Assembly: GCA_963768055.1 (NCBI GenBank)
Contig: CAVYGN010000002.1
Coordinates: 640,001-704,000 of the forward strand
Direction of reading: 5' to 3'
Length of the DNA stretch: 64,000 nucleotides
Source of the DNA: an uncultured Spirochaetota bacterium
GTDB taxonomy: Bacteria > Spirochaetota > Brevinematia > Brevinematales > JAOACQ01
The notes under the pieces are model-generated. The model worked only from the letters and a program-made list of their open reading frames with translations. It did not search any database and was not told the DNA's origin. This document shows positions 1 through 64,000 of this stretch, piece by piece (position 1 is the stretch's first letter; every line of letters begins with the position of its first letter). The position numbers and the translations under genes are program-made.

Positions 1-2
1 TT

Positions 3-671
3 CACAGGCAGGAAAGAATCGCCGACGAGAAGATCCTGCAGGCTTACGAGGTGCTCGACGATTATACCCGGGTGAAAATGCAGGACCTCTTCAATATAAT
101 AAAGGCTTATGAATCCGTACAGGATTATAACAGGCATGAGAGAATCCAGGATGATAAAATAATCCAGGCATACCAGAGAGTAGAGGAAATGTCCCGCAAA
201 GAACTATTAAATCTTGACAGGATCAATAAGGCCCATGAAGTAGTAGAAGAGCTGGCTAGAAAAGAATTGATCGAAAGAGATGAAATTAACCGAGCTCATG
301 AGATTGTCGAAGATTTTGTACGCCAGGAACTTATCGAAATGGATAAGATAAATAAAGCTCATGAATTACTCCAGGATTTAACCCGTCAGGAGTTAATCGA
401 TAAAGACAAAATCATCGGAGCTTATGAAATAGTTGAAGAATTGAACAGGAAAGCCTTGATTGAAGAAGACAAGATCAACAGGGCTTACGAAGTTGTCGAG
501 GAAATGATGCAGGAAGAACTCAAGGAAAAGGATCTTTTCAATCATGCTCATGAAATAGTTGAAGAATTGCTGCGTAAAGAACTTATTGAAAAAGATAAGA
601 TAAATATGGCCCATGAAGTAGTCGAGGAAATGGCACGGGAAGAAATGTTAAAAATGAAGCCCAGAAATTAA
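3..671 (+). CDS. 21-aa tandem-repeat, predicted coiled-coil protein (5'-truncated by the window edge)
   Basis: The frame is open from position 3 (HRQERIADEKILQAYEVLDDY...), so the GTG at 51 is probably internal. Ten 21-aa units, consensus xR(K/Q)ELIExDKINxA(H/Y)E(V/I)VEE(L/M). Confidence 0.85.
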   Translation, partial: HRQERIADEKILQAYEVLDDYTRVKMQDLFNIIKAYESVQDYNRHERIQDDKIIQAYQRVEEMSRKELLNLDRINKAHEVVEELARKELIERDEINRAHEIVEDFVRQELIEMDKINKAHELLQDLTRQELIDKDKIIGAYEIVEELNRKALIEEDKINRAYEVVEEMMQEELKEKDLFNHAHEIVEELLRKELIEKDKINMAHEVVEEMAREEMLKMKPRN

Positions 672-2938
672 CCATCATCCCGTTTTTCAGAACCGGCTAT
701 TAAATTAAGCGCGCTCCCGGCATTGAACCATTTGATCTGTATTTCATTATAAGTATGCTTTAGGTTTATTTCTTCCCGGCCTTTTATTCTGTGCTGTATA
801 ACCATTAATAAATCCTTACCCGGTGAAAAGTTTTCCAACCCGAGAATATCGATAAAATCTCCTTCCCTGATCCTGTTATAATCAGAGGGATCAGCAAAAG
901 TTAATGCAAGAATACCCTGTTTTTTCAGATTTGTTTCATGAATACGGGCAAAACTTTTCACTATAACCGCCAGGCCGCCTAAATAACGCACTTCCATAGC
1001 TGCATGCTCCCTGCTCGAACCTTCTCCATAATTTTCATCCCCGATTATTACCCAATTAATCCCCTCTTTTTTATATTCCCTTGCAACCCAGGGTATAGAC
1101 CCCTCATCTCCGGTAATTTCATTTTTCGTAATCCCGGTTTTTCCGGTAAAAGCATTGACAGCCCCTAAAAGAAGGTTGTTTGAAATATTGTCAAGATGCC
1201 CCCTGTATTTAAGCCATTCGCCTGCCATTGATATCTGGTCAGTTGTGCATTTACCTTTAATTTTAATTAAAATCGGCACATTAACGATATCTTTACCGTT
1301 CCAGGGTTTAAACTTCTGCAGAAGCTGAAGTCTTTCGCTATTTTTCCTAATAATGATCTTCTGATCATGGCCGGGTTTTGTTTTAACTATTCCAATACGA
1401 GGATTGTCATAAAAGAAATCGGGGATTTCCCTGCCTGAAGGAGGAGTTAATTTTATCTTTTCACCCTTGTTCCCGATCAATTCATCGGCAGCGGGATTAA
1501 AAGAAAGACTTCCTCCGAGTGAAAGGGCCATAACCATTTCCGGACTTGCTACAAAAGCTAATGTTTTAGGATTGCCGTCAGCTCTTTTTGAAAAATTCCT
1601 GTTGAAGGATGTAATTATTACATTTTCATCTCCCATCGGTATATCATTCCTTTTCCACATACCGATGCAGGGACCGCATGCATTTGCGAGAATGATTACG
1701 CCAAGCTTTTTAAAAACTGTAAGAATACCGTTCCTTTCCAATGTCGCCCTTACTTTCTCCGAACCGGGGCTAAGGTATAAACGCGTCTTAGGCCTCAATC
1801 CATGCTTAAGCGCCTGTCTCGCAATACCGGCGGCCCTATCCATGTCCTCGAAACTTGAATTGGTGCAACTTCCGATCAAACAGGCGCTGATTTTATCAGG
1901 GAATCCTTTTTCCCTGGAAATATCTCTCATAATGGATACCGGATTAGCGATATCGGGAGAAAAAGGACCATTCATTTGGGGTTCAAGTTTGTTAAGATCT
2001 ATCTCAATGACCCTGTCGTAATATTTTTCCGGTTCGATAAGGACCTCCGGATCTGCGCAAAGATTTTTTTTTAAAGGCTGGGCCATTAATACTTCATCAT
2101 TCCTCCCTACAGCAGTTAAATAATCGCTGATTTTATCATCATAAGGGAAAATAGATGAAGTAGCGCCCAATTCCGCTCCCATATTACAAATCGTCGCTTT
2201 ACCTGTAGCCGATAATGAAGAAACGCCTTCACCGAAGTATTCGATAATCGATCCGGTGCCGCCATTCACAGTCAGGATGCCAAGCAATTTTAAAATAATA
2301 TCTTTAGGCGAAGCCCAACCGCTTAATTTTCCTGTAAGCTTTACTCCCAGCAAAAGGGGCCATTTCAACTCCCAGGTCATACCGGCCATAACATCAACGG
2401 CATCGGCACCGCCGACTCCGATCCCCAGCATACCTGTTCCGCCAGCATTAGGAGAATGGGAATCAGTGCCGATCAAGAGCCCTGCCGGAAAAGAATAATT
2501 TTCTAAAATAAGCTGGTGAATAATTCCGGAACCGGGTTTCCAGCATTCAATTCCGTATTTAAGAGAAATACTTGAAAGGAAATCGTAGACTTCCTTATTT
2601 ATCTTTAAAGCTGCGGGAAGGTCAGTCTTTACACCGCATTCGGCAATGATCAGATGATCGCAGTGGACTGTCGCGGGTACCGCGGTTTTTTTCATTCCGG
2701 CATGGATAAACTGCAATAATGCCATCTGAGCTGTCGCATCCTGCATCGCTACTCTGTCAGGACAGAGATCGGCATAATCGATACCACGGACCAGCGGTTT
2801 AAGCGGTTTATTCGAAAGGTGGGAATAAAGGATTTTTTCAGCGTATGTAAGAGGCCTTTCAGTTATTAGCCTGGCATTTTCTATTCTTTTAATAAAACCC
2901 GAATAAAGCTTACTGATAATCTCCAAGTTCCTTTTCAT
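668..2938 (-). CDS. acnA: Aconitate hydratase, mitochondrial-type single-chain AcnA
   Basis: DRVAMQDATAQMA, HCDHLI, GTDSH, IGSCTNSS, NACGPCIG, GSSREHAA; 756 aa. Confidence 0.95.
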   Translation of the reverse strand: MKRNLEIISKLYSGFIKRIENARLITERPLTYAEKILYSHLSNKPLKPLVRGIDYADLCPDRVAMQDATAQMALLQFIHAGMKKTAVPATVHCDHLIIAECGVKTDLPAALKINKEVYDFLSSISLKYGIECWKPGSGIIHQLILENYSFPAGLLIGTDSHSPNAGGTGMLGIGVGGADAVDVMAGMTWELKWPLLLGVKLTGKLSGWASPKDIILKLLGILTVNGGTGSIIEYFGEGVSSLSATGKATICNMGAELGATSSIFPYDDKISDYLTAVGRNDEVLMAQPLKKNLCADPEVLIEPEKYYDRVIEIDLNKLEPQMNGPFSPDIANPVSIMRDISREKGFPDKISACLIGSCTNSSFEDMDRAAGIARQALKHGLRPKTRLYLSPGSEKVRATLERNGILTVFKKLGVIILANACGPCIGMWKRNDIPMGDENVIITSFNRNFSKRADGNPKTLAFVASPEMVMALSLGGSLSFNPAADELIGNKGEKIKLTPPSGREIPDFFYDNPRIGIVKTKPGHDQKIIIRKNSERLQLLQKFKPWNGKDIVNVPILIKIKGKCTTDQISMAGEWLKYRGHLDNISNNLLLGAVNAFTGKTGITKNEITGDEGSIPWVAREYKKEGINWVIIGDENYGEGSSREHAAMEVRYLGGLAVIVKSFARIHETNLKKQGILALTFADPSDYNRIREGDFIDILGLENFSPGKDLLMVIQHRIKGREEINLKHTYNEIQIKWFNAGSALNLIAGSEKRDDG

Positions 2939-2950
2939 AAATTTCTTCGC

Positions 2951-4426
2951 TCATCTTGATTTTAATGTGGGGAACAGTATCGTATCCCTTATTGAATTAG
3001 TATCGATAAATAACATTATAAGCCTGTCTATACCGATACCCATACCCCCTGTAGGAGGCATTCCGAATTCGAGGGCATTAATATAATCCTCATCCACAAA
3101 CATCGCCTCATCGTCACCCTGGGCCTTTTTCCTGGCCTGGCTAAAAAATCGATCGGCCTGGACGATGGGATCATTAAGTTCAGAAAAGGCATTACCCAAT
3201 TCCCTTCCGACGACATACGGTTCGAATCTTTCAACAAAATCAATGTCATCTTCCTTGTTTTTGGAAAGAGGGGAAATTTCAGCGGGATATTCATAGATAA
3301 TTGTTGGAGATATAAGGTTAGGCTCTACATATTCTTCAAAAAGGACATTCAATATTCCCCACTTTTCTTCATACTCTTTTATATTATCGAATCCTCGTGA
3401 AAGCGCTAATTCAAGGGCGTCTTTCTGGTCCCTTATATCTTTAACATTAATATTGGCAATATTTTTCAGGGCGTCAACATATTTTATCTTTTCCCACTTC
3501 GAGAAATCAAGGCTCATGCCCTGATATTCAAAAACAGGTCCGCCTTTTATCGTAACAGCCAGTTTCATCATTAATTCTTCAAACAAGGAAATCATATCCC
3601 GGTAATCCGCATAAGCCTGATATAGTTCCAGCATAGTAAATTCTGGATTATGCCGCGTATCAATCCCTTCGTTCCTGAAATTCCGGTTAAGTTCAAAAAC
3701 CTTTTCAAACCCTCCTACAATAAGTCTTTTAAGATATAACTCAGGAGCTATTCTGAGGAAGAGGTCCATATCCAGGGCATTATGATGTGTAATAAAGGGT
3801 TTCGCGGCCGCTCCTCCGGGGATTGTCTGCATCATTGGGGTTTCAACTTCAAGAAAACCCTTTTCAGTAAGTATCTGCCTCAAACAGGAAATAATTTTGA
3901 AACGGGTAAAAAAATCGGATTTAACCTTGTCATTTACAATTAAATCAAGGTATCTCTGCCTGTACCTGACCTCGACATCAGTAAGGCCATGCCATTTTTC
4001 AGGTAAAGCGTTGAGAGATTTTGCAAGTATTTTGAAATCTTCAACAATGACAGTAATCTCCCCTTTATGAGTTTTAAATACTTTTCCCTTTACACCTATC
4101 ATATCCCCCGGGTCTACAAGTTTAAATAGCGAAAACTTTTTATCTCCAAGAATATCCTGGCGGGCATAAATCTGGATCTGTCCCTTCCCATCTTTAACAG
4201 TTGCAAATACGGCTTTGCCGAAATCCCTGAGAAGCATTACTCTGCCGGCAATATCCGTCTTAAATTCAGCCTCGTTATTTTCAATAAAATTTTTTTTAAT
4301 ATCTTCTGAATAGCTCTCAGCCCTATAGAAATTAGGGTATGGATTAACATTAGCTTCTTTTAAAGCCATTAATTTTTTTAGACGGCTTTCCCTTTCATCC
4401 GTTATGTTTATATTTGATGAATCCAT
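2951..4426 (-). CDS. lysS: Lysine--tRNA ligase, class II
   Basis: RYRQRYLDL, LRIAPELYLKRL, FRNEGID.RHNPEFT, GMGIGIDRL. Confidence 0.98.
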   Translation of the reverse strand: MDSSNINITDERESRLKKLMALKEANVNPYPNFYRAESYSEDIKKNFIENNEAEFKTDIAGRVMLLRDFGKAVFATVKDGKGQIQIYARQDILGDKKFSLFKLVDPGDMIGVKGKVFKTHKGEITVIVEDFKILAKSLNALPEKWHGLTDVEVRYRQRYLDLIVNDKVKSDFFTRFKIISCLRQILTEKGFLEVETPMMQTIPGGAAAKPFITHHNALDMDLFLRIAPELYLKRLIVGGFEKVFELNRNFRNEGIDTRHNPEFTMLELYQAYADYRDMISLFEELMMKLAVTIKGGPVFEYQGMSLDFSKWEKIKYVDALKNIANINVKDIRDQKDALELALSRGFDNIKEYEEKWGILNVLFEEYVEPNLISPTIIYEYPAEISPLSKNKEDDIDFVERFEPYVVGRELGNAFSELNDPIVQADRFFSQARKKAQGDDEAMFVDEDYINALEFGMPPTGGMGIGIDRLIMLFIDTNSIRDTILFPTLKSR

Positions 4427-4453
4427 AGGAACTCCTTATATCAAGTTACAATC

Positions 4454-4482
4454 AGTATAAGGAAAAGAAGCTTAATAATCAA
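4454..4482 (-). promoter_or_regulatory. Putative sigma70 promoter for lysS-acnA
   Basis: TTGATT-N17-TATACT on the minus strand upstream of lysS. Confidence 0.55.
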
Positions 4483-4490
4483 GGAGAGCC

Positions 4491-5204
4491 TTATTTTGTT
4501 CCGCTGCCATCATCCTGAATTTTTTTCACTATCCGGGCTGTTACAAGCAGGTTGTTTGGCCCGTCGATTTTTACCAATTTAGGCAAATTCAGAGGAACTG
4601 ATTGAGTAATATCATTCGTGGCGCCTTCAATCGAAAGAGGGATTGTCTCAATATAATTGTACTGGGTAAGGATTGAAACCGGCCCGGTTATCGTGACCAT
4701 CCTTCTATCGGCAGGCAGCAAAATGTCATCAAGGATATAACCATCACCTGGATTACCGGTCGTGATAGGCTGAATAAATACAATTTTAGATGAGATTCTA
4801 TCAATTTTCAATTTTACCCTATCCTGTAAAGGAGTGAATATGATATCCGGCTGGGGCTCGGAAAGCTGAATCTCAAGCATATAATAGTTCACACCTGGAG
4901 CCGCTTTTTCCAGATCTACTATGAAATGCACCATTTTATCAAAATCAAGATTCTTGATCTTTTCTTTAAGACCCCTTACTTTGACATGAACTATCGTATC
5001 ATAAATTTCTATTATCTCATAATCTTTTGGAAGATTTTTATAATTGATCGGCGATGAAAATGTAAGTTCTTCATATTCCGGGAAATTAACCCAATACCAA
5101 AGGATGGCGGCCGCAATCAAAGAGATCAACTTTTTCTGCCAATCCACGACAAAAAACCCGATGAACTTATTCCGCTTCGACCATTTCATTGATTCTCCTG
5201 ACAA
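4491..5204 (-). CDS. cdaR: CdaR/YbbR-family regulator of diadenylate cyclase
   Basis: N-terminal TM (KLISLIAAAILWYWV), YbbR-like segments (VKVRG, VTITGP), overlaps the cdaA 3' end; start may be 5189. Confidence 0.85.
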   Translation of the reverse strand: MSGESMKWSKRNKFIGFFVVDWQKKLISLIAAAILWYWVNFPEYEELTFSSPINYKNLPKDYEIIEIYDTIVHVKVRGLKEKIKNLDFDKMVHFIVDLEKAAPGVNYYMLEIQLSEPQPDIIFTPLQDRVKLKIDRISSKIVFIQPITTGNPGDGYILDDILLPADRRMVTITGPVSILTQYNYIETIPLSIEGATNDITQSVPLNLPKLVKIDGPNNLLVTARIVKKIQDDGSGTK

Positions 5205-5943
5205 AATATTCCTCAGATAACTCGGTTTCTATTTTTCCTTTATAGGCGATTGATATTGAACCGCTTTCTTCGGAAACTATGATACTAAGAGCATCACTAT
5301 CGGAAGTCACTGAAATTCCGGCAAGATGCCTCGTACCTAAACCTGTTCTTTTTTTTGGGTGGGCGTCAATTTTAACCGAAGGAATGATAATCCTGGCGGC
5401 GCGAATCTTTTCGCCTGTAATCAATACAGCTCCGTCATGCAGAATTCCGCCTTTATGAAAAATAGAGATCAGCAGTTCTGCTTTAACCGCGGCATCAAGC
5501 GGGATAGATTCTTCCAGAAGCTGTTTTAAACCCACTTTCTTCTCTATGATTATTAGGCCCCCTGTTTTTGTTTGAGACATTATTGTTATCGCTTTTGTTA
5601 TTTCATTCATAGTTTCCGCTGACATTCCTCTCAAGCCTGATAAACCGCTCTGCCCGACCCGGGTCAGGAATTTCCTGATTTCGGGTTGAAAAAGAACTAC
5701 AATCATAATAACAATATAGGGCAACAGATAATTTATTATCCATTCAACCGTTTTTAATTCAATAAAATGAGCAATCGCATATAGAACAATGACAGCAATG
5801 AAACCTTTTATTATACTTATTGAATTCGTATCCTCAAAAAGCTTATAAATAAAATAGAAAAGATAGGCCACACAAACTATATCCACAATGCTGAGAAAGA
5901 TCTTAACCCAGAGAGAGAAATCTGTTCGGAATAAGGCTTCCAT
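5167..5943 (-). CDS. cdaA: Membrane diadenylate cyclase CdaA/DacA
   Basis: Three N-terminal TM helices, VLFQPEIR, LHDGAV, GTRHLAG (RHR variant), VSEESG. Confidence 0.93.
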   Translation of the reverse strand: MEALFRTDFSLWVKIFLSIVDIVCVAYLFYFIYKLFEDTNSISIIKGFIAVIVLYAIAHFIELKTVEWIINYLLPYIVIMIVVLFQPEIRKFLTRVGQSGLSGLRGMSAETMNEITKAITIMSQTKTGGLIIIEKKVGLKQLLEESIPLDAAVKAELLISIFHKGGILHDGAVLITGEKIRAARIIIPSVKIDAHPKKRTGLGTRHLAGISVTSDSDALSIIVSEESGSISIAYKGKIETELSEEYFVRRINEMVEAE

Positions 5944-5962
5944 ATTATTTCCTAAAAATAGT

Positions 5963-6814
5963 TTACCAGACTGCCGCTGATAGATATCCTACAACCCTTT
6001 CATAATCATTCGAGGTTTCACCTGAATTTTTATAAACAAGCACCTTAATTTTAGTTCGATTAAATAATCTCGCCAATTCAAGAACGACAGCTATGGGCCC
6101 TATACCGCATGCCTCCAATTTTCCTTCTTTCGATTCTTCTAATAATTTTTTTGCATCCATCCTGGAAAGTGTCGTTATTAATTCATTATCCATAGACCTT
6201 GCTTCTTCGTCCGAATGATAATGCGACAGGTCAGTGGATATCACAAATAGAAAATGTTTATCGTAATTTTTAAATACTTCATATAATGTTTCGGCAGCTT
6301 CCAGTGCGTTCTTATACGACTGTTCTCCCATCAGGATGGGTACAATTTGAAAATCATTGGTTAAGATTGATTGCAGAAAAGGGAGCTGAACCTCAAGGCT
6401 ATGCTCTTTTATATGAGCCGTGTTTATATAATCAAAAAAAGAATTGCTTTTCTTTACAAGTTGATTTAACAAATCCTGATCAAGATTTATCTTGCCCAAA
6501 GGAGTTTCAAAGCATTTATAATAGGGGAGTGCAAATCCTTCAAAATAAGTGAAATGACTCGGCCCTATCAACACAATTGTATCGTATTCTTTCTGCTTTA
6601 AAAGAGAATAAGAATATGCCGCAACCTGGCCTGAATAGATATAACCCGCGTGAGGTACGATAATGCTGAAAATATTATCAAACGCATTTTTTTTAAAAAA
6701 ATCGGTACTATCGGCCGGAACGTTGGAAATGAACTGATTAATCATTCTTTTCAGGTTAATAGTATCATCAGGATAGAACATACTGGCAACAGCCGGTTTT
6801 CTAATTTCCTCCAT
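5963..6814 (-). CDS. MEMO1-family (AmmeMemoRadiSam system B) protein
   Basis: RKPAVASMFYP, PHAGYIYSG, IGPSH, EHSLEVQLPFLQ, STDLSHY, ACG, VVGY. Confidence 0.92.
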   Translation of the reverse strand: MEEIRKPAVASMFYPDDTINLKRMINQFISNVPADSTDFFKKNAFDNIFSIIVPHAGYIYSGQVAAYSYSLLKQKEYDTIVLIGPSHFTYFEGFALPYYKCFETPLGKINLDQDLLNQLVKKSNSFFDYINTAHIKEHSLEVQLPFLQSILTNDFQIVPILMGEQSYKNALEAAETLYEVFKNYDKHFLFVISTDLSHYHSDEEARSMDNELITTLSRMDAKKLLEESKEGKLEACGIGPIAVVLELARLFNRTKIKVLVYKNSGETSNDYERVVGYLSAAVW

Positions 6815-6924
6815 ACTACCTCCTTCAAGGATCGCCTGGAAACTAAATATTTAATAATTATTATAATAAAGTATAATGAAAATGAATTCAATAAGCATCA
6901 ATAATAATAATTTTATTTGTTATA

Positions 6925-7977
6925 TCAATAAATAAACATTGCGTCCCCATAACTCAAAAAACAATATTTGTTAAGAATCGCATGATCATAGGATTTCCTG
7001 ATCAGCTCCTTTCCTCCAAAAGATAAAATGAGTAATAACAGCGAAGATTTCGGTATGTGAAAATTCGTAATAAGCGCATTTGTTACTTTGAAATTGAATT
7101 CATTTCTTATAAATAAACCGGTTGTACCTTTAAAGGATTTCCAGAGAGTATAATCACCATATGGCAATGCCATTGTCTCTAAAGCCCTTACAACAGTAGT
7201 ACCAACGGCAATTATCCTCCCCCCCGACCTTCTTGTTTTTTGAAGAATATTGATTGTTTCATCAGGAACTTCCATAAACTCCTTATGGATCCTGTAATCA
7301 TCTATAATTTCAGTATCAATAGGCTTAAAGGTTCCCGGCCCCACATGCAGAGTGATATAAACCACCTCAATACCCCTGTTTTTCAGATTTTTAAGCAGAT
7401 CGTTTGTAAAATGCAGGGAAGCAGTCGGAGCAGCCACGGAACCATAGTACTTTGCGACCAAGCTCTGGTATCTTAATTCATCTTCTTTTGAATAAATGCT
7501 TTCTGAATTCTTTTTTCTTTTTTTTATTATGTATGGAGGGAGAGGAACTTCACCAATATTGTTAATTTGTTCAAACGTTTGCGGTTCCAAAAAGCGAATT
7601 ATCCGCATATCTTCAAATTTTTCAAGAATTTCAGCCTCTACATCTTTAAAATGGACATTAGTACCTTCTTCAATCTTTTTCGAGTTTTTGACCATTGCCA
7701 GCCAACGCATATCATCCACATGCTCTACCAGAAGAATCTCGACAACTTTATCTTCCCGGGTTCTACCGTAGAGCCGCGCTTTAAAAACCTTTGTGTTATT
7801 CATTACCAGACAGTCGCCGGGTTTGATCATGTTCTCAATTTGCTGAAATTTAGAATCGATAATACTTTTTTCTTTTCTTGACACCAGCAGTAATCTCGAA
7901 CCGCCTATTTCAGAGGAAGGATGTGTTGCTATCAAATCTTCCGGCAATTTATAATTAATATCATTTAAGGTGATCAT
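6925..7977 (-). CDS. queA: SAM:tRNA ribosyltransferase-isomerase
   Basis: NNTKVFKARL, PLPPYI, SVAAPTASLHF, TLHVGPGTF, AVGTTVVRALE, TNFH, SYGDAM. Confidence 0.97.
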   Translation of the reverse strand: MITLNDINYKLPEDLIATHPSSEIGGSRLLLVSRKEKSIIDSKFQQIENMIKPGDCLVMNNTKVFKARLYGRTREDKVVEILLVEHVDDMRWLAMVKNSKKIEEGTNVHFKDVEAEILEKFEDMRIIRFLEPQTFEQINNIGEVPLPPYIIKKRKKNSESIYSKEDELRYQSLVAKYYGSVAAPTASLHFTNDLLKNLKNRGIEVVYITLHVGPGTFKPIDTEIIDDYRIHKEFMEVPDETINILQKTRRSGGRIIAVGTTVVRALETMALPYGDYTLWKSFKGTTGLFIRNEFNFKVTNALITNFHIPKSSLLLLILSFGGKELIRKSYDHAILNKYCFLSYGDAMFIY

Positions 7978-8610
7978 TTATAGTTCTTTTAATATTTCAG
8001 GATATATAGTTTTTATGAATTCTCCCAGTTGAAATGGAAGACCATGTCCAGGATAAACAGTGGTTTCAGAAGGCAATAAAATAACCTTTTTAAGCGATTG
8101 CTTCATTTGTTCAATACTGCCGGAAGTCGAATCCATCCTTCCTATTGAATCCCGGAAAATAAAATCGCCTGAGAACAGCATTTTGTTTTCTTTTTGATAT
8201 AAAGCTATTCCTCCCGAAGTGTGGCCAGGGTAATAAATTATTGAAAATACATCATTTCCTAACGCCAATGTTTCGGTTTCAGATTCAATCAATAAGTCAG
8301 GAGGAGGAGAAATGACAGGAATGCTGAAGACTGTCGATAAATTCAAATCAGGATCGGCCAGCATCGATGCGTCCTCTTTACTTGTAACTATCTTTGCGTC
8401 CGTTTCTTCCTTAAAATAGGAATTACCTGTTATATGATCGAAATGACCATGAGTATTAATAATATAGAGGACATTAAGATTACGAACCGCCGCCTTTAAT
8501 TCATCTGAATCATCGATAGGATCAACGATCAAAGCTTTATTACTGCCACTGCTTTGAATCAAATAACAATTTGTATAATATTTTTCAGTGAAATAACGAT
8601 TTACAATCAT
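7978..8610 (-). CDS. MBL-fold metallo-hydrolase (glyoxalase II-like)
   Basis: THGHFDH, PGHT, FSGD, YPGHG. Confidence 0.9.
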   Translation of the reverse strand: MIVNRYFTEKYYTNCYLIQSSGSNKALIVDPIDDSDELKAAVRNLNVLYIINTHGHFDHITGNSYFKEETDAKIVTSKEDASMLADPDLNLSTVFSIPVISPPPDLLIESETETLALGNDVFSIIYYPGHTSGGIALYQKENKMLFSGDFIFRDSIGRMDSTSGSIEQMKQSLKKVILLPSETTVYPGHGLPFQLGEFIKTIYPEILKEL

Positions 8611-8638
8611 GACTTCTCCATAATTTTTCTTTTATATT

Positions 8639-8667
8639 ATTTTAACAGCTGCCCTGGCCAAAATCAA
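8639..8667 (-). promoter_or_regulatory. Putative sigma70 promoter for the MBL-queA string
   Basis: TTGATT-N17-TAAAAT with an extended -10 TG. Confidence 0.55.
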
Positions 8668-8746
8668 GAACTAAGACTGGAGCAGATAACTTTAATAATA
8701 TTTCAATCCTTGCTATAATTAACAAACAATTATGGGAGAATTTCGC

Positions 8747-9829
8747 ATGGACAATCTAATCTATTATGCCGCTTTAAGTTCAAATGTGGCGATAGGCCCA
8801 AGGAGATTCGCTAAAATAAAATCGCAATTTGAAAATATTAAAGATTTTTTCAATCTTAATACAAAAGAAATGATGGAATTTTTAAGAATAAAAAATAAAA
8901 ATACAAAGAATACTTTTGATAAAATGCTCAGCCGGGGGGAAAAAATCCTTAAAATATGTGAATATAAAAATATACAGCTTATAACCAGAGACGATCCTCT
9001 TTACCATCATCGATTAAAGGATATTCCCGATCCCCCTTACCTTTATTATCAAAAAGGACTTATGGATTACAGCAAAAAATTGGCCGCTGTAATAGGCACA
9101 AGGGAGGTCAGCGCAGAATCTGCTTCTATAAATGAATATTTCACAAAAGAACTTATAACTTATAACATTGGCATAGTAAGCGGCATGGCTAGAGGGCATG
9201 ACTCCATTGCTCATAAAACCGCCCTGGAGGGGAATGGTTTTACCGTGGCTGTCTTGGGTTGCGGGATCGATGAAATATATCCGGATGAGCACAGAGCTAT
9301 TTATAATGAAATTTGCGGTAAGGGAGTTGTCATTTCCGAATATTCCCCAGGCTCGGCTCCTTTAAAAGCACACTTTCCCTTAAGGAACAGGATTATCAGC
9401 GGACTTTCGGAAGTGGTATTGATCGTTCAGGCCCCTGAAAAATCAGGTTCATTAATTACTGCAAAATATGCGAAAATTCAGGGGCGGAAACTTTATGTCA
9501 TCCCCGGTAACCCTGCGGAAGCAATAAATAAAGGATCAAACACCCTTATTCTTAATGGAGCAAAAATCGCCCTTGATCCGATGAACATTGTTAACGATAT
9601 CATAGGTCCCGTCGCTCAAAATAAAACACATGTTTCAATTTCCAGGGAATCTTCAGGAGAACAAAAATCAATCCTCAAATATTTATACCGGGAAACATCA
9701 ATTGACGATCTTAAGGAATCAACAGGAATTGAACTGATAAAGCTTAACCATCTGTTAACTATAATGGAAATGAACGGACTTGTGATTCAATATCCCGGAA
9801 GAATATATAAAATGAAATCAAAAACTTGA
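8747..9829 (+). CDS. dprA: DNA-processing protein DprA
   Basis: AVIGTR, IVSGMARGHD, FPLRNRIISGLS, SGSLITA; ATG 8747 follows a GGGAGA SD (ORF track starts at 8732). Confidence 0.95.
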   Translation: MDNLIYYAALSSNVAIGPRRFAKIKSQFENIKDFFNLNTKEMMEFLRIKNKNTKNTFDKMLSRGEKILKICEYKNIQLITRDDPLYHHRLKDIPDPPYLYYQKGLMDYSKKLAAVIGTREVSAESASINEYFTKELITYNIGIVSGMARGHDSIAHKTALEGNGFTVAVLGCGIDEIYPDEHRAIYNEICGKGVVISEYSPGSAPLKAHFPLRNRIISGLSEVVLIVQAPEKSGSLITAKYAKIQGRKLYVIPGNPAEAINKGSNTLILNGAKIALDPMNIVNDIIGPVAQNKTHVSISRESSGEQKSILKYLYRETSIDDLKESTGIELIKLNHLLTIMEMNGLVIQYPGRIYKMKSKT

Positions 9830-9831
9830 CT

Positions 9832-12564
9832 TCAGTGAGCTTCACCCCAATTCACACCTACACCCACATCAGCCACAAGAGGAACTTCAAGTTTATAAGC
9901 ACTCTCCATAATTTGTTTGAGTTTATATTTCAAATTATCAGCTTCGGCTTCATCGGCTTCCAAAACAAGTTCATCATGAATTTGAAGAATCAATCGCGCA
10001 TTTGATTTTTGAGCAGAAAGAAATTTCTGCAACTCTATCATTGCAATTTTTATTATATCTGCAGCGCTTCCCTGCATCTTGGTATTTAATGCCATTCTCT
10101 GTGATGAATTCAGAAAACTCTGTTTAAAATCCTTACCCAACAGATCGGGAAATTTCCTATACCGACCTGATAAAGTCCTCACTTCCCCTGTTTCTTTTGC
10201 TTCAAGAAGAACCCTATCAACAAAAGCTTTTACCCCGGGAAAATTTTTGAAATAATCCTTGATGAAATCCCTGGCTTCCGTCAGAGGAATTCCTATCTGT
10301 TTTGACAGTCCGTACGCCTGGAGACCATAAATTATCCCAAAATTTACACTTTTTGCTTTTCTCCGCATTTCTTCCGTCACATCTTTTTCATCAACATTAA
10401 AAATTAAAGAGGCAGTATGCCTGTGTATATCGAGATGTTCTTTAAATGCCTTAAGCATATTTTCATCCCTGCAAAAATGGGCCAGTACCCTCAATTCAAT
10501 TTGGGAATAATCAGCACTGATTAAAACCCTGCCTTTATCCGCTATAAAGGCTTTCCTGATCTCCTTACCTATCTGATCCCTTACCGGAATATTCTGGAGA
10601 TTTGGATCACTTGATGAAAGCCTTCCTGTTGCTGTTATTGTTTGATTAAAACTTGTATGTATACGTCCGGTCCTTTCGAGGATCAATAAGGGAAGGGCAT
10701 CTAAGTATGTTCCTTTTAACTTTGAATACGTCCTGTATAGAAGGATCTCAGCCGGCAAAGGATGAATAGCAGCAAGCAAGGTCAATACCTCTTCATCTGT
10801 TGAGGCTTTACCGCCTATCGTTTTTTTTACTGTCCCGAGTCCGAGTTCCTCAAAAAGAACCTTGCTCAACTGAGGAGGAGAATTAATGTTGAACTTATGC
10901 CCCGCCAAATGATAGATATTACTTTCAACGGTTTTCATCAAGTCTTGTAATTTGACAGACAGGCCCTTCAATATTTCAGTGTCTATTTTGACTCCGGTTA
11001 TTTCCATTTCCGCAAGAACACTAAGGAGCGGTATTTCAATTCTGTAAAAAACATTATCCAGGCTTAAAGTTTCAATCAGAGGCTTTAGAATATTTTTAAG
11101 CCTCAAAGTCGAATCGGAATCGGAACAAGCATATTGTACAAGATTTTCTATAGGAACATCCAAAAGCGTTTTGTCCCGTTTTACCACATCCTTAAGGACA
11201 TCCTTATATTGTTTCTTTTTAAAACCCAGGTATTCAAAAACAAGACTTTCAAGGTTATTATGAGTTCTTGTGGGATTAATCAGATAAGCGGCGATCATGG
11301 TATCAAAGCCGACGCCTACGATAAAAATACCGATCTGCCTGAACACTTCGATCTCATATTTAATATTCTGTCCAATTTTCTGTATAGCAGAATCTTCAAG
11401 CACAGGTTTCAATGTGTCAATTACAAATTTACAATCAAAGTCCTGCCCTGCCGGGTAAAGCATAGGGATAAAAACTCCGTTTCCCTCCTCCAGTGAAATA
11501 GAAATTCCTATGATCGAAGCTTCATTAGGGTTTGGGGAGGTTGTTTCAGTATCCAGGGAAATATAATTTATTAATTTTATTTTCCTGATAAGTGATATCA
11601 TCTCATCTTTTTTTGTTATCAGCGAGTAATTCCCGCTGAATTCTTTAACTTCTGAGCCGCCAACCTCAAACGGACCAGAAATATTCATTTTTTTAATGTC
11701 CTGTATCAAGGATGAAAGCTGATAATATTCAAGCCTCTTGATAACTTCAGGCTTAAGAAAATCGCCAAAATCCAGGTTGTGAGTCATTTTAGTCTCGTCA
11801 AGAGGAAGATCGAGTTTTAAAAGGGCCAGTTTTTTACTTAGAAAAGCGTTATCCCTGCATGCTGTCAATTTTAATCTCGAGGCCTCTTTAATCTCCTCAA
11901 GATGCAAGTATATATCTTCGAGCGTGTGATATTTTGACAGAAGCGCCGCTGCGCCCTTTTCCCCTATGCCTTTTACACCCGGAATATTATCTGAAGCATC
12001 TCCAACCAATGCCAGAAAATCAGGTATCTGGTCAGGAAATATCCCGATACTTTCCAGGACTTCATCGCTTCCAAGAAGATTAACCTCACTTACACCATGC
12101 TGGGGCCTGATTGCTTTAACATTCCCTCCTACAAGCTGCAATAAGTCTTTATCACTCGATACTATATAAATATCATTATCCATTTTTAATTTTTCAGTCA
12201 GGGTACCGATAATATCATCCGCCTCATAATCCTCAAGTTCAATTACCGGAATTTTCATAATTTTAAGGGTTTCAAGGACTATAGGAATCTGGGTTTTCAG
12301 ATCGGGAGGGGTTTCTTCACGCTGAGCCTTGTAATCAGGATAAATCCTCTGCCTGAATGTTTTTCTGGAAAGGTCAAATGCAGTTATTATGGAATCGGGT
12401 TTGATATCCTTAATTATCATAAAGAGCATTTTCAGGAAACCGAACAAAGCGGAAGTATTTTCGCCTCTTGAAGTCGTAAGCGGACGGCTTAAAAAAGCAA
12501 AATACGCTCTATAGACAAGGCCAGTTCCATCAAGAAGAATGATCTTTTTCCCTTTTACAGACAA
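9832..12564 (-). CDS. polA: DNA polymerase I (5'-3' exonuclease, 3'-5' exonuclease, polymerase)
   Basis: YEADDIIGT, GDASDNIPGVKGIG, LDTETT, TGRLSSSDPNLQNIP, ADYSQIELR, QIHDEL. Confidence 0.98.
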   Translation of the reverse strand: MSVKGKKIILLDGTGLVYRAYFAFLSRPLTTSRGENTSALFGFLKMLFMIIKDIKPDSIITAFDLSRKTFRQRIYPDYKAQREETPPDLKTQIPIVLETLKIMKIPVIELEDYEADDIIGTLTEKLKMDNDIYIVSSDKDLLQLVGGNVKAIRPQHGVSEVNLLGSDEVLESIGIFPDQIPDFLALVGDASDNIPGVKGIGEKGAAALLSKYHTLEDIYLHLEEIKEASRLKLTACRDNAFLSKKLALLKLDLPLDETKMTHNLDFGDFLKPEVIKRLEYYQLSSLIQDIKKMNISGPFEVGGSEVKEFSGNYSLITKKDEMISLIRKIKLINYISLDTETTSPNPNEASIIGISISLEEGNGVFIPMLYPAGQDFDCKFVIDTLKPVLEDSAIQKIGQNIKYEIEVFRQIGIFIVGVGFDTMIAAYLINPTRTHNNLESLVFEYLGFKKKQYKDVLKDVVKRDKTLLDVPIENLVQYACSDSDSTLRLKNILKPLIETLSLDNVFYRIEIPLLSVLAEMEITGVKIDTEILKGLSVKLQDLMKTVESNIYHLAGHKFNINSPPQLSKVLFEELGLGTVKKTIGGKASTDEEVLTLLAAIHPLPAEILLYRTYSKLKGTYLDALPLLILERTGRIHTSFNQTITATGRLSSSDPNLQNIPVRDQIGKEIRKAFIADKGRVLISADYSQIELRVLAHFCRDENMLKAFKEHLDIHRHTASLIFNVDEKDVTEEMRRKAKSVNFGIIYGLQAYGLSKQIGIPLTEARDFIKDYFKNFPGVKAFVDRVLLEAKETGEVRTLSGRYRKFPDLLGKDFKQSFLNSSQRMALNTKMQGSAADIIKIAMIELQKFLSAQKSNARLILQIHDELVLEADEAEADNLKYKLKQIMESAYKLEVPLVADVGVGVNWGEAH

Positions 12565-12576
12565 TATGCCCTCGAA

Positions 12577-13710
12577 TTATTTCGAAGCCTTAACTTCTTC
12601 ATAAGCCCATTCAAGCCAGGGAAGAAGCATTTCAATATCCGATCTTTCAACTGTGGCTCCGCACCAAAACCGAAGACCTGCGGGAGCTTCACGATATGCA
12701 CCGCAATCATTAGCAACGCCTTCTTTTTCAAGCATCTTTACAAGGACTTTTATCTGATCTTCCGCGAGGTCGATTTTAAAACAGACGCTGGTATTCGACC
12801 TGATCTCTTTCGTTTCAGCGAGAAAATGTATCCAATCATGCGTTTTAACAAATTCTTCAAAAGTTTTTAAATTATCGTTCGATCTGTCAATAAGTCCTTT
12901 TAAACCGCCGACACCGTCGGCCCAGGCAAGCGCGTCAAGATAATCTTCATTACAGAGCATTGAAGGCGTATTAATAGTCGATCCCTCAAAAATTTCCTTC
13001 ATAACCTCGCCTTTTTTCGTCATACGGAATATTTTTGGCAGAGGCCATGCAGGCGTAAAAGTTTCAAGCCGTTTAACAGCCCTGGGAGATAAAACAAGCA
13101 TTCCATGCCCTGCTTCTCCGCCCAGGACTTTCTGCCAGGAAAATGTGACTACATCGAGTTTATTCCAGGGAATATTCATAGCAAAAACAGCCGAAGTCGC
13201 ATCGCAAATTGTAAGCCCATCCCTGCTATCCGATATCCAGTCGCCGTCAGGCACTTTCACACCGCTGGTTGTACCGTTCCAGACAAATACTATATCATTT
13301 GAAGGGCTGGCCATTTTCAGGTCGGGAATTTTACCGTAATCAGCCTGAAAAACCCTGACATTCGGTAATTTAAGCTGCTTCTGTATATCATCCGCCCATT
13401 CTTTGCCGAAAGATTCCCAGTAAAGCACATCAATGCCTCTAGGCCCAAGAAGAGACCAGAGGGCCATTTCCATTGCTCCAGTATCTGATGCGGGAACTAT
13501 TCCTACGAGATAATCCGCAGGAATTCCAAGCATTCGCTTTGTTTCCTCAATAGACTTTTGAAGCCTGGCTTTACCCAGAGAACTTCTGTGCGACCTGCCT
13601 AGAGGCGCGTTTTTAAGATTATCCAGTTTATATCCCGGCCTTTTAGCGCAGGGACCTGATGAAAAATTAGGAATAACAGGTTTTTTTTCTGGTTTCATAA
13701 TTTCCTCCAT
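12577..13710 (-). CDS. serC: Phosphoserine aminotransferase (Methanosarcina/alphaproteobacterial type)
   Basis: [41 protein letters not shown]; likely start ATG 13698 after GGAGG. Confidence 0.93.
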
Positions 13711-13984
13711 ATTTACTAAAGAATTCAGTTCACTCTTTATATTTTACAATAATTTTATCTTGAAAAGCCAAATGACACAAAAAATTGAGGAATGAGAGTA
13801 TTATTAACTATTTTTTGGATTAATGGAAGAAACATTAAAAATGTATTCTCTTTTAATATAAGTAGTTATAAATAATTATGTTATATTATTGCCTGCAAAT
13901 ATTTATTATTATTTAATAATTTATTGATACAAATTAACAATTTTAGGGTATTAAGGTTAATATAAGATTTATAGGAGGTTCAGA

Positions 13985-14329
13985 ATGCAGGCTGGTGTGA
14001 ATGTTATCGTGGTTGAGGGAGGAGTTGTAAAAGACCCGGAGTTGAAATATACTTCGGACGGGCTGGCTTACTCGAAATTCGCTGTTGCTAACTCAAGCTT
14101 ATCCTTTAAAGATGGAGAGAAGTCAGAGGATGTCAATTATTTTGACATCAGCGTATGGGGAAAATTGGCGGAGATCTGTACGACTTACCTGAAAAAGGGA
14201 AGAAAAATCATTGTTTCAGGCAAGCTAAGACAATCCCGCTGGAAAACCGAGGAAGGCAAGAACCGCAGCGCTGTCCAGATTGTGGCGCATGATGTCAAAT
14301 TCATGCCTTTTCACAAAAAGGAAGAGTAA
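13985..14329 (+). CDS. ssb: Short single-stranded DNA-binding protein without acidic C-tail
   Basis: DPELKYT, WGKLAEIC..YLKKG, GKLRQSRW; AGGAGG SD; 114 aa. Confidence 0.92.
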   Translation: MQAGVNVIVVEGGVVKDPELKYTSDGLAYSKFAVANSSLSFKDGEKSEDVNYFDISVWGKLAEICTTYLKKGRKIIVSGKLRQSRWKTEEGKNRSAVQIVAHDVKFMPFHKKEE

Positions 14330-14335
14330 CGCGGT

Positions 14336-14367
14336 TCCTTTCACCCTGCTAATGCAGGGTGAAAGGA
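14336..14367. terminator. Hairpin between convergent genes, probable terminator
   Basis: TCCTTTCACCCTGC-TAAT-GCAGGGTGAAAGGA, a perfect 14-bp stem just after the ssb stop; no clear U-tract. Confidence 0.7.
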
Positions 14368-14380
14368 GATATTATACGCA

Positions 14381-15682
14381 TTAAAATTTAATTAGTGTAT
14401 TAACAAAAGTATAGATGTATGAATAATTTTGATTTTCAGATGATTCATAATTGCCTTCGACGTTGATACTGAGTTTAATGTTATCCGATACATAGAAATC
14501 AATTGTGACTATTGTTGATATATTTCCATTAGTATTTGCAAATAAATCATCAAACCCATTGAAATTCTGCCTTAAAAAAGATAATTTTAGTCCTATCAAT
14601 TTTAATAAATCTTTTGATAATTCAAATGTAACAAGAAGCGAGGGATTAATTTCATCAGAAAAGTATCCTTCATACTGAAAGTTTAATGAAAGCTTGTTAC
14701 TGACAAGAATAATGCCAGTAGAACCAACCCACCCCAAGGAATTATTTGAAAGAACGCCTAGGCTTTCATATTTGTAAGACCGTGTTACTTCATAAAACGT
14801 ATCAAAATAAGATGGGAGGAAATCGGGCTGCAATATCCTTAAAGCAAGAGAATAAGGAACAGTCTGAACAATAATACCGCTGATCCCGACCATTTCTCCC
14901 GACCCCTCATTTTGAATCGCAGCAATGTCGGCAAAACCCTTCAAAGAAAAATCCGAAATATCGACAAGAAATGTTCCAATATCAGCGCCATAGATTACGA
15001 CCTTGCCTTGACTATTAGTATTATAAGTGAATAAATAGGGATTATCTGCCGGTGGAAACTGGTCCTGATTATTTAAATCAGCCCCAAAAGTAAAACCTAT
15101 TTCCAGATTTGAAAAGATAGAATCGTTAATATCGATAAACGGCTTTATATAAGCTCTTATACCAAGGATATCCCAAAGAATGACGTTTTCTGCCATAGAT
15201 TCAAGACCGAAATAACCAAAATTAAGATCAAAAGCTAAACCAAGCATATTTACATCAGGATAGTTCAACTTGTCAGAATACCGGTTAAAAATAAACCCGT
15301 CTCCCAATGAAAATTCATCAATATCTCCGAGTTTAATAAACACAGGATCCTGACTGCTTCCCAGAGATAAATATTGAATTTTAAACAAGATTGCCCGCCA
15401 AGAGTTCCATTCGGTTGTTCTGAAATTTCCATTTGTATCAAAATCATAATTCAACTGCAAACCAAGACTTATAATCCAGAAATTGATTTCCGGTAACAAT
15501 CTTATTGTGTTGAAATTGTTGCTGTTTATCGACATTTCTCCATACAAAGCACTAATATTTAAAGCATTTTTAGTTATCTTATTAGTATAATTGTTCGAAT
15601 AATTTGAAATATCCTCCGCAAAAAAAGCCTTTGGAATAAAATAAATTAACAAAATTGGAATAATAAAACCATATAATTTCAT
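14381..15682 (-). CDS. Exported protein, probable outer-membrane beta-barrel
   Basis: Signal peptide from ATG 15682 (GGAGG SD), alternating hydrophobic strands, terminal Phe (VNTLIKF). Confidence 0.6.
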   Translation of the reverse strand: MKLYGFIIPILLIYFIPKAFFAEDISNYSNNYTNKITKNALNISALYGEMSINSNNFNTIRLLPEINFWIISLGLQLNYDFDTNGNFRTTEWNSWRAILFKIQYLSLGSSQDPVFIKLGDIDEFSLGDGFIFNRYSDKLNYPDVNMLGLAFDLNFGYFGLESMAENVILWDILGIRAYIKPFIDINDSIFSNLEIGFTFGADLNNQDQFPPADNPYLFTYNTNSQGKVVIYGADIGTFLVDISDFSLKGFADIAAIQNEGSGEMVGISGIIVQTVPYSLALRILQPDFLPSYFDTFYEVTRSYKYESLGVLSNNSLGWVGSTGIILVSNKLSLNFQYEGYFSDEINPSLLVTFELSKDLLKLIGLKLSFLRQNFNGFDDLFANTNGNISTIVTIDFYVSDNIKLSINVEGNYESSENQNYSYIYTFVNTLIKF

Positions 15683-15823
15683 CAATCCTCCAAACATATA
15701 TTTTATCGGTTTAGACATCTCCCAAAGTATCAAATATTGACTTTTTTCTAATGTTTAATATAATTATAGTAAAGTCTATTCTGACAGAAGCCCAATGTTG
15801 CTGTGTTCAGGACAGGATATTTT

Positions 15824-16483
15824 ATGCAGATTATTTTAAAAAGTAAAATAATTATCTTTTTTGGGCTTTTTGGATTTTTTTTTACAATGATCTTATGTCT
15901 CATAAGCGGCACTTCATTTTTCTCTATTGTTATAAAATCTATTGCCGGAGGAATAATCCTGGGCTCTATCGGGTTTGGTATCGATTACTTCTTTCAACGA
16001 ACGCTTTCCCAGGAAGATTATAATTCCCTGTTTAAGGTAAGCGGATCTGCGATTAAGGAATCAAACGACACAGAACTTAAACAGGACCATAAGTTTGATG
16101 TCACCGAAAATGCTGAACAAAACACTGAAGCTATATATCAGGACCTATATAAAAATAACATCAATAACGAATCAGCTGATCCTGAAAGCTCTAAAAAAGC
16201 AAATACCGAATCAAAAATATCTTATAACGACTATGACATTTCTCCTGAAGATAATTCGATACCGGATGCTGTTTCTAAATTTGAATCTAAACCGGCAGGC
16301 GCGATAAACGAAAATATATCAAAATTAAATACAGTTAGTAAAGAAGAGAAAATAAAGAATGAAAATCATTTAAACTCGATGGTACATGACAATAAAGTCA
16401 CATTCAAATTGAAAAATAAGGTCATAAATGCTGATCCAGGCATAGTTGCAAAGGCTATCAAAACTATATTACATAAAGAATAA
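15824..16483 (+). CDS. Hypothetical membrane protein (2 TM helices, low-complexity acidic linker, C-terminal DPxxVAKAIKTIL helix)
   Basis: ORF architecture; likely start ATG 15824. Confidence 0.7.
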   Translation: MQIILKSKIIIFFGLFGFFFTMILCLISGTSFFSIVIKSIAGGIILGSIGFGIDYFFQRTLSQEDYNSLFKVSGSAIKESNDTELKQDHKFDVTENAEQNTEAIYQDLYKNNINNESADPESSKKANTESKISYNDYDISPEDNSIPDAVSKFESKPAGAINENISKLNTVSKEEKIKNENHLNSMVHDNKVTFKLKNKVINADPGIVAKAIKTILHKE

Positions 16484-16493
16484 GGGTAATTTA

Positions 16494-17612
16494 ATGGCCT
16501 TAGAAAGTGAAATTTTAACAAACAACTATGGCATACCTCCTGATTTTGCAAGAAATTTACTTGGTTTCATGCATAGCGATCTTGAAGCCGCTATAAAGAT
16601 AGTAGAAGCTTCGGAAAAAGACATAATAGTTTTAAAAGCTAAATTTATTGCAAATAAAAAGATGTTCTATGGCGCTTTAATGATTTTTTTTAATTTCCAG
16701 ACACGCCTTCCCGAGTATATTTTTGCCGTAATTTCAAATAATGCAAACCTTACAAAAGTAAGTGTTGAATCGGGGTGGCAAAGTAATTTCCAGATATTGC
16801 TAGATTACCTGACTGATCCGCAATGTAATCTGGAATTATCCTCAAAGGCCGAATCACAAATAGTAACACCTGATAATATCAATTATCTAGCCAGCTTTTT
16901 CTCGGATCATTATAATATCGATCTTGTAAATTTAAAAAGATATTTAATGAGTGAACTATCCAAAGTCTTTACGGACACCGGTATAGTCCTGAAAATTTCC
17001 ACCGAGCAGACAAATATCTTCCACTTTTCCTCTTTTTTAAAAACAGTTCAGGTCGGATATAAAATACAACAGCAGTTAAAAGTCGATTTTATAACCCTTC
17101 TCAATATAAGGGTTGAACCTATTTTAGCACCGCTTGGGGGTTATGACGTAGACAAAATGGAAATTTATGATGAGCTCCTTGTTAAAATTAATGATGACCG
17201 GGAAATTGTACATTTTATTATGGGCTATTTCGACACTACAAATTTAGCACCGGGTAACCTATATGGAAGATTAGTTTTTAACCAAAAGTCTCAAACATCA
17301 CAAGGGCATCTATTAATAATTGAGTTTGCTCCAGGAATTTACGGCCGCTTTATATTAGGAGAAAAAATAAGAATACAGGTTAGAAAAAATACACAAAAAA
17401 TACCTCCCGAAAAGCCAATGGATATTAAGCAGGTTGAAGAGTTATCATATTTGACCACCGATTATCAAGACGAATTATCACAGAAAAAAGAAGCCGAAAC
17501 AAATAATAACCTGTTCGAAAGTGAAAAAAAGATAAATATTTATGCCATAATACTAATAATCGCGGCAGGTCTTGGGTTTGTTTTAGTTATCTTCCTTTGG
17601 TTAATGAGTTGA
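16494..17612 (+). CDS. Hypothetical tail-anchored protein (possibly DUF4899-like)
   Basis: ATG 16494 follows the upstream stop; single C-terminal TM; the VEPILAPLGG...LLVKI.D segment recalls DUF4899 (from memory, unverified). Confidence 0.65.
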   Translation: MALESEILTNNYGIPPDFARNLLGFMHSDLEAAIKIVEASEKDIIVLKAKFIANKKMFYGALMIFFNFQTRLPEYIFAVISNNANLTKVSVESGWQSNFQILLDYLTDPQCNLELSSKAESQIVTPDNINYLASFFSDHYNIDLVNLKRYLMSELSKVFTDTGIVLKISTEQTNIFHFSSFLKTVQVGYKIQQQLKVDFITLLNIRVEPILAPLGGYDVDKMEIYDELLVKINDDREIVHFIMGYFDTTNLAPGNLYGRLVFNQKSQTSQGHLLIIEFAPGIYGRFILGEKIRIQVRKNTQKIPPEKPMDIKQVEELSYLTTDYQDELSQKKEAETNNNLFESEKKINIYAIILIIAAGLGFVLVIFLWLMS

Positions 17613-17659
17613 CATTATAAAGGAGGATTTTTGTAATAAAAAAAAAAATAATATATAAT
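17609..17659 (+). promoter_or_regulatory. Two overlapping sigma70-like promoters upstream of fliA
   Basis: TTGACA(17609)-N17-TGTAAT and TTGTAA(17631)-N17-TATAAT; the second spacer contains A11. Confidence 0.5.
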
Positions 17660-17716
17660 TGTATGCTATTTTATTACATTAATTAAAATTAGTTTCTTAA
17701 ACAGAGGGAGAAGTTT

Positions 17717-18520
17717 ATGAGAGGTTACGAAGAGTTTGACCAGCTCTCTGAAGAAGAACTATGGGATGATTATTCAAAATCTCATAACCAAAAGCTAAGA
17801 AATTTTTTTATAGAGAAATATGCGCCTTTAGTTAAATATGTTGCCGGAAGAGTCGCAATGAATGTCCCCAGTTCAGTAGAATTCTACGATTTAGTAAGTT
17901 ATGGGGTTCTTGGGCTGATCGACGCAATTGATAAATTCGACCCAAAAAGAGAAATAAAATTCAAAACATATGCAGTAACCCGTATCAGAGGATCAATCTT
18001 CGACCAATTAAGAGCTATCGACTGGCTTCCACGCTCAGTGAGGCAGAAAGCCAAAGAAATTGAACGGACAATTGCTGATCTTGAAGCAAAACTGGGCCGT
18101 TCCGCTAACGATGAAGAAATTGCCGACGCACTTGGTATTTCAATTCAAGAGTTTCATAATCTTCTGCTCCGTGTAAGTGGTAATTCATTAGTATCAATGG
18201 ATGAAAATTGGTATATAAATGACGGCGGAGACAATGCCCCCATGTCTATTGAAGACACACTTGAAAGTTCGGACACATATAATCCGGATGCCGCTGCTGA
18301 AAAAGAAGAAATAAAAAAAATGATCGCACGCTGTCTCATGGATTTACCCGATAGAGAAAAACAGGTTCTTATATTGTATTATTATGAAGGATTGACCCTT
18401 AAAGAAATAGGTACTATATTAAATGTAACAGAATCAAGAGTATCGCAATTACACACTAAAGCTATTATGATTCTAAGAGTAAAATTGGAAAAAATAAAAG
18501 AGGGCTTTATAAATAAATAA
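17717..18520 (+). CDS. fliA: FliA/WhiG-family sigma28 factor
   Basis: DLVSYGVLGLIDAIDKFDP, KFKTYA..RIRGSI.D.LR.IDW.PRS, LTLKEIG.IL.VTESRVSQLH. Confidence 0.96.
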   Translation: MRGYEEFDQLSEEELWDDYSKSHNQKLRNFFIEKYAPLVKYVAGRVAMNVPSSVEFYDLVSYGVLGLIDAIDKFDPKREIKFKTYAVTRIRGSIFDQLRAIDWLPRSVRQKAKEIERTIADLEAKLGRSANDEEIADALGISIQEFHNLLLRVSGNSLVSMDENWYINDGGDNAPMSIEDTLESSDTYNPDAAAEKEEIKKMIARCLMDLPDREKQVLILYYYEGLTLKEIGTILNVTESRVSQLHTKAIMILRVKLEKIKEGFINK

Positions 18521-18599
18521 TCGGCGCATCTTTATCCGTGTTACATTCAATATTCTAAAAACATTTTTAAGACACCGTTTTTATTATCTGGAGGAATTT

Positions 18600-18893
18600 A
18601 TGGTTGTGACTTATACCGGTAAAAATCTTGAAATTAACGACGAAATGAAAGATTATTTAGAAAAAAGACTTCAAAAATTCAAATTTTATTATCATCAGAT
18701 AATGAACATTAATACAGTGGTTGCCCTGCAGAGAGGACAATATTTTACAGAACTTAAAGTTACAGCAAACCGTGATTTTTATTTTGCTAAAGATTCCGGA
18801 TCGACATGGCAGGAATCTTTCGATGTTGTAACAGATAAAGTTGAAAAAGAGATTAAGAAAAAAAAAGATAAATTAACCGATCATCATAGTTAA
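18600..18893 (+). CDS. hpf: Ribosome hibernation promoting factor (short HPF/RaiA)
   Basis: TGKNLEINDEMKDYLEKRL fold start, basic C-terminal helix, position before hprK. Confidence 0.88.
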   Translation: MVVTYTGKNLEINDEMKDYLEKRLQKFKFYYHQIMNINTVVALQRGQYFTELKVTANRDFYFAKDSGSTWQESFDVVTDKVEKEIKKKKDKLTDHHS

Positions 18894-18910
18894 TAAAATG
18901 CGGTAATAAT

Positions 18911-19891
18911 ATGGATGAAAAATCCAGTGTATCCAGCATACCTGTTTCAAGATTATTGGAAATCGATAAAGAACAGGACCATTTACTCGGGTTTTCTATA
19001 ATTGGCGGTAAAGAAGGCATTGAGAAAAAAATTATAAGCGAAGAGTTTAACAGGCCCGGACTGCCCCTGGCAGGGTTTTTCGACTGCTTCGCGAGCCGCA
19101 GGATTCAGATATTCGGAAGAGGTGAAGTGGCCTTTGTAGAAAAGCTGGTAAAAGAAAATAAAACGGAGAACCTCGAGAAATTTTTTAATTATGATATCCC
19201 GCTTTGCATCGTAACCCATAATTCCCCTCTTCCACGTTTCATAATTAATAAAAGTAACGAAAAATCAATTCCTATTTTTAGAACAAAATTAAGTTCAAGA
19301 CGGCTTATATCATTGATCTCAACAATCCTGGAAGATGTTTTCGCACCTTTTGTTACAGTACATGGAAATTTTATGTCTATTTATAATGTAGGAGTCTTGA
19401 TTATCGGGAAAAGCGGTATTGGAAAAAGCGAAAGTGTTCTCGGACTTGTTGAAAGGGGACATAAATTTATCTGTGACGACATTGTAAAGATAAAAAAAGT
19501 CAGAACCGCACATGGATTCGAATTAAAGGGAGAACCAAATCTGAATTACGGACCTTATCTGGAAATCAGGGGTATAGGAATTATTAACGTATCGCAATAT
19601 TTCGGAGAGGGACGAATACTCAAATCTGAAAAACTGGATTTAATTATTGATTTGCATGAATGGGATGGTACATATGGTTATGACAGACTTGGTTTTGAAG
19701 AAAAATACGACACAATACTTGATATTCAAGTACCGAGAAAAGAAATACCTGTCAGCCCGGGTCGCAATATTCCCTTGTTAATTGAAGTGGCTGCATATAG
19801 GGATGTTATGAGAAAGCTCGGCTATAATTCAGCTCAAGAATTAGATGATAAAATCAGGAGTTTAATGAAAAAGGAAAAAGAAGTTGTATAA
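18911..19891 (+). CDS. hprK: HPr(Ser) kinase/phosphorylase
   Basis: NRPGL.LAGF, GKSGIGKSE, ICDD, LEIRGIGII, PVSPGRN. Confidence 0.97.
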   Translation: MDEKSSVSSIPVSRLLEIDKEQDHLLGFSIIGGKEGIEKKIISEEFNRPGLPLAGFFDCFASRRIQIFGRGEVAFVEKLVKENKTENLEKFFNYDIPLCIVTHNSPLPRFIINKSNEKSIPIFRTKLSSRRLISLISTILEDVFAPFVTVHGNFMSIYNVGVLIIGKSGIGKSESVLGLVERGHKFICDDIVKIKKVRTAHGFELKGEPNLNYGPYLEIRGIGIINVSQYFGEGRILKSEKLDLIIDLHEWDGTYGYDRLGFEEKYDTILDIQVPRKEIPVSPGRNIPLLIEVAAYRDVMRKLGYNSAQELDDKIRSLMKKEKEVV

Positions 19892-19943
19892 ATTTTTAAA
19901 ATGATATAAAATTAATAAGTTTTCTCCGAGGGTAAATTTAAGA

Positions 19944-20213
19944 ATGAAAGAAATAAAAGTTGAAATCAAAAATGAATACGGCCTTCATGCCCGTCCATCT
20001 TCCCTAATGGCCAACCTCGCGAGCCAATTCAAGAGTGATATCACAGTTGTTAAAGAAGATAGTGAAGTAAATTGCAAGAGTATTATGAATCTGCTTTTGT
20101 TAGCTGCGGGCAAGGGAGTCGTTTTAACCATTATAGCCGTTGGCGAAGATGAAGAAAAAGCGCTTAATGCACTTAGAGATCTCATTGAAAACAGAAAATT
20201 CGACGAGGATTAG
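19944..20213 (+). CDS. ptsH: Phosphocarrier protein HPr
   Basis: GLHARP (His15), NCKSIM (Ser46). Confidence 0.96.
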   Translation: MKEIKVEIKNEYGLHARPSSLMANLASQFKSDITVVKEDSEVNCKSIMNLLLLAAGKGVVLTIIAVGEDEEKALNALRDLIENRKFDED

Positions 20214-20264
20214 ATTAACTCTAATACCTATCCTACCTTAATCAATTCAGCAATGGAATGTTAA

Positions 20265-21956
20265 ATGCAAAAAAGAAGGGATTATATAATCCTATCTATA
20301 GTAGTGATTATCGCATGGATTATTTCCTACCTGATTTTTCGCTGGCTTGTCTCAATTCATGCAAATTTAACACTGAAAATAGTTGTACCATCAGTGTTTT
20401 TTTTATCGCTTTTTTCAGGACTCTGGTTATTTTATAATTTCATTATGCTCTTTTTTTTCCAGAGTAAGGGCGTCAGGGGATATAAACTTAGAGGAAAAAT
20501 AACTTCATATTTTCTATTATCAACTCTCAGTTTTATTCTGGTTTTCGGCAGCTTAATGTTTTCACTCATATTTATTATCGAAAACACTTTTATCGACAGG
20601 GATAGTACAATAGCAGACAGCCTTCTAAAAAATTATAAAAACATTATATGGGCCCATAAAAATAAATACGAGTCTGAAATTCTTACGGCCTCTGTTAAAG
20701 ATCCATCCTACTTCCCGATAATTTTTAAAATTGACGGAAAACATTTGTTATTTATTAAAAATAATGATTTACAACTTTCCAGGGCCATTGAATCTTATCC
20801 GGGTACCATAATAAAATTCTTTTCGGAAGGTTCCGCAAATATATATTATTCCAGCGATTCGTACAATATTAACATTGTGCGTCATAATGGATTCTATTAT
20901 GCCGGATATACCGAGAAGGTTCTGACCGATGCCATTCAAACACTAAATAATAACCTTGACTCTATTATAAGGCTAAAACAAACAAAGAAATTTATTCTCC
21001 CTGTTTCCATACTATCTATTTTTATACTCGCAGTTCCAATACTGATCGGAGTGTTTTTTGTCAGTTTATCGGTAGCCAAAAATATTACCGTTCCAATCGA
21101 AGAAATCGCCAAGGGAATAAAAATAATTTCTGAAAAAAATCTTGACTATAAGGTAAAAATAAAATCACAAGACGAGATCGGAGATCTAGCCTATCACTTC
21201 AATTCCATGGCAACACGGTTAAAATTTGCATATCAGCAAATAAAAAGAATGGAAAGAATAGAAGCCTGGCAGGAAATGGCCCGCAGACTGGCGCATGAGG
21301 TAAAAAACCCTCTTACTCCTATTAAATTATCTACAGAAAGGCTTCTTTATACCTATGAGTTCAAACCTCAGGACTTTGGAGATATCCTTAATAAAACGAC
21401 AGCTACAATAATAAGTGAAACTAAAAGGCTTGAAAAGCTCGTTAATGAATTTTCCAGGTTTGCCAGGCTGCCAAATGTAAAGCTTGAAAACAAAAATATC
21501 GCTTTAACCCTGAACGAATTGATAGACTTTTTCCAGGGGGCCTATCCTACTTTTAATATTATTAAAAATATCTCTTTCAAGGAATTATTCATCTTTTATG
21601 ACGAAAGCCAACTGAAGCAGGTTATTATTAATCTTGTAAATAACGCCATAGAAGCATGTGAAAATACTGAAAAATATGTTGAAATCAAAGCTGAGACCAA
21701 TGAAGATTATTTGTTATTATCAGTATATGATAAGGGGATAGGAATTCCTCAGGAAATCCAGAATAAAATATTCGAACCATATTTTACGACAAAAAAACAG
21801 GGTAACGGTATCGGATTGGCGATAGCCGAAAGGATTATTTCTGAGCATAACGGTAATATATGGTTTGAAAGCAGGAAGGAAGGAACTACTTTTATAATCC
21901 AAATACCGCTTGAAATAAATCCAATATTGAAATTGCCGAATGATAATAATTTATAA
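20265..21956 (+). CDS. NtrY-like sensor histidine kinase (multi-TM, HAMP, HisKA, HATPase)
   Basis: AWQEMARRLAHEVKNPLTPI, NLVNNA, DKGIGI, FEPYFTTK..GNGIGL. Confidence 0.92.
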   Translation: MQKRRDYIILSIVVIIAWIISYLIFRWLVSIHANLTLKIVVPSVFFLSLFSGLWLFYNFIMLFFFQSKGVRGYKLRGKITSYFLLSTLSFILVFGSLMFSLIFIIENTFIDRDSTIADSLLKNYKNIIWAHKNKYESEILTASVKDPSYFPIIFKIDGKHLLFIKNNDLQLSRAIESYPGTIIKFFSEGSANIYYSSDSYNINIVRHNGFYYAGYTEKVLTDAIQTLNNNLDSIIRLKQTKKFILPVSILSIFILAVPILIGVFFVSLSVAKNITVPIEEIAKGIKIISEKNLDYKVKIKSQDEIGDLAYHFNSMATRLKFAYQQIKRMERIEAWQEMARRLAHEVKNPLTPIKLSTERLLYTYEFKPQDFGDILNKTTATIISETKRLEKLVNEFSRFARLPNVKLENKNIALTLNELIDFFQGAYPTFNIIKNISFKELFIFYDESQLKQVIINLVNNAIEACENTEKYVEIKAETNEDYLLLSVYDKGIGIPQEIQNKIFEPYFTTKKQGNGIGLAIAERIISEHNGNIWFESRKEGTTFIIQIPLEINPILKLPNDNNL

Positions 21957-21965
21957 GAGGATTCA

Positions 21966-23330
21966 ATGAAATATAGGGTTTTAGTTGTTGACGATGAGGA
22001 AAAAATCCGGGAAACCATTTCAGATATTCTTATGGATGAAGGTTATGAGGTTATTTGCTCAAATGATGGGGAAGACGCGATTAAAAAAATATTATTCGAG
22101 GATTTAGATGCAGTTTTACTTGATGTAATGTTGCCGAAAAAAGGCGGAATGGATGTTCTCGATTATATCCACAATGAATTCCCACTTATCCCAGCTCTTA
22201 TAATATCTGGACATGGCGATATCAAAATGGCAGTTGAGGCTATGAAAAAAGGCGCATATGATTTTCTGGAAAAACCGCTTTCATTTGAAAGAATTCTTAA
22301 TTCAATCCGGAACGCAGTTAAATTAAAAGAACTTCAGATGGAAAATCTGAATCTAAAGTCAAAAATCGAACCTGTCCAATTTATCGGAAATAGCCGGGGA
22401 ATACAGGAAATAATGGCAAAACTCCCCCAAATAGCTCAAAGCGATGCTTCAGTTCTGATAACTGGAGAAAACGGTACCGGGAAAGAACTTATTGCCAGAA
22501 TGATCCATAGCAACTCCCTGAGAAAAAATTTTCCTTTTATTAGCATCAACTGCGCAGCTATTCCCGAAACTTTAATAGAGTCTGAACTTTTCGGATATGA
22601 AAAAGGCGCTTTTACAGGCGCGATCCGCCAAAAAAAGGGAAAATTTGAAACTGCTCATAGAGGTACGCTGTTTCTTGATGAAATCGGGGACTTGAGCCTG
22701 ACCGCACAGGCAAAAGTCCTAAGAGCAATTCAAGAAAAAGAGATACAAAGAGTCGGAGGCAATGAAATAATAAAGGTAGATGTCAGGCTTATCACGGCTA
22801 CTAATAAAGAACTTTCGGATGAAATAAGGCAGGGTAATTTCAGACAGGATCTTTTTTACAGGCTGAATGTTATCCCGATTTTAATACCGCCCCTTCGTGA
22901 AAGGAATGATGATATAGAACCTCTTATTCTTTATTATATTGATGAACTAGCTACAAAGAGGGGTAAATGTGTTTCTCTTTCAAGGGCCGCCATTCACATA
23001 CTTGAAAACAGGAATTGGCCCGGAAATGTCAGAGAACTCCGTAATTTCATAGAAAGGCTTATCATCTTAAATAACAAGCCTAACATCGAAGCTGAAGATG
23101 TCATGAAATTATTATATTCTGAAGAAAATAATATAAATTTGAAGTATGAAAAAATGAATCTAAAAGAAGCGAAGCATGATTTTGAAAAAAAATTGATAAT
23201 AAACAGACTGATCCGCATGAATAACAACATCACAAAAACTGCCGAATCACTTGAAATTGAAAGAACGTATCTGCATAGAAAAATCAAAGAGCTTAAAATA
23301 GATACCGACCTTGAATTAAAAGAGGAATAA
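21966..23330 (+). CDS. NtrX/NtrC-family sigma54-dependent response regulator
   Basis: REC domain, GENGTGKE, ESELFG.EKGAFTGA, FLDEIG, WPGNVREL, Fis-type HTH. Confidence 0.94.
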   Translation: MKYRVLVVDDEEKIRETISDILMDEGYEVICSNDGEDAIKKILFEDLDAVLLDVMLPKKGGMDVLDYIHNEFPLIPALIISGHGDIKMAVEAMKKGAYDFLEKPLSFERILNSIRNAVKLKELQMENLNLKSKIEPVQFIGNSRGIQEIMAKLPQIAQSDASVLITGENGTGKELIARMIHSNSLRKNFPFISINCAAIPETLIESELFGYEKGAFTGAIRQKKGKFETAHRGTLFLDEIGDLSLTAQAKVLRAIQEKEIQRVGGNEIIKVDVRLITATNKELSDEIRQGNFRQDLFYRLNVIPILIPPLRERNDDIEPLILYYIDELATKRGKCVSLSRAAIHILENRNWPGNVRELRNFIERLIILNNKPNIEAEDVMKLLYSEENNINLKYEKMNLKEAKHDFEKKLIINRLIRMNNNITKTAESLEIERTYLHRKIKELKIDTDLELKEE

Positions 23331-23341
23331 TAAGGAATACT

Positions 23342-24487
23342 TCAATATTTTAACAAAGTTGACAATTTATCAATCTCATCGGGATCATCAATGGTTTTAT
23401 AAATAATCCGTGAAGAATCCTGCCTGAGATCAGACTCTATCGGGTTTCTGAGCGGAAACCCCTGAAAATTCTTCAATATGACAATACTGGGCCTCATAGT
23501 ATATTCGTCTTCCTTGTCTAAAACATATCCAATTTCACCTGTATTCAGGTATACATAACTTCCTACAGGATAATAAGAACCCAGTTCAAACATTTTTGAA
23601 AGCTCGTTTACAAACCTCTGAGTAACAAAGGGATTGAAATGCTTCATTGTATTTCTCATAATGTAAAGCAGAGCATCGTTCACGCAATATGCCTGTTTAT
23701 AGGGCCTTTCCGTCGTCAGTGCGTCATAAACATCGCTAACCGATACAATCCCCGCGAAGTTTCCAATCGCTTCTTCTTTCAATCCTAGAGGATATCCGGA
23801 TCCGTCCCATTTTTCATGATGATATATAATTATTTTTTTAATATAACTGCTCAGACTATTATCTTCCCTTATCAGATTATAGCCATAAATAGGGTGCTTT
23901 TTCATTTCACGAAATTCTTCAGCCGTAAGCATCCCATTTTTATTTACAATTTTGCTGGGAACCAGGATTTTACCAATATCATGAAGAAATCCTCCAAGCC
24001 CTACATCCAGTGCAAAAAGATCATTAAAACCCAGTTTTTTTGTGAGAAAAACGGATAATATCCCTACATTGATCGAATGATAATAGGTATAAGAATCATA
24101 ATCCTTCAGCACCATAAGGTTTAGAAAATTATCGGGATGAGATTTGACTTCTTCAAGGAATCTCTCAACTGTTTTTTTAGCCGCTTTCAGATCTTTCAGT
24201 TTTCCATATCTTATCTGATGTCCAACCTCTTCTATTGTATCCAGTGCAAATTCACGGGTGGAGTTTGAGAAGACCGGCGGTTTACTGAAGATGTCTTTAA
24301 ATTTCGGGGCTGAATAGTAAATATTTTTAACGCCCCTTTCTTTTAATTTATCTATAAAGCTCGATGTGAGAGGCTTACGGGCCGGCCATAGCATATTCCC
24401 GTATTCATCGTAAACTATACCGCAAAGAAGCACACCTTCTCTTAAAAATTTGACATCAATAATTTCTAACTTTTCTTTTTCAAGCAT
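23342..24487 (-). CDS. HD-GYP cyclic-dinucleotide phosphodiesterase
   Basis: YTYYHSINV, LHDIGK, HHEKWDGSGYP, DVYDALT..RPYK. Confidence 0.92.
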   Translation of the reverse strand: MLEKEKLEIIDVKFLREGVLLCGIVYDEYGNMLWPARKPLTSSFIDKLKERGVKNIYYSAPKFKDIFSKPPVFSNSTREFALDTIEEVGHQIRYGKLKDLKAAKKTVERFLEEVKSHPDNFLNLMVLKDYDSYTYYHSINVGILSVFLTKKLGFNDLFALDVGLGGFLHDIGKILVPSKIVNKNGMLTAEEFREMKKHPIYGYNLIREDNSLSSYIKKIIIYHHEKWDGSGYPLGLKEEAIGNFAGIVSVSDVYDALTTERPYKQAYCVNDALLYIMRNTMKHFNPFVTQRFVNELSKMFELGSYYPVGSYVYLNTGEIGYVLDKEDEYTMRPSIVILKNFQGFPLRNPIESDLRQDSSRIIYKTIDDPDEIDKLSTLLKY

Positions 24488-24542
24488 ATTATGCCTTTAA
24501 TGATCCCCGGATAATCAAAATTTTTTATTACTAATAATATTA

Positions 24543-27179
24543 TTATTTAAGCCCGAGGTTATTTCTAATTTTATTTCTTTCACCCTCCATAAATGATATC
24601 TTCTCTTTTTCTTTATTAATCACTGCTTCCGGGGCCCTGCTTAAAAAACTTGAATTTGACAGCTTTTTCATTGCCGATTCAATTGAGGTTTCAAGTCTCT
24701 TTAGTTCCGCTATTAGTTTATCTTTTTCTTTTTTAATATCGACAATCCCTTTAAGGGAAATATACACTTCAAACCCTTTTCCGACACCCAGTACCTCATC
24801 CTTTTCTTTATCATGCTCTCCGTCTAAAACCAGTTTTTCAACTTTAGACAGCTTTTTTATTACATTTAAATGTTTAAGCATAAAATCAGCAAAGTTTTTA
24901 TCTCCGGCTTTCATCACCGCTTCAACCATAACATTTGGCAGTATCTTATTCTCTCCACGTATGTTGCGAATAGTTCTGATAAAATTTTGAACCATGGAAA
25001 CAAGATTTTCCTCTTCTTCATAAATCAGTGCTTCGTTAAATTCAGGATAATTATCAATAACCAGCGAAACCTTATGCTGTGGAAGGCTCCGATGTATCAT
25101 TTCTGTAATAAAAGGCATAAAGGGGTGTAAAAGCTTGAGGCTTCCTTCAAGAGTATATAATAATACAGAGATTTTAGAATCCTTATCCTCCTGTTCCCCT
25201 TTATAAATCGCAACCTTTGAAATCTCAATGTACCAATCGCAGAATTCGCTCCAAATAAAGTCATAGAGACTTATTGCCGCATCGTTGAAATTAAAATTCT
25301 CTATCTCGTCCCTGACTTTCTTAACTGTTTTATTGAACTTCGATAGTATCCATTTATCAAAATCGTCAAGCCGGATATTCCACGGGTTTTTAATCACGGT
25401 TATTGAAGAGTTTTGCAGAATGAACCGTGAAGCATTCCAAATTTTATTCGCGAAATTTCTTCCTAATTCACAATTCTCTTTAGTGTAATAAATATCATTT
25501 CCCAAAGGCGCCAACCTCGTTATGGTGAAACGAAGAGCATCGGCCCCGTATTCCTTTATTACATCTATCGGATCAGGCGAATTACCAAGCGATTTGCTCA
25601 TTTTTCTTCCCAAATCGTCTCTTACTATCCCGGTAAAATAAACTTTGCTGAATGGTATTTTTTTCAAAAATTCCAGACCGGCAACTATCATTCTGGCCAC
25701 CCAGAAAAAGATAATTTCAGGAGCAGTAACCAGCGTGTCTGTAGGGTAATAATATTTCAGGTTTTTATCGACCACAGGCCAACTGTGAACTGCGAAAGGC
25801 CAAAGCCAAGAAGAAGCCCAAGTATCCAGAACATCCTCATCCTGCCTCAATACCGTGTTGCCGCATTCATCGCATTTTTCAGGAACTTGTTCAAAAGCGT
25901 CATAATGGCCGCATTCATCACAGTAATATACCGGTATTCGATGGCCCCACCATAACTGCCTCGATATACACCAATCTTTAACATTTTCAAGCCAGTGAAA
26001 ATACGTTTTCGTCCACCTTTCAGGATAGAAGGTTATCTTGCCGTTTTTAACCGCTTTCATTGCAGGTTTGACAAGTTCATCCATCTTCATAAACCACTGT
26101 TCCGAAAGGTAAGGCTCAATAGGAACATGCCCCCGTTCGCTATAACCGACCTTATGGGTATAATTCTCGACCTTTGAAAGCAGTTTTAGTTCCTTCATTT
26201 TCTCAACAACAGCTTCCCTGGCTTCATACCTGTCCATTCCGCGAAAATCTTCCGGTACATTTTCATTTAATGTTGCATCTTTGTTCAAAATATTTAAAAA
26301 TTCCAATTCATGATTATTACCGATAATGTAATCATTAGGGTCATGAGCGGGAGTGATCTTTACAACGCCTGTACCGAACTCCCTATCGACATACTCATCC
26401 GCAATTACCGGTATTTCCTTGTCAACGATGGGAAGTATTACATACTTTCCAACATATTCCCGGTATCGATTGTCCCCGGGATTGACTGCAACAGCGGTAT
26501 CGCCAAACATAGTCTCGGGTCTTGTGGTTGCAATTTCGAGACATTTATCCGAATCTTTCAAGGGGTATTTGAAGTGCCAGAGTTTACCTTCGACCTCTTG
26601 ATAATACACTTCCTCATCCGAAATTGCCGATTTGGAAACGGGGCACCAGTTAACAAGCCTATAACCCTTATAAATATATCCTTTTTTATATAAATAAACA
26701 AAGCTATGAATAACAGCCTTATAATATCCATCATCCATAGTGAATCTTTCCCGATCCCAGTCGCAGCTGGCCCCCATTTTTTTCAGCTGGCTTATAATTA
26801 TCCCACCATATTTTCTTTTCCATTCCCACGCATATTCAAGGAATTTTTCACGCCCTATTTCAAATTTATCGATCCCTTTATCCTCAAGATACTTAGCAAC
26901 TTTTGCTTCAGTCGCTATCGAGGCATGATCGGTGCCGGGGATCCAGCATACCTCAAAACCGTTCATCCTGTGATAACGTATTAATATATCCTGGATAGTA
27001 TTGTTCAGGATATGTCCCATATGAAGCACGCCGGTAACATTAGGAGGAGGAATCACTATTGTATAAGGTTTTTTATCCGGATTAACAGAACTTTTAAAGT
27101 AACCTTCACGGAGCCAATATTCATATATTTCCCCCTCGAATTCAGATGGATTATAAGCACTTTCCAATGCCGGATTCAT
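24543..27179 (-). CDS. valS: Valine--tRNA ligase
   Basis: PPPNVTGVLHMGH, DWCISRQLWWGH, KMSKS; start ATG 27179 (the track's TTG at 27248 coincides with the -35 box). Confidence 0.98.
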   Translation of the reverse strand: MNPALESAYNPSEFEGEIYEYWLREGYFKSSVNPDKKPYTIVIPPPNVTGVLHMGHILNNTIQDILIRYHRMNGFEVCWIPGTDHASIATEAKVAKYLEDKGIDKFEIGREKFLEYAWEWKRKYGGIIISQLKKMGASCDWDRERFTMDDGYYKAVIHSFVYLYKKGYIYKGYRLVNWCPVSKSAISDEEVYYQEVEGKLWHFKYPLKDSDKCLEIATTRPETMFGDTAVAVNPGDNRYREYVGKYVILPIVDKEIPVIADEYVDREFGTGVVKITPAHDPNDYIIGNNHELEFLNILNKDATLNENVPEDFRGMDRYEAREAVVEKMKELKLLSKVENYTHKVGYSERGHVPIEPYLSEQWFMKMDELVKPAMKAVKNGKITFYPERWTKTYFHWLENVKDWCISRQLWWGHRIPVYYCDECGHYDAFEQVPEKCDECGNTVLRQDEDVLDTWASSWLWPFAVHSWPVVDKNLKYYYPTDTLVTAPEIIFFWVARMIVAGLEFLKKIPFSKVYFTGIVRDDLGRKMSKSLGNSPDPIDVIKEYGADALRFTITRLAPLGNDIYYTKENCELGRNFANKIWNASRFILQNSSITVIKNPWNIRLDDFDKWILSKFNKTVKKVRDEIENFNFNDAAISLYDFIWSEFCDWYIEISKVAIYKGEQEDKDSKISVLLYTLEGSLKLLHPFMPFITEMIHRSLPQHKVSLVIDNYPEFNEALIYEEEENLVSMVQNFIRTIRNIRGENKILPNVMVEAVMKAGDKNFADFMLKHLNVIKKLSKVEKLVLDGEHDKEKDEVLGVGKGFEVYISLKGIVDIKKEKDKLIAELKRLETSIESAMKKLSNSSFLSRAPEAVINKEKEKISFMEGERNKIRNNLGLK

Positions 27180-27219
27180 CAAAAAACCCCCGCTTTTTAA
27201 ATATATGAATATATACCAA

Positions 27220-27248
27220 ATTTTAAGGGGGGTAGGTTCAATTGTCAA
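27220..27248 (-). promoter_or_regulatory. sigma70 promoter for valS
   Basis: TTGACA-N17-TAAAAT on the minus strand. Confidence 0.7.
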
Positions 27249-27336
27249 GCGTACAATTACTTTAATTAATCGTTAAAAAGGTATTATAATTATATGTGAT
27301 ATAATTATCTGTTCTATTACCGGGAGGTTTTTTCAT

Positions 27337-27540
27337 ATGATCAATGTAACAATCAACGGGGAGATCATAACCGCGGAAAACCGGAATATCTGGGATTTGA
27401 TAAAATTCGATAAAAAACTGGAACCTTCGCAAGTTGTAGTCGAGTATAATCAGAAAATACTAAAACGGGAATATTGGAAGAGCACAGTTTTAAAAGAGGG
27501 TGATAAGCTTGAAATTGTAAGTTTTGTAGGCGGAGGGTGA
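27337..27540 (+). CDS. thiS: Sulfur carrier protein ThiS
   Basis: 67 aa, VVEYN, C-terminal LEIVSFVGGG; GGGAGG SD. Confidence 0.9.
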   Translation: MINVTINGEIITAENRNIWDLIKFDKKLEPSQVVVEYNQKILKREYWKSTVLKEGDKLEIVSFVGGG

Positions 27541-27552
27541 TTCCTTCCGTTT

Positions 27553-28416
27553 CTATTCAGGATTGAAATCGCCGAAATCGTCCTCATGGCTATTCATCTT
27601 CAGCTTCGGGACTTTCGGAATATTCCGCCCATAAAATATTTCCGACATTTCTTTCTTCAGGCGCTGTTTTATCTTTTTCTTTTCTCCCTGCAGGAGGTTC
27701 TTTTTTCCGGTTCCGAATAAATAATTATCAAGGTCAAATTCCTTGAGTATTAATTTTGTATGGAATATATTTTCCTGATAAACGTTAACATCGACTGCAT
27801 GAAACGTGTCAAGGGACTCTTCAGATATAAAGTTTTGAATTGAATTTATCTTATGATCGATAAAAAATTTTTTACCGTCGACATCCCTGGTAAACCCGCG
27901 TACCCTGTAATCCAGCATCATTATATCAGGGTTGAAGCTATGAATCAGATAGTTCAGGGCTTTCAGGGGAGAAACGAGACCGCATGTCGACACATCAATA
28001 TCCGCTCTGAAAGTGCTTATCCCATTATCCGGGTGACTTTCAGGAAAGGTATGGACTGTAATATGGCTTTTATCGAGATGTCCGACAACAGCATTTGGAA
28101 TAGGCCCCGGAAGTTCCGCGTTTGGGAAGTCTTCCGGAACATCCGCTTTATCGGAAATCAGAATAGTCACGCTTGATCCCTGGGGATCAAAATCCTGCTT
28201 CGCTATATTCAAGATCCTGGCCCCGATGATTTTTACAACATCGCTTAGAATATGAGTCAGCCGTTCTGCATTATACTCCTCATCTATGTACTCTATATAA
28301 GCATGCCTGTGTTCTGTCGTTTTCGCATAGCATATATCATACATATTGAAACTAAGAGTTTTTGTCAGATTGTTAAACCCGAAAAGCTTAAGCTTTTTCA
28401 AGGGCTTTACTTCCAT
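27553..28416 (-). CDS. speD: S-adenosylmethionine decarboxylase proenzyme (E. coli-type long form)
   Basis: [30 protein letters not shown] self-cleavage motif, DVSTCG..SPL.ALNY. Confidence 0.92.
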
Positions 28417-28461
28417 CCTTTTCTCCTGAACATTATAAATTATGTTACGGTTAATTTTAAT

Positions 28462-30156
28462 TCAATCGATGAAATCCATCAATTCCTTTACACGTTTCGG
28501 ATTTCTCAGCTTCCTGAGGGCTTTTGCCTCGATCTGGCGAATCCTCTCCCTTGTTACCTGGAAAAGATACCCCACCTCTTCAAGTGTGTGGGAATAACCG
28601 TCTTCCAGCCCGAACCGCATTCTCAAAACCTTCTGTTCCCTCAGAGGAAGCTGGTCTATAATCTCGCCTAATTTTTCTCTGAGCATATTATTCATGGTTG
28701 AATTAAGCGGACTTGCAGCTTTAATATCCTCGATAAAATCACCCAGGGCGGAATCCTCATCCCTGCCCACCGGTGTTTCAAGAGAAACAGGGTCATTAGC
28801 TACACTTTTAATATTCTTAACCTTAGAAATACCCCAGCCTACACGGGTGGATATTTCTTCAACGGAAGGCAGCCTCCCAAGGTCCTGGGTAAGATCCATT
28901 TCGGCTTTTTTTACCTTGTTTATTTGTTCTATCATATGTATAGGCACACGGATAGTCCGGGACTGCTCGGAAATCGAGCGAGTTATTGCCTGCCTTATCC
29001 ACCAGGTAGCATAAGTTGAAAATTTATAACCTTTCCTGTATTCAAATTTCTCAACAGCCCTTATCAGTCCTATATTGCCTTCCTGGATAAGATCGAATAG
29101 ATGAACACCCCTGTTTATATATCTTTTTCCAATGCTGACAACCAGTCTTAAATTGGCCTGGACAAGTTCTTTTTTCCTTTCTTCAACTATATTCTTCCCT
29201 TCTTTTATTTCATGTGACCAGTGGATCAATTCAATGGTTGAAACCTTATATGTATTCTCGATCTCTCCTATTTTCCCTTCTTTCTCTTCAATGCTCTGAA
29301 TAAGTGTTTTTATAGAATCGTTGGCAGGGTTCTGCTTTTGAAGTTTATAGAGATCGCTAATCACGATATTATTGACTTCTTCCACCTTCTTGAAATAATC
29401 CAGGAATTTTTCAAGATCCTCGGCTACATAGATCAATTTTTCAGCAGCATTAAGAAGGATCTTTTGGTTTATATCTATGGTTTTTATATCATCAACGAAT
29501 TTTCTCCTGATGATTCGAATATCCTCTTTTAATTCCGCTTTTTTTCTTTCATTCGAATTTTCCCATTCCCTGTCGATTTTTTCCATTTCGTTATAGAAAT
29601 CTTTCAGGTAAGAGGCAACCCTGGCAATTACTTTCATCCTCTCTTTTCTTTCTTTCGCTGTGATATTATATATCTTTGGGAGATTGAAAAAATTATATAA
29701 TTTACCCTTTCCCTTAAGAATATCTTCGATAATACGGTTAATTTCAGGGACAAGGAATCCGGCATTATAAACAGAACTATTTATCTTGAGCTGTCCTTCC
29801 TCTATCTTTTTAGCTATTTCAATTTCCTGCGGCTGTGCAAGGAGTGGAATTTTACCAATTTTTTTCAAGTAAATCCTCAGGGGATTATCCGATTGCTCGT
29901 CTTCGCTTTCTATGATAATCGAGTCGATATCATCGTATGAATCCTCAATAAATTCGTCAAATTCCTCAAGAAAAGCATCAGCTATATTAACTTCGTTTTC
30001 TTCAAGCAGGCGAAGGACATTGTCGATGCCTTCAGGCGATGAGATAACGGATTCAGGCAGGCGGTCTAATATTTCATCGTAAGTCAGCATCCCTTTCTCT
30101 TTTCCAAATTTTATCAGCCGATTTACATCTTCATTCTCAAGTAAATCATCGAACAT
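28462..30156 (-). CDS. rpoD: Primary sigma factor
   Basis: [42 protein letters not shown]. Confidence 0.97.
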
Positions 30157-30231
30157 AATCTATATATCCTCCTGTGATCGTTTATTTTCCCTTTTTAACG
30201 GCAGGGAAAATCGCCATATATATAAAAACGA

Positions 30232-32016
30232 TTAATCAGACAGTTCCATTTCCCTGGCACAGTCTTTAATTTTTTCAATTACGATGAAACTTTCCATTTT
30301 AAGTTCTTCCTGCATTTTATTATATTTTTGCATATCCGATAATTTAGATTCACCCTGGTATTTTATAATCATTTTCGATAAATTCGCGATCTCTCTGCTC
30401 AAATATTGCGCTTTTAACCTGTAGGCGGATTCCCTTATAATTGAAGAGGATATTTTTTCGCTTTGCGCGTATTCAGAAACTCTGTCAAAGATTTCTCCTT
30501 TCTCCAGGGACGCTATAATTTCTCCTGTATTGATCGGGGTGTTATCCCGTAAAATTGAAAAAATCTTGCGGGCCTCATTATCTAAAAACATATCATCCTT
30601 TAATATACTCCCTATTTCAGTTATCAATTCCGGTTTATTTAACAGCATACCGATAATCTCGGATTCGAGATTATTCATTGCCGGCATTTTTAAAGCGGCG
30701 TCATTAATAATTATTCCTGTACTTTTTTCGTCCCTTAAATAATTCTGGTATTCCGATAAAATGACAGTATAATCTTCCCTGATAAAATCACCGATTTTTT
30801 TTAAATATTCCTCCCTGACGATAGAACTCTTTACCTTTTTTACAAATGGGAAAATGGAGAGAACAAATTTAACCTTATTTTTCGCCGCATCAACTTTTCT
30901 GGCAAAATATTTGATCTTGAAATCAATCGGGAGAAGCCTTTTATCCGTCTTGTATTTTAAAAAAGCATTTTTGCCTTTTTCCATTACGAAATCATACGGG
31001 TCCTTTTTCCCGGGTAAAATCACTACAGTTTGATTTAATTCGCTGTCAGCGGATACATCCAGCGCCCTATTTGCCGCGTTAATTCCCGCTTCATCTCCGT
31101 CAAATATGAAAACCACGCTTTCCGCGAACCTTTTTAAAATGGCAAGCTGGTTAATGGTGAGAGCCGTGCCGAGAGGGGCTACAGCGTTCTTTATACCGTT
31201 CTGATTAAGGGCTATGACATCCATATACCCTTCAACTATAAGCGCTTCTTTCTTTTTAATTATTTCATCCTTTGCAAAATTTAAAGAAAAAAGAAGCCCC
31301 CCTTTATGAAACACCGGATTTTCAGGACTATTGAGGTATTTTGCCTGGCTCTTATCCTCCGACAGGATACGGCCGCCGAAACCGACTGTATTCCCATCCC
31401 TGTCGAAAATCGGAAAAATAATCCTGTCCTTGAACCTGTCAAAAAGACCGTCATTCCCCTGGCATGCCACTCCGGATTTCAGGATAAGATCATCCCCAAA
31501 ACCCTTACCCTTTAAAAACCCGGTCAACTTGTTCCAATTATTTCCTCCGAAACCTATACGAAAATCCTTTATTGTTTCTTCTGTAAGCCTTCTTTTTTTT
31601 AAATATTCCCTGGCTCCCTCCGCTTCGTTAGATTCAAGTAATTTGTGAAAATAGAGCATAGATTCTTTATTTATTTTTAGAAGCAAATCTTTTTCCTTTA
31701 CTGACACAAAATCCTTTTCACTGGAATATCCGGATAAATCTATTGAAGCCGTTTTTGCGAGTTCCTGAAGAGCTTCAATAAAACTTAACTTCCGGAATTC
31801 CATTAAAAAATGCAACGTGTTTCCCGAGGCTCCGCAACCGAAGCAATGATAAAGCCGTTTTTCTTCGCTGATAGAAAATGAAGGTGTTTTTTCCTGATGG
31901 AAAGGGCATAAAGCCAGGTAATTTCTCCCGCTCTTTTTAACTTCAGTATATTTTCCAATTACTTCGACTATAGAAACCCGATCGAGAATATTCCCGATGA
32001 CTTCCGGCGGTATCAA
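30232..32016 (-). CDS. dnaG: DNA primase
   Basis: CPFH.EKTPSF...CFGC zinc finger, KYLNSPE, VEGYMD, FDGD.AG; likely TTG start at 32016 after GGAG. Confidence 0.97.
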   Translation of the reverse strand: MIPPEVIGNILDRVSIVEVIGKYTEVKKSGRNYLALCPFHQEKTPSFSISEEKRLYHCFGCGASGNTLHFLMEFRKLSFIEALQELAKTASIDLSGYSSEKDFVSVKEKDLLLKINKESMLYFHKLLESNEAEGAREYLKKRRLTEETIKDFRIGFGGNNWNKLTGFLKGKGFGDDLILKSGVACQGNDGLFDRFKDRIIFPIFDRDGNTVGFGGRILSEDKSQAKYLNSPENPVFHKGGLLFSLNFAKDEIIKKKEALIVEGYMDVIALNQNGIKNAVAPLGTALTINQLAILKRFAESVVFIFDGDEAGINAANRALDVSADSELNQTVVILPGKKDPYDFVMEKGKNAFLKYKTDKRLLPIDFKIKYFARKVDAAKNKVKFVLSIFPFVKKVKSSIVREEYLKKIGDFIREDYTVILSEYQNYLRDEKSTGIIINDAALKMPAMNNLESEIIGMLLNKPELITEIGSILKDDMFLDNEARKIFSILRDNTPINTGEIIASLEKGEIFDRVSEYAQSEKISSSIIRESAYRLKAQYLSREIANLSKMIIKYQGESKLSDMQKYNKMQEELKMESFIVIEKIKDCAREMELSD

Positions 32017-32250
32017 TACGTTTTCTCCATTTTGCAAATTACAGGAATAAATATAGAGACTCCAGACCAATTAACAAAAGCTCTGCCGCAATGCCAGGAC
32101 TATTTAATAACTTATAGATATGTTACATGCTTCTTTTGATTAGTTTTGATTTATAGCTATGCGCCTTTTCCTGGATTTATTCCTGTGATATAATATATAC
32201 AAATAAATCGGCAAAATTCCTATGAAATCTTGAAATATTTTTTATTGTTG

Positions 32251-34773
32251 TTAAATTAAATAAAATATTTCTTTTTCAATCCCATCAACGACAGCGAACC
32301 TTCTCTCGACTAACGGTTCCAGCGTCATAGATTGCCTTGCATCCATCCCCGTAAAATAAGTGATAAAATCCCTGATGCGGGCTCCCCCTTCTTTCTGTAT
32401 AAATGTGAAAAATACCCTTTTCCCTGAAAACTCAATGCTTTTAAAATAATCATTGAGATTAATCGACTTTTCACCTTTCATACCCGCTTTCATATATTCA
32501 CCCATTGTTTTCACTTTTGCCAATAAAACCGGTTCGGAAAATTCACTATTAAAGGAAAACCTGACAAAATGCTCTCTGCAGATCCTTGTAAATTTAGGGG
32601 AAGGCAGGGCTTTCAAATCAATTTTAATAATTTTTAGCCCTGCAGGCAATTCCATATTTAAGAGAGTTTTCAGCCTTTTTTTTCGAATTTTCTCCGAAAG
32701 CTCAATTTCAGCAATTTCATAATTGCTTGAAAGTCCTACTGGCAGGGCCCAACCCATTTCTACCCTTAGATGCGGATTAAATCCCCTGGTATAAACAATC
32801 GGTATATTCGCGCGAATAAAAGCCCTCTCAAAAACCTCTTCCAGATCTATAGGCCCTAAATATCTCATATTGTTTGTCTTCGTATATAAAAATCTACAGA
32901 CAAAACGGGGTTTGCTATCTATCAGAACGCGGTTTAAGAATCTTTTATCAGTTTTATACTTTTCTCCGAGAGTTTTTTTTACAAACCTTGGCTTTTCAGA
33001 TTTGAAATTGCAATTTCCACAGTAATTTGTACAATCCGGAGAGCAGTTTCCGGTCGCAATCCTTGATGCGGCTTTTTCCTTTTCTTTTATTAAATATCTT
33101 TTTGTGACCCCCGGAATAATGAAATCCCATGGCAATACCGCATCCGTTCCCTTCTCTTTAAGATAAAACAAGGGATCTATACCGGTTTCCTCGAAAGCTG
33201 ATTTCCATAAACGAAGATCGAACTTATCCCCCCAGCCGTCGAACCTGGCCCCCTTTCTGAAAGCCTTTTCAATTACCAGAGACAATCTTCGATCGCCTTT
33301 ACATAGAACTCCTTCCAATTCACTCATTTCCGGATCATTATATCTTATATTAATATTCCTTTTATTTTTAAAAAATCCGATCATATCATGAAAATCTTCC
33401 CGGGCGTGACCGGCCGCCATCTGACCATACCACTGGAACGGAGTATGAGGCCTCGGTATAAATAAGGCTACTGAAAGGGTTATTTTAATCCCCCTTACAG
33501 CCGAATCTATTCTCATTGCAAGATTCTCTATTTCAGAAATCTCTACACCCCTTTCATGGGAACATAACCCTATCATAAAATAAAGTTTGACGCTTTTCCA
33601 TCCGAGTTCATAAGCTATTTTTATGACCTTAATAAGCTCTTCTTCCGTCACATTTTTATTTATTGCATCCCTGACAGCCTGTGTCCCTCCTTCGACAGCA
33701 AAAGTAAGTCCGCTCTTCCTGATCTCTTTTACTTTCCGGGCAAGTTCGAGGGTAAAGGAATCTATCCTTAGGCTCGGAAGTGAAAAAGAAACTCCATGGC
33801 TGGATAACTGGCTATCCATTGCCCGGATAAGGGCTTGAAGATCGGAGTAATCGCTTATAGAAAGCGATATCAGGGAAATTTCCCTGTACCCGGTTTTTTT
33901 AATTATTTCCGTGGAAAGTTTCATTAAGTTTTTTACAGTCCTTTCCCTCGGCGGCCTGTAATAAACTCCAGCCTGGCAAAACCTGCATCCCCTTCCGCAT
34001 CCCCTTGCAACTTCAAGCACGGCCCTATCCTGGACCGCCTGTATATGCGGCAGAATTTGAGCAGTAACATAAGGAATTTTTCCCAGGTCGGGTTCGCTGT
34101 ATCTTCTAATACTTTTCCCTACAGGAATAATATATCCATTTTCCTCTTTTTCAACATATAACGGGGGTACATACACCCCCTCTATCATGGAAAGATCATA
34201 CAGTATTGCAGACCTTGCTCTGCCTTTTTCTTTACCCCTGGTTATTACTTCCACCATTTCAATAATCCTGCTCTCCCCGTCACCAATGCAAACGGCATCA
34301 AGAAAATGAGCCACCGGTTCAAGATTTCCTGAAACGGGCCCTCCGGCAATGACAAAAGGATGAGAACCATTCCTTTCTTTTGAATAAAGAGGGACTCCCG
34401 AAAGGTCAAGGATATTGAGAAAATTTGTATACAGAAGTTCATATTGAAATGTAAATCCCAGAATATCAAACCGGGCTAAAGGGGTCTTGGATTCAAGAGA
34501 AAAAAGGGAGATCTTCTTTTCCCGTAAAAACTGTTCCATATCTATCCATGGAGAATAAACCCTTTCACAAGCGATATAATTTTTCCTGTTCAGGATGTCG
34601 TAGAGGATTTTAAGCCCGACATTTGAAATACCGATCTCGTAAATATCCGGATATATAAGGGCTATCGTCGTTTTTCCTTTATTATCCTTGACGATAGAAT
34701 TTAACTCCCCGCCTACATACCGGGCAGGTTTATCTACGAAAGGCAATATTTCTTTTTCTATTATATCCCACAT
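32251..34773 (-). CDS. TIGR03960-type B12-binding radical SAM protein fused to a TIGR03936/DUF2344-like domain
   Basis: KPARYVGGE, YPDIYEIG.SN, RGCGRGCRFC, PHTPFQW, GARFDGW; C-terminal RAFIRANIPI.YT.GFNPH. Confidence 0.85.
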   Translation of the reverse strand: MWDIIEKEILPFVDKPARYVGGELNSIVKDNKGKTTIALIYPDIYEIGISNVGLKILYDILNRKNYIACERVYSPWIDMEQFLREKKISLFSLESKTPLARFDILGFTFQYELLYTNFLNILDLSGVPLYSKERNGSHPFVIAGGPVSGNLEPVAHFLDAVCIGDGESRIIEMVEVITRGKEKGRARSAILYDLSMIEGVYVPPLYVEKEENGYIIPVGKSIRRYSEPDLGKIPYVTAQILPHIQAVQDRAVLEVARGCGRGCRFCQAGVYYRPPRERTVKNLMKLSTEIIKKTGYREISLISLSISDYSDLQALIRAMDSQLSSHGVSFSLPSLRIDSFTLELARKVKEIRKSGLTFAVEGGTQAVRDAINKNVTEEELIKVIKIAYELGWKSVKLYFMIGLCSHERGVEISEIENLAMRIDSAVRGIKITLSVALFIPRPHTPFQWYGQMAAGHAREDFHDMIGFFKNKRNINIRYNDPEMSELEGVLCKGDRRLSLVIEKAFRKGARFDGWGDKFDLRLWKSAFEETGIDPLFYLKEKGTDAVLPWDFIIPGVTKRYLIKEKEKAASRIATGNCSPDCTNYCGNCNFKSEKPRFVKKTLGEKYKTDKRFLNRVLIDSKPRFVCRFLYTKTNNMRYLGPIDLEEVFERAFIRANIPIVYTRGFNPHLRVEMGWALPVGLSSNYEIAEIELSEKIRKKRLKTLLNMELPAGLKIIKIDLKALPSPKFTRICREHFVRFSFNSEFSEPVLLAKVKTMGEYMKAGMKGEKSINLNDYFKSIEFSGKRVFFTFIQKEGGARIRDFITYFTGMDARQSMTLEPLVERRFAVVDGIEKEIFYLI

Positions 34774-34801
34774 AGGAACTCCAATGCTTTTTTTCAATTT
34801 A

Positions 34802-34830
34802 TTGCATCAAGTTTAATATTAACATAAAAT
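34802..34830 (+). promoter_or_regulatory. Putative sigma70 promoter for the DUF721 gene
   Basis: TTGCAT-N17-TAAAAT ending 8 nt before ATG 34839. Confidence 0.5.
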
Positions 34831-34838
34831 AGTACATT

Positions 34839-35363
34839 ATGAAACGAAAATACAATTACACATGGCTTAACGAAGGGGTCAGAACATTTTTGAGGGATTC
34901 AATCCCCTCCGTGCATTATTTTTCAGCGCTTCTCAGGAAGAATTGGCATGAAATTGTCGGAAAGGCAATGGCCTCACATTCAACGCCAATGGGTGTATAT
35001 AATAAAGTATTGACAGTAAACGTTGACGACCCGATCTGGATCCAGGAATTTACTTTAAATAAAGATGAAATCAGGAATAATATAATAAATTTCTTCGGGG
35101 ATAAATCCTTGACAGGAGTTTTCGATTCCATCAGGTTTCAGAACGGTGAGATAAAAGGTCATCTTCCTGTCAAGAAAATCAAATTCACCGGCAGGGTCGA
35201 CCCAAATACTCTGAAAAAGATCGATGAAACCCTGAAAAATTTAGAAGATAAAGAATTGAAAGAAGCCCTGAGGCATTATTTTATCCAGTCCCAGCTTAAA
35301 TTTTCGGAGGGCGGTATTCCTGGATCACAATCTGTTCCCCAATTTCATTCGAAAGACGGGTAA
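34839..35363 (+). CDS. DUF721/DciA-family protein
   Basis: W.EIVG..MA.HS.P......L.V.V..P.W.QE pattern. Confidence 0.8.
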   Translation: MKRKYNYTWLNEGVRTFLRDSIPSVHYFSALLRKNWHEIVGKAMASHSTPMGVYNKVLTVNVDDPIWIQEFTLNKDEIRNNIINFFGDKSLTGVFDSIRFQNGEIKGHLPVKKIKFTGRVDPNTLKKIDETLKNLEDKELKEALRHYFIQSQLKFSEGGIPGSQSVPQFHSKDG

Positions 35364-35889
35364 TTTCATATCTTTCTACGATCCCTGTTACAAGGGTTGT
35401 CCTAAACTGGTGCGGAATTCCGCTTTTCAGGATGAGCCCGATGGAATCCTTTATTTTTTCAAGATCGACCGAATCAAGGCCGACTGTTTTACCATATTTG
35501 CTGAAAATGTTTTTAATATCCATTGCCACGAAAGAGAGCAGGCCCCTATTTAAATATCTCTTCAATATACCGGGCAGATAACCGTTAGTATCAAGTTTTG
35601 TTAAAAACCCGTTTTTTAAACACCATTCAAAGAAACCGGCAAGTCTTTCCCCCCAGATAGTGGGTTCCCCGCCGCTCACACATATCCCACTGATTTTTCC
35701 CTTTTTCGATATCAGGAAAGCCTCGATATCCTCTTCAGCAATTTCAGGGATTTTTTCGTACAATTCCGGAACAATAAGGTCCCTGTTTTGACACCATGGG
35801 CAGCGGAAATTACAACCCGCGGTAAAAACAGTGGCGGCAATCTGTCCCGGAAAATCTATTAATGAAATTTTCTGAATTCCCCTGAACAT
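35296..35889 (-). CDS. nrdG: Anaerobic ribonucleotide reductase activating enzyme
   Basis: SLIDFPG, GCNFRCPWCQN, SGGEPT, KLDTNG, MDIK, FRTT. Confidence 0.93.
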   Translation of the reverse strand: MFRGIQKISLIDFPGQIAATVFTAGCNFRCPWCQNRDLIVPELYEKIPEIAEEDIEAFLISKKGKISGICVSGGEPTIWGERLAGFFEWCLKNGFLTKLDTNGYLPGILKRYLNRGLLSFVAMDIKNIFSKYGKTVGLDSVDLEKIKDSIGLILKSGIPHQFRTTLVTGIVERYEITRLSNEIGEQIVIQEYRPPKI

Positions 35890-35897
35890 CTCTAAAA

Positions 35898-36050
35898 TTA
35901 TTTGAAAAGGAGCTTATCTTCGTAAGTATTTCTCTCGGAAAATTCCTGCTGCTTACCGATGTTCCAATGCTGGACCGGCCTGTAATACCCGACTATCCTG
36001 GAATAAACCTCTGTCGGTATAACCAACCGCTTTTTTTCCTCTTGTTCCAT
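35898..36050 (-). CDS. Stand-alone 50-aa NrdD glycyl-radical domain
   Basis: TEVYSRIVGYYRPVQHWNIGKQQEFSER; AGGAGAGGAG SD ending 10 nt upstream of ATG 36050. Confidence 0.85.
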   Translation of the reverse strand: MEQEEKKRLVIPTEVYSRIVGYYRPVQHWNIGKQQEFSERNTYEDKLLFK

Positions 36051-36093
36051 GTGTTTGCTTCTCCTCTCCTTAAAATCTGCTTTAAAACTATGA

Positions 36094-38193
36094 TTACATA
36101 TATTTTCCATATTTAAGTAATTCTTCATCCGTATGGGGCAGGGGACAGATCCACTTTTCCCCGGAAAGATAGCCATGGACCGGGCAAACCGAGAAAGTCG
36201 GGGTAATGGAAAAATACGGCAATCGATACTGGCTTGCTACCGTTTTAACCATTTTCGCTATTATATCCGGGTTTTCGACTTTTTCACCGAGAAAAATATG
36301 TATTACCGTTCCTCCGGTAAACTTAGCCTGTAAAGGATCCTGGTGGTCAAGCAGCTCAAAAATATCGTCAGTGGCATTAACCGGAAGGTGGACGGAATTG
36401 GTATAATAAGGGGCATCCTGCGTTCCTGAAGAAATGATATCCGGGTGTATCCGTTTATCGGCTTTTGCAAGACGGAAACTCGCACCTTCAGCGGGAGATG
36501 CTTCCAGGTTATAAAGATTACCCGTTTCCCGTTTGAATTCCTCAAGGACCTCGAGGGCAAAATCAAGGACTTTCATGGCAAAAGTCCTGCTCTCCTGGGT
36601 GTTATAAGGTTTTTTTAGAAAATTCATGACTGCTTCATTCATGCCGATCATACCTATTGTAGAAAAATGATTGGTCCAGTATCTTCCGCTTCTTTTTTTT
36701 ATATCGTTCAAATAAATACGCGTATATGGATAGAGGCCTCTGTCCGTCAGGTCCTCTATTACTTTCCTTTTCATCTCCAGGGAATTTTTCGATATCACCA
36801 TCATCTGTCTGAATAAAACGAAAAATTCTTCTTCATTAGAAGCCGAATAAGCAATCCTGGGAAGATTGATAGTCACAACCCCGATAGAACCCGTCATTGG
36901 ATTGGCGGCAAATAACCCTCCGCGTTTACCCAGGGGGTTCTCATCGCTCCCGGTCAGGCTCATTCTGTCAAGCTGAGCCCTTACTTCTCTATTATCCAGC
37001 TTAAGCCTGCAGCACATACTCCTTGTATCTTCCTCATTCATATCAGAATTGATAAAATTGCTGAAATAGGGGGTTCCGTACTTCGCCGTCATTTCCCATA
37101 TCTTTCTATAAGCCGGATTTTCCCAATCAAATGTCTTGGTAATATTATAAGTTGGGATCGGAAAGGTGAATGGCCTGTTTTTTGCGTCTCCTTCAAGCAT
37201 TACCTCTGCAAAAGCCTGATTTATCCAGTCCATTTCAAGTTTAAATTCCGAATATGATTCATCCCTTATTTCTCCGCCGATTATTACTCCCTTATCTCTG
37301 AGATAAGAAGGGCAGACAAGGTCGAAGGTTAAATTCGTGAAAGGGGTTTGAAATCCGGTCCGTGTCGGCACGTTGAGGTTAAAGACGAATTCCTGTATAG
37401 CCTGCTTAACCTCTGACATTGTCAAACCGTCATACTTTACAAGCGGCGCAAGAAGGGTGTCTATATTGGCAAAAGCTTGAGCTCCTGCCGCCTCACCCTG
37501 GAGAGTATAGAAAAAATTGACTATCTGACCCAGCGCCGATCGAAAATGCTTTGCCGGTTTACTTTCCACTTTGCCGGCAACCCCACCGAAACCCTGGATC
37601 AGGAGCTGTTCAAGATCCCATCCGACACAATAAGCGGAAAGGGACCCAAGATCATGAATATGTACGGCCCCGCTTCTATGCGCTTCACCGATATCCGGTG
37701 TATATATTTTTGTAAGCCAGTAATTAGCGGTTATTGTTGACGATACATGTGAATTCAGGCCCTGGAGGGAATAGAACATATTAGAATTTTCGTTTACCCT
37801 CCAGTCCCTCAGATGAACATAATCTTCAATCATGTTAAGACTTTCATTGAGAGTTTTCGTTATATTCCTTATTTCGCTCCTTTTCGCACGGTAAAGAATA
37901 TATGATTTCGCCGTCTTTCTGAAGCCCATATTCATAAGAGTATCTTCTACCATATCCTGTATATGTTCTATCTCCACAACTTTATCATCAAGCTTGCTTA
38001 TTACCATTGCGGTAATTTCCCAAGCCTGGTTATAATTGCCTTCACCCGTCGCTTCAAAGGCCTTGCTGACTGCTACTGCTATTTTTGAGACATCGAAGTC
38101 GGCTATTCTGCCGTCCCTCTTCTTTACGAAAGCGCTTTGATTATTTGATTTTTTTGACTGGACCAGGTCTTTAACAAGCTGCTCCATCTTCAC
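36094..38193 (-). CDS. nrdD: Class III ribonucleoside-triphosphate reductase lacking its glycyl-radical tail
   Basis: ATP-cone (VKKRDG), HIHDL, YCVGW, SMCCRL, PAEG, CPVHG metal site; no RxxGY loop before the stop; start may be ATG 38187. Confidence 0.95.
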   Translation of the reverse strand: MKMEQLVKDLVQSKKSNNQSAFVKKRDGRIADFDVSKIAVAVSKAFEATGEGNYNQAWEITAMVISKLDDKVVEIEHIQDMVEDTLMNMGFRKTAKSYILYRAKRSEIRNITKTLNESLNMIEDYVHLRDWRVNENSNMFYSLQGLNSHVSSTITANYWLTKIYTPDIGEAHRSGAVHIHDLGSLSAYCVGWDLEQLLIQGFGGVAGKVESKPAKHFRSALGQIVNFFYTLQGEAAGAQAFANIDTLLAPLVKYDGLTMSEVKQAIQEFVFNLNVPTRTGFQTPFTNLTFDLVCPSYLRDKGVIIGGEIRDESYSEFKLEMDWINQAFAEVMLEGDAKNRPFTFPIPTYNITKTFDWENPAYRKIWEMTAKYGTPYFSNFINSDMNEEDTRSMCCRLKLDNREVRAQLDRMSLTGSDENPLGKRGGLFAANPMTGSIGVVTINLPRIAYSASNEEEFFVLFRQMMVISKNSLEMKRKVIEDLTDRGLYPYTRIYLNDIKKRSGRYWTNHFSTIGMIGMNEAVMNFLKKPYNTQESRTFAMKVLDFALEVLEEFKRETGNLYNLEASPAEGASFRLAKADKRIHPDIISSGTQDAPYYTNSVHLPVNATDDIFELLDHQDPLQAKFTGGTVIHIFLGEKVENPDIIAKMVKTVASQYRLPYFSITPTFSVCPVHGYLSGEKWICPLPHTDEELLKYGKYM

Positions 38194-38221
38194 CCCTCCC
38201 GATAATATAAAACGGCTTTTT

Positions 38222-38932
38222 CTAAATTTTCATAATATTTACCACCGATATGACAATGAATATGATTATTGTTACAAGCGCGCCTGTTAGAATCAGGTTT
38301 TCTCTGTTCCTGATTAAATAATTAACATTTTTCTTTTCGAAAAGATAGATTTTGTTCTTGCCATGAGGAATGATGAATATAATATTGATTAAAAGAACAG
38401 ACAATAGAAGGACAATATCAGGTATCCGCCGGTTAAATGCCTTTTCTATTATATCCTTCAAAAAAAACATGTAAATAATAAAAAAAATATCGCAGATCGA
38501 AATAATGTAATTAAAAATCTTTTTCCTGAAAAAGCGGAAAATATTTCTTAATTCTATTATTTTTTTGATCTCGGTATACATTTTTTTTAGTTTCTGAGAG
38601 CTGGAATCTGATAAATAAATGTTGCAACTCGAAGGAGATATATCAAGTATCAAATAGGGCTGTTCTTTTCCTGTTTCTTCCTGAACGTTAAAATAAAACG
38701 AATGATATTCCTTTTTCTTAAAATTATCATTTTTAATCAGAATTTCAAGATCTTCCGAATTATTAATTTCATCCTCAAGGCTATAACCCCCTATCTGATA
38801 TACAATTCCGGGAAAATAAGATTTTGTGATTTTAATAAATTCAACTATATCTTCTTTATAAAGGGTCAGCATAAATGGCGAAAATGAAAAGGTATAATAT
38901 GAATCACGGCTGCTGACCGATCTTCCCCTCAT
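38222..38932 (-). CDS. Hypothetical membrane protein (three C-terminal TM helices)
   Basis: 236-aa ORF with a GGGGAG SD, co-oriented 28 nt upstream of nrdD. Confidence 0.65.
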   Translation of the reverse strand: MRGRSVSSRDSYYTFSFSPFMLTLYKEDIVEFIKITKSYFPGIVYQIGGYSLEDEINNSEDLEILIKNDNFKKKEYHSFYFNVQEETGKEQPYLILDISPSSCNIYLSDSSSQKLKKMYTEIKKIIELRNIFRFFRKKIFNYIISICDIFFIIYMFFLKDIIEKAFNRRIPDIVLLLSVLLINIIFIIPHGKNKIYLFEKKNVNYLIRNRENLILTGALVTIIIFIVISVVNIMKI

Positions 38933-39056
38933 TAAAAAACACTCCCCTTAACAAATTTTTTAATTTTTAAAGAAATAGGATTTTATAACTAATTATATTT
39001 TATTTCACATTAAATATCTATAATTTTTAAAAAATGAATGTTTAAATTCCCTTTCC

Positions 39057-41897
39057 TCAGGAAGAAGAGTCCGGTTTCTTTATCTCCTGCAGGTATTTTT
39101 TTAAAAAGATCCCTGTATAAGATTTCTTGTCTTTCAATATATCTTCCGGTTTTCCTTCAAAAACTATAAACCCGCCCTTGTCGCCGCCTTCCGGCCCAAG
39201 ATCTATAATCCAGTCAGACACTTTTATTACATCCATGTTGTGCTCGATGACTATAACTGAGTTCCCCCTGTCGACCAGCGACTGAAGAACATTTATAAGT
39301 TTTTTTACATCATCGAAATGGAGTCCGACTGTAGGTTCATCGAGAATATAAAGAGTTTTGCCTGTCCCTATCTTTGACAGTTCCTTGGCAAGTTTTATTC
39401 TTTGAGCTTCGCCTCCGGAAAGCGTAGTTGCGGCCTGGCCGAGGTGAACATAGCCCAGGCCTACATTTTTCAATACTTCTATTTTTCTCTTTATATTCGG
39501 GATATGCTCGAAAAATGAAAGGGCTTCATCAACTGTCAATGCAAGAACATCGGCGATAGATTTCCCTTTATATTTGATTTGAAGTGTTTCCCTGTTATAT
39601 CTTCTGCCCCCGCAGACATCGCAAGTCAGGTATACATCCGGCAGAAAATGCATTTCCACCTGTATTAAACCGTCTCCCTGACATGCTTCACACCGCCCCC
39701 CTTTTACATTGAAGCTGAACCTGCCGGCTTTATAACCCCTTGCCTTTGCTTCTGGAAGACCTGTAAAAAGGTCCCTGATCTCTGTAAAAACACCTGTATA
39801 AGTAGCCGGGTTGCTGCGCGGCGTCCTCCCTATAGGGCTTTGATCGATGTCTATAATTTTATCGATATTCTCGGCCCCATGGATCTCTTTATATATACCC
39901 GGTATGCATTTAGCTCTGTTGACGCATTTGGCAAGGGCCATATATAAAATGTCGTTGACAAGGGTTGATTTTCCCGATCCGCTGACCCCGGTTATAGCGA
40001 TAAACTTTCCGAGGGGAAAATCCACATCGATTTTTTTCAGATTGTGCTCCTCTGCGCCTACTATCCTTATGAATTGACCGCTGCCCTCCCTTCTCGCCGG
40101 GGGCATTTCGACAAACAAATCTCCGGAAAGATACCTTCCCGTCAGGGAATTTTTATTCTTTTTAATCTGGCTGAATGTGCCTTCGGCGACAAGATTACCC
40201 CCGTAAATCCCTGCTCCCGGGCCGATATCGACCACCCAATCCGATCTTGAAATAGTTTCCTCGTCGTGTTCGACTACAAGAACGGTATTTCCGGCATCCC
40301 TGAGTTTTTCAAGGCTCAGTATCAAACGGTCGGTGTCTCTCGCATGAAGGCCAATAGTGGGTTCATCAAGGACATACAACACCCCCATCAATCCCGATCC
40401 GATCTGTGAGGCCAGTCTTATTCTCTGAAATTCTCCGCCGGAAATCGTACTCACTTTCCTGTCAAGGGTTATATAATCAAGTCCGACATCTATAATGAAT
40501 TGTAATCTTTTTTCTATCTCTTTCAGGATCCTTTCAGCTATTATTATCTCGCTTTTACCCAGGGTTTTCGAAAGTCCGGAAATGAATTGAAAGGATGAAG
40601 CTACATTCATTCTTGTAACTTCCATGATATTTTTAGCCGATACGATCACCGACAGGCTTTCTTTTTTAAGCCTTTCACCATTGCAGACCGGGCATTTTAT
40701 AGATTCCATATACTGTTCCAGCCATTCCCTCATGTCCATAGACTGGGTTTCAAAATACCGCCTTTTAAGGTTGGGTATTACGCCCTCATATTGCGACATT
40801 GTTTTGAAATCAAACCTGTCGCTGGTATAATGAATTTCTACCCTATCGGTGTCCCCATTCATGATCAAATTCCTTATGGTTTTCGGGAGCTCTCTATAGG
40901 GTTTATCCATGGAAAAACCGTATTTTCTCGAAAGGGCGTTTAAAAAACTTAACCAGTGGCCCTGAGTAGGGGGGTGGCTTTTAAGCGCCCCGTCGTTAAG
41001 GCTTTTATCAAAATCAACAAGCAGTTCCTCGTCAAACTCAAGCTTTTCTCCAAGTCCGCTGCATTCAGGACATGCCCCATACGGAGCATTGAAGGAAAAC
41101 ATCCTCGGTGAAATTTCACTGAAGCTTATATTATGGTCAGGGCAATAATAGCGTTCAGAATATATCTTTTCCTCTTTTGTATCTATGAAAGACAGGGTTA
41201 AGAGTCCATCGCCGTAATGGAGTGCCGTTTCAACCGAATCGGTAATCTGGGTCCTGTATTTTTCATTTATAGAAAGCCTTGTGATCACTATATCTATATT
41301 ATGCTTTTTGTTTTTATCGAGCTTGATATCGGACTCCAGCTCGATAATCTCGCCGTTTACCCTGACCCTGGCAAAACCCTCCTTTCTTAATTCTTCCAGA
41401 ATATCAGCATGCGTGCCCTTTTTACCCTTTACAACCGGGGCCATGATCATAAACTTCGTCCCTTCCTGTGTTTTCATGATCGAATCTACAATTTCATCGC
41501 TGGTCGTCGAGGTCAATATTCTTCCGCATACCGGACAGGTTGGCGTACCGATCGTACCCCATAATAGCCTGAAATAATCGTATATTTCAGTAACTGTTCC
41601 CACTATAGATCTCGGGTTGGCATGAACGCTTTGCTGCTGAATTGAAATGGCCGGAGACAAGCCGCCGATATACTCGACATCCGGTTTTTTCATCTCGCCA
41701 AGAAACTGCCTGGCGTATGTTGAAAGCGATTCCAGGTAACGCCGTTCACCCTCAGCATAAATTGTGTCGAAAACGAGGGATGATTTACCGCTTCCTGAAA
41801 CCCCGGTAAAGACCACTAGTTTATTTCTAGGTATTTCAATTGAAAGGTTCTTTAAATTATGTTCTTTTGCGCCTTTAATAACGATTTTTTCAACCAT
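39057..41897 (-). CDS. uvrA: Excinuclease ABC subunit A
   Basis: Two GVSGSGKS motifs, zinc fingers, [24 protein letters not shown]. Confidence 0.98.
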
Positions 41898-41916
41898 TTG
41901 GAAATTTATTTCCTCT

Positions 41917-44472
41917 TTATTGCTTCAGCGGCCCTTTCTTTTTAAAAAAAAGGCATAACACCCCGTAGCATAAAGCGCCGGCGATTCCTGCAATCACTGT
42001 TATAAATGATACAAAAAACGAGGTATTGCCGGGCTCATACCTGAATTCGGCGGCATGCTTCCCGCCATCGACAAAAACCGCCATCTGGAGATAATTGGCT
42101 TTATATACCTGGACGGGTTTTCCATCAATAAACGCCTTCCAGCCGGGATCGAACCTTGTATTAAAAAGGAGAACTCCCCCTCCCGGGGCAGGCGAATCGA
42201 TATCGGCTTTAACATCCCAATCCTTATAGGAAGTAACTGCCTGCGGATGCAGCAGGCCTTTACCACCGCTTCTGCCGTGGATCTTTATGTTTACAATAAC
42301 AGTCCCCGTAAAGTCGAATTTCGGATCGGAGAGATATTTAAGGGCTTCTCCATTATCTTCAACCGCCTGGAAATTTTCAAATAAAGCCAGGCGGGGAATA
42401 TAATTTTTCACCTCGAAGACTGCTTCCTGCCTGCCGTCATATCCGGCGCCTACCGATGAAAGTATAAAATTTGTATTATTAGTCAGGCTTCCATACATCA
42501 AAGCTACCGGCCTGTTTGCACTGTATAAATAGCCGTCTGTTACAAGGTATTTTACCCCCGATAGACGGAGCAGCGGGAGATTCAAATCCAGAAGTTCATC
42601 AAGGCTCTTGATTTGCCTTGATGGAGACCTTTGAAACACGCTGTTAAAAAAATTGTTAATTTCCACATCCCTGTCCGATGATGCAACCTTTTCCATCGCC
42701 TGTATGTCGAAGAACGAGAAGTAAAAGGTCAGATACAAACCTCTCATCGGGGTAAGGGGCAAGTTTCCTCCATTCTGGCCAGGAAGCATTAATGACGATA
42801 ATACACGGAAGGGTTCATTTTTGCCCTCTTCATGCATAAAAGCGACCGGCTTGTCCTGCCTGTAAAACTCATTCAATTTAATATAGGATTTATCCACATA
42901 GTATAGATCGATAGTCCAGAGATCGATGATCATCATTACAAAAAACGAGAGGGGGATTACGATTCCCTTAAACACGCCGGGCAGTTTTTTCATCCTGAAG
43001 GAAATTATCACCAGGGCCAGGGTTACGGCAAGAAATATATCCATTCTAAGCAGCGACAGAATGATGTTATTGACGATTACTTGAGCCATAGCCGGGTCGT
43101 TATTTTTGAGACTGAACCCGAGGGCTATATCGCTCGATGTAACGAGAACGATAAATAAAGCCAGCATCCCGGTGCTTAGAGCAAATATAAGGGACTTCTC
43201 GATCTGTCCAAACATTTTTCTTGAAGCTTCATTTTTTTGGGACAGGAGGTCCATAAAAAATTTCAAGCCGAAAGCGGATAGGACCGCAAGGCAGAAAGCG
43301 GTGACACATAGTATTTTTATCGGGTCTCTGAAATTCGACATATACGGCAGATGGTAAAAAATCCAGAAAAAGGGAAGGCCGGGCCAGAACCTGCCGAACG
43401 ATAACAGGAGCGAGAATAAAGCCCCGAAAAAGAAAAATTTAACCAGCCCGCTCTTTTTGTAATAAACAATTATTCCGAGCAGGGCAAAAATTATGACGAA
43501 AAAGCCCAGGCTATCGCTTGAAGATGAAAATTCCTTGCTGCCCCAATACGGATTTGCCGATTCGAGTGAACTGTTTCCATGAAATCCAAAGGCCAGGCTA
43601 TCGATAAGTTCAAAAGGGTGCATCGAATAGCTTACCGCAAAATTCCATGCGTTTTCGCTGCTCTGTACTGTCTCTGAGGATACATTTTGAAGGGCCATCC
43701 TTCCCTTTAAAGCTTGAAATAAAAATGAAGACCCGCTGAAAATAACCACAAAAAATACAAGCGGAATAAGAAGCCCCCTCGATACATCGATCAGAGCTCC
43801 CCGGATATCGGCGCCTTTGAGGCTCTTTATGCCGATTTTGTTCCTGACAAAAATCCGGTAAAGGGCAAAACAAGCTCCCAGGATCGCAAAATATAACCCG
43901 CGCTGGACTTCATCAGAACACATGATCCCCAAAAATATGCCGCATAAAAAAAGCATCAATGCACTTTTTAAAACGTCCTTATTCTCAGGATCAAAAGCCG
44001 AAACAAGGAAATAAAAAATGGCCGGAACATAGGCCAGGGAACATACTACCTGGACATGACCTGCGTAAATGAAACTCAAAACCGCAGGTGAAAAAGCGAA
44101 GGCTGACGATCCAAAAATAGAAGGAAGGGCCTCTAGCTTCAACTTTCTTAAAAAAAGATATCCGAATATGAGGGAAAACAGCAGGGCGGAAAAATAAGAG
44201 GCTCCGAGAACCATACCGATAGGAAGTAAATACGAATACAATGTATAAAGATTTATCTGTACGTTGCCCTGCGATTTACCCATTAATTCATAATCGATCC
44301 AGTTTCCCGTAGTATTGCCGATCATCCGGGAATAATGCTGGGTAACTCCAAGCGGGCTGTCGCTGACAAGACTATTGCCCTGGATTGTATCTCCGATAAA
44401 CGCCCTGTAAAAGAAAACTACTGATAAAACGATAAAGACCAGCAATGCATATTTTTTAATATCCGATCCCAT
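41917..44472 (-). CDS. YfhO-like multi-TM GT-C glycosyltransferase
   Basis: Many TM helices, FRDP, C-terminal [11 protein letters not shown]....YKANY..MAV...G.H..EF.Y.P. Confidence 0.8.
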
Positions 44473-44614
44473 AACCTGTCTCCTTTTTTTAAAAGAAAAT
44501 CTTATCCGGGTTACGGCTAAAAGTCAATTATGTTACTCGCTATCAGCATCGATGTTGAAATTATCAACAGACTCATCTTATAATTATGCTTAACATTTAT
44601 TCAAGGGGAAGAAT

Positions 44615-45520
44615 ATGGACGACCTTGTATCCGTCACAATCACTACTAAGAACGAGAAAAGCAATATCGAAACATGTTTAAGAAGCATCATGGCCCAGAC
44701 TTATAAAAATATTGAAGTTATTGTAGTAGACAACGGATCGTCAGACGGCACAAAAGAACTGGCATTAAATTATACCGGGAATGTTTACGATAAAGGGCCG
44801 GAACGTTCAGCACAAAGAAATTACGGCATGATTGAAAAATCCAGGGGAAAATACGTAATGTATGTTGACGCCGATATGCTGCTTTCCCCGCATTTAATCG
44901 AGTCATGCCTGAATGAAATAAAAAGTAAGGGATTATCGGCGCTTCATATACCTGAAATAGTCCTCGGAAAAACGTATTTCAGCAAAGTAAGAAGGTTCGA
45001 GAGGGTTTTTTATAACGGCACATGCATCGACGGGGCGAGATTTTTTCTGAAAAAGGCATTCGTTTCAGCAGGCGGATTCGATGAGAATATGAGCGGCCCT
45101 GAAGACTGGGACCTCGATAAGAAAATCAAAAAAACAGGCCTTATAGGCCTTCTCGAAACTATTTATAATAAAAATGAGGCGGCGGAACGGCAATGGGAAT
45201 TATCCGGATTCCTTTTAGACAGGGGTGTATCATACTTATCCTGCGGGGATGTTATTTTCCATAACGAATCCGAATTCGATTTAAAAAAGTATCTTTCAAA
45301 AAAAGGATATTATACAAAAAGTTTCAAACCTTATATAACCAAATGGGGAAAATCCGATCCCGATATTAAAAAACAATTCGGATTTTTATACAGGTATATC
45401 ACTGTATTTGTTGAAAAAGGGAAATGGACGAATCTGATAAGGCACCCGCTGCTGACATTCGGTATGTACTTTTTACGCATACTGGTCGGATTAACCTTTC
45501 TTTTTAAAAAAAGGCTATGA
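44615..45520 (+). CDS. GT2 glycosyltransferase
   Basis: VSVTITTKNE, VDNGSSDGT, ERSAQRN, DAD, GGFDE, EDWD. Confidence 0.9.
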   Translation: MDDLVSVTITTKNEKSNIETCLRSIMAQTYKNIEVIVVDNGSSDGTKELALNYTGNVYDKGPERSAQRNYGMIEKSRGKYVMYVDADMLLSPHLIESCLNEIKSKGLSALHIPEIVLGKTYFSKVRRFERVFYNGTCIDGARFFLKKAFVSAGGFDENMSGPEDWDLDKKIKKTGLIGLLETIYNKNEAAERQWELSGFLLDRGVSYLSCGDVIFHNESEFDLKKYLSKKGYYTKSFKPYITKWGKSDPDIKKQFGFLYRYITVFVEKGKWTNLIRHPLLTFGMYFLRILVGLTFLFKKRL

Positions 45521-45662
45521 CAAAATAGGCCTGGTCAATACGATACATTGAATAATTCTGTATCATTATTACACACATATCCTGGAATAAAAATCCTCTC
45601 TCCCAATTCAAATAAAGCATTATTTCCTTGTCCTATAAATCTTTAGACCAGTAGCATAATAT

Positions 45663-45679
45663 TTGGCATAAAATATGCG
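45663..45679 (+). promoter_or_regulatory. sigma54 (-24/-12) promoter for hsp20
   Basis: TTGGCATAAAATATGCG, exact GG-N10-GC spacing, about 35 nt before the ATG. Confidence 0.65.
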
Positions 45680-45713
45680 AATATTATTATATAGTATATA
45701 AAAGGAGGACAAT

Positions 45714-46169
45714 ATGTATATACTTCAAAAAAAACCCGAAAGATTCGCCCTCAGGGCAAGAAGAGCGGGAGACCCATTTTCAGATTTATTCAGGCATTTC
45801 TTCGACAATGAATTCATGCCGGGAAACCTGATGGAAAATGACTGGAATCCCAGGGTGGACATTTTTGAGAAGGACAACAACATCATAGTGAAAGCCGATT
45901 TACCCGGCGTTGATGAAAAAAACCTCGATATTGAACTCGAGGGTTCTTACCTGACCATCAAGGGTTCAAAGGAAGAGGAGCATGAAGAGAAGGGTAATGG
46001 CTACAGCATGTTTGAAAGAACAAGCGGCTCGTTCAGCAGGACTATTGAGCTTCCGGATAATATCAATACTGAAAACATCGAAGCCGAATACAAAAAAGGC
46101 GTACTCAGCCTTACCATCCCTAAAAATGCCGAATCGGCATCTAAAAAAATCAACGTCAAAGTCGCTTAG
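45714..46169 (+). CDS. Hsp20/alpha-crystallin small heat-shock protein
   Basis: PRVDI.E, ADLPGV, ER.SGSF.R.I.LP, A.YK.GVL..TIPK, C-terminal IxV. Confidence 0.95.
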   Translation: MYILQKKPERFALRARRAGDPFSDLFRHFFDNEFMPGNLMENDWNPRVDIFEKDNNIIVKADLPGVDEKNLDIELEGSYLTIKGSKEEEHEEKGNGYSMFERTSGSFSRTIELPDNINTENIEAEYKKGVLSLTIPKNAESASKKINVKVA

Positions 46170-46190
46170 GGCGCTTCTAATAATCTTCAG

Positions 46191-46225
46191 AAGCCCCGCC
46201 TCTTAAAAGGCGGGGTTTATTTTTT
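46191..46225 (+). terminator. Intrinsic terminator after hsp20
   Basis: AAGCCCCGCCT-loop-AGGCGGGGTTT followed by a T-tract. Confidence 0.85.
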
Positions 46226-46248
46226 ACACAGGAGATAAATTCGATTGA

Positions 46249-46277
46249 TTGTTTTCTGGGGCGTTTTATGATAGAAT
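46249..46277 (+). promoter_or_regulatory. Putative sigma70 promoter for the GT2-radical SAM operon
   Basis: TTGTTT-N17-TAGAAT with an extended -10 TG. Confidence 0.5.
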
Positions 46278-46310
46278 ATTGGAACGCGTCTTATTTACAG
46301 GAGAGTTTGC

Positions 46311-47291
46311 TTGCCCGGGAGAAGAAAAAAAATTAAATTCTCGATTATAATCCCGCTTCCGAGTTTTAACGATTACATCCGTGAAAGTATAACTCATTAT
46401 GAAAAACTTAATGGGGAAAATTTTGAAATAATAATTTTACCTGATTTTGAAGAAAAAGAGGAATTGTCAAGCGTTCTGCATATCAGGGTTTTAGCCAGCG
46501 GGAAAGTCGGCCCGGCGGAGAAACGGGACCTCGGGGCAAAAATAGCAGAGGGCCGGATTCTCGCTTTCATAGACGACGACGCTTATCCCCGCGAAGACTG
46601 GCTGGCTAACGCTCTGCCCCTTTTTGACGACAAAGATGTGGCAGCTGTAGGCGGCCCGGCCGTTACTCCGGCTGACGAACCTTTCTGGAAGAGATTGTCC
46701 GGTAATGTTTTCGAATCATTCCTCGCAAGCTATAACAACAGGAAAAGATATATTCCTGTCGGGAAAACCCACGAAGAATACGACCTGCCGTCAGTAAACC
46801 TTATAGTAAGAAAAGATATTTTCGACAAAGCAGGGGGGTTTGATTCAACATTTTATCCCGGTGAGGATACAAAATTATGCCTGGAAATTAAAAAATTGGG
46901 CTATAAGATCATTTACTCTCCGCAGGTTCTGGTTTATCATCACAGGAGGGACCTCTTCCCCAATCATTTCAGGCAGGTAGCAAACTATGCCCTTCACAGG
47001 GGTTATTTCGCAAGGAAATATCCCGAAACATCCCTCAAAATTTCATATTTCGGCCCTTCATGTATTTTAATATTCACAGTAGCAGGTTTTCTTATATCAC
47101 CGTTTTCCCTTATCGCGGCATTATTTTACTGGCCTGTAATGGGCGTATATTTTCTTATTAACATAATTTTCGCTTTAAAACCCGGTATACTGGAAACCTT
47201 CTGGACAGTGGCAGGCGTTTTTTTAACCCATATGATTTACGGGTTTAACTTTATTAAAGGTTTTATTTTTACTGCAGAGTTGAAGAGGTAA
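46311..47291 (+). CDS. GT2 glycosyltransferase with C-terminal TM helices
   Basis: FSIIIP, GPAEKRD.G, AFIDDDA, AVGGP, GGFD...GED, HHRR. Confidence 0.9.
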   Translation: MPGRRKKIKFSIIIPLPSFNDYIRESITHYEKLNGENFEIIILPDFEEKEELSSVLHIRVLASGKVGPAEKRDLGAKIAEGRILAFIDDDAYPREDWLANALPLFDDKDVAAVGGPAVTPADEPFWKRLSGNVFESFLASYNNRKRYIPVGKTHEEYDLPSVNLIVRKDIFDKAGGFDSTFYPGEDTKLCLEIKKLGYKIIYSPQVLVYHHRRDLFPNHFRQVANYALHRGYFARKYPETSLKISYFGPSCILIFTVAGFLISPFSLIAALFYWPVMGVYFLINIIFALKPGILETFWTVAGVFLTHMIYGFNFIKGFIFTAELKR

Positions 47292-47295
47292 AACC

Positions 47296-48753
47296 ATGAA
47301 AATATCAATATCATATCCCCCGATGGACAGCGGCAAGGGGATCCCTCTGTTGTCGCAAAACAGGCAATTTCAGTGGTTCAACGAACCTACATTTATATAC
47401 CCTGTTGTTCCGGCCTCCGCGGCAACATTACTTAAAAGCAGGGGGTACGAAGTAATATGGGATGACGCAATTGCACAAGGCTTGAATTTCAATGAATGGA
47501 TAAACGGGATAAGCCGTGACAAGCCCGGCCTTATTGTTTTTGAAACCAAGACACCGGTGGTAAAAAAACATTGGGGAATAATTAACAATTTGAAAAAGCT
47601 TTTTCCGGAATTGAAGGTTGCATTGATGGGCGACCATGTTACGGCAAACCCCCTTGAATCATTTAAAAATTCAGACATCGACTATATAATTACAGGCGGC
47701 GACTACGATTTTCTCCTGCTTTCCCTGGCTGATCATTTAACAAAGAAAAGCCCGCTGGAACCGGGAATATACTGGAAAAGCCGTGAAGGAACTGTTTTAG
47801 ACAGCGGTAAATTTGAAAGGAAATACGACCTGGACATGCTTCCATTGATCGACAGGGAGCTTACAAAGTGGGAGCTTTATGCGTATAATAACGGGAACTA
47901 TAAAAAAACTCCGGGCGCCTACACGATGGCCGGCAGAGACTGCTGGTATCATCAGTGTTCTTTCTGTTCCTGGACTACTCTTTTCCCTTATTTCAATAAA
48001 AGAAAACCCTCCAGCCTGCTGGACGAGATTGGGACCCTGATCGAGAAAAATTCCATACGCGAGGTCATGGATGACACCGGCACATTTCCTGTCGGAGACT
48101 GGCTGAGAGAATTCTGCGAGGGGATGATCAGCCGGGGTTACAATAAAAAAATATATTTCGACTGCAATATGCGCCTGGGCTCTTCCATATCTCCTGAAGA
48201 CGCGAAACTTATGAAAAAGGCCGGTTTCCGCCTGATACTCGTAGGGATCGAATCAGGCAACCAGAAAACCCTTGACAGGATCAATAAGGGCGAGAGCATA
48301 GAAGAAATGATAGATAACGTCAAAATGCTCCGCCTTGCAGGCCTTTACCCGCACATAACTATAATGTTCGGGTATCCATGGGAAACTGAAGAGGATGCCC
48401 TCAATACGCTGAAAATGGGACGGCGTCTTCTTATAAAAAATTATGCTTACACGATGCAGGCTACTATTGTCATTCCCTATCCGGGGACGCCCCTTTACGC
48501 CGAATGTGTTGAAAAGGGATGGCTAACCACCGAGGATTGGGACAGGTTTGACATGCGTGAGCCTGTTATGAAGTCCCCGGTCGGAAACGACAAACTCATG
48601 AAGCTTGTCCAGGGCCTTTACAGCGTATCCTTCAATCCTGAATTCCTGGCCAGAAAATTATTAAGCATAAAGGGCACAGGAGACCTGAAATATTTTTTAA
48701 AGGCCGGGAAAAAAGTAATCGGTCATATATTCGATTTTAAAAATAAACATTAA
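47296..48753 (+). CDS. B12-binding-domain radical SAM protein (HpnJ-like architecture)
   Basis: Cobalamin-binding-like N-terminal region (GDHVTA.P.ES), GRDCWYHQCSFC, GIESGNQ, FGYPWET, PYPGTPLY. Confidence 0.85.
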   Translation: MKISISYPPMDSGKGIPLLSQNRQFQWFNEPTFIYPVVPASAATLLKSRGYEVIWDDAIAQGLNFNEWINGISRDKPGLIVFETKTPVVKKHWGIINNLKKLFPELKVALMGDHVTANPLESFKNSDIDYIITGGDYDFLLLSLADHLTKKSPLEPGIYWKSREGTVLDSGKFERKYDLDMLPLIDRELTKWELYAYNNGNYKKTPGAYTMAGRDCWYHQCSFCSWTTLFPYFNKRKPSSLLDEIGTLIEKNSIREVMDDTGTFPVGDWLREFCEGMISRGYNKKIYFDCNMRLGSSISPEDAKLMKKAGFRLILVGIESGNQKTLDRINKGESIEEMIDNVKMLRLAGLYPHITIMFGYPWETEEDALNTLKMGRRLLIKNYAYTMQATIVIPYPGTPLYAECVEKGWLTTEDWDRFDMREPVMKSPVGNDKLMKLVQGLYSVSFNPEFLARKLLSIKGTGDLKYFLKAGKKVIGHIFDFKNKH

Positions 48754-48762
48754 GGGGATAAT

Positions 48763-49494
48763 ATGATTTTACAATTAGCAGTAACGGTATTCCTGATTTT
48801 ATGTTCCATGACCATGTATGTAACTCATACAGGAAGACTGTTTCCCGCCGGTTTTAGAATAATACCGCTGCTGGCGGCAGCAGTTTATTGGGTGGTGATT
48901 TATATCCGCAAATCCACAGGTAAAACAGGGATTTCAGGGATCCTGCTTCTTATACTTTTTTATATTATGATTGTCGTTTCCGTTCCAGTGGCTTCATGGG
49001 TATGGATCGGCATGATAAACGACAGGGAAAAAAATATTCCCGCAATCACAATCGGGAATGAGTCCATGAAAAAAACAATTTATATAATTTATCATCCGGG
49101 CGGTTCCCCTATCCTTACTAATGTTATCACAAAATTCGCAATGCTGACCGGAAAAGCCGGTTATAAAACCGTCCTTTACTGTGCAAATAAAAACCTCAAA
49201 CTTGACTTGAAGAAAGCTGACGCTGTTGGTTTTTCATCCCCGGTTTACACAGCCGAAATCCGTCCGCCCGTTGAAAATTATATTAAAAACACCGATATGA
49301 AGGGCATTAGGACTTTTATGCTGGTAACTTGCGGGTCAAATCCCGGCGATGCCCTGGATAAAGCCGGCAGAGAGGTTGTAACACAAGGGGCTGAGATTAT
49401 CGGAACAGAAGCGATTGGAGCAATGGAAAAACCTGGAATCATCGATTCAAAACTTGAGAAATTCGCTAATGAAATCGAGAGTAAGTTAAAGTAA
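48763..49494 (+). CDS. Membrane-anchored flavodoxin-like protein
   Basis: Three TM helices, then IYIIYHPGGS...D.VGFSSPVY...T.GS flavodoxin-like pattern. Confidence 0.55.
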   Translation: MILQLAVTVFLILCSMTMYVTHTGRLFPAGFRIIPLLAAAVYWVVIYIRKSTGKTGISGILLLILFYIMIVVSVPVASWVWIGMINDREKNIPAITIGNESMKKTIYIIYHPGGSPILTNVITKFAMLTGKAGYKTVLYCANKNLKLDLKKADAVGFSSPVYTAEIRPPVENYIKNTDMKGIRTFMLVTCGSNPGDALDKAGREVVTQGAEIIGTEAIGAMEKPGIIDSKLEKFANEIESKLK

Positions 49495-49509
49495 ACAAAC
49501 CCTATATTA

Positions 49510-50055
49510 ATGAAAACCCGAATAGATAAAATAAAAATTTCAAGAATCATTTTTGTAAATTGTATAACGGGACTCAGGGTCGTCCTGATCCCTTTTTTCA
49601 TATTCAGCGAGTCAGGGCATAATTACTTCTTGTCGCTGGCGCTGGTCGTTGTAATATTCGCAACCGATATAGCGGACGGATTTTTAGCAAGGCTTCTCGA
49701 TGCCGTGAGCATGCCGGGCGGGATTTTTGACAGCCTCGCAGATTTTATGGTGGTTTTTACTCTGTTTACTTATTTCAGTATTGAGAAAGTCCTGCCTTTC
49801 ATCGTTCCGGCGATGGTCCTGTTGTCTTTTTCTATTTATTCTATCAACTGCCTTTTAAATAAAAAGATCGTTTATACAAAATTAGGATCGGCATCCGGTT
49901 TTTTGTGCATGCTTGCCCTGGCTATCCTATGTATAAGCAGGGTGTTTTTGCCCGGAAGCTTTGAATTTGCCCGGCAGGTAGTAATTTATTTCTGCAGTTT
50001 TTACCTGAGCCTTGCGTTTATTGAAAACTGCATCCTGATCTTAAGAAAAATTTAG
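49510..50055 (+). CDS. CDP-alcohol phosphatidyltransferase family protein
   Basis: DIADGFLAR........GGIFDSLAD signature. Confidence 0.88.
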   Translation: MKTRIDKIKISRIIFVNCITGLRVVLIPFFIFSESGHNYFLSLALVVVIFATDIADGFLARLLDAVSMPGGIFDSLADFMVVFTLFTYFSIEKVLPFIVPAMVLLSFSIYSINCLLNKKIVYTKLGSASGFLCMLALAILCISRVFLPGSFEFARQVVIYFCSFYLSLAFIENCILILRKI

Positions 50056-52682
50056 GGTTTGAGGGCCTTTTCTATCATTTCCCTTGCTGTTTTCAGCGCT
50101 TCGTCAATCCTGGACGGGTCTTTCCCTCCCGCCTGCGCGAAGTCCTGCCTGCCGCCTCCGCCCCCTCCGACAATTTTGGCGGTTTCCCTGGCGATGTCCC
50201 CGGCCTTGATCCTGCCTGAATAAGATTTCGAGACGCTTACCGTTATAACTACTTTGTCTTTCGAAACGGCCGAAATAAGGAACATTACTCCGAGGTCTTT
50301 CGACTTATAATCATCCGAAACCTTCATCATGGCTTCAGATTCCATCTCCGTCCTTGCGATAACAACTTCCGCCCCTCCTATTTTGACGGCATGGCCCATT
50401 AATTCCTGAGCGGAAGACTTTGCAATTTTTAGTTTTAAAAGCTCTATTTCTCTTTCCCTATCCCGAAGCGTGTCGACCATTGCTTTAATCCTGTCGTAAA
50501 GCTTTAATTCATCGGTATTCAAGGCCGCCGATATTTCCTTAACCCTATAGTAATATTCGCGGTAAGATTCAAGGGAATTCTGGCCTGTTACAGCCTCAAG
50601 CCTCCTCGTCCCTGCTGAAATAGAGGTCTCGGATAGGATCTTGATCAATCCTATATCGCCGCTCCTGCCGACATGCGTACCGCCGCAAAGCTCCTTTGAA
50701 TACCCCAGAACTTCGACTACCCTTACCACATCGCCGTATTTTTCCTCGAATATAGCGACCGCCCCGCTTTTTACAGCCTCCTGTTTACTCATTTTAGTCA
50801 GCTTCACAGGAAGGTTTTGAAGGACGATCATATTGGCCTCGTTCTCGATCTTTTCAATTTCTTCCTTTGTCAGTGGCCTGGAATGTGTAAAGTCAAAACG
50901 AAGCCGGTCCGGCCCTACAAGAGAACCGGCTTGAGCGGCATGTTCGCCGACATGATTCCTTAGCGCTTTGTGAATGATATGCGTCGCCGTGTGGTTTCTG
51001 GCTGTGGATTCCTTTTTTTCTTTATCGACCTTGAAAAGGATTTCATCCCCTGTTCTCAGAATACCATTTTTAATACGGGCATAATGAAGCACTGTATTTT
51101 CATATACTCTTGTATTTCTAATTTCAATCCGTGTTTCTCCCGATTCTGCCGTCCCGGTATCGCCCACCTGGCCGCCCTTCTCAGGATAAAACGGGCTGCG
51201 GTCGGCAGCAAAAACTATATCGTCCCCTGCCGATGAATCTTTTACTATCACGCCGTCTTTAACTATGATCTGAACGGCGCCTTTCCCCTCGTAAGATTTT
51301 TCTCCGGTGTATTCCGTTTCTTCTGCAATCCCCGAAATGACGCTGAAATCGAAAGCTTCCCCCTTCCAGCTTGCCCTCGCCCTCTCCTTCTGCCTTTCCA
51401 TCAATTGTTCAAAACCTTTCATATCCAGGGAGAGTTTCTCGTCCTCAGCCACTTGTTGTATGAAATCTACGGGAAGGCCAAGGGAATCGTAAAGCATGAA
51501 GAGATCCTGCCCGTTTATCTGTTTCTTTTTAGTTCTTTTAACACCTTCGACGATGTCGTTGAGTTTATCAAGGCCCCTGTTGACCGCTTTCAAAAAGGAT
51601 TCTTCCTCCGAATATATGAGGGACTTGATCATTTCCCCTCTTTCTACGATTTCCGGAAAAGCGCTGCCCATAACCGATATGATAGTGCCGGCAATCCTGT
51701 TTAAAAAGGGTTCCGAAAACGACAGCTTTCTGCCGTACCGTATAGCTCTCCTGAGTATTTTCCTGATGACATATCCCCTGCCTTCATTGGAGGGCATTAC
51801 ACCGTCGGCCATTGCGAAAGTAAGGGCCCTGATATGATCCGAGATAACCCTGAACGGCATTCCTGTCTTCACATCGTATTTGCACCCGCATAATTCCTCG
51901 ATTTTACTGATGATTGGGACGAATAAGTCCGTATCATAATTGGAAGATTCATTTTGTATTACCGAAACGATCCTCTCAAAACCCATTCCCGTATCGACAT
52001 GTTTATTAGGCAACGGATAAAGTTTTCCATCCTCGCCGCGGTTATATTGTATAAAAACAAGGTTCCATAATTCAATGTAACGGGCGCAGCCTGAATTTAC
52101 GGCACATTTATGCCCTTTTACATCCTTTTTATCGCAAGCCGATTCCCCCCGGTCTATATGAATCTCCGAACATGGGCCGCATGGTCCGATCGCTCCCATT
52201 TCCCAGAAATTATCTTTATCCCCGAATTTAAGGATATGGCTTCCGGAAATATCGGTCCGGCTTTTCCATAGGGAAAAGGCTTCGTCGTCGGTATCGTGAA
52301 CAGTGACATAAAGCCTTTCTTTTGGAAGCTTCCAGACGCCTGTCAGGAGTTCCCAAGCCCAGGAAATGGCTTCATTTTTATAATAATCTCCAAAGGACCA
52401 GTTGCCGAGCATCTCGAAAAAAGTATGGTGGTAGCAGTCTTTTCCGACATCCTCAAGGTCGTTATGTTTCCCGGAAACACGCATGCATTTCTGGGTGTCC
52501 GCAGCCCTCTTGTAATCCCTTTTCCCGGTCCCGAGAAAAATATCCTTGAACTGGTTCATCCCCGCATTGGTAAATAAAAGAGTGGGGTCGTTATCCGGGA
52601 CAAGCGATGCGCTCTGTACGATAAAATGGCCCTTGTCCCTGAAAAAATCAAGAAAACCTTTTCTGATCTCGGAAGAATTCAT
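50052..52682 (-). CDS. alaS: Alanine--tRNA ligase
   Basis: LLFTNAGM, HHTFFEMLGN, DTGMG.ER, HTATH, ELCGGTH, GGGGG..AQAG. Confidence 0.98.
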   Translation of the reverse strand: MNSSEIRKGFLDFFRDKGHFIVQSASLVPDNDPTLLFTNAGMNQFKDIFLGTGKRDYKRAADTQKCMRVSGKHNDLEDVGKDCYHHTFFEMLGNWSFGDYYKNEAISWAWELLTGVWKLPKERLYVTVHDTDDEAFSLWKSRTDISGSHILKFGDKDNFWEMGAIGPCGPCSEIHIDRGESACDKKDVKGHKCAVNSGCARYIELWNLVFIQYNRGEDGKLYPLPNKHVDTGMGFERIVSVIQNESSNYDTDLFVPIISKIEELCGCKYDVKTGMPFRVISDHIRALTFAMADGVMPSNEGRGYVIRKILRRAIRYGRKLSFSEPFLNRIAGTIISVMGSAFPEIVERGEMIKSLIYSEEESFLKAVNRGLDKLNDIVEGVKRTKKKQINGQDLFMLYDSLGLPVDFIQQVAEDEKLSLDMKGFEQLMERQKERARASWKGEAFDFSVISGIAEETEYTGEKSYEGKGAVQIIVKDGVIVKDSSAGDDIVFAADRSPFYPEKGGQVGDTGTAESGETRIEIRNTRVYENTVLHYARIKNGILRTGDEILFKVDKEKKESTARNHTATHIIHKALRNHVGEHAAQAGSLVGPDRLRFDFTHSRPLTKEEIEKIENEANMIVLQNLPVKLTKMSKQEAVKSGAVAIFEEKYGDVVRVVEVLGYSKELCGGTHVGRSGDIGLIKILSETSISAGTRRLEAVTGQNSLESYREYYYRVKEISAALNTDELKLYDRIKAMVDTLRDREREIELLKLKIAKSSAQELMGHAVKIGGAEVVIARTEMESEAMMKVSDDYKSKDLGVMFLISAVSKDKVVITVSVSKSYSGRIKAGDIARETAKIVGGGGGGRQDFAQAGGKDPSRIDEALKTAREMIEKALKP

Positions 52683-52749
52683 CTAAGATACTCCATATAC
52701 ATACAATATTAACCGGAATCGTATATGATAAGGAAAGGCGTTAATAAAA

Positions 52750-53736
52750 TCAAGAAGGATGTTTCGTCAGCGCCCTGACTTTATGGATAAGATTGTCCCT
52801 TTCAATTTCACAGGCCCTTTTTCCTTCGGCAAGTGCTTCTTCGACACGGTTAAAATCAAGAGAATTGAAATGGACGAGGTTGGGCTCGATAAGAACCGTA
52901 GGAGGATTATACTCAAGCATCTGTTTTGTGTTGGTAAAACCCATGATATCTATGGACTGCGATATAATATCAAAGATATAAGGAAGTTTTTCTTCTCCCT
53001 TGATTCTGTTCATGACTACTCCGACGAACATGTTGAGCCATTCGTTTTTTTTCATAGTTGAAATAGTTTTTGCCTTTTCAATGAACAAATCGATGCGGCT
53101 TTTTTTCACTTCTTCCCTCTTAGCTTTCTGCTCCGCTATCTTTTCTTTACTCCTTATCTTTACCATGGGATGCAGGTTGACTGCAATGGTCAATCCGGCG
53201 CCCATCTCGTCGGCGATATCTATTGGCAGAGGGTCCGCTACCCCTCCGTCGACGAGGATCGAATCTTCATATCTTACAGGCTTGAATATGCCCGGAATAG
53301 AGATGCTTGCCCTGACGGCTTCGAGGGCATTACCCTGATTGAAAACAAGAGGCATTCCGGTGTAGTAATCAGTGGCGACTATCCATACAGGTATCTTCAT
53401 ATCTTCAAGTTTCATACTTTCGGGTATGTAATTGGATATAAATTTCATGATCTTGCTGTCGTTTAAAAGTCCCGAAACGGGGAGGATCGGTTCGAAAAAC
53501 TCGGAATATTTCGAAACAGGAAGCGCCAGCAGGTCCTTTTTAAATTTATCCATTGTTCCGGCACTGAATAAAGCCCCTACAAGGGCTCCTATGCTTGAAC
53601 CGAAAATCATATCGATGGGAATTTCAAGTTCGTTCAGATATTCGATAACCGAAATATGGGAAATACCCTTCGCCCCGCCGCTGCCGAGGACCAGCCCGAC
53701 CTTGCGGTTAAAGATTGTTGATAATATACCCGGCAT
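52750..53736 (-). CDS. Patatin-like phospholipase (RssA/NTE family)
   Basis: LGSGGAKG, GSSIG nucleophile, ASISIPG, DGG. Confidence 0.92.
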   Translation of the reverse strand: MPGILSTIFNRKVGLVLGSGGAKGISHISVIEYLNELEIPIDMIFGSSIGALVGALFSAGTMDKFKKDLLALPVSKYSEFFEPILPVSGLLNDSKIMKFISNYIPESMKLEDMKIPVWIVATDYYTGMPLVFNQGNALEAVRASISIPGIFKPVRYEDSILVDGGVADPLPIDIADEMGAGLTIAVNLHPMVKIRSKEKIAEQKAKREEVKKSRIDLFIEKAKTISTMKKNEWLNMFVGVVMNRIKGEEKLPYIFDIISQSIDIMGFTNTKQMLEYNPPTVLIEPNLVHFNSLDFNRVEEALAEGKRACEIERDNLIHKVRALTKHPS

Positions 53737-53762
53737 TTTAAACCTGCATCCTTTTTTTAATT

Positions 53763-53791
53763 ATTATAATAGGGTGAATGGCGAATGTCGA
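53763..53791 (-). promoter_or_regulatory. Putative sigma70 promoter for the patatin gene
   Basis: TCGACA-N17-TATAAT. Confidence 0.55.
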
Positions 53792-53865
53792 ATTTCATTT
53801 GAAGAATCGGAACCGGGTTCACCTCTAAGCCGTCAGGAACGCAAATACCGGGGGACTTCACATTA

Positions 53866-54240
53866 TCACCCCCCCCCGAAAGTTTCTCCATTAATATTAA
53901 TAAACCATGTTTTACCGGATTCATAATTAAACCCCCATTTCAAGCCGTCGGAGGAAATAACAGGATCCCATGCGTCATCATACCCTCCGAATGTCTGCCC
54001 GTTTATTATTACATACCACTTATCTCCGGATTTATAATTAAAACCCCACTTCGTGCCGTCGGCGGAAAAATACGGGGCATGTAATTTATTGTACCCGCTG
54101 TAGGTTTTTCCGCCGATGTTGAGATACTCCCCTGCAAACTTATTCGCGCCGGCTTGCCAATGATACAAGCAATAAAGCCCTGAAAAGGCATGGACGTAAA
54201 AAGCAAAAGAAAAAACAATGAAAAGAACGATATGCTTCAT
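53866..54240 (-). pseudogene. Secreted beta-propeller-like repeat protein, truncated at a G9 tract
   Basis: Signal peptide; two ~37-aa repeats (S.DG.KWGFNY.SG..W...ING.TFGG); stop immediately after G9, with a decayed third repeat in another frame. Confidence 0.6.
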
Positions 54241-54271
54241 ATAGCCTCCCTTTTGGAATAGGTCGGTCCCA

Positions 54272-55129
54272 TCATTGACCATTTTTGATTAGTTCGGCGA
54301 TATCTTTGTGTCCATATCTCAAAGCCTCGTCCTCCGGCGTTTCGCCATACTTATCTTTAGCATTCACATCGGCGCCCTTGGAAATGAGAAGTTCCGCTAT
54401 ATCTTTAAATCCTTTGATCGATGCCCTGTGCAGCGGGGTATAACCGTCAGCATCTTTCGCATTGATGTCTGCACCATTGGAAATGAGAAGTTTTACAATA
54501 TCCTTGTGACCGCGAAACGATGCCTGAAGCAGAGGGGTATTGCCATTTTTATCTTTAGCATTGATGTCGGCGCCTCTTGAAATTAGAAGCTCCAGGATAT
54601 CTTTATTCCCATATAGTGAAGCCTCTATTATTGGAGTGTTTCCGGATTTACTTTTCGAATTAACGTCAGCGCCATTAGATATAAGAAGTTCCGCGATATC
54701 TTTGTACCCATAGCGTGAAACCACTAACAATGGGGTATAGCCAAAATTATTTTTTGCATTGACTGCAGCACCCTTTGATATGAGAAGTTCCACGATATCT
54801 TTGTGCCCATTAAAGGATGCCTTTAACAGCGGGGTATCGCCAAGCGCATCTTTCGCGTTGACATCGGCGCCCTTATCCATCAATGCTCTAACCTGATCCA
54901 TTCTGCCGTTACTGGCTGCCCGCATCAAAGGCGACCAGCTCGCATAACTTATAAAAATAAAAGCACCGGCTAAAGCAAAAATAATGAAAACAAAAATCAC
55001 AATCCATTTTATTTTTTTCCCAATTTTAATATCTTTTTTTGTTCCGGTTTTAAATAAAAATGCCATCAAAGCCGCCTTTAACAATAGGATTTTATATTTA
55101 AACCCTGTTAACAGCTTTAATCCAGTCAA
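54272..55129 (-). CDS. Membrane-anchored ankyrin-repeat protein (7 repeats); start uncertain
   Basis: TM helix, then 33-aa G.TPL..A...G.KDI.ELLIS.GAD.NAK units, also visible as ~99-bp DNA repeats. Confidence 0.92.
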   Translation of the reverse strand: MTGLKLLTGFKYKILLLKAALMAFLFKTGTKKDIKIGKKIKWIVIFVFIIFALAGAFIFISYASWSPLMRAASNGRMDQVRALMDKGADVNAKDALGDTPLLKASFNGHKDIVELLISKGAAVNAKNNFGYTPLLVVSRYGYKDIAELLISNGADVNSKSKSGNTPIIEASLYGNKDILELLISRGADINAKDKNGNTPLLQASFRGHKDIVKLLISNGADINAKDADGYTPLHRASIKGFKDIAELLISKGADVNAKDKYGETPEDEALRYGHKDIAELIKNGQ

Positions 55130-55240
55130 ATTGATGAAAATGATTATAAATGGACCTTTTCAATTATAAAATAAATCTGAAATAATTGTCAAAGGTTTAT
55201 TCATTTTACAGAGCTTAACCTGGCCTCGTCGATTTTCGGT

Positions 55241-55303
55241 TCCCGAAGGGTCGTCGATAAGTATTTGCCTGCCGCCAGGCTGGGATTTCGTACCGTCCGG
55301 CTT
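55241..55303 (-). pseudogene. Remnant of a VOC/glyoxalase-family gene
   Basis: Minus-strand translation KPDGTKSQPGGRQILIDDPSG in a GC-rich patch; no start or complete ORF. Confidence 0.55.
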
Positions 55304-55427
55304 GCCTGTCTTCCACCCGGCAAATCCGCAATGTCGCACGAATGGTATTTTTTTTGAAATTTAAATTCAAATTAAGAATGATTATATTAGAATGTAGTAT
55401 ATTTAGATTTTACAATAGGGATAAATA

Positions 55428-55652
55428 ATGAAAATAAAAATCTTTGTTTTAACGCTGTCTGCATTAATATATGGCTGTTCCAATACCCCGAGTACCGGGA
55501 GCAGCGGATCGTCCCCGGGAAACAATGAGCTTCTTTTTTCAGGCTATGTCTGGCATATAAAAGAATCCGATACCGTAACAGGGCCGGGACCGAATTATTT
55601 TTCGGCACAGAATAGCGATGTCTGGGTGAACGGAAGCGGATATCTGCATTTT
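55428..55652 (+). pseudogene. N-terminal fragment of a GH16-like lipoprotein
   Basis: Lipobox-like LIYGC, then FSGYVW.IK.....GPGPNYFS.....VWV...GYLH; resemblance ends near 55650 although the ORF runs to 55721. Confidence 0.55.
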
Positions 55653-55854
55653 GATTCAGGAACTTGGCATAAATTTAACAGGCATCGATTGGGAACTTTG
55701 CAGGACTGCCGCTTTTTATAAATCAAAGCATAAAATGTCCTACGCCGACTGTTTTGCCGCAGCATTGGCTAAGTATGAAAAAGCGGAGCTGATAACCGGG
55801 GACCCGAAATTTAAACACGTGGAAGCGGAAATAAAGATATTTTGGTTAGTTTAG
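55651..55854 (+). pseudogene. C-terminal half of a VapC/PIN toxin
   Basis: AA.YK....MSYADCFAAALA......L.TGD..F..VE..I.I.W; no N-terminal PIN Asp strand, SD or antitoxin gene. Confidence 0.75.
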
Positions 55855-55947
55855 GGAGGTTGGCCATTAAAAAATGGTAGCCAAATAGCCTGTGAAAAAT
55901 ATTATAATCCCCCCCCCCTTGAAAAGCAGTCATAATAAGGCCGTTTT

Positions 55948-55976
55948 TTGATAAATTAAAAATTCCCGCCTATAAT
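55948..55976 (+). promoter_or_regulatory. sigma70 promoter for the nspC operon
   Basis: TTGATA-N17-TATAAT. Confidence 0.65.
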
Positions 55977-56013
55977 GATTCTGTATCGGTTTATTAAAGA
56001 ATAAGGGCTAAAA

Positions 56014-57120
56014 ATGACTGAGTTAAAAACGCCGTATTATTTGCTCGACGAAAAAAAATTATTAAAAAACCTAAAAAAAATAAAGTATGTCAGGGACATA
56101 TCCGGAGCAAGATCGGTCCTTGCGCTGAAATGTTTTTCGACATGGGCCGTCTTCAGCCTGATGAAAGAGTACATGGACGGTACCACCAGCAGTTCTGTTT
56201 ATGAGGCAAGGCTCGGCAGGGAAAAATTCGGAAAAGAGGTCCATGGCTACAGTGTGGCTTATTCGAAAGAGGATATAAGGGAATTAAAGAAGTATGCAGA
56301 TAAGGTAATTTTTAATTCCATATCCCAGTTAAAAATGTTTTACAAAGATGCAAAAAGCTTGAAAATAGGATTAAGAGTAAACCCGAATATAAGTTATTCA
56401 CATTTTGATCTTGCCGACCCAGCCAGGCAGTTTTCAAGGCTGGGAGTTTGCAATAGGGAAGAGCTTGAGAAAGTCCGCTCAATGATTTCAGGTGTAATGT
56501 TCCATTTTAACTGCGAAAATGACGATTTCGAAAATTTTTCGTCCAATCTGGACCGTATAGGCCAGGAATATGGAAATGTATTAAAGGATCTGGATTGGGT
56601 CAGCCTGGGCGGAGGGATCTATTTTACTAAAGAAGGTTATCCTCTTGACGATTTTTGTTTAAAACTCAGGGAATTCGGAGAAAAATTTTCCGTTCAAATT
56701 TACCTTGAACCGGGTGAAACCGCCGTGACAAGGTCATGCGAACTCATTACAAGGGTTATTGACATTGTCCATAATGAAAAGGATATCGCTATTGTCGACG
56801 CTTCGACGGAAGCTCATCTGTTGGACCTGCTGATCTACAGGTCTGAAGCTAAAATTGAGAACCCGGCCCCGGGAGCTTATGAATATATTATTGCAGGTTG
56901 TTCATGCCTTGCAGGGGATGTGTTCGGCACATACGGCTTTAAATCAAGAATTAAGATAGGCGGCATTATCCGCATTGCCGATGCGGCCGGTTATTCGATG
57001 GTTAAAAAGAACTGGTTCAACGGCTTGAAAATGCCGTCCATTGCGATTAAAAGACTTGACGGCTCTTTAGATGTGGTCAGAAAATTCGATTATATCGATT
57101 ATTTGAATAATCTGTCATAG
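56014..57120 (+). CDS. nspC: Carboxy(nor)spermidine decarboxylase
   Basis: LALKCFS, SRLG, FHFNCE, SLGGG, YLEPGE, SCLAGD, YSMVK.NWFNG. Confidence 0.94.
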   Translation: MTELKTPYYLLDEKKLLKNLKKIKYVRDISGARSVLALKCFSTWAVFSLMKEYMDGTTSSSVYEARLGREKFGKEVHGYSVAYSKEDIRELKKYADKVIFNSISQLKMFYKDAKSLKIGLRVNPNISYSHFDLADPARQFSRLGVCNREELEKVRSMISGVMFHFNCENDDFENFSSNLDRIGQEYGNVLKDLDWVSLGGGIYFTKEGYPLDDFCLKLREFGEKFSVQIYLEPGETAVTRSCELITRVIDIVHNEKDIAIVDASTEAHLLDLLIYRSEAKIENPAPGAYEYIIAGCSCLAGDVFGTYGFKSRIKIGGIIRIADAAGYSMVKKNWFNGLKMPSIAIKRLDGSLDVVRKFDYIDYLNNLS

Positions 57121-57133
57121 GAGGCCATTTTTC

Positions 57134-58363
57134 ATGAGAAGCAACGTTCTGATTATAGGAGCCGGCGGAGTAGCCCAGGTGGCGGCGCATAAGGCAGCCC
57201 AGAATAACGATGTACTGGGAGATATCTGTATTGCCTCGAGGACTCAGAAAAAATGCGAAGCGATAATAGAAAGCGTTATCAGAAAAAACAATATCAAGGA
57301 TAAAAGCAGGAGGCTTTATTCAAGGCAGATCGACGCCCTCGACATTCCCGCCGTTATTAAATTGATAAAGGAAACCGGTTCAGAGATCGTTATCAATCTC
57401 GCCCAGGCATTCGTCAATATGTCTGTCCTTGAGGCCTGCATCGAGACCGGTGTTGTATACATGGATACCGCGATTCATGAAGAGCCCGATAAGGTCGCGG
57501 AGGACCCGCCCTGGTACGCTAATTATGAATGGAAGCGCAAGGACCGCTGCAGGGAAAAAGGCATTACCGCGATCCTGGGCTGCGGGTTCGATCCCGGCGT
57601 AGTAAACGCTTATTGCGCCCTTGCCGTCAAGCATCATTTCGACAGGATCGATACAATAGATATAATGGATGTCAACGCCGGAAGCCATGGCAGGTATTTT
57701 GCCACAAATTTCGATCCCGAAATCAATTTCAGGGAATTTAAAAAAGTCTGGACCTGGATCGATAGGAAATGGGTCCTGGAAAAGGTCCATTCCATAAAAA
57801 AAACCTATGATTTCCCCGTTGTAGGCAGTATGCCGGTATACCTCAACGGCCATGACGAGCTCCATTCCCTTTCAAAAAACATTGAAGCGAACAGCATAAG
57901 GTTCTGGATGGGTTTCAGCGATCACTACATTAATGTTTTTACAGTCCTTGCAAAAATCGGGCTCACTTCAGAAAAACCGATTAAAACCGCCGAGGGCCTC
58001 GAAGTAGTTCCCCTTAAAGTTCTAAAAGCCCTTTTACCCGACCCCTCTTCGCTTGCCAAGGATTATACCGGTAAAACTTGCATCGGAAATCTTATCAGGG
58101 GAATAAAGGATGGCCGTGAAAAAATGATATTTATCTATAATATCTGCGACCACCAGGAGTGCTATAAGGAAGTCGAAGCCCAGGCGATCAGCTATACTGC
58201 CGGCGTACCGCCCGTTGCCGGGGCAATTCTTGTCGCAAAGGGAGTTTGGGATGTAAAAACTATGGTAAACGTTGAAGAACTCGATCCCGATCCATTTATC
58301 GGCCTTTTAAATAATATAGGCCTCACCACGGAAATACAGGAGTCGCCTAATCCCCTTATTTGA
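57134..58363 (+). CDS. Carboxy(nor)spermidine dehydrogenase (saccharopine dehydrogenase family)
   Basis: IIGAGGVA, YMDTA, GFDPGV, FATNFDPEIN.RE, AISYTAGVP; adjacent to nspC. Confidence 0.92.
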   Translation: MRSNVLIIGAGGVAQVAAHKAAQNNDVLGDICIASRTQKKCEAIIESVIRKNNIKDKSRRLYSRQIDALDIPAVIKLIKETGSEIVINLAQAFVNMSVLEACIETGVVYMDTAIHEEPDKVAEDPPWYANYEWKRKDRCREKGITAILGCGFDPGVVNAYCALAVKHHFDRIDTIDIMDVNAGSHGRYFATNFDPEINFREFKKVWTWIDRKWVLEKVHSIKKTYDFPVVGSMPVYLNGHDELHSLSKNIEANSIRFWMGFSDHYINVFTVLAKIGLTSEKPIKTAEGLEVVPLKVLKALLPDPSSLAKDYTGKTCIGNLIRGIKDGREKMIFIYNICDHQECYKEVEAQAISYTAGVPPVAGAILVAKGVWDVKTMVNVEELDPDPFIGLLNNIGLTTEIQESPNPLI

Positions 58364-58388
58364 TATTCTGCTCGATTTTTTGTATAAT
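58360..58388 (+). promoter_or_regulatory. sigma70 promoter for the GH13 operon
   Basis: TTGATA-N17-TATAAT. Confidence 0.6.
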
Positions 58389-58417
58389 TAATCTGCATCT
58401 GATTGGAGTATTTTTTC

Positions 58418-60382
58418 ATGGAAGAAAGGTACCAGGTCCTGCTTAAATTCAACGCGCATTACATGACGGAAAGTGTCGCGGTAGTCGGGGATTTTACCGG
58501 CTGGAATAAGGATAAAATCTATCTCGAAAAGACGGACGACGGCAATATTTGGAAGACCTATATGGAACTTCCTTCGGGCGAATACGCATATCATTTCCTT
58601 ACGGACGGCGATTGCTTCCATCTTGACCCTTACAATCCGCTCCAGGTAAACCGGGAAGGGAAATCCTATTCGAAACTTGTCGTCGGACTTGCCCAAATAA
58701 AAAAAGACGCCTTGCATGACGATTGCGACATAGATGTTTTTTCAGCAAATACGGTTTACCTCAAGATAATGCTGAACAAAAATATATATAAAAATTCAAA
58801 ACTGATAATTATGATCGATGATGTAACACAATCCGTACCGGGATATATCTTATACAACGACTTTATCTATTCCCACTACATGTTTAAATTTCAAAAAGGC
58901 TTAAAAAATGACGGTATTTTTTACTATTTCGAGATTGAAAAAACAGAAGGCGGAACAGTTTATTACGGCCGGAATGGAATTGTCGATCTGGAATGGGAGG
59001 TTGAAAATTTTGATTATAAACAGTGGAACACCCCGCCCCTTTTAACCCCGGAATGGGCTAAAAAAGCTGTTTTCTATCAGATTTTCCCGGACAGTTTCAA
59101 TAAAAGCGGGACAGGTTTGCCGCCGGTCTCGAATGCTTTTTATGGAGGCAACCTGGAAGGCATATTTAAAAAAATTGAATATTTAAAGGAATTGAAAATA
59201 ACAGCAATTTATTTCAATCCGCTTTTTGAAGCGCCGTCGCCGCATAAGTACGACACTTCCGATTACAGGCAAATCGATAAACATTTCGGGACGGATGAAA
59301 ACTTTTCCTCTTTAGTAAAATTACTCGATGAAAATTCCATCCGGTTTATTTTAGACGGGGTATTCAACCACACTGGAACAGGTTTTTTCGCATTTAAGGA
59401 TTTAGAGGAAAAGGGTGAAGCGTCAGTTTATAAAGATTGGTATTTTATAAAAAAATTCCCCCTGCTCGAAAACGGCAAACCAAATTATCAATGCTGGTGG
59501 AATTTTCCTTCTCTTCCGAAGCTGAATGTTCAAAATGAAGATGTTAAGGCATATTTATTCGAAACCGCCGGATACTGGCTTTCAAGGGGCGCTTCGGGTT
59601 GGAGGCTGGATGTTCCTAACGAAATCCATCATTCTTTCTGGAAGAAATTCAGGGAAGCTATGAAATCAGGTTATCCCGATTCCTTTTTAATTGGTGAAAT
59701 ATGGCATAATGGAAGAGCTTGGTTAAGGGGGGATGAATTCGATTCAATAATGAACTATAGCTTCAGGGACGCCTGTGTTGAATTCTTCGCAAGGAAAAAA
59801 ATGTCAGCGGAAAATTTTGTTATTGAGCTTGGAAAGCTGCTTGAAGACTACCCTATGCAGTCAAATTTTGTTTTATTAAACCTGTTATCCAGTCATGATA
59901 CCCCCCGTTTTTATACCCTGGCCGGCAGGGACATTAATTCCCTGAAATTGGCAGCCGCTTTCCAATTTACATATCTGGGAATACCTATGATTTATTACGG
60001 AGAGGAAATAGGCATGGAGGGAGGAAAAGATCCGGATAACCGTAGGCCCATGGAATGGGACAAGGTTAAGTGGAATATGGATATTTACTCGCTTTATTCA
60101 ATGTTGATCCGCATCAGAAGAGAAAATCCCGTGTTATCCGAAGGGGACATTAGATTTTTTTACGCCCGGGATGGGATCATAGGGTTCGAACGGTTTACCC
60201 CTTCCGACAGGCTTTCAATTTTCATAAATAATTCGGGAGGCAACTTTCAAATCGATCTGACAATGATTCTTGGTAACGGAGATTTCGTAGATATATCGAA
60301 GGACCATACTCTCAAAAGAAAAAAGGTCTTTACCCTGTATGATAATGATTTTGTAATTCTAAGAAAAGTGAAGGACAGGTAG
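58418..60382 (+). CDS. GH13 neopullulanase/cyclomaltodextrinase-like enzyme with an N-terminal CBM48-like module
   Basis: VVGDFTGW, YQIFPD, DGVFNH, GWRLDVP, GEIWH, SHDT. Confidence 0.92.
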   Translation: MEERYQVLLKFNAHYMTESVAVVGDFTGWNKDKIYLEKTDDGNIWKTYMELPSGEYAYHFLTDGDCFHLDPYNPLQVNREGKSYSKLVVGLAQIKKDALHDDCDIDVFSANTVYLKIMLNKNIYKNSKLIIMIDDVTQSVPGYILYNDFIYSHYMFKFQKGLKNDGIFYYFEIEKTEGGTVYYGRNGIVDLEWEVENFDYKQWNTPPLLTPEWAKKAVFYQIFPDSFNKSGTGLPPVSNAFYGGNLEGIFKKIEYLKELKITAIYFNPLFEAPSPHKYDTSDYRQIDKHFGTDENFSSLVKLLDENSIRFILDGVFNHTGTGFFAFKDLEEKGEASVYKDWYFIKKFPLLENGKPNYQCWWNFPSLPKLNVQNEDVKAYLFETAGYWLSRGASGWRLDVPNEIHHSFWKKFREAMKSGYPDSFLIGEIWHNGRAWLRGDEFDSIMNYSFRDACVEFFARKKMSAENFVIELGKLLEDYPMQSNFVLLNLLSSHDTPRFYTLAGRDINSLKLAAAFQFTYLGIPMIYYGEEIGMEGGKDPDNRRPMEWDKVKWNMDIYSLYSMLIRIRRENPVLSEGDIRFFYARDGIIGFERFTPSDRLSIFINNSGGNFQIDLTMILGNGDFVDISKDHTLKRKKVFTLYDNDFVILRKVKDR

Positions 60383-60383
60383 A

Positions 60384-60893
60384 ATGAACAGAAAGGTTCA
60401 GATAACCCTAATTGGAGATAGTGAAGAGATCGATGAAAACAATAAAATAGCTTACGATATAGGAAGTTTTATAGCAAGCAAGGGCTGGATACTTATAACC
60501 GGCGGGAGAGAGGGGGTTATGACCGCCTCTTCCGAGGGCTCAATGAATAATGGAGGACTCGCAATATCGCTTCTCCCCGGCGAAAACATCGATGCCGGCA
60601 ATCCCTATTCGACAGTTACAATCGCTACAGGAATCGGTTATGCACGCAACTCCATGAATGTTTTATCAGCCGATGTCGTCGTTGTTGTCGGCGGAGGTTC
60701 CGGGACTCTTTCCGAGATAGCTTATGCATGGGCCTATAACAAGCCTATAATCGCCTGTGAATTCGCGGAGGGCTGGGGCCGGAAACTCGCCCGTAAGTCG
60801 ATCGATAATAGAAGAAAGGATGTTATAATTGGCGCAAAAGATATGAAAGAACTTAAGAATGGTCTTGAAGATCTAGTAAATAAATTAAAATGA
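60384..60893 (+). CDS. LOG/SLOG-family protein (TIGR00725-like)
   Basis: TGGREGVM.A, TGIG.ARN, GGGSGTLSEIA.A. Confidence 0.88.
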   Translation: MNRKVQITLIGDSEEIDENNKIAYDIGSFIASKGWILITGGREGVMTASSEGSMNNGGLAISLLPGENIDAGNPYSTVTIATGIGYARNSMNVLSADVVVVVGGGSGTLSEIAYAWAYNKPIIACEFAEGWGRKLARKSIDNRRKDVIIGAKDMKELKNGLEDLVNKLK

Positions 60894-62143
60894 CCTCTGA
60901 AATAAGCCGGGTCATTATAGTAGGCGGAGGTGCTTCAGGCCTGATGGCCTCTATATGCGCGTCGAAAAAAGGAAACAGGGTCAAACTCATTGAAAAGAAT
61001 GACCGGGTAGGTAAAAAGCTCCTGGCTACCGGTAACGGAAGATGTAACCTTTCAAATGAAAATTTATCATCTTCGGATTATCATGGCGGGACAGCCGATT
61101 TTGCGATGACGGTCATAAAACAGTTCGATAATAACGCCTCTATGAATTTTTTTAAAGAATTGGGGCTTGAACTATCCGTCGAAGAAAACGGGAAGATATT
61201 TCCCCAGAGTATGCAGGCCTCAAGTGTACTCGATCTCCTGCGCCTTGAAGCGGAAAGTTCGGGTGTTGAGATAGTCACAGGTTCGGAAATAAAAACTATT
61301 ATCCGCGATAAAGCGGGAATTTTTGAGCTTACCGATAAAACCGGAATAACACATAAGAGCGGAAGAGTTATCCTGGCTTGCGGCGGTAAAGCTGCGCCGC
61401 AAACCGGAAGCGACGGTTACGGTTATAAACTTGCTGGAATGATGGGCCACTCTGTTGTTTCACCCCTGCCGGCCCTGGTAGCCCTTAAATTGTCAGGCGA
61501 TCTTCACAAAGCGATGGAAAAAATGTTCTGGAATGCGGAAGTTTCCCTTTTACTGAACAATCAAAAATTGAGGACAATATCAGGGGATATTATTTTTACC
61601 AATTACGGCATTTCAGGCCTTGCTATCCTGGATTTAAGCAGGGATGCGGTATACGGCCTTGCAAATAACAAAACAGTGGAAATTGAGATTAATTTTCTCC
61701 CGAAATTTTCCTTCAATGAAAAAATCGATTCCCTTCGCCGGAGAAAGGCTCTCCATCCCGGCCGTTTGATGGAGAATTATTTAACCGGAGTGATTAATAA
61801 ACGTATCGGCCAGACATTAATCAAATCATCCGGTATAAAACTCGGGGCCATGGTCTCTGAAATTTCTGAAAGTGAAATAATCCGTTTGGCCGAAGTTTTA
61901 AACGGATGTAGATTTAAAGTGACGGGAGATAATGGTTGGGCAAATGCCCAGGTGACAGCAGGAGGTATCGACTGCAGCGAGGTAAACGCAAGGACCCTTG
62001 AATCTAAATTGACAGGGGGCCTTTATTTCTGTGGTGAAATACTGGATATTGACGGTATTTCTGGAGGTTATAATCTTCAATGGGCCTGGTCGTCTGGTTT
62101 CGTCGCGGGGTCACTCCCACTCGATCGTAGCGGGGGGTTTTGA
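60890..62143 (+). CDS. HI0933/YhiN-family flavoprotein
   Basis: GGGASG, GKKLLATGNGRCN, GG.A.PQTGSDG, VTAGG, GEILD.DG..GGYNLQ.AW.SG. Confidence 0.93.
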   Translation: MTSEISRVIIVGGGASGLMASICASKKGNRVKLIEKNDRVGKKLLATGNGRCNLSNENLSSSDYHGGTADFAMTVIKQFDNNASMNFFKELGLELSVEENGKIFPQSMQASSVLDLLRLEAESSGVEIVTGSEIKTIIRDKAGIFELTDKTGITHKSGRVILACGGKAAPQTGSDGYGYKLAGMMGHSVVSPLPALVALKLSGDLHKAMEKMFWNAEVSLLLNNQKLRTISGDIIFTNYGISGLAILDLSRDAVYGLANNKTVEIEINFLPKFSFNEKIDSLRRRKALHPGRLMENYLTGVINKRIGQTLIKSSGIKLGAMVSEISESEIIRLAEVLNGCRFKVTGDNGWANAQVTAGGIDCSEVNARTLESKLTGGLYFCGEILDIDGISGGYNLQWAWSSGFVAGSLPLDRSGGF

Positions 62144-63643
62144 GGTAATATCATAGACAACCCTGTTGACCTCTCTGATCCGCCTTATGATCCTGTTTGC
62201 CGCCTCGTCAAGGACTTCATAGGGAAGACGCGACCAATTGGCTGTCATACCGTCAAGACTTTCAACAGCCCTTAAAGCTATTACCTGTCCGTAAGCCCTT
62301 TCGTCTCCCATGACGCCCACACTCCTTACCGGAAGCAATACTGCAAATGCCTGCCATATTTTATCGTACCACCCGCTTTTTTTCAATTCGCTTATGAAAA
62401 TATCATCCGCTGTCCTCAATATGTCAAGCTTTTCTTTCGTGATTTCGCCCAGGGTCCTTACCGCAAGCCCCGGCCCTGGAAAGGGATGCCTGCCGAGAAT
62501 ATCCTCGGGAATACTTAAAATCCTGGCTACTTCCCTGACCTCGTCCTTAAACAGAAAACGGAACGGCTCAATGATTTTACCCTCCTTTTCAAGTTTCTGG
62601 ACCTCAGGAACCCGGTTATGATGGGTTTTGATTGTCTGGGACGGTCCCTTCACAGGGCTGGTTTCGATTACATCAGGATAAAGGGTCCCCTGGACCAGAA
62701 AGTCAAAATCCTTCAAACCATGGTAAAAGACATCGATAAAGGTTTTCCCGATTATTTTCCTTTTTTCTTCCGGAGATTCGACTCCCTTCAAATTCGAAAG
62801 GAAAATTTCAGAGGCGTCGGAGTATTCCACATTTAAACAAAGCCTATCCCTCAAATTTTGAAGCACCTCAACCGGCTCGTTCAATCTGAGAAGACCATTA
62901 TTGACAAAAATCGATTTGACATTATCGCCTAATGCCATCTGGACTAAAACCGCCAGAGTGGTGGAATCCACACCCCCGCTGACCCCAAGTACGACCTTTT
63001 TCCCTCCGCATTTTTCTTGCAGAAAATCAATTTCCTTTGCAACAAAATCCTGCATGCTCCAATTAGCCTTGGCGCCGCATAATTTGAAAATAAAGTTTGA
63101 AATAATTTTTTTGCCTTCCTCGGTATGAACCACTTCCGGATGAAATTGGACGGCAAATAATCCCCTTTCCCTGTTTTCTATGGCAGTAGTCACTCCGTCC
63201 AAGGTTTTGGCTACAGTCTGAAAACCGTCGGGAATATTAATGACAGAATCGCCATGGCTCATCCAGATAACGGATCGGGTTTTAACATTTTCAAATAAGG
63301 GTGACAATTTCTCCAGATTCAAAATCGCTTTTCCGTATTCCCTGCGGGTTGAACGTTCCACTTTTCCGCCAAGAAGCTTAGTCATAAGCTGCATGCCGTA
63401 ACAAACGCCGAGGATAGGGATCCTTATATTAAATATATCGGATGACGTGATCGGCGCATCTTTATCCAGTATGCTGGAAGGGCCTCCGGAAAGAATAATC
63501 CCATACGGGTTCAGTTTCTTTAGAATTTCCAGGTCCATTGAATACGGATGGATCTCGGAATAAACGCCAAGTTCCCTTATACGGCGTGCAATAAGCTGGG
63601 TATATTGAGACCCGAAATCCAGGATGATTATCCCTCTTTCCAT
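62111..63643 (-). CDS. guaA: GMP synthase (glutamine-hydrolysing)
   Basis: LDFGSQY, GVCYGMQ, QFHPEV, SGGVDS, IKTHHN, KPPATIEWE. Confidence 0.98.
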   Translation of the reverse strand: MERGIIILDFGSQYTQLIARRIRELGVYSEIHPYSMDLEILKKLNPYGIILSGGPSSILDKDAPITSSDIFNIRIPILGVCYGMQLMTKLLGGKVERSTRREYGKAILNLEKLSPLFENVKTRSVIWMSHGDSVINIPDGFQTVAKTLDGVTTAIENRERGLFAVQFHPEVVHTEEGKKIISNFIFKLCGAKANWSMQDFVAKEIDFLQEKCGGKKVVLGVSGGVDSTTLAVLVQMALGDNVKSIFVNNGLLRLNEPVEVLQNLRDRLCLNVEYSDASEIFLSNLKGVESPEEKRKIIGKTFIDVFYHGLKDFDFLVQGTLYPDVIETSPVKGPSQTIKTHHNRVPEVQKLEKEGKIIEPFRFLFKDEVREVARILSIPEDILGRHPFPGPGLAVRTLGEITKEKLDILRTADDIFISELKKSGWYDKIWQAFAVLLPVRSVGVMGDERAYGQVIALRAVESLDGMTANWSRLPYEVLDEAANRIIRRIREVNRVVYDITSKPPATIEWE

Positions 63644-63646
63644 AGG

Positions 63647-63919
63647 CTAGATTTTTTTCCTTATATCTGAAATTGCTTTGGTCAATATATCGATATCCTT
63701 TTCTATTCTTTCATAATCCTTTTCTTTAAGTGATTTTTTCATATTAAAAAGCCTGGAATAGATAATATTTAGAAACGAAAGCCAGTATGAGCCGCTTGCA
63801 GCTATAGCCTTAACAATCTTTGTAATATTTCCCTCGTTATCATTTTTACCGTTCTGCATAATTTCCATGACAGCCGAAAAAATCAGGTCCCTTTCAGAAG
63901 GGCATGTGTAAGTTTTCAT
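63647..63919 (-). CDS. Hypothetical protein
   Basis: 90-aa ORF with an ATGA overlap with the upstream gene, 3 nt from guaA. Confidence 0.6.
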   Translation of the reverse strand: MKTYTCPSERDLIFSAVMEIMQNGKNDNEGNITKIVKAIAASGSYWLSFLNIIYSRLFNMKKSLKEKDYERIEKDIDILTKAISDIRKKI

Positions 63920-63999
63920 AAAACAACCCTCATGATTATAAGCGTTATATCGTCGCTTGGTTCCGCACCCTCTGTAAATTCCCTTAAATCCCCAATAAG
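63916..63999 (-). CDS. C-terminus of a PP2C/SpoIIE-family phosphatase (partial; not in the ORF track)
   Basis: Minus-strand translation LIGDLREFTEGAEPSDDITLIIMRVVL*, with the DDIT motif. Confidence 0.75.
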   Translation of the reverse strand, partial: LIGDLREFTEGAEPSDDITLIIMRVVL

Positions 64000-64000
64000 G

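Follow-up and report, generated by a model that had tools for sequence, protein, structure and literature searches.

Class III (anaerobic) ribonucleotide reductases (RNRs) depend on a glycyl radical, and to our knowledge the radical glycine belongs to the catalytic chain in every glycyl radical enzyme that has been studied. The single-chain NrdD proteins, exemplified by those of phage T4 (1H78/1H79), T. maritima (4COI/4U3E) and P. copri (8P23) and captured by the models NF006126 and TIGR02487, share one domain order, namely an ATP-cone, a catalytic barrel, a finger loop with a Cys pair, a metal site of four cysteines, an RxxGY loop and a C-terminal tail, with an NrdG2-type activase encoded directly downstream. 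In cryo-EM and HDX work on the P. copri enzyme, the glycyl-radical domain, present in cis, is described as mobile, ordering and disordering relative to the core (PMC11226230), which makes a detachable radical unit physically plausible.

Separate radical-bearing proteins are known from another branch of these enzymes. GrcA (YfiD), a protein of about 127 aa in the pyruvate formate-lyase (PFL)-type Gly_radical family, coexists with a full-length PFL, which carries its own loop and for which it serves as a backup. It amounts to a small, free-standing radical-bearing C-terminus and is described as being activated by the radical-SAM activase of the enzyme (PMC8683613). According to a 2026 review, no class of glycyl radical enzymes other than the formate lyases has known spare-part proteins (PMC13450708).

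Division of an RNR between genes also has precedents. In Pseudomonas aeruginosa and others, the class II catalytic subunit is reported to derive from two consecutive ORFs, NrdJa and NrdJb, whose products must associate (PMC9669993, PMC3653736); the part split off there is a C-terminal Zn-finger/IscU-like reductant-delivery region, not a radical-bearing element. Phage nrdD genes with group I introns or inteins, such as that of T4, are likewise annotated in pieces (PMC3653736), which splicing, of RNA or of protein, brings together again.

Here we describe a class III RNR locus in which the catalytic chain ends before its glycine loop and the missing segment is encoded by a separate 50-aa gene. 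We consider it very probable that the product is an enzyme of two polypeptides and an activase, in which the radical loop docks in trans. The literature searched yielded no description of a split NrdD with a separate radical peptide, and the layout, which recurs in many unrelated microbes, is apparently unstudied. It bears on how a buried loop leaves the barrel to meet its activase, and on how cells cope with scission by O2.

Results

Organization of the locus

The locus lies in a 64-kb window, the whole stretch of DNA that was analysed, and its genes run nrdD, 50-aa gene, nrdG on the minus strand (Table 1). A check of the ORFs and the sequence bore out every coordinate given by the sequence-only reading, including the 43-nt gap with its Shine-Dalgarno (SD) sequence, the missing segment in 36050..35898, the 8-nt gap to nrdG and a peptide frame open back to 36176. 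For nrdD itself, ATG 38187 is a more likely start than GTG 38193 and would probably give 697 aa; residue numbers below count from the GTG.

The promoter and terminator scan of 35000-39100 returned 16 promoter-like sites against an expected 10.8 +/- 3.1; one lies within the nrdD 3' end (36287-36260), and the scan gives no evidence for a separate promoter of the small gene. No Rfam family reached its threshold anywhere in the window, and hence no riboswitch or recoding element is recognized there. Nor does the window hold a second copy of the peptide, a further NrdD or another Gly-loop sequence. The activase scores 159 bits against TIGR02495 (NrdG2; cutoff 131), also matches PF04055, and carries the radical-SAM cluster motif.

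Table 1. Features of the split nrdD locus, in positions of the window
Feature	Position	Strand	Remarks
nrdD, large chain	36094..38193	minus	699 aa counted from GTG 38193
ATP-cone	37873..38130	minus	NrdD residues 22-107; PF03477, E 9e-22, profile 2-88 of 88
Finger loop SMCCRL	37003..37020	minus	NrdD residues 392-397 (RSMCCRL = 391-397)
Metal site C670-P-V-H673 ... C683-P-L-P-H687	36133..36186	minus	predicted; on the large chain
nrdD stop codon TAA	36096..36094	minus	
Spacer, nrdD stop to peptide start	36051..36093	minus	43 nt
Shine-Dalgarno sequence AGGAGAGGAG	36070..36061	minus	10 nt before peptide ATG at 36050
50-aa Gly-radical peptide gene (NrdD small chain)	35898..36050	minus	from profile matches and conservation
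nrdG, activase	35296..35889	minus	197 aa; begins 8 nt past peptide stop
NrdG cluster motif C26-x3-C30-x2-C33	35814..35791	minus	radical-SAM

A large chain without its glycine loop

By its family scores the large chain is an NrdD. It scores 977 bits against NF006126 (cutoff 548; profile 4-654 of 684) and 480 bits against TIGR02487 (cutoff 326), its residues 135-685 match positions 1-526 of the 562 in PF13597 (NRDD; E 4e-171), and its relatives in the PDB are 4COI, 4U3E, 8P23, 9D3X and 1H78, the structural mapping relying on full-length alignments; from the family, its barrel is described as 10-stranded. The motifs SAYCVGW and RSMCCRL are present, and the chain closes with ...FSVCPVHGYLSGEKWICPLPHTDEELLKYGKYM*. 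In agreement with the earlier reading, the ATP-cone and SMCCRL are retained, the chain ends 16 residues past its last Cys and there is no RxxGY loop; that loop sits on the next ORF, so that the ORF pair supplies it and the single chain does not. Every one of 36 large chains, and every one of 16 fused relatives, has the same SMCCRL finger-loop residues, and by homology the Cys pair should include the thiyl-radical cysteine.

Where single-chain NrdD has four metal-binding cysteines, the motif here is CxxH...CxxxH, conserved as CPVH...CPLPH, and two of the predicted ligands would thus be His in place of Cys. Residues C670, H673 and C683 are each at least 90% conserved and P684 is invariant; by analogy with the Zn site of solved NrdDs, C670, H673, C683 and probably H687 would act as metal ligands. 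This site qualifies the statement, made from the sequence alone, that the glycyl-radical domain is a separate gene product: detachment affects only the Gly loop and the C-terminal tail, and the metal-binding half of the domain stays in cis on NrdD, which makes that wording slightly too broad.

A conserved 50-residue peptide carries the missing sequence

The small ORF encodes MEQEEKKRLVIPTEVYSRIVGYYRPVQHWNIGKQQEFSERNTYEDKLLFK, in which the loop S17-R-I-V-G21-Y-Y-R-P25 (Gly21 codon GGG, 35990..35988) is followed by the tail W29-N-x-G-K-x-x-E-F-x-E-R40. Its only Pfam family at E<=0.01 is PF13597, of which it covers the last 30 positions (533-562; E 8.7e-10), and it matches positions 651-682 of NF006126. 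In the one close relative with a fused gene (L005, 765 aa), residues 1-699 align to residues 3-699 of the present NrdD at 75% identity, and residues 721-762 align to residues 7-48 of the peptide at 79% identity. These matches far exceed chance. The profile positions abut and the alignments run through L005 from end to end; between them, then, the two genes account for a full-length enzyme, no part of it lacking and none duplicated.

The peptide gene is under purifying selection. Comparison over a 40-codon core with 16 relatives shows saturation at synonymous sites (pS 0.74-0.99) against a pN of 0.08-0.30, and each of 36 small proteins has the same amino acid at 15 positions (P12, E14, Y16, S17, R18, G21, Y22, Y23, R24, P25, N30, G32, K33, E36 and R40).

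Recurrence of the split layout

Ranked by similarity to the peptide, the best 80 genome loci comprise 43 split loci, 29 fused ones and 8 with a peptide gene but no nearby nrdD; having been picked with a profile built from split peptides, this set overstates the share of split loci among all NrdDs. Most of the relatives are metagenome-assembled genomes (MAGs). The entire Brevinematales neighbourhood of the window is split, including a complete genome (CP053071.1, L008), and so is nrdD of the isolate Thermosulfurimonas dismutans S95 (L013). The arrangement of a large NrdD chain, a Gly-loop peptide and NrdG is thus genuine and conserved, and a single continuous ORF, which the sequence-only reading had named as evidence against it, is not the rule among these relatives. 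The fused state is clearly viable too, since L005 and five more fused forms fall inside a mostly split clade.

At the split junctions, spacing ranges from a 41-nt overlap to 1.2 kb, with ATGA overlaps at four loci and, at one (L001), an IS630-type transposase gene between nrdD and the peptide gene. The next gene after the peptide is nrdG in 39 of the 43 loci, at a median gap of 6 nt. Four types of junction can be distinguished relative to the metal site, and the break is always in the variable linker before the Gly loop. In Iainarchaeum a metal ligand is carried by the peptide, and one Spirochaetota clade has paired helices. Long acidic tails and helices, as well as orphan copies, are additions at the break that particular lineages have acquired.

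Seven loci have a peptide gene without nrdD in the 2-4 kb upstream, and for two of these the same MAG contains a split operon as well (L022 with L010, L032 with L024). The orphan gene L032 adjoins a rubrerythrin gene. Some of the relatives have intein-like inserts near residue 283.

Free small homologues are numerous. A set of 5.8 billion proteins contained 35 of 49-65 aa, and the profile, run against 1.84 billion representative proteins, gave 4960 matches at E<=1e-3, with 149 of the best 150 being small proteins (48-109 aa). Among 182 small proteins examined, 176 begin with M and none has upstream NrdD sequence; the Atlas holds 30 clusters of about 47-50 aa. The earlier suspicion that the layout is widespread is borne out by this breadth together with the 43 split loci among the best 80. 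A phage collection queried with the peptide returned two records, the one examined (L081) being a fused 802-aa NrdD, and at this sensitivity no phage-borne free peptide was found in it.

The split state occurs in at least eight named bacterial phyla and one archaeal phylum. On a tree of 64 large chains, at least 10 changes between split and fused states are required, and a single split clade was rejected on the NrdD tree (delta lnL 1279, p-AU 8.6e-5). Such repeated, independent appearance points to the linker that joins metal site and Gly loop as a natural seam of the enzyme.

Discussion

A probable two-chain class III RNR

The reading of the locus as a two-chain class III RNR draws on its architecture, the complementarity of the two products to full-length enzymes, the selection acting on the small gene and the recurrence of the layout in many lineages. 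Assembly of the two chains, activation of Gly21 and catalysis would, to judge from homology, proceed as follows. From the 699-aa chain would come the ATP-cone, catalytic barrel, Cys finger loop and metal site; the 50-aa peptide would contribute the buried radical loop (Gly21 in SRIVGYYRP) and a C-terminal tail running over the barrel. The three genes would be co-transcribed, the peptide being translated via its own strong ribosome-binding site, and the peptide would dock non-covalently in the barrel at the place that the cis loop takes in ordinary NrdD. This docking mode leans on the homology of fused relatives, since neither the single peptide nor the peptide profile matched any PDB sequence, even at E 10. 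NrdG with S-adenosylmethionine would then abstract a hydrogen from Gly21, and, in the manner of single-chain NrdD, the glycyl radical would in turn give rise to the SMCC-loop thiyl radical that serves nucleotide reduction.

Compared with single-chain NrdD, domains and order are alike and the activase again follows directly downstream; one difference is a break in the chain after the metal site and before the Gly loop, with loop and tail left to a 50-aa product. As with GrcA, that product comes from a free-standing small ORF, with an SD and ATG of its own. GrcA backs up an enzyme with its own loop, however, whereas the peptide here is the only loop of its enzyme, the adjacent NrdD being loopless; and it belongs to the NrdD family alone and not to the PFL-type one. 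The parallel with NrdJa/NrdJb lies in adjacent ORFs, separately translated as far as the genes alone tell, that together correspond to one full-length homologue and are conserved across species. In contrast to phage nrdD pieces, the 43-nt spacer contains no intron or intein and the small gene has its own translation signals.

Origin and possible function of the split

Two accounts deny that there are two functional chains. An error of sequencing or assembly, or a decaying pseudogene, might be suspected because the window is one unverified sequence; yet the same architecture stands at 43 independent loci, the complete genome and the isolate genome among them, the small ORF is under purifying selection, and both nrdD and nrdG, being intact, exceed the curated cutoffs, so that we regard this account as extremely improbable. 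Programmed recoding, whether by frameshift or by stop read-through, would restore a single-chain NrdD, and the open peptide frame does overlap the nrdD 3' end; in 13 of the 43 split relatives the two genes share a frame, several of them with a single stop between the ORFs. The frame offsets 0, 1 and 2 nevertheless occur at 13, 17 and 13 loci, which excludes a conserved +1 shift of the kind that had been raised as a way of fusing the chains, and all three stop codons are in use for nrdD (TAA 23, TGA 12, TAG 8). Recoding is further opposed by gaps that reach 222 nt and, where the IS element intervenes, 1.2 kb, by a GGAG/GAGG/AGGA motif 5-18 nt upstream of the candidate peptide start in 41 of the 43, by the homology of NrdD to relatives in its own frame through its final residue (alignment with L005) and by the lack of an Rfam element in the window, and it appears highly improbable. 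Artefact, pseudogene and recoding were rejected on the 43 split loci, the saturated synonymous sites and the mixed stops and offsets.

Why a two-chain enzyme should exist is a more evenly poised matter; the split may persist through drift, through inexpensive renewal once O2 has cut the loop, or through readier access for NrdG. Neutral gene fission, in which a dispensable linker gained a stop and a start and the outcome was an obligate, permanent complex with no benefit, has a little less than an even chance in our estimation. It accords with a break that always falls in the variable linker, with at least 10 flips of state on the tree and sisters of which one is fused and one split, as with L005 and L004, and with the reported precedent of the split class II RNRs NrdJa/NrdJb (PMC9669993); the fused linker of L005 even retains GAGGAGGG-N4-ATG, which makes transitions between the states look easy. 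Persistence in so many phyla would speak against neutrality, as would the acidic tails, helices and orphan copies, a pattern that goes beyond the expectation for a transient neutral state. Alternatively, the split may have been selected because cleavage by O2 would cost only a 6-kDa peptide, a fresh copy of which would restore the intact 80-kDa chain; NrdG may then also activate the peptide away from the enzyme. This second account, which refines the two-chain explanation and does not exclude it, we hold to be possible but doubtful. The replaceable radical subunit proposed in the sequence-only reading would be an analogue of GrcA, hinted at only indirectly, by the extra peptide genes far from nrdD. 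The large chain does resemble the product that O2 cleavage is reported to leave of cis enzymes (PMC3019208), the strong SD belongs to the peptide gene itself, the seven orphan loci include the two in MAGs with a split operon and the one beside rubrerythrin, and GrcA shows such a principle at work in a different glycyl radical enzyme (PMC8683613). The metal ligand on the Iainarchaeum peptide and the paired helices in Spirochaetota suggest tight tethering instead, the window has no second peptide copy, MAG binning could falsely assign "second copies" to genomes with a split operon, and many carriers, judged by name only, are strict anaerobes of hot, reduced habitats.

In its strongest form, which we think rather unlikely, the peptide would be a diffusible, consumable protein cofactor, loaded with its radical on or off the enzyme, whose O2-cut fragments leave and are replaced by a fresh copy, with orphan genes as an extra supply. 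Carriers would then tolerate transient oxygen for the price of a 6-kDa peptide, the enzyme would stand as the first case outside the formate lyases of a spare-part or trans-radical system, and activase access to a buried glycine could be studied on a natural substrate of minimal size.

For the two-chain enzyme as such, a free loop of 50 residues would be a ready-made system for docking, for activation on or off the enzyme, for labelling of the radical site by peptide synthesis and for repair by exchange. Hundreds of small "NrdD fragment" ORFs and seemingly truncated NrdDs are probably functional partners rather than pseudogenes.

Charge at the junction

Across the split loci, the tail of the large chain is negative in 35 of 41 and the N-terminus of the peptide is positive in 31 of 41, an uncontrolled count that includes one mis-picked start (L079) and serves as a lead only. 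In the window itself the pattern is weak, with charges of -1 for the tail and 0 for the peptide N-terminus.

Locus organisation

We confirm that nrdD of the window is split: the layout proposed in the sequence-only reading, with a 50-aa glycyl-loop gene between nrdD and nrdG, is borne out by the open reading frames, their spacers and complementary positions on family models. The three ORFs are tightly packed, with 43 nt between nrdD and the peptide gene and 8 nt between the latter and nrdG, and AGGAGAGGAG lies 10 nt 5' of the peptide ATG. The NrdD chain ends in ...CPVHGYLSGEKWICPLPHTDEELLKYGKYM, 16 residues past its last cysteine, and inspection of its sequence found no RxxGY loop; the cut falls within the glycyl-radical domain, leaving the metal site in cis and placing loop and tail on the peptide. 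NrdD and peptide are back to back on both family models, covering positions 1-526 and 533-562 of 562 in Pfam PF13597, and 4-654 and 651-682 of 684 in NCBIfam NF006126. A fused relative of 765 aa (locus L005) pairs over residues 1-699 with window NrdD 3-699 (75% identity) and over 721-762 with peptide residues 7-48 (79%), so the two window genes tile a full-length enzyme, just a 21-residue linker being exchanged for stop, spacer and start. This alignment, together with GGGAGGGG upstream, points to the ATG at 38187 as the nrdD start. With 159 bits against TIGR02495 (cutoff 131), NrdG is a radical-SAM activase of the NrdG2 type.

An ORF of 236 aa with a hydrophobic C-terminal half and no match in Pfam stops 28 nt short of the nrdD start; as its position is kept in loci L003, L004 and L005 (33-41% identity), it may be part of the nrdD operon. 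A DciA-family ORF is convergent to nrdG, and a promoter-like site lies within the nrdD 3' end, some 210 nt before the peptide ATG, in a scan that as a whole did not clearly exceed shuffled expectation. Elsewhere in the window, an ankyrin-repeat gene sits in otherwise housekeeping surroundings (aconitase, PolA, ValRS, RpoD, DnaG, UvrA, AlaRS, GuaA).

Features of the window and of related loci
Feature	Source	Coordinates	Strand	Description
nrdD	window	38193..36094	-	ORF, 699 aa
peptide ORF	window	36050..35898	-	ORF, 50 aa; MEQEEKKRLVIPTEVYSRIVGYYRPVQHWNIGKQQEFSERNTYEDKLLFK
nrdG	window	35889..35296	-	ORF, 197 aa; C26-x3-C30-x2-C33
236-aa ORF	window	38222-38932	-	
DciA-family ORF	window	34839-35363	+	3' overlap with nrdG of 68 nt (35296-35363)
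promoter-like site	window	36260-36287	-	GTGAAA-16-TATAAT (10/12)
ankyrin-repeat protein	window	54272-55129	-	285 aa, almost all repeats
junction type A	Brevinematales, incl. window			break past CxxH...CxxxH and EELKKYGKY segment
junction type B	Thermodesulfobacteriota, Aquificota and allies			extra acidic large-chain tail past YG segment
junction type C	Iainarchaeum, two MAGs	L024:3980-4150, L040:3980-4171		peptide N-terminus M-x-x-C-G-K
junction type D	one Spirochaetota clade	L035:3700-4501, L038:3780-4465, L064:3730-4480, L060:180-658		
degenerate peptide copy	L060	277-440		loop VVYRIGCRE in place of IYSRVVGYYR
nrdD-peptide interval	L001	2790-3998		nrdD stop to peptide ATG
transposase ORF	L001	2857-3924		IS630-type; DDE_3 and HTH domains
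nrdD in two frames	L002	2649-2665		query residues 9-285 and 280-699
linker of fused nrdD	L005	3940-3985		GAGGAGGG-N4-ATG
phage nrdD region	L081 (MT835493.1)	1530-4850		fused nrdD (802 aa) and neighbouring genes

Distribution of split and fused genes

A protein search limited to 27-88 aa returned 35 small homologues with lengths of 49-65 aa and identities of 58-90%, several on contigs of 25-743 kb, with 15 invariant alignment positions including Gly21. Among longer proteins, 53 fused NrdDs were found; the L005 protein was the best, and the others were 51-84% identical over the loop. When a profile of 36 small proteins was run against 1.84 billion cluster representatives, it gave 4960 matches with E<=1e-3, 2386 of them with E<=1e-10, and the best 150 comprised 149 proteins of 48-109 aa and one of 223 aa. 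The ESM Atlas holds 30 look-alike clusters, and in the top three the representative is 47-50 aa long and the membership 60-121. Automatic database names call these small ORFs NrdD or NRDD-domain proteins. They are not contig-end fragments, since 176 of the 182 collected start with M and in none of the 182 is the loop preceded by NrdD metal-site sequence.

A genome scan with the small-protein alignment matched at least 600 stretches, of which 440 were confirmed as relatives; the best 80 were sorted by tblastn and ORF tracing. The split is conserved, with nrdD and peptide as separate ORFs in 43 of these 80 loci, a fused gene in 29, and a peptide gene whose fetched flank lacks nrdD in eight; 43/80 is not a frequency among NrdDs at large, the loci having been picked by similarity to split-type peptides. 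The suspicion that the layout is widespread also holds: split loci of the best 80 come from Spirochaetota (14), Thermodesulfobacteriota (7), Aquificota (3), Chloroflexota (3), Fermentibacterota (2), archaeal Iainarchaeota (2), Deferribacterota, WOR-3, Saganbacteria, Aminicenantes and unclassified MAGs. Carriers include a complete genome (CP053071.1, L008) and the isolate Thermosulfurimonas dismutans S95 (L013).

Split junctions as gene boundaries

The 43 split junctions look like ordinary gene boundaries. The nrdD stop is TAA in 23, TGA in 12 and TAG in 8; frame offsets of 0, 1 and 2 occur in 13, 17 and 13; and the two genes range from overlapping by 41 nt to lying 222 nt apart, with 1.2 kb in L001. 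Four loci have ATGA overlaps (L043, L063, L078, L079), GGAG, GAGG or AGGA stands 5-18 nt 5' of a candidate start in 41 (all except L024 and L078), and nrdG comes next after the peptide gene in 39 (median gap 6 nt). In L001, the window's closest relative, a transposase ORF is tolerated between intact nrdD and peptide genes, which must therefore be independent. Over the 40-codon peptide core, compared with 16 relatives (a seventeenth, without a pattern match, was left out), pS was 0.74-0.99 (synonymous sites saturated) and pN 0.08-0.30.

Taken together, the recurrence of split loci, the junction features, the complete and isolate genomes and the pS/pN values rule out assembly error, a pseudogene, and conserved frameshifting or read-through. 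A +1 shift fusing the two frames, raised in the sequence-only reading, is unnecessary because NrdD is homologous to its relatives, in its own frame, through its last residue.

Separately, nrdD of L002 lies in two frames, a frameshift or assembly error. In loci L015, L016, L023 and L076 an intein-like interruption of ~1-1.2 kb, near query residue 283, separates two collinear nrdD matches; intein/Hint Pfam domains are also present in several of the long NrdDs in databases.

Evolutionary history and junction types

Large chains of the window and 63 loci (64 in all) were placed on a tree (quick IQ-TREE search, LG+G4), leaving out nine loci with fewer than 550 aligned residues and the eight without nrdD. 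On this tree the window groups with Brevinematales, at 84% identity to L001. The tree requires at least 10 changes between split and fused states, their direction being unreadable on an unrooted tree; forcing all 39 split rows into a single clade costs 1279 lnL units (p-AU 8.6e-5). The linker of L005, the only fused close relative of the window among the best 80 loci, retains GAGGAGGG-N4-ATG; L005 probably derives from a split gene by loss of the stop codon, and a free peptide could still be made from this internal start.

Four junction types were distinguished (table). After the metal site, type B large chains continue for 29-51 residues vs 11-22 in type A. The cysteine of the type C peptide N-terminus corresponds to the fourth metal cysteine of fused relatives (L018: ...KCGKRTEVYSR), so that in Iainarchaeum both chains would contribute to the metal site. 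In type D, a helix-like large-chain C-terminus (EKEARLREEI...LERELAE) and a matching peptide N-terminus (..KEAKLAELK..L) may form a coiled-coil tether. The L035, L038 and L064 peptides continue for ~100-130 residues past loop and tail, and this extension contains a CPNC motif and matches glutaredoxin/thioredoxin Pfam models weakly. In L060 a degenerate tandem copy of the peptide gene separates nrdD from the intact one. Across split loci, the large-chain tail is net negative in 35/41 and the peptide N-terminus net positive in 31/41 (uncontrolled raw counts). This pattern is most marked in the Thermodesulfobacteriota/Aquificota clade; in the window it is weak (-1 and 0).

Proposed working and persistence of the split

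Judged from sequence, this is a widespread, recurrent class III ribonucleotide reductase with its radical loop in trans. In Prevotella copri NrdD the glycyl-radical domain behaves as a mobile unit, ordered in one monomer only and disordered with dATP (PMC11226230). We infer that the peptide would dock into the NrdD barrel, NrdG and SAM would generate the Gly21 radical on it, and the radical would be handed to the SMCC finger loop, with catalysis as in single-chain enzymes.

The interpretation first proposed is borne out in part: the layout of three components stands, and replaceability of the radical subunit is a conjecture. That the peptide serves as a sacrificial or replaceable cofactor is plausible by analogy with GrcA/YfiD, the free-standing glycyl-radical protein for pyruvate formate-lyase (PMC8683613), and gains a little from orphan peptide genes. 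One of the eight loci without nrdD (L045) is at a contig end, leaving seven (L012, L017, L022, L032, L033, L053, L077) whose fetched flanks, of unrelated context, contained neither nrdD nor nrdG. Two come from MAGs that also have a split operon (L022 with L010; L032, adjoining a rubrerythrin gene, with L024), and L033 and L053 encode a ~195-aa form adjoining a PriCT_2 primase gene. Junction types C and D, however, look like tethering, against free exchange in those lineages. The split might instead persist through easier access for the activase, or as a neutral fission.

A free-standing glycyl-loop subunit of NrdD had no description in the full-text literature searched, most subscription journals lying outside its scope. 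Class II NrdJa/NrdJb is a known split reductase (PMC9669993), and phage nrdD genes are interrupted by introns or inteins, with one more fragmented phage nrdD left unexplained (PMC3653736). A phage record retrieved here (L081) encodes a fused NrdD ending in a glutaredoxin-like CPNC domain, with nrdG upstream and a thioredoxin-reductase-like ORF next downstream.
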